DNA of 52,132 nucleotides. Source: Octopus bimaculoides. Taxonomy: Eukaryota. Position 1 is the first letter of the stretch. The number at the start of each line of letters is the position of its first letter. Made by a program: the position numbers and the translations under genes. Positions 1 through 52,132 of this stretch are shown here, piece after piece. The stretch covers positions 180,459,835 through 180,511,966 of the forward strand of contig NC_068981.1 in the NCBI RefSeq assembly GCF_001194135.2. The letters run 5' to 3'. The notes under the pieces were generated by a model. The model was given only the letters and a program-made list of their open reading frames with translations, made no database searches and was not told where the DNA came from.

Positions 1-11699: not shown

Positions 11700-12450
11700 A
11701 TTGATTTCCTTTTTACCAAAGCCATTACCTTTGCAGGTTCTATTTCGCTTTCCTTATGAATCCACCTTGAACCCACATCCATTCTCAGCCCGCCAGCGCA
11801 CTGGTGCCTTTGTTTTTGCTTGTTTTTCCTGCTTTACTTTGCTGCTGTTTTTCTTCTCCATGCCTGTTAACCTTCCTCTGATATTGCTGCACTTCTTATG
11901 TGTTCATAGCTTGCACCAAATACACTTTACGGAGCTTCTACCCACAACTTTTCCACATATCGAGCAGGGCCATCCACCTGAAGGGATTTGTGATTTGTCT
12001 GCTTTCCTACTAAATAAGACTTTGGTTTTTGCTAAATTAACTCTTCGATTCTAGACCTTGCTTCCACATCGAAATTTTTTTCTACAGTTCTGGTAGTGAT
12101 TTAGCTATGAGAACAAGGTCATCAGTACAGAGGAGCTCCCAGGGGCAGCCTGACTTAAATTTCTCTGTTATTACCTGGAAAACTATGATGAACAAGAGGG
12201 GGATGAGGACCGATCCTTGCTGAATCTTACTCGTATTCTGAATTCATCGCTATATTTGTTGCCAACCATCATCTTACAGACAGCATCCCTGTATGTGGCT
12301 TGCACAGTTCTCACCAGCCTCTTCTTTATCCCTAGATTGTTCCTCTCTTTCAGCCTCATCCTGACCCTTCTCGGATTCTATTGGGTCACTAGCTTCCTTT
12401 CCTTGTTCACACTTTTGTACTTTCACCTCTACTTTAACTATTTTCTACAA
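11700..12450 (-). pseudogene. RTE-clade LINE reverse transcriptase fragment with a downstream Cys-rich motif
   Basis: Frameshifted reading DEFRIRV..QQGSVLIPLLFIIVFQVITEKFKSGCPWELLCTDDLVLIA...CPCSICGKVVGRSSVKCIWCKL.THKKCS, with degenerate QGSVLSPLLF and LLYADD motifs. Confidence 0.8.
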
Positions 12451-12512
12451 GTCCAAGTGTGGTTGCATTAAGGTTGTATAAGGTGTATATATATATTATG
12501 GGTGTGTATATA

Positions 12513-12554
<42 letters not shown>

Positions 12555-12649
12555 TATTTATTTATAGGGGTGTATATTCATATATATAAACATATAACCC
12601 CATAAATAAATACGTACATACACATACACACTTTTTTTTCGACCTTTTA

Positions 12650-12939
12650 AAGCCTAGCCAGGCTCATGGGCCCGGTTTCCCGGTTTCTATGGCGTATGTG
12701 TTCCCCCCAGCTGGACGGGACGCCAGTCCATCGCAGCGTTACTCAAGAAACAGGAAGAAAGGGTGAGAGAAAGTTGGGGCGAAAAAGTACAACAGGGGTC
12801 ACCACCACCTCCTGCCGGAGCCTCGTGAAGCTTTAGGTGTTTTCACTCAATAAACACACACAACGCCCGGTCTGGGAATCGAAACCGCGATCCTTCGACC
12901 GCGAGTCCGCTGCCCTAACCACTGGGCCATTGCGCCTCC
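12650..12939 (-). mobile_element. tRNA-derived SINE, family 2 head (ggaggcgcaatggcccagtggttagggcagcggactcgcgg)
   Basis: tRNA-like head with A/B boxes followed by a non-tRNA body. Same head as 14976. Confidence 0.85.
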
Positions 12940-12951
12940 ACACACATACAT

Positions 12952-13032
<81 letters not shown>

Positions 13033-13046
13033 NNNNNNNNNNNNNN

Positions 13047-13112
<66 letters not shown>

Positions 13113-13147
13113 GTGATTGTAAAGAAATATGTAAACATACGCACACA

Positions 13148-13183
<36 letters not shown>

Positions 13184-13714
13184 GATACATACAAATGTGC
13201 ATTTATATCTACACACACACAGATATGTATGTATATGTATATATGTATGTATATGTATATATGTATGTATATGTATATATGTATGTATATGTATATGTGT
13301 GTGTGTGTGTCTGTATCTGTGTGTACATGCGGTACTTGTCTGCATTTCTTTTTTTCCGTTTTTTTGTATAATTATTTTTAAGGACGTTGAAACTGAATAA
13401 TTATTTCAGGCGATTTGTGCTAATGAGAGCTGGAAGTCGTTAAACAAATTGGATTCATGTTTTTTCTGAGATTCAGTGGCCGTGAAGTAAACTGCTGGAA
13501 TTTTAAGTTCGCGTGCACGTGCGTGTGTGTGCGTGTGTGTGTCTGTGTGTGCGTGTATGAAGAGGGAGGGTTTTCTTTTTTGTTGCTTTGTGTTTTATAC
13601 TTTTGCTTTTTGTTCTTTTATTTTTTCACTTGTTTTATGCATGTCAATATAAAATTTCTGCCTTGTTATAAGAAACTAATAGCAATACAAGTAGCAAGGA
13701 ATGAGTCAACGTTG

Positions 13715-14018
13715 AAGCCTTTATAGCGTCGAGCTTACAATCGTTGGGTAGTGAGTTCGATTCCCTGACCGGGCTATGTATTGTGTGCTTGACTAAAACA
13801 CTTTATTTCACGTTGCTCCAGTTCACTCTGCTGTAGAAATGAGTCGCGAGGTCACTGGTGCCAAACCGTGTTGGCTCTTGTTTTTCCTTTGACTAACATC
13901 GGTGGCATATAGACAGGAGGCTGCTACGCATTGGCGACTGCTGGTCTTGCACAAACAACCTTGCCCGGAACTTTCTAGGTGCAATTTCATGGCCTGTCGT
14001 GACCGAGGAGTTTTTACC
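13715..14018 (+). mobile_element. tRNA-derived SINE, family 3, degenerate
   Basis: gagttcgattccc B box. Homologous to the minus-strand copy at 46565-46868. Confidence 0.7.
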
Positions 14019-14940
14019 TTATATATATATATGCATATTAATTATAATTTCATTTTTTTTCCTTACATCATGGTGCGTATACAAAATGCATTCCACATAA
14101 AAACTTTTATTAAAATAAAATCAGCAAAACAATATTTTCTGTTGTATAGTTACAATCAGTGTGTTTTCAGTGATAGTAAAATCGCTTAACTATCAATTTC
14201 CTATAGAAGTAACATGACATTCGCAACAGTAGCAAAAGTATGGTCATTTGACGGGTAAAACTCTAGTTAGTATATATTAATCAATGGAGATGAGACTTAT
14301 CTCCCTTTGCAAGTCTATGGTAATGCATTACGAAAATCCACCGATTCCTATCAAGAAACTAAAATTACTGAAGTGGTTTATGAGACATTACATCTTCCTC
14401 TCCTATCAGCTTCTCTCGGATATTCTCAGCGTGCACCTAAAATGTCACTTCAGTTGGCCACTAAGACTTATGAGCGACATGTTCTTAATGTCTCAAAACG
14501 TCAAAAGAAATTTGGTTACCCAACTCCCATCAAGACGTACTTGGCCGCCAGACTAAAACACTACGGCCGCCCAGCTTCTAGTTTTTGTTCATGGCCATTG
14601 AATTACTATACGAGTCTAGAAAATTTGTGTTTATCTCTTGATCCATGCCTTTCCAAAACATTTTAAACCTGGCACTGTATTCGGTCTGTACAAGAGGAAT
14701 GAAAATCTCGCAGCCGGCAAAGGAAGCCATCTCAGAAATCCAGGCATCGCTAATGACTACCACATTTAAAATTAGTAACTTGAAACCGTCTGTCTTCATG
14801 TTCTGGGTTCAAATTCCACCCTGGACGACTTAGCCTTTCATCCTTTCGGTCTCGATACAATAAGTACCAGTTGAATGTACTGGTGGCTTTGTGCCAATAT
14901 TTGAAACCATTACTATTGTTGCTGCTGCTGCTGCTGCTGC

Positions 14941-14972
<32 letters not shown>

Positions 14973-14975
14973 GTA

Positions 14976-15350
14976 GAGGCGCAATGACCCAGTGGTTAGG
15001 GCAGCGGACTCGCGGTCATAGGATCGCGGTTTCGATTCCCTTACCAGGCGTTGTGAGTGTTTATTGAGCGAAAACACCTAAAAGCTCCACGAGGCTCCGG
15101 CAGGGGATGGTGGCGAACCCTGCTGTACTCTTTCACCACAACTTTCTCTCACTCTTACTTCCTGTTGTGTCTGTAATTCAGAGAGTCAGCCTTGACACAT
15201 TGTGTCACGTTGAATATCCCCGAGAACTACGTTAAGGGTACATGTGTCCGTGGAGTGCTCAGCCACTTGCACGTTAATTTCACGAGCAGGCTGTTCCGTT
15301 GATCGGATCAACTGGAACCCTCGACGTCGTAAGAGACGGAGTGCCAACAA
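14976..15350 (+). mobile_element. SINE family 2, apparently full length
   Basis: tRNA-like head, body and ggagtgccaacaac tail. Confidence 0.9.
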
Positions 15351-15367
15351 CATTATTATTGTTATTA

Positions 15368-15579
15368 GGGCCGCGAGCTGGCAGAATCGTTAGCACACCG
15401 GACGAAATGCTTAGCGGTATTTCGCCCGTCAGTACGTTCTGAGTTCAAATTCCGCCGAGGTCGACTTTACCTTTCATCCTTTCGATGTCGATAAATTAAG
15501 TACCAGTGAAACACTGGGTCGATGTAATCGACTAGTCCTCTCCCTCCAAATTTCGGGCCTTGCACCTTTAGCAGAAAGG

Positions 15580-15580
<1 letters not shown>
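15368..15580 (+). mobile_element. SINE family 4 (ggcggcgagctggcagaatcgttagc head) with an (att)n tail
   Basis: gagttcaaattccgccgaggtcgacttt.cctttcatcc body. Many copies in the window. Confidence 0.85.
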
Positions 15581-15639
<59 letters not shown>

Positions 15640-16774
15640 TGCTGAAATGGTGCGGTTGGGGTGGAGGGTGTTATTACTTTCATAACCATGGAAATTTATT
15701 TCACTGTCAGTTTAGTTCTTTTACTATACTGTTTCGGCCTTAAAAGGAACCAAGTTTATTTCTGTTAACCATTTTTTAAAGAAACTGACGCACAATATTG
15801 AATTTAATGTAATCTAACATAAATTCAGGTTCTTTGGAATTAGTGTGTAATAAAATTCAAGAATGCTCAGTAGTTTAATAGTTAAAGCCAAAAACTGAAA
15901 TTGACGATACGTATACAGTTGGGCATAAATATATCTGTGGATAGTATTAAATTTAAGTAGACGCATGCAGTACGTTATTCTTTTCGAGCGCGAGAGATCA
16001 CGCGTTGTGTGTTTTTTTATAAGTGTGTGTGTGTTAGTGTGTGTAAGAGTGTGCGCTTATATGTGAGTGAGTATGTGCTTGTGTGCGCGTGGTTTAACAC
16101 ATGTATTAATTTAACCTCGTTTTCTTCATTAGAAAACTAAAGGAAATTAAATCAAGTTGTCGTGCCGTTATTCTTTGCATCACCTCTTAACACCAACATT
16201 ATTTGACACATAATAATTAAATATAACTCAATGTCTAACTTCCACAGAATCCACAATATCAAAACACATTTAAAAAAAATAAATAACCAAGTTTGTCGCC
16301 CACAGTTATAACAACAATATTTTTTATCTAATCTAATTACCACAGATCCCAAAACATAACTTCATACAATAAGGTATCACAATTATTTTTCTAATAATCG
16401 CTGCTCTAAGCGTTCTGTTGAAAGTTAACAGAAAATTAAAGACATTAACTGCAACTTGAAAAAATACAACGAAATGAGAAGAAAGATCGCTTTTCACAAA
16501 TAGAATTATACCTTTGATCGCTATTTTCAATCCTTCTTGACAAGAAGCTCTATACTTCTTAGACTAGCAGAAATTCTACTTTGTTTAATCACAATTTACT
16601 TGGAATTATTACAAACAAAATAACTCACCAGCCTGTCTCGTGAGAAAATAAACTATGCTCAATGACACACTCATTGGATGCTATACTATCAAAGATTAGA
16701 AGTCACTCTTTGATAGTATCCTGTGAAATAGCAAACAAATATCGACTCTAAGATGCTTAGCGTTTTTATACTTC

Positions 16775-17007
16775 TATTCTCTTTAGTCTTTTACTTGTTT
16801 CAGTCATCCTGACTGCGGCCATGCAGGAGCACCGCCTCTAGTCGAGCAAATCGACCCCCAGGACTTATTCTTTGTCAGCTTAATACTTATTCTATTGGTC
16901 TCTTTGCCGAACCGCTAGCTTGCGGGGACTTAAACACACCAGCATCGGTTGTCAAGCGATGCTGGAGGAGGACAAAAACAGACGACAAACATATACACAT
17001 ACATACA

Positions 17008-17072
<65 letters not shown>

Positions 17073-17241
17073 NNNNNNNNNNNNNNNNNNNNNNNNNNNN
17101 NNNNNNNNNNNNNNNNNNNNNNNNNNNNNNNNNNNNNNNNNNNNNNNNNNNNNNNNNNNNNNNNNNNNNNNNNNNNNNNNNNNNNNNNNNNNNNNNNNNN
17201 NNNNNNNNNNNNNNNNNNNNNNNNNTATACACATACATACA

Positions 17242-17316
<75 letters not shown>

Positions 17317-17471
17317 CGGGCTTCTTTCAGTTTCCGTCTACCAAATTTACTCACAAAGCTTTGGTCGGCCCGAGGCTATAGTAGAAGACACTTACCCAAG
17401 GTGCCACGCAGTGGGACTGAACCCGGGACCATGTGATTGGTAAGCAAGCTACTTACCACACAGCCACTCCT
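16775..17471 (-). mobile_element. SINE family 1 spanning a gap in its (gt)n centre
   Basis: Tail at 16775-16990 and head at 17315-17471. Confidence 0.85.
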
Positions 17472-17619
17472 ATATATATATAACCAGAAATGGCTCTGGC
17501 TCTGACTAAAGTAGAATTAATTATTTAGGTCGATCAATCTTTCTCAACCGATCAATGGGCCGATTGAGTAAATTTATTATTAACGAACCTGTAATGGTTA
17601 CTGGAAACAACTGTAAGTC

Positions 17620-18870
17620 ACATTTACTACAATAACGAAATATGAAATGCCTTGTCATCTGTAACACATACAAAGTTATACAGGAAAACGGTAATGAGAT
17701 AGTTAATAGACTTATATCCACAGTAGAAAGATTGAATGGATTAGAAGTGGAAGGAAAGGATAAAAATATCTCTAAACTTTTTTGGATTCCTAAACTGGAT
17801 AAAGTACCTTTTAAAAGTAGATTTATAGCAGGAGCTTGTAACTGTACAAATAAATAGCTATCTATTTTGGTTGATAAAGCTTTAAAGGTAGTTAGAACAT
17901 AGTTTTATAAATATTGTGATAAAATTTATAACAGTTCGGGGATTAATTATTTTGGGAGTGTTATGTCAACTAAGAAATTTTTGGATAGACTGATTAAATG
18001 CAAGAAGGTTAAGAGTATATGTGTACGATTTTTCGAAGCTATATACAAACTTAAATATGTAGAAGAAGGTATTTTTAGTATATTAGATATTATAATAAAG
18101 AATATGTGTATATCTTTAAAGAATGATAGAGGTTTCTTCTCTAATTGTTATAGGGGATATACTAATATAAATAAGAGAAAAATGAAAGTGATGGTTAGTT
18201 TCATTATTCTTTTCTTCTCTAGGCACAAGGCCCAAAATTTGGTGGGAGGGGACTAGTCGATTAGATCTACTCCAGTACGCAACTGGTACTTAATTTATCG
18301 ACCCCGAAAGGATGAAAGGCAAAGTCGACCTCGGCGGAATTTGAACTCAGAACGTAACGGCAGACGAAATACCGCTAAGCATTTCGCCCGACCCGCTAAC
18401 GTTTCTGCCATCTCACCGCCTTATAGTTAGTTTTATTATTAATAATTCGTTTGTTATGTTTGCGGATAGGGTGTTTGAACGGATTAAGGGAATTCCAATG
18501 AATGGCAATTGTAGCCCAGTATTGGTGGAACTTTATCTTTCTTCATGCGAGTTCTTTTTTCTTAGAAACCTATTTGCGAGGAAAAAGCTTGGTTTGCTTA
18601 AACACCTTAATGGATGCTGCAGATACATAGATGATATATTTATACCTAATTATGGTTTCTTTGAATTTTTACTTATAAAAATATACCATAGAGCATTTAA
18701 GGCCACAAGAAATGGTAATAATATAAAGAATATCAATTATTTAGATGTCAATTTAGTAATTAAGGATAATAATGAGATATGTACTGACATTTATAATAAA
18801 ACAGATTTTGGTTTCCAAGTAGCTTCAATGCCATGGTTCAATAGTAGAATTCCTTCTTTTATAGGATAGA
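17620..18870 (+). pseudogene. Penelope-like retroelement reverse transcriptase, decayed
   Basis: LFWIPKLDKVPFKSRFIAG, GIPMNGNCSPVLVELYL, CRYIDD and NYLDV. Broken by stops and interrupted by a SINE. Confidence 0.85.
18208..18422 (-). mobile_element. SINE family 4 inserted in the Penelope RT
   Basis: Reverse complement of the 15368-15580 family. Confidence 0.9.
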
Positions 18871-18966
18871 AAAGCACCTAGAAGAGACTTGATTGTTGGA
18901 TATTGGTACAAGAAGCTAACCTTCTACCGACCATATCTTATCAACCTGTACGAATTTAAAGCCTGT

Positions 18967-18998
<32 letters not shown>

Positions 18999-19652
18999 NN
19001 NNNNNNNNNNNNNNNNNNNNNNNNNNNNNNNNNNNNNNNNNNNNNNNNNNNNNNNNNNNNNNNNNNNNNNNNNNNNNNNNNNNNNNNNNNNNNNNNNNNN
19101 NNNNNNNNNNNNNNNNNNNNNNNNNNNNNNNNNNNNNNNNNNNNNNNNNNNNNNNNNNNNNNNNNNNNNNNNNNNNNNNNNNNNNNNNNNNNNNNNNNNN
19201 NNNNNNNNNNNNNNNNNNNNNNNNNNNNNNNNNNNNNNNNNNNNNNNNNNNNNNNNNNNNNNNNNNNNNNNNNNNNNNNNNNNNNNNNNNNNNNNNNNNN
19301 NNNNNNNNNNNNNNNNNNNNNNNNNNNNNNNNNNNNNNNNNNNNNNNNNNNNNNNNNNNNNNNNNNNNNNNNNNNNNNNNNNNNNNNNNNNNNNNNNNNN
19401 NNNNNNNNNNNNNNNNNNNNNNNNNNNNNNNNNNNNNNNNNNNNNNNNNNNNNNNNNNNNNNNNNNNNNNNNNNNNNNNNNNNNNNNNNNNNNNNNNNNN
19501 NNNNNNNNNNNNNNNNNNNNNNNNNNNNNNNNNNNNNNNNNNNNNNNNNNNNNNNNNNNNNNNNNNNNNNNNNNNNNNNNNNNNNNNNNNNNNNNNNNNN
19601 TTAATGTTTTAGAGTGTGCGTTTTTTTCAGATTTATGAACTACTGACGACAA

Positions 19653-19712
<60 letters not shown>

Positions 19713-20554
19713 ACGTATGTATATAAAGGAAAAGAGGAAGAGAGAAATATTCAAAGAGAAGGAATGATAGGTGTAGACCGATAGAGAGTGATAGTGGAAG
19801 GGGGCGAATGGAGAAATTTGATCGTTTCTTGCGCTCGTAAGGTCTAAAAAGCAGCTAAATGGTCAATCGATATAGTGGATATAGCAGCCAAATCCCCATA
19901 TATGACATATGAACATCTGACACAGGAAGGACACATTGGGTAATAATTTCTATGAAAAAAAAACATTCATTAATAATCACAGTCGGAACAATTTTAAAAC
20001 TTGGCCTTTTCATTCCGGGATCGATTTGGGGTGAGCAATAACGAATATAAACTTATTTACTCTTTTGTATGCAAGGAACGCTTCAATTTCATCATAACTC
20101 TCTCTCATTCTCTCCCTCTTACTCCCTTTCTATCGTTCTCCCGCTGTATCTTTCTGTCTACTTTCTATCTAGCCCAAGTGCTTAAAATAGAGTGGACTCC
20201 CCTAGGGTTACCCACGTAGACAGTTTGTAGGTTTCAACCGATCAATGGGGTACATTCACCACACACATAGGCTAGAGTGGACTGGAATTCAAAGAATAGA
20301 AAGATATACACCATGTATTCCGTCCGACGCTCTTGCTGTTCTACTACTCTACGCCCTGAATGAGTATATTTTATCGTCCTTGAAAGTATGTATAATGAGG
20401 CTATACATGTTGCCATTGCAGGCCTTCCGAGATTGGCTATATCATTTATATGAGTGTGCGCGTGTGTGTGTGCCTTTGTGAGTAAGATGTTTGTGCGCGG
20501 AAACGTATCTGTGCATGCATTGGTAAGATGTAATTATTCTGAATATTAGTTTTT

Positions 20555-20770
20555 GGCGGCGGCGAGCTGACAGAATGGTTAGCACGTCGGGCAAAATGCT
20601 TAGCAGCATTTCGTTCATCTTTACGTTCTGAGTTCAAATTCCGCTGAGGTCGACTTTGCCTTTCATCATTTCGAGATGGATAAAATAAGTAGCATTTGAG
20701 CACTGGGGTCGATGTAATCGACTTAACTTCTCCCCGAAATTGCTGGCTTTGTGCCAAAATTTGAAATCAA
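20555..20770 (+). mobile_element. SINE family 4
   Basis: Same head and body as 15368. Confidence 0.85.
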
Positions 20771-21994
20771 TATTAGTATTAATTTAGAAATTAATAACTA
20801 TTGCAGTAAGTTTCAATGATTTCATGAATAAAGATATTTTTGTAGAATTTGTAAAATATTCTATTATGACGTAATTTCAGTCTTAGCTTTTCAACACAGA
20901 AAATTATATGTAGTTAACAGATTTGGTAAATATTTGGGTTTAAATACTCCGTTAGAAAATTTCAATACATTTCAATTATGGCGTCATAACACACTGATTT
21001 CCCTTGCGAATACACGGAACAATTTTACTTTCGTCTTATCGCCTTCAATACTTCAGCAGACACCATCACTGGATTTATAGATAGTCTTGTCTATAATCAA
21101 TATAGCAGTGAAATATTCTGACTGTGTTAAGTAAGCATTTGATTCTACAGTCCGAGAAACAAGCACGCACATACAAACACATATTCTGCTAGTTCGAGGA
21201 TGAGATCATCAGCTGTTGATTAGGATTTCGGATTTTACCCGTTTGTTTATATTGATATGAGGATTCAGATTTGTAGCGCTGATTAGTAAATGTGATATTT
21301 ATATCTACTGACAATGCAATGGGAGAAAGAAAGACATATGAAAAGCGTCGCTTGCGTGCGTGAGATCTTAAAGAAGCATCTATATAGTCAATCGACATGG
21401 TAGACATAGCAACCAAATCTCCATACATCACACCTAAACAACTGAAAACAGAAGGATACATTGGGTAATAAATTTTGTTAAATGAAAAACCTCTATGGAT
21501 TGTCACGGCCGAAATATTTTAACTTTCTGTTCGTCCAAGTCCTACTTTAGGATAAGCAATAACAAATCTACGCTTAGACATTCTTATGGACGCAAGAAAC
21601 GCTTCAATTTCAAAATACCTCTCTTTCCCTATCTCTCTCTCTCTATCTATCTATCTATTTATCTCTATTTATCTATCTATCTTTCTCCCAAGTGTTCTCC
21701 TTTTTTTTTTTTTGTTGCTTCAGTTTGTGTATGCGTGTATATCTGATTGAGTTGATGTGTATGAAGTAAATTACAATGAAACGTAGCAAAATCTTCTTCT
21801 CGTAAAAAATATAACTGGGACGTTCGTAAATAATTTTTAAGATATAGATTTGAGCACAGTTTTTGAGTTTGTCAACTGAGAAGTTGTGTAAAGCCGTTAT
21901 GAATTATAAAACGTAAGAAGGAACGTTGTCGCAAAAAGAACTACTTTTATATCCTTGAATTCCATAAGTTTATTACAAACAGTCCAAACACGTA

Positions 21995-22212
21995 CGAGAG
22001 GGTGTTGAAAAGTTCCTGGCTTTAAGGGTGTCGCGAAAAGTCTGGTTAATGGGCCAACCTTCAGAGTTCTTTTGCAGAGCATAGAAAAACTGAAGGACCG
22101 CTGCGATATAAGTGTGTGAATCTGAGAGAGGAATATGTTAAATAAAATCATAATTAACTGATCCTCCTGTATTTCTTTTTACCTAAAGCCAGAGACTTTT
22201 CAGCACCCCTCG
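21995..22212 (+). mobile_element. Mariner-derived MITE or internal-deletion element
   Basis: TA flanks at 21993-21994 and 22213-22214. TIRs cgagagggtgttgaaaagttcctggcttta and taaagccagagacttttcagcacccctcg. Internal IEKLKDR..KCVNLREEYVK* matches the mariner transposase C-terminus. Confidence 0.85.
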
Positions 22213-22355
22213 TACATTAAATCCAACCAAATACATATATACATACATACATTCATGTTGACAAACATACCTACATATGTATGTCAATACATATAAACAT
22301 ATATACATACACCAAAGGATTATTCAGACCTGATTTTTTTTTTCATTGTTATTAA

Positions 22356-22486
22356 GGCGGAGAGCTGGCAGAATCGTTAGCACGTCGGACGAAATGCTTC
22401 GCAACGTTTCTTCTGTCTTTACGTTTTAAGTTCAAATTCCGCCGAGGTCAACTTTGCTTTTCATCTTTTCGGGGTCGATAAACTAA
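22356..22486 (+). mobile_element. SINE family 4, 3'-truncated
   Basis: Head and central block only, abutting array block A. Confidence 0.8.
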
Positions 22487-23012
22487 GAATTGCAGTAAAT
22501 GTCAACGGTTTCATGAATGAATACATTTTGTATAGTTTGAAAACTATTTCATTGCGACGTTTTTTCAATACACTAAAATTTAAGATAGGTAACGACCGAG
22601 TAAGCGAACGAATGAAAGAGTGATAAAGACGGAGACAGGGACAGAGAGACAGAAAAAAGAGAGAGACACATAGAGAAGGAGAGAAAGGTTCAACGAGACA
22701 GAAAACAGAGGTAGTCCTTCAGACGGAGAGAATGAGAGACAACGAGGTACTATGAAGTTGAAACGAAGCTTCTACATGGTCAACTAATGTAGAAGACATA
22801 GCAGCCTTTGGAAAATGTAGGACATATTGGGTAATAAATGTATTACAAAAAATTCTTGGCCCGTGTGAGTTAGACTTTGTTCTGTCCATCCAGGGTCGAC
22901 ATTGGGATAATAACACTCACACATTGTTATTCACATAAGAAACGTTTCAATTTCATAATACCTCTCTCTGTGCCGCTCTTTCTATCGTTCTTCCGCTGAA
23001 TTTCTCCCTCTT

Positions 23013-23063
<51 letters not shown>

Positions 23064-23369
23064 GTCCGCTTATCTCTCCAGTGTTGTCGATCTTTTGTTG
23101 CTTCTGTGTGTGTATGTGTGTCTATGACGTAAATTAAAATAAAACGCTACAAAAACTTCTTTTTGAAAATTATAGTAACTGTCAGTTGAAACACTAGGAT
23201 TTTCGAGCATTTTTACTCAATTGAAAATTGCGTGAGACGCCTAAGAATTTTCCAAGTGTGAAAATAAACGTTGTCAAAGAAGCATTACATTTATTTGAAT
23301 CCTATAATTTTAATATCAGAAAATGGTCCAAACGCAAAATGAATCTAAATAGATAAACACATACATGCA

Positions 23370-23464
23370 CAAGTGTCTTCTACTATAGCCTCGGGCCGAC
23401 CAAAGCCTTGTGAGTGGATTTGGCAACCGGAAACTGAAAGAAGCCCGTCGTGTGTGTGTGTGTG

Positions 23465-23506
<42 letters not shown>

Positions 23507-23677
23507 CCTGTGTTTGTCCCCCACCATCGCTTGACAACTGATACTGGTGTGTTTACGTCCCCGTAACTTACCGGTTCGGCAAAAGAGACCGATAGAATAA
23601 GTACTAGACTTACAAAGAATGAGTTCTGGGGTCGATTTGTTCGACTAAAGGCGGTGCTCCAGCATGGCCACAGTCAA

Positions 23678-23680
<3 letters not shown>
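23370..23680 (+). mobile_element. SINE family 1, 5'-truncated
   Basis: Starts at caagtgtcttctactatagcc and runs to the ccagcatggccacagtcaaatg tail. Confidence 0.85.
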
Positions 23681-23743
<63 letters not shown>

Positions 23744-23837
23744 ATGTACGCATGCATGTATGTATGTGAACGCGCTTGTGTGTGTGAGTTCAATTAAATT
23801 ATTATTTACTTTTTTCTTATTATTGCTCGCAGCAGCT

Positions 23838-23923
<86 letters not shown>

Positions 23924-24299
23924 TTTATAAGAATTGCAGTATGTATCAATGATTTTATGAATGGAGACATTATTTAGAATTTGTAAAGCATTCGGTTATG
24001 ACGTAGTAGCAAGCCTAATATTTCAATACAGAAAATTTAACGCAGGTAACGAGCGAATGAGCGGGAGATGGGAGAGAGAGAAAGAGAGAGAGAATGAGAG
24101 ACAGAGAATGAGAGACAGAGAATGAGAGAATGAGAGACAGAGAGTGAGATGTGAGGGAAGAGGGGAAGAGACGTATTCTGAAACTGAAGCGTTTCTTGCG
24201 TGCTTAAAATCTAAAAGCGTCTATCTGGTCAATCGATGTAGTTAGACATAACAGCCAAATCACACCTTCAGAAAAGGATATATTCGGTAATAAATTCTT

Positions 24300-24905
24300 T
24301 CTTTCTTTGCTTTTAACCCTCCAATGCAGAGTATAGGTCACTTATAATTGAATTCCATGTCGCATAATTTTTCGCTTCTGTACTTATTCTCTGCTATGAA
24401 TGTCCCCCTTTCTCTAGTTCCTTTTGTGTTGATCTACGCCACGAGTTCTTAGGCCTACCCCTCTTTCTATATCCATCCGGATTCCACTGTAAAGCACTTT
24501 TCACTGCATTTGGTGTGTCCTTTCTAATTTAATTGTACTACCAATCCACTTCCACTTTTTCTTAAATATTTGCTCCCTAATCGAAACTTGATTTGTTCTT
24601 TGCCATAGCTCCATATTGCTTATGTGTTCGGGCCAACAAATTTTAAGTATACTACGCAAGCATCTGTTGATGAATGATTGTATTTGCTTATTTGACTTAA
24701 CTGTTGCTCGCCATGTCTCAGCCCCATAGAATAACACCGCTTTTACGTTAGTGTTAAAAATTCTTATTTTGTTCTTTATTGAAATTACACTTGCGCTCCA
24801 TACATGTGAAAAGCGGTCCTTGCCTTACTTATTCTCGTCTTAATATCTTCGTCGGTACCGCCTGAGAACGTTATCTTACTACCTAAATACGTAAACTCTC
24901 GAATA
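24300..24905 (-). pseudogene. RTE LINE 3' fragment inserted inside an array cassette
   Basis: EFTYLGSKI...DEDIKTRISKARTAF...IRIFNTNVKAVLFYGAETW...FINRCLRSILKICWPEHISN..LWQRT...KKWKWIG. Confidence 0.85.
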
Positions 24906-25379
24906 CTCATAGCCGGAAAATTTTAACTTTGGTCTGTTCATCCATTTTCGACATAGCATAAGCTTTCTAAAGTACGCAAGAAGCCCTTCAATTTCATTAT
25001 AATGCTTATCTTTCTGTATCTTCCTCTTTTTGATTTTCTGTCTATTTGTTCTCCCAACTTACCCTCTCTCTGGATCTTTCCACTTTTTCATTCTCTCTCT
25101 CTCACTCTCTCTCTCTCTCTCTCTCACTCTCTCTCTCTCTCTCTCTCACTCTCACTCTCTATTGCTGTCCCACTAATTTGCCCTCTCACTGAATTTTTTC
25201 ATTCTCTCTCTTTCTCTTCATCTCTTTTTTTATCTCTCCAATGTTATTACAATGAAACGCTACAATAGCTTTCCTTTAAAATTATAGTAACTGCATTACC
25301 ACTATTTGGAATCGATAAAATAAGTACCAATCGAGCCGCTCCCTTAAACTTTCTGGCCTTGTGCCAAAAATTTGAGACC

Positions 25380-25422
<43 letters not shown>

Positions 25423-25585
25423 ATTTTCTTTTGTAAATAATAACTAAGGATTGCAAGAATTTTAAAATTATTTTCTTATGACGTAATTTTAATCTTAGTT
25501 CCTCTATTGAGAAAATTACAAAGAGGTAACAGATTTGATAAATATTCGGGTTTAAAATCTCGATTAAAAATTTTGGTACATTTCT

Positions 25586-25614
25586 ATTATGACGTCATAA
25601 TCGATTGATTTCCC
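25586..25614. promoter_or_regulatory. CRE/ATF-type palindrome plus kB-like half site, representative copy
   Basis: attatgacgtcataat, then atttccc 7 nt after the 14-mer. Motif match only, function untested. Confidence 0.3.
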
Positions 25615-25708
25615 TTATGAATATGCGGAACGTGCTTTGTTTATATGTATAGCATTGAAATATTCCAATGATTACACGATAGGCAAGCATTTGATTTTAC
25701 AGCCCCAT

Positions 25709-25770
<62 letters not shown>

Positions 25771-25904
25771 ACTGCTAGTTCGAGGATGTAGACCATTATC
25801 AGTTCATTGGGATTTGGGATTTTATCGGTTTGTTGACATCGAGATGAGGCTTCGATTTGCAGAGAAGACCTTTTGAGTAGTCGTGATATTAACATCTTAT
25901 GCAA

Positions 25905-39332: not shown

Positions 39333-39819
39333 ATATGTTTGCATGTATGGTATATATGTACATAGGTTGCGTTCTTTGGATGTCTTTGAACCACTTTCTT
39401 GTCTGGTAACAAATACATGAAAGTAGCGTTTCGTTCGGCAACGTCCATTCATATTCTTGAAAAATCATAAACATTTTACACTACTTCTGAATTGAGCGGC
39501 TGAAAATCCTACAAAAATCCAAGTATGCTCGTACACAGAGTGATCAAAATAAGATCGATATCGGCAAATCAAAATATGCCGTAGAAAGAAAGAAAAATTT
39601 AAAGAAAACCTCAGATTTGCTTTTTCATTTGATTATACAATTACTATAATTTTGAAAATGAAGCTATTGTAGTTTCATTGTAGTTCTCTTATTATACGTA
39701 CGTACACATCGACTCAATGACATGCACACGTACACATCCAGAAGCAGCAGAAACTAGATAACACTGGAGTGACAGAGAGAAAGAAAGAGAGATAGAGAGG
39801 GGGAGAGAGGAGGAGAAAG

Positions 39820-39990
39820 AAAGAAAGATAGAAAGAAAGAAAGATAGAAAGAAAGAAAGATAGAAAGAAAGAAAGATAGAAAGAAAGAAAGATAGAAAGA
39901 AAGAAAGATAGAAAGAAAGAAAGATAGAAAGAAAGAAAGATAGAAAGAAAGAAAGATAGAAAGAAAGAAAGATAGAAAGAAAGAAAGAAA
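39820..39990. repeat. (AAAGAAAGATAG)n 12-bp tandem repeat forming the GA tract of an array unit
   Basis: Direct reading. Confidence 0.95.
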
Positions 39991-42214
39991 GATTCAGAGA
40001 GAGTGGAAGTCTATAAGACAAAAAAGATAGAAAGAGAGGTTTTTTTTAAGGGAAGTATAATGAAATTGAAGCGTTCCTTGCCTACATAAGAATGTGTAGT
40101 AGAAGTATAATATCTTTATTGTGGGCATGTAGCCCTAACAAAGAATGGACACCACGAGGACAGACAACACAAAACACGGGTTACATATAACGAATGATGA
40201 ATATGACATGAAATATTTACAATGAAAGGATGAAATGGTTTACAAGTCCCCCAAAGCTCGCAGTTTCATTTAACTGTTCCGTTATACAGTTTATTATCAT
40301 TTTTAGAGTTTCTCATTTGTTATCGATTTTGTTAACTCCTCTATTTCGACGACATTGGGCAGACTTTCGTAACGAACACGCGTGCCTACATCCATCACAC
40401 TACCAGGAAACCATTGTATCATTCTTTCCGTCCGTTCCTTGTCCAGTAATACCGCTTTCACATGTATGTTTACGATTCGGCTGTCTAGCCTTAAATACCC
40501 AGAAATTGGCTCATACGCATGTTTTCTACAAGTGGTCACATGACCTGGTCACGTGATGGTTGAGACCTAGTTTTATACGGGCTATCAAATTCCAACACGT
40601 GACAGACCAGCCTAGCGCAGGAAATTATGTCGGCTAGCTGGAGCCTACCAGATGGGATCCCGGCAAAGATGAGAGTTGCTTTGCAGATAGTCTTAACGCG
40701 CTGTTGTATTCCGTTTGGTCAGCACACATCACCCAGTTCCAACTGCATGAGAAACCATATGCATATTTTCTTCAGACAGTATTATTCAAGGTGTACCAAC
40801 GTTTTCTCTACCGATTAATTTAGCGGTTGAATAAAGTGTAGCAGTCAATTGCAACTCGTTTTCTTGTATTTTTTTCCGCTGGTACCTGACTCATTGGAAC
40901 CAAGAAATTGTAATTATACCCGGGCCAGAGTTACTCTAATCAATTCGCTAAAAATGCATGTGTGTATATTTGTTTTCGTTCATGCCAACGTTGACCTGGA
41001 ATGAAGAGAGCAAAATTTCAATGCGTTCCCGTCATGACTATACATACATACATATATACATGTGCATACACAAGCACACATGCATGCTGGCGCACACACA
41101 TGCGTACAAACAGACAAAAGGAACGCAGCTCCAATAACGGACAGAGTCAACATCCATTGACAAAGTTGTAAAAGCAACGAAAATTTTGGAAGAAAAAATA
41201 TAAATAATTAATGGAAATCGAACCATATTAAGACAATATAATTCTCTCTAGATACAACAAAGTTTGCTTCAACACACGAATTCACATAAAAAACCTGGCA
41301 AACCAGTTAAAAAAACGAAGTAAGAAGGAAGTGTTTTCTAAGTAAAGAGCAAATTTCCTCTACTGGAATTTTGCTGATCATTGCTATGAAGGACTCATGC
41401 AGAACTTTAGAAAAAACTATGTTGCACCAATTTTAACTGAAATGTATATCCTCATGTATACTATTTCAAAAGTCTAAGCAAGCTTAACGTTTCATAAATA
41501 CAATATATCCTTTTTAGGGGACAATATTTATTGCATGTGTTTGCAAGTGTGTATATATATAATCTACGTGTGTATATTTTTATTGATTTATATTAATCCT
41601 TCTCCGAATTTAAGCCCGCTTCAAACAGTGTCAAAGCGTTTTTGTTTATTTGTGAAAGGGTGTATAACTATGTATGTCCGAGTTCATGTGTGCATATACG
41701 TGTGAATATGTAGGTATTTATGACTCGTGTGTGTGTTTGTGTGCTTGTTTTTTATGTAAATATGCATGCATGTATATATATACGTATTTGGTTGGACTCA
41801 ATTTACGTGTTTTGGACCGTTTTCATGTCTGGTCACAAACTTATAGAATTCAAATACATCAAAGTAGTATTTTGTTCGACAATGTTCCTTCTGACACTTT
41901 AAAATTCATAATGGTTTCAAACAATATTGTAATTGAATAACGTCAAAATGTATTAAAATCCACATGTGTGGCTACACAGAGAGCGTTCAAAATAGGGTCG
42001 ATATTTATTAGCAAGACAAAATATGCCTACCGAAGAAAAGATTTACGAAAACATCAGGCTGGTTGTTAGCGTGTTGTAGTTATAATAGCGAGGTAGTAGT
42101 CTCGATTCCTTGAACGGATGGTGCGTTGTGTTGTTGAACAAAATATTTCATCTCACGTTATTCTATACTCACTTCGACATTTCACGATTTGATGGAAGCA
42201 GTGGGCTCAATTCT

Positions 42215-42526
42215 GGCACTCCGTCGATTACGATGATGAAGGTTCCGACTGATCCGATCAACGGAATAGCTTGCTCGTCAAATTAAAGTACAACTGGCTA
42301 CGCACTCCAGAAACACGCGTACCCTTAACGCAGTTTTCAAGGAGGTTCAGCGTGGCACAGTATGACAAGGCTAGCCCTTTGAAATACAGGTACTACTCAT
42401 TTTTGTTAGCAGAGTGGATGGGAGCAAAGAGAAATAAAGTGTCTTTCTCAGGGACACAACGCGCCGCCGGGAATCGAACACACGCCCTACGATCGCAAAC
42501 CGAATACCCTAACCACTAAGCCACGC
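42215..42526 (-). mobile_element. SINE with a family 2 tail, degenerate
   Basis: ggcactccgtcg...gatcaacggaa..gc.tgctcgt is the reverse of the 14976 tail. tRNA-like head at the right end. Confidence 0.75.
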
Positions 42527-42815
42527 AGGGAGTGAGCAAATGTACAGTACAAGCATTTGATCACTATAAACAAATCATCTATGCAGCAAAACCCTCGTCT
42601 GTCGTCTGCGACGAAAGAATCCGACAGTTGCTAATATTTTGAGAGTCCACCGGTTACTATAATTTTGAAATCTGAGCTATTGTAGCGTTTCATTGCAATT
42701 CACTTCGTATATATACGCATACATATCGATTCAATCGCATACACACAGGCGCACACGCTGAAGTGAAAGGAAAAGATCAACACTGGAAAGATAAAGAGAA
42801 ATAGACAGACAGACA

Positions 42816-42896
<81 letters not shown>

Positions 42897-44903
42897 AAAT
42901 TGATTCAGATTCAAAGAGTGGGTAAGTCAGCGAGACAACGATAGATAGAGGTAGAAGGAGAGAAGTATAATGAAACTGAAGCGTTTCTTACGTGCGTAAG
43001 GATGCGTAACTCGACCTCGGATGAACAGGCCAAAGGTTAAATGCACCCCGACCGTGACATCCATGGATGTTTCTTTGAAGCATTTATTATCCAATGTGTC
43101 CTTTTTTTAGATGGTAATGTGTGATATACGGAAATTTGGTTTACTATGTCTATTTTGTCGACTAACCATATAGAAAGAAGGCTTCTCTTTGGGTCTTAGC
43201 ACACGCAAGAAATACTTCAATCTGATACATCTCTGTCTCACACTCAATCGCTCTACCTTTCTCTTTCTCCCTCTTTCTATCTCCTGCTCCCTCTTTCTCT
43301 CTCTTTCTCTCCCTCTCTCTGCTAATATATGCATGTATGTATGTATGTATAGATAGATACATACATACATACATACATACATACATACATACACATATAT
43401 TGAAGTGTTGTCCTTTATGAATGACAATGACTCTGCGTCTAAGAATGTGAGTGGATGCATGCGTGTGTGCGCGCGCGTGGAGAATCAAATGTTTACCTAT
43501 CAAACAGCCATTGGAATAGTTCAATAGTTCAATGCTATACTGATTATGGACAAAGCTATTTATAAATCGAAGTATTTAAGGTGAGATGACAGCAAAATCG
43601 TCGCGCATATTTTACAAGGAAAATCAGTTCTTGGACCCGATTTTTGATGTCTTTTGAACATATGTGACCACCAAAACCATCGGCAATTACTCGTTCGTAA
43701 CCCTAGCTCGAAGTGTATCGGGGATATTGGTAAAAATATACCGGAAAGTTACCCGTATCAGACTAACATGTGAACCTGTTGCACACATCTATATATATGC
43801 AACAGACAACATAATTAAACAGAATGAATTAACTATTATACCCGTCTCACTTTGACGCTAAAATGTATACATCATATGGTTTTGATGTGTCATGAATACA
43901 TTTATCAAAACCGTCAAAATTAGGTCGTTCTTTAGGTAAACGATACTTTCAAAGTAATACTAACATATTAACCCGCAAAATGTTTCCGACATCAATCAAC
44001 GATGAGATTGACCTAATGAGCGCAGTTGGTTAACAAAGACGATACAGACTAACTCTATAACTCTACATCTAATGCTAAAACATACAAATATGTTCATGAT
44101 TCTAGATAAGAGTATGTGCAGTTGTTCCTCTGTGTATGTGTGTGTGTGTGTTTGTTCGTGTGTGTGTTTGTTCGTGTGTGGAGCGATGTCTATGCGTGTG
44201 TGTGTAGAATCAAATGTTTATCTGTCATACAGTGATGGGAATATTTCAGGGCTATAAATTCGATGTCTTTTGAAAGATCGATGATTTGAAGACGATAGTA
44301 AAATCGCGCCGCGTATTTAAAAGGGAAATTTGTCTATTATGACGTCATAACGGAAATATAACGAAATTTTCAAACGAAATATTTAAAGCAAAATATTAAC
44401 CAAATATGTTACCTGTCTTTAATATTCTATATAGAAAAACTATGGCTGAACATACGACATACAAAAATATTTTTCATATTCTACAAAATGTTTTCATTCC
44501 TGGAATCATATAAACTTACTGCAATCCTTAGTTATTTACAAAACAAAACTACTATTAACTACTACTAACAATAATGATTAAGTAGTCCATTATTCACTCA
44601 CACGTTACTTCTCACCATTTATAATTCATAATGGCTTGACACAGCATTTTAACTGATCTGCTCAAAAATGTTCTAAGATTCAAGTGTGAGGGTACACATG
44701 GACGGAGCAAAATATAGCCAATATGGGAAAATCAGACCAGTCTACTTCTAAAAAAATTGCGTGAGAACCTAAGATTTATTTTTTTAAGTGAGTCTACAGT
44801 TACTATAATTTTGAAAGAGAAGCTATTGCAGCATTTCATTGTAGTTCGCTTGGTGTCCTTAATGGTCAGTGACGCTCATTCCTCGTTCACGAGTGAACAG
44901 TCA

Positions 44904-44963
<60 letters not shown>

Positions 44964-45748
44964 ATACATCCCCACATGCGTGTATATACGCATTTAACTA
45001 GATTCATTTCATGTGTCTGGACCGTTCTCTTGTCTTGTAACAGACATATAGAGATCAAATGTATAAAAAAAAAGTAACGTTTCGTCTGACAATGTTCCTT
45101 CTCACCATTTATAATTCATAAAGATTTTACGCAAGATTTTAATTGATTTGCTCATAAATGTACCAAAATCCACATGTCTCTGTCTTCGCAGAAAATATTT
45201 GAGGAAACTGCAGACTTGTGATTATACGGTTGCTATGAATTTGGAAGAGACACTGTTGTCACATTTCACAGTAATTCCTTTTATACATATAAATATTCAT
45301 CGACTTAATGACATACACACACATGCATACGCAAAAGTAACAGAGATACAGAATATACGAAAAGAGATAAGAGAGATATAGAGAGGGTGAATTAGAAAAT
45401 GAGAAAGATTCAGAGAGATTTGAAGAACAATAAGATAGGCAGAGAGAGAGAGAGAGAGAGAGAAAGAGAAGTTTAATGAAATTTAAGTATTTCTAACGTA
45501 TAATCGAACGCTTAATCATATATTTGTTATTGTTCACCCCAAAGTCGAGCCTGGATGAACATAACGAAGTTTTAAATCATTCAGACTATCCAAGGATGTT
45601 TTTGTTTTTTACAGAATAGTCTTTATTATCCAACACGTACCACGTTTGTCAGGTGGTAAGGCGTGATGTGTATTTGGATGTTTTTCTACTACATCGATCG
45701 GACATCCACAAGTTTCTTTTTAGGTTTTCCGAGCGCAAGAAACGCACC

Positions 45749-45790
<42 letters not shown>

Positions 45791-46564
45791 TCTCCCTCTC
45801 TCCCTCCCTCTCTCTCTCTCCCTCTCTCTCTCCCTCTCCCTCTCTCCCTCTCTCTCTCTCCCTCTCTATCTCTCTCTCCCTCTCTCTCTCTCCCTCTCTC
45901 TCCCCCCTCTCTCTCTCTCTCCTTCTTTATGTTGACCTTTTTCTGCGCAGTTCATCTAGGAACCTCTTTACTGAAGAAAAGAAAAACTTATCTAAACTAA
46001 TCCCCTACAATTAAAATTTAGAAATTTTAACTAATACATCAGTCGCATTTTGAAGAGGTAATTCATGTTTTTCCTTCGGAGTTTTGATTGTGTTTTTAAC
46101 GAATGTGACCATCAAAACAGTCGGAAATTATTCGTTCGTAACTCGAAGTGCGAATGTGACAGGTGTATTGGTAAAAATATACCGGGTAATTACCCATATC
46201 AGGTTAGACCCTGAACATGCTGCACGCGTCCATATATATGCTACAGGGAACAGAATTAAACAGAATGAATTTGCTGTTGTACCCGTCTCACTTTCATGCT
46301 AAAATCTATAAATCTTATGATCTTGATTGCATCTAGCTATCAAAATCGTCAAAAGAAAACTCATTCCCAAGGTAAACTATACTTTCAAAGTAACACGGGT
46401 GTAATACTAAAAAATTAACATTATAAAATGTTTCCAATATCAATGAACGATGAGATCGACCTCAAAGATGAAGTTTGTTAACAAGGACAATACATTCTGA
46501 TTCTATATCTAATGCTAAAACATATAAATATGTATATTGATTCTAAATCTAAGAATATGGTGAG

Positions 46565-46868
46565 GACGAGACGCCCTCGGTCATAAATGACCATGGAATT
46601 GTACCTAGGAAGTTCCCCTCCAAAGCACAAGTCTGGGCAAGGTTGTTTATAAAAGACCAGCAGTCGCCAGTGCATACTAGCCTCCCTTCTCCACGCCACC
46701 ACTGTTATCCAAAGGAAAGGCAACTCATTTCTACAGCTGAGTGAACTGGAGCAATGTGAAATAAAGTATATTGCTCAAGAACACAACACACAGCCTGATC
46801 TGGGAATCGAACTTACAACCTCATGACTGTGAGCCCGACGTCCTAACCACTGAGCCATGCACCTTCAC
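46565..46868 (-). mobile_element. SINE family 3
   Basis: gggaatcgaac B box and cctaaccactgagcc A box. Homologous to 13715-14018. Confidence 0.75.
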
Positions 46869-47043
46869 ACAAGGGAGGGAAAGTTTATAGGTGTGTAAAT
46901 CAAATGCTTACCTGACATACAGCCGTTTGGATATTTCAATGCTACACCTATAAACAAAGCTCTTTACTGAAGTATTGAAGAAATTAAGACGACGGGGAAA
47001 TCAATCTCTTATGACGTCATAATAGCACAAAATAATTGTTCGG

Positions 47044-47076
47044 CTGATGAGGGGAAATAACCCGGAAATCGCGATA
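47044..47076 (+). ncRNA. Degenerate minimal hammerhead-like motif, probably Penelope-derived
   Basis: CUGAUGA-gggg aaauaa cccg-GAAA-U-CGCG-A-UA. Stem II has one mismatch and stem I is poorly paired. Confidence 0.3.
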
Positions 47077-48712
47077 CGCAGATATTGGTGTGAGCTGAGT
47101 GGGGGTGCTAGATTCCCTTGTTCGAAAATGTAAGGACACAGATCGTGTCGTATAGCCAGCTGGAGACGATGTCTCCTGGGGCTAAATTGCAGCAACATTC
47201 GTCCTAGACCGGGACTGCCATGTTATATTGGCAAACAATCTTTACTACAAAGTACTGTTGCTGAATATCTCACGTTGTGAGATTTAAAAATAGTAATTTT
47301 CTAAGTGCATACATGTTCGCAACATGAAACTTGACCCACTGCTCATTCTATTCGGATTGAGAAAAAACACATATACTGATGGCATCTTTGACTTGCTAAT
47401 ATTATTAGCAAAATTTTTTTATATACAAAAGCAAAGTGGCAAAAGACACTCTCAACTTCAAACATTTTAGAAACTTTGTGCACGACAGATATCTAATTGA
47501 AAAAAACATCATACAATGAAAAAAAGCAAGATGAATTTTGTGAAAAAAAAAAATGGAGGCTCTACCTTGAGTTTGTAAACACATGGTAGTCCTCTAGTGT
47601 TCTTGTAGAGATGTATTAAGATTTTATGAGTGATTGACGATTTGAGTCTGTTTTATTTTCTGTTTTAGTCTGTTTTATATTCTTCTATTTATTTTTTATT
47701 CATCCGGTTCTCTCTCTTCTTTTTATTTGTTTCTTCTTTTATTTATTAGTATTTTTTCATTCTTTCTCTTTTTCTTTCTCTTAAAAAAAAGTCCTGTTCT
47801 CCATTTGTTTTATACAAAACTTCACGGTCCCCTGGCCGTACTGTTTCATATTATAATAGGGAAAACTGGATATAAAAAGTTAATATTGTAGAGACTTTCT
47901 TCACTCTCTCAACCTCTCTCTTTCTCATCTTTCTCTCTCTCCTCTTCCTCTTTATCTCTCTCTCTTCTTCTTCTTCTTCTTCTTCTTCTTCTTCTTCTTC
48001 TTCTTCTTCTTCTTCTTCTTCTCTCTCACTCTCTCCCTCACTCTGCTGCTGTTGTGGCTTTGAATACAAGTCAACTTTACGCNNNNNNNNNNNNNNNNNN
48101 NNNNNNNNNNNNNNNNNNNNNNNNNNNNNNNNNNNNNNNNNNNNNNNNNNNNNNNNNNNNNNNNNNNNNNNNNNNNNNNNNNNNNNNNNNNNNNNNNNNN
48201 NNNNNNNNNNNNNNNNNNNNNNNNNNNNNNNNNNNNNNNNNNNNNNNNNNNNNNNNNNNNNNNNNNNNNNNNNNNNNNNNNNNNNNNNNNNNNNNNNNNN
48301 NNNNNNNNNNNNNNNNNNNNNNNNNNNNNNNNNNNNNNNNNNNNNNNNNNNNNNNNNNNNNNNNNNNNNNNNNNNNNNNNNNNNNNNNNNNNNNNNNNNN
48401 NNNNNNNNNNNNNNNNNNNNNNNNNNNNNNNNNNNNNNNNNNNNNNNNNNNNNNNNNNNNNNNNNNNNNNNNNNNNNNNNNNNNNNNNNNNNNNNNNNNN
48501 NNNNNNNNNNNNNNNNNNNNNNNNNNNNNNNNNNNNNNNNNNNNNNNNNNNNNNNNNNNNNNNNNNNNNNNNNNNNNNNNNNNNNNNNNNNNNNNNNNNN
48601 NNNNNNNNNNNNNNNNNNNNNNNNNNNNNNNNNNNNNNNNNNNNNNNNNNNNNNNNNNNNNNNNNNNNNNNNNNNNNNNNNNNNNNNNNNNNNNNNNNNN
48701 NNNNNNNNNNNN

Positions 48713-48791
<79 letters not shown>

Positions 48792-49070
48792 TATGCATAT
48801 ATATATATATAAATATATACAAATATATATATATACATATATATAAATATATACGTATATGCATATATATATGCATGTATATATATATCTATATATATAT
48901 ATATACACATGTGTGTGTACTTGTACAGACACGCGCGCATACACATACACATGCACGTTTATCAATATAAACATTTACACCTGATCTATACGCATGGTGT
49001 TTGAACGTGTGACCGTTTATTTGTGTACCTGCATGAATATGAGTGTGAGTGTGTGTGAGTGAGAGAGAGA

Positions 49071-49113
<43 letters not shown>

Positions 49114-50043
49114 TCTGCACGCGCATATGCATAGAAATCTGTGTGCGTGCGTGCGTGCGTGCGTGCATACGTGCGTGCTTGATTGTGTGCATGTGTACTT
49201 NNNNNNNNNNNNNNNNNNNNNNNNNNNNNNNNNNNNNNNNNNNNNNNNNNNNNNNNNNNNNNNNNNNNNNNNNNNNNNNNNNNNNNNNNNNNNNNNNNNN
49301 NNNNNNNNNNNNNNNNNNNNNNNNNNNNNNNNNNNNNNNNNNNNNNNNNNNNNNNNNNNNNNNNNNNNNNNNNNNNNNNNNNNNNNNNNNNNNNNNNNNN
49401 NNNNNNNNNNNNNNNNNNNNNNNNNNNNNNNNNNNNNNNNNNNNNNNNNNNNNNNNNNNNNNNNNNNNNNNNNNNNNNNNNNNNNNNNNNNNNNNNNNNN
49501 NNNNNNNNNNNNNNNNNNNNNNNNNNNNNNNNNNNNNNNNNNNNNNNNNNNNNNNNNNNNNNNNNNNNNNNNNNNNNNNNNNNNNNNNNNNNNNNNNNNN
49601 NNNNNNNNNNNNNNNNNNNNNNNNNNNNNNNNNNNNNNNNNNNNNNNNNNNNNNNNNNNNNNNNNNNNNNNNNNNNNNNNNNNNNNNNNNNNNNNNNNNN
49701 NNNNNNNNNNNNNNNNNNNNNNNNNNNNNNNNNNNNNNNNNNNNNNNNNNNNNNNNNNNNNNNNNNNNNNNNNNNNNNNNNNNNNNNNNNNNNNNNNNNN
49801 NNNNNNNNNNNNNNNNNNNNNNNNNNNNNNNNNNNNNNNNNNNNNNNNNNNNNNNNNNNNNNNNNNNNNNNNNNNNNNNNNNNNNNNNNNNNNNNNNNNN
49901 NNNNNNNNNNNNNNNNNNNNNNNNNNNNNNNNNNNNNNNNNNNNNNNNNNNNNNNNNNNNNNNNNNNNNNNNNNNNNNNNNNNNNNNNNNNNNNNNNNNN
50001 NNNNNNNNNNNNNNNNNNNNNNNNNNNNNNNNNNNNNNNNNNN

Positions 50044-50104
<61 letters not shown>

Positions 50105-50571
50105 CATACATACATACATACATACATACATACATACACACGGCACACATATGCATACATTTCTGTGTCTATTTAGTCATCAGTTTATTTATCTATCCTT
50201 TTATCTCGCTACTTGACTGCCTCTACGTTTCTTTTCTTTATTCCTGTTTTTTCTTTCTTCATTTCATTTTTACATTATATTTCACTCTTTGTCCCTCCTT
50301 ACTGCATCTAAAATAACTTCCATTCGTATATATTCATAGGTCTTTATTTTTGCCTATCTGACTCCCACCTTCACTCTGTCTCTTTGCTTTTCTGCCCTCT
50401 CTTTCCCTCACCCTCTCTCTCCTACTCTCTCTTTCTCTCACTCCTCCCCATTTCTCTGTCTTTCCTTCTTAGACATTCACTGCACTTTCTCCAGTCTTTG
50501 TTCCTTCTTCATTTTTTCTGTTTATGTTTGTCTATGATTCTTTTACCTTTATGGCAATTACTATGCAACTT

Positions 50572-50608
<37 letters not shown>

Positions 50609-51442
50609 ACACACACACACATACGCACGTGCACACATAAATTCGACGCGGGCGATTCTTTCTTGTCTTGGAATTCACGGTCAAACGGCTGCGTGGAATT
50701 GCGCGAAAAATTATACAGATGTGTAGAATGATCCGCTGGTGTTGCTGGGCTTTGTATTTTTTTTCAAAGCTCCCATGATTACCGAGATAATCTACTATAA
50801 TAATACTCTTGTGTTTATGAATGAGAAAGGAAGGGGTGATGTCATACTTGGTAGTGGGATGATGAAAATTCTACGCTGAAAAAAGTAAATCAAACAGCGT
50901 TTCAACTCTGTGTCAATATATGTGTGTGTANNNNNNNNNNNNNNNNNNNNNNNNNNNNNNNNNNNNNNNNNNNNNNNNNNNNNNNNNNNNNNNNNNNNNN
51001 NNNNNNNNNNNNNNNNNNNNNNNNNNNNNNNNNNNNNNNNNNNNNNNNNNNNNNNNNNNNNNNNNNNNNNNNNNNNNNNNNNNNNNNNNNNNNNNNNNNN
51101 NNNNNNNNNNNNNNNNNNNNNNNNNNNNNNNNNNNNNNNNNNNNNNNNNNNNNNNNNNNNNNNNNNNNNNNNNNNNNNNNNNNNNNNNNNNNNNNNNNNN
51201 NNNNNNNNNNNNNNNNNNNNNNNNNNNNNNNNNNNNNNNNNNNNNNNNNNNNNNNNNNNNNNNNNNNNNNNNNNNNNNNNNNNNNNNNNNNNNNNNNNNN
51301 NNNNNNNNNNNNNNNNNNNNNNNNNNNNNNNNNNNNNNNNNNNNNNNNNNNNNNNNNNNNNNNNNNNNNNNNNNNNNNNNNNNNNNNNNNNNNNNNNNNN
51401 NNNNNNNNNNNNNNNNNNNNNNNNNNNNNNNNNNNNNNNNNN

Positions 51443-51960
51443 ATAAGGTTCTGGGAAGCACATGTGAAGTTGGTCTTAATTGAGAATTTTTCTCCTTGCT
51501 GGAATGTGAATTCCAAGCCTTCAGTTAGGTATGGGAATGTACCACAATTAGGTCGTCTGCATTTTTTAACTGTTGGTATCGTATGTATTGAGTATGGTTT
51601 TGCATTTGTTAGGAGTCTCTTGAGTGATTTGTGTTGTCTTTTGCATTTGAGGAGTTTATGTGTATTTAGGATGTTGTTCATGTTCGGGTCTTGAGTGAAC
51701 AGAGGGAGATTTTGTATAATTGTGTTGTATGCTTCATTGTTTCTGGGGTTGTGGGTAGATATGTATGGGAGTGATTTAAAGTGAGATATGGTGTTTTGTT
51801 TTGCTGTCCATAGTGTATTTGTGTCCAATTACTTGGCACGTTCAATTCCATGGTCTATAAGTGCTGGTGGGTATTGACGTTCAATGAGTGACATTTTGAG
51901 GTCTTGTAGGCGAGGTTCCCGAGTGGTTGTGTCAGATACAATTGTATAAGATCCTTTTAG
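51443..51960 (-). pseudogene. Penelope-like element, RT-to-GIY-YIG linker region running into a gap
   Basis: LPYISTHNPRN...KCKRQHKSLKRLLT...KKCRRPNCGTFPYL..G..F.F..G..F.IKTNFTCASQNL is the Cys-rich linker that precedes GIY-YIG in PLEs. Confidence 0.8.
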
Positions 51961-52132
51961 CTAATTTGAATAGGATATTTCTTTATAAAAAGATATTAAA
52001 CTATGTGAAACGAAGGCATTTCTCTTTCACTTTTTATATATGTTTTCCACATATTTCCAACTCATAATTTTGCCACTTGGTGTATACTAAATCTCCAGCA
52101 TTTTTGCTCCTGTTTTATATATATATATATAT

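What the first reader, a model, noticed from the sequence alone, without database searches (positions are those of the whole stretch)
19740..47025. Hidden 27-kb array of about 12 diverged copies of a modular non-coding unit
Seen: under the SINE, LINE and microsatellite clutter the same blocks recur in the same order (A, B, C, D or H, GA tract, inverted-repeat cassette, CT tract, G) every 1.5-4 kb. Copies differ by many substitutions and indels and carry different nested TEs, so the expansion looks old. I found no reading frame shared by all copies. Inference: it may be a battery of regulatory or ncRNA units, the intergenic skeleton of a tandem gene cluster whose exons are lost or sit in gaps, or a tandemly amplified non-autonomous transposon. 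It does not match a satellite or TE family I can name.
Basis: partly seen in the sequence, partly recalled or inferred. Interest (0 to 1): 0.75.

Follow-up and report, generated by a model that had tools for sequence, protein, structure and literature searches.

The report
Old decayed tandem repeat array in octopus
A 27-kb stretch of octopus DNA holds about 12 worn-down copies of one 1.5-2 kb non-coding segment, most likely the neutral relic of an old local duplication burst and not a working gene or RNA cluster.

Summary
The repeat array is real. Three blocks recur in a fixed order only between about 19.7 and 47.0 kb:
- F4, about 420 bp: GA tract, 36-bp inverted-repeat arm, spacer, second arm, CT tract.
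- G, about 290 bp.
- F3, about 540 bp.

There are 12 unit remnants. The first six lie on the + strand and the last six on the - strand. The flip falls exactly at assembly gap 34789-35210, so it is either a real inversion or a misoriented contig.

The signs point to old, neutral decay:
- Units are only 62-67% identical to each other, less than the SINEs nested in them (73%).
- They share no reading frame and match no Rfam family.
- Decay is almost uniform along the unit.
- The inverted-repeat arms are no more complementary within a copy than between copies.

Neighbouring units share junctions and a shared extra block, which shows DNA-level tandem duplication and not separate insertions.

The blocks are absent from about 83 kb of other octopus DNA. 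This is too small a sample to rule out a mid-copy dispersed family.

Genome-wide copy number, transcription and gap closure were therefore not tested.

Verdict: an ordinary, old, degenerate macrosatellite-like array of modest interest.

The parts
19731..21338 (+). Unit U1. F4 19731-20161, MID (SINE-like dispersed repeat) 20167-20473, SINE F1 20554-20780, full-length F3 20762-21338. No G block.
21319..22594 (+). Unit U2. F4 21319-21687, G 21700-21998, SINE F1 22351-22490, F3 truncated at model position 157 at 22481-22594.
22654..24051 (+). Unit U3. F4 22654-23036, G 23081-23339, nested F2 repeat 23371-23675, (GTA)n, then F3 at 23906-24051 truncated at the same point as in U2. The junction to the next F4 is homologous to the U2/U3 junction.
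24096..25918 (+). Unit U4. F4 is split into 24096-24304 and 24891-25085 by a LINE 3' fragment (DUF6451 ORF 24504-24824, - strand). G fragment 25246-25380, SINE fragment 25302-25390, F3 25392-25918.
26809..28594 (+). Unit U5. F4 26809-27234, G 27297-27457, SINE fragment 27474-27527, MID fragment 27651-27745, F3 28084-28594.
29140..29711 (.). Assembly gap between U5 (after F3) and U6 (before F4). Same strand and expected unit phase on both sides.
30050..34788 (+). Unit U6. F4 left half 30050-30287 and right half 31532-31641 are split by an insertion holding two SINEs (30927-31284, - strand). Both 33-34 nt arms still match the consensus perfectly. G 31769-31970, gap 32584-33411, two F2 repeats 33568-34429, then F3 34441-34788 cut by the next gap.
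34789..35210 (.). Assembly gap at which unit orientation switches from + to -. Either a real inversion breakpoint or a misoriented contig.
35650..36608 (-). Unit remnant M6. F3 35650-35912, G fragment 36525-36608.
37641..40152 (-). Unit M5. F3 37641-37937, MID 38002-38319, G 39375-39764, F4 right-arm fragment 39978-40152. A young 16-bp tandem (AGAAAGAAAGAAAGAT)x11 at 39814-39992 abuts the F4 fragment.
40949..43299 (-). Unit M4 and partial neighbours. F4 interior fragment 40949-41047, G 41803-42064, G 42587-42783, complete F4 42895-43299.
43431..44116 (-). Remnant M3. F3 fragment 43431-43660, followed by block H 43639-44116. H is non-coding and is duplicated at 46079-46553 at 75% identity.
44126..45828 (-). 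Unit M2. F3 44126-44563, G fragment 44569-44860, G 45007-45353, complete F4 45394-45828.
46079..47027 (-). Remnant M1. Block H 46079-46553, a tRNA-like SINE fragment at about 46575-46846, and an F3 fragment at 46775-47027, which is the right end of the array.
36873..37352 (-). Nested Mos1-type mariner transposase N-terminal fragment (HTH_48, E = 3e-19). Not part of the unit.

Best explanation
This is the relic of an old local tandem amplification. One non-coding segment of about 1.5-2 kb was copied head to tail, about a dozen times, in a few closely spaced rounds. The copying happened at the DNA level, by unequal exchange or replication slippage. The segment consisted of a 420-bp foldback module F4, block G, block F3, and in some units block H.

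Half of the array was then inverted, or is misoriented in the assembly. After that the copies decayed independently and apparently neutrally. They lost pieces and acquired SINEs, a LINE tail, a mariner fragment and microsatellites.

Shown: the array exists, the block order is fixed, neighbouring units share junctions, the divergence is deep and almost uniform, and there is no shared coding frame or known RNA signature.

Inferred: the mechanism of amplification, the neutrality, and the absence of a present function.
For: - Blocks occur only inside 19.7-47.0 kb and always in the same unit order.
- The U2/U3 and U3/U4 junctions are homologous: F3 is cut at the same position and followed by the same ...AGGTAACGA(C/G)CGA...GA-tract sequence.
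- The F3-H arrangement is shared by neighbours M1 and M2. H is 75% identical between them, the highest value of any block. Duplication therefore copied junctions, as unequal exchange does and independent insertion does not.
- Six + remnants followed by six - remnants with a single switch has a probability of about 0.006 under random orientation (own arithmetic, 24/4096).
- Mean pairwise identity is 0.62 for F4, 0.64 for G and 0.67 for F3, against 0.73 for the nested SINE F1 and repeat F2.
- Identity matrices are star-like, with no neighbour effect and no +/- clades. This fits one early burst followed by long independent decay.
- Conservation along the unit is flat apart from one 24-nt stretch.
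- Arm complementarity is 0.62 within copies against 0.60 between copies, p = 0.24.
- Folding z-scores of two of the copies are +1.35 and -1.0.
- There is no Rfam family and no shared ORF.
- F3, F4 and G give no real hit in 62 kb of an unrelated O. bimaculoides chromosome locus or in the 21 kb of window flanks. SINE F1 gives 27 hits there and F2 many.
Against: - Genome-wide copy number is unknown. Absence from about 83 kb only bounds the background density to below about 1 copy per 28 kb, which still allows tens of thousands of copies genome-wide.
- A star-like tree and a foldback module with 36-bp arms also fit a transposon burst.
- The right arm of the inverted repeat (AGAAACGCTTCAATTTCATTATAC) is more conserved than the permutation null allows: 0.883 against a 99% limit of 0.867.
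- The strand flip may be an assembly error.
Confidence: 0.6

Rival explanations
1. The unit, or its F4 core, is a non-autonomous DNA transposon of foldback/MITE or rolling-circle type. It multiplies into tandem arrays by its own mechanism and is also dispersed elsewhere in the genome. This locus would then be one dense nest of an old family.
For: - F4 is a long inverted repeat with about 36-bp core arms that continue into complementary GA/CT tracts. The core is bordered by TA on both sides, which is Tc1/mariner-like.
- All copies are about equally diverged, as after a family burst.
- Both orientations occur.
- Molluscan Helentron derivatives are known to carry and spread tandem repeats (PMC7492417).
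Against: - There are no F3, F4 or G copies in about 83 kb of other octopus DNA, where the SINEs are abundant.
- Units abut directly and share junctions and deletions with their neighbours.
- Orientation is not random: there is one switch, and it sits at a gap.
- No target-site duplications or element ends could be defined for the whole unit. The TA borders simply continue the palindrome.
- Known Helentron-carried repeats, to my recollection (monomer size not read in the cited paper), have monomers in the 100-200 bp range, not 1.5-2 kb.
Confidence: 0.2
2. The array is a working battery of regulatory or non-coding RNA units. For example, F3 with its TTATGACGTCATAA palindrome acts as a promoter or enhancer, F4 is transcribed into a hairpin that yields small RNAs, or the array is a piRNA-type cluster.
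For: - The F3 motif contains the palindrome TGACGTCA, which from general knowledge is a CRE/ATF-type site. It is intact in 5 of the 11 F3 copies; 14 of the 23 pattern matches allowing one mismatch are near-intact sites in F3.
- The right arm of F4 is conserved above a permutation null.
- Unit U6 keeps both arms perfect over 33-34 nt.
- Transcription was never tested.
Against: - Motif enrichment is just what the copy number of F3 predicts.
- Conservation is otherwise flat.
- The arms do not co-vary.
- Two of the copies fold no better than shuffles.
- No Rfam family matches.
- Many units have lost F3, G or half of F4.
Confidence: 0.1
3. It is the intergenic skeleton of a tandem gene cluster whose exons are lost or hidden in the gaps.
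For: Old tandem duplicates that escape homogenisation are typical of gene clusters, and three gaps (1.8 kb in total) are unread.
Against: - No frame is open across copies of any block.
- Among ORFs of 40 or more residues, the ten most protein-like were scanned against Pfam and only transposon domains were found.
- The gaps are too small and too few to hide one exon per unit in 12 units.
Confidence: 0.03
4. The array, or part of it, is an assembly artefact caused by mis-scaffolding of repeat-rich contigs.
For: The window has 12 N gaps, and the only strand switch falls exactly on one of them.
Against: Units differ by 30-40% and carry different nested insertions, so they cannot be collapsed or duplicated reads of one copy. 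Units U1 to U5 lie on one uninterrupted contig, 19601-29139. Only the orientation and order of the contigs is open to this objection.
Confidence: 0.05

Closest known systems
Macrosatellites and old tandem segmental duplications (kb-sized units repeated at one locus, such as D4Z4 or DXZ4 in human; own knowledge)
   Same: A kb-sized non-coding unit is repeated head to tail about a dozen times at one locus. Unit-to-unit junctions are homologous, and growth was by local duplication of neighbouring units.
   Different: Classic macrosatellites are kept above 90% identical by concerted evolution and often vary in copy number. Here the units are only 62-67% identical, riddled with insertions, and half are inverted. 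This is a fossil array, not an active one.
Foldback / MITE-type non-autonomous DNA transposons
   Same: The F4 module is a 420-bp inverted repeat with 36-bp core arms, extended by simple-sequence arms (GA/CT) around a 170-230-bp spacer.
   Different: The inverted repeat is an internal module of a larger unit and not its ends. No target-site duplications and no dispersed copies were seen, and the arms have decayed.
Cg_HINE: Helentron non-autonomous elements carrying satDNA-like tandem repeats in the Pacific oyster (PMC7492417)
   Same: In a mollusc genome, tandem repeats sit inside a modular non-coding element.
   Different: The oyster elements are reported as genome-wide (abstract); from my recollection (not read in the paper), their repeats are short monomers of roughly 100-200 bp lying between defined flanks. 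Here the unit is 1.5-2 kb, no Helitron-type ends were identified, and no second locus is known.
Penelope-like element / retrozyme tandem arrangements with hammerhead ribozymes (own knowledge)
   Same: A tandem arrangement. Possible Penelope-like ORF fragments lie just outside both ends of the array, at 18456-18869 (+) and 51450-51828 (-).
   Different: No hammerhead ribozyme was detected even at E<=10. The units have no similarity to those ORF fragments.

Membership tests
Macrosatellite / tandem segmental duplication | A kb-sized unit repeated head to tail at one locus | tested here: met
   There are 12 unit remnants with the fixed block order F4-G-(MID)-F3 between 19731 and 47027.
Macrosatellite / tandem segmental duplication | Homologous unit-to-unit junctions, showing duplication at the DNA level | tested here: met
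   The U2/U3 and U3/U4 junctions align, with the same F3 truncation point. The F3-H arrangement is shared by neighbours M1 and M2.
Macrosatellite / tandem segmental duplication | High identity between units through concerted evolution | tested here: not met
   Mean pairwise identity is 0.62-0.67, lower than the 0.73 of the nested SINEs. Neighbours are no more alike than distant units.
Macrosatellite / tandem segmental duplication | Confined to one or a few loci and not dispersed | tested here: inconclusive
   Absent from 21 kb of window flanks and 62 kb of an unrelated O. bimaculoides locus. This sample is far too small for a genome of about 2.7 Gb (own knowledge), and the protein database control showed that it holds no non-coding octopus ORFs.
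Foldback / MITE transposon | Terminal inverted repeats | tested here: inconclusive
   F4 has clear 36-bp arms plus GA/CT extensions. They bound only the F4 module, not the repeated unit.
Foldback / MITE transposon | Target-site duplication at each copy, and dispersed copies | tested here: not met
   The TA next to both arms is part of the palindrome (GTA...TAC). No copies were found outside the array in the DNA available.
Helitron / Helentron-carried tandem repeats | Short satDNA-like monomers between conserved left and right flanks, with Helitron-type ends | tested here: not met
   The unit is 1.5-2 kb, and no flank modules are present at the array edges. Helitron end motifs were not searched for systematically.
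Penelope-like element / retrozyme arrays | A hammerhead ribozyme in each repeat | tested here: not met
   No hammerhead family was found at the gathering score, at E<=5 over 18000-48100, or at E<=10 on 46950-47250.
Tandem gene cluster | An exon or ORF shared by the units | tested here: not met
   Stop codons occur in all six frames in copies of F4 and H. No shared ORF of 40 or more residues was found in any block, F3 and G included. Pfam finds only the transposon domains DUF6451 and HTH_48.
Hairpin-RNA / structured ncRNA cluster | A hairpin maintained in each copy through covariation and stable folding | tested here: not met
   Intra-copy arm pairing is 0.62 against 0.60 between copies, p = 0.24. 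Folding z-scores are +1.35 and -1.0.
Hairpin-RNA / structured ncRNA cluster | Transcription or small RNAs from the units | not testable with these tools

The most novel reading that the evidence does not exclude
The array is an octopus-lineage locus of repeated promoter-plus-hairpin units. F3 would carry CRE-like palindromes and F4 would form a long inverted repeat. The locus would be transcribed into hairpin or piRNA-type small-RNA precursors, or act as a multi-copy enhancer block, with a few intact units (such as U6, with perfect arms) still doing the work while the others decay.
Probability: 0.06. Interest if true: 0.6.

Novelty: new member of a known kind. Interest (0 to 1): 0.25.

Why it matters
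If the reading is right, the locus is a well-preserved example of how a cephalopod genome builds a kb-unit tandem array and then erodes it. It contains a useful internal clock: the units are about twice as diverged as the SINE wave that invaded them. It also holds a possible case of repeated SINE insertion at one microsatellite target. It matters mostly for repeat annotation, since the unit is probably missing from repeat libraries, and for assembly quality control at the strand flip. It would matter much more only if expression data showed unit-phased RNAs.

Tried and rejected
Read depth, RNA evidence and gap closure could therefore not be obtained, and read laying was not attempted.
- Protein-database route to copy number. 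A profile of F4-derived ORFs found only the window's own ORF. A control with the abundant SINE ORF also found just one annotated O. bimaculoides protein. The database therefore holds no non-coding octopus ORFs, and the F4 null result says nothing about copy number.
- Third protein search. A search with a possible RT fragment gave one 1.3-kb Logan contig protein, which was of no use for sampling the genome.
- Contig look-up. The look-up of encoding contigs on the window ORF P0001 found no record.
- Metagenome scan. A scan with the best-conserved 20-mer gave four matches of about 21 nt in contigs that carry no octopus repeats, so they are chance hits.
- Hammerhead-like string. A CTGATGAGGGG...GAAA string at 47044-47075 has no Rfam support and was dropped.
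- Six-frame Pfam scan.
- Giant recent palindrome. This idea was rejected: + and - units are no closer to their mirror partners than to any other unit, and the two sides of the central gap are not symmetric.
- Literature. Searches for octopus or cephalopod tandem or satellite repeats found nothing describing this unit.


Full report
**Material.** The window is 52,132 bp at about 37% GC and has 12 N gaps. It is octopus DNA. Its SINE family matches 27 times (E down to 3e-64) in a 76-kb locus of Octopus bimaculoides chromosome CM046612.1, which was fetched through an annotated protein partly derived from that SINE. No tRNA and no Rfam family reaches the gathering score anywhere in the window.

**Is the array there?** Yes.
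- Self-comparison by BLASTN gave many 66-78% identical matches of several hundred bp.
- Profile searches seeded from the first unit define three array-specific blocks:
  - F4, about 420 bp, 10 copies or fragments.
  - G, about 290 bp, 11 copies or fragments.
  - F3, about 540 bp, 11 copies or fragments.
- A fourth block, H (about 480 bp), is present twice.
- Every hit lies between 19731 and 47027.
- In a 300-bp tiling scan of the whole window, tiles inside about 19650-47100 typically have 5-12 partners, all inside the region. Flank tiles match nothing, or only microsatellites and dispersed repeats.
Its layout is a GA-rich tract, an arm TATTATGAAATTGAAGCGTTTCTTGCGTGCGTAAGA, a 170-230-bp spacer, the complementary arm, and a CT-rich tract.
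- In every unit that retains two or more blocks, the order is F4, G, (MID), F3.

**Corrections to the observation.**
- Orientation. Units U1-U6 (19731-34788) are on the + strand. The six remnants from 35650 to 47027 are on the - strand.
- The switch coincides with gap 34789-35210, which also cuts an F3 copy. A single switch among 12 elements has a chance probability of about 0.006 (24/4096, own arithmetic). The arrangement is therefore two oriented runs and not a random nest.
- Whether the flip is a real inversion or a misoriented contig cannot be told without reads.
- The other two gaps (29140-29711 and 32584-33411) have the same strand and the expected block phase on both sides (F3|F4 and G|F3). 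This is compatible with continuity but does not prove it.
- Only 39% of the 27.5 kb is recognisably unit-derived. A further 14% matches dispersed repeats seen in the flanks or in the unrelated locus, 7% is low complexity, 7% is gaps, and 33% is unassigned or nested insertions.
- Block MID (20167-20473, 38002-38319, 27651-27745) is not array-specific. It also occurs at 6969-7185 and ten times in the unrelated locus, partly overlapping SINE copies there.

**Coding and RNA content.**
- No frame is open across copies of F4 or H.
- No ORF of 40 or more residues is shared between copies of any block, F3 and G included.
- The protein-like ORFs belong to nested transposons: a LINE 3' end with DUF6451 (24504-24824, -) that splits the F4 of U4, and a Mos1-type mariner N-terminus (36873-37352, -; HTH_48, E = 3e-19).
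- A permissive Rfam scan (E<=5) of 18000-48100 returned only sub-threshold microsatellite look-alikes of mir-297/466 and similar families. None was unit-phased and none was a ribozyme.

**Age and mode of evolution.**
- Mean pairwise identity is 0.62 for F4, 0.64 for G and 0.67 for F3, against 0.73 for copies of the nested SINE F1 and repeat F2. The units are thus older than the SINE wave.
- The identity matrices are star-like. Neighbours are no more alike than distant units, and + and - units do not form clades. This fits one early burst followed by long independent decay, and it argues against a recent large palindrome.
- The duplication nevertheless acted on DNA segments including their junctions. 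U2 and U3 share the same F3 truncation (model position about 157), followed by the same ...AGGTAACGA(C/G)CGA... sequence leading into the next GA tract.
- The neighbours M1 and M2 share the F3-H arrangement, and H has the highest identity of any block at 75%.
- Independent transposon insertions would not reproduce junctions in this way.

**Signs of constraint.**
- In 15-column windows, conservation in F3 and G never exceeds a permutation null.
- F4 has one 24-nt stretch, the right arm AGAAACGCTTCAATTTCATTATAC, just above the 99% limit: 0.883 against 0.867.
- The two arms of a copy pair no better with each other (0.62) than with arms of other copies (0.60; permutation p = 0.24). The hairpin was therefore a property of the ancestral unit and has not been maintained.
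- Two of the more complete copies fold no better than dinucleotide shuffles, with z = +1.35 and -1.0.
- The TTATGACGT(C/A)A motif of F3 is enriched in the window (23 found against 4.2 expected), but mostly because F3 is repeated (14 of the 23 matches lie in F3).
The transcription half of that criterion could not be tested.

**Dispersed or local?**
- F3, F4 and G give no real match in the 21 kb of window flanks or in 62 kb (non-N) of the unrelated O. bimaculoides locus. SINE F1 gives 27 hits there and F2 many.
- The local density of about 0.4 copies per kb is therefore at least ten times any background density. Even so, 83 kb cannot exclude a mid-copy dispersed family.
- The routes that could have settled this were closed or empty:
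  - The protein database contains no non-coding octopus ORFs, as the SINE control shows.
  - The third protein search was unproductive.
  - The metagenome scan returned chance 20-mers only.

**Interpretation.**
- The best-supported account is a fossil macrosatellite-like array. A mosaic non-coding segment with a foldback module was amplified locally in a few quick rounds. It was perhaps inverted in half, and it then decayed neutrally while collecting transposons and microsatellites (confidence about 0.6).
- The main rival is that the unit or its F4 core belongs to a non-autonomous transposon family that forms tandem arrays, as Helentron derivatives do in oysters (PMC7492417) (about 0.2).
- A functional regulatory or small-RNA battery is not excluded, but every test that could be run counts against it (about 0.1).
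- A gene-cluster skeleton (about 0.03) and a pure assembly artefact (about 0.05; only the contig orientation is at risk) are unlikely.

**Verdict.** The functional interpretations are not supported. It is a new example of a known kind of structure and of modest interest.

Noticed in passing
window 20554-20780, 22351-22490, 25302-25390: A SINE F1 copy sits in the same place and orientation, directly 5' of F3 next to an (ATT/AGT)n tract, in units U1, U2 and U4. The U1 and U2 SINE copies are 83% identical, while the surrounding unit blocks are about 66-71% identical. They are also no closer to each other than to SINEs outside the array. This suggests repeated independent SINE insertion into the same microsatellite target and not inheritance with the unit.
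   Followed up: partly
window 18456-18869 (+) and 51450-51828 (-): Two ORF fragments lie just outside the two ends of the array and point towards it. One carries a YIDD-type motif (RYIDDIF). The other carries a Cys-rich stretch that, from memory, resembles the region before the GIY-YIG domain of Penelope-like elements. Pfam gave no hit for the first, and its only relative is a 79-aa Logan ORF. The identification as Penelope-like rests on my own recollection.
   Followed up: partly
window 12749-12946 and 14968-15166: A pair of 199-bp inverted repeats, 89% identical and about 2 kb apart, enclosing a SINE copy. This may be the ends of a DNA transposon with long terminal inverted repeats.
   Followed up: no
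window 39814-39992: A nearly perfect (99%) tandem of 11 copies of the 16-bp unit AGAAAGAAAGAAAGAT abuts a decayed F4 fragment. It looks like a young microsatellite expansion seeded by the old GA/CT tract.
   Followed up: no
window 6969-7185, 20167-20473, 38002-38319; L001 several sites: The MID block is a dispersed repeat. In the unrelated O. bimaculoides locus its hits partly overlap SINE F1 copies on the opposite strand. It may be a second SINE family that shares a core with F1.
   Followed up: partly
window 47044-47075: The string CTGATGAGGGGAAATAACCCGGAAATC, right at the array's edge, resembles a hammerhead ribozyme core. No Rfam hammerhead model matches it even at E<=10, so it is treated as chance.
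   Followed up: yes
window 501-605 and 1261-1365: A direct repeat of 105 bp, 88.6% identical and 760 bp apart, in the left flank.
   Followed up: no
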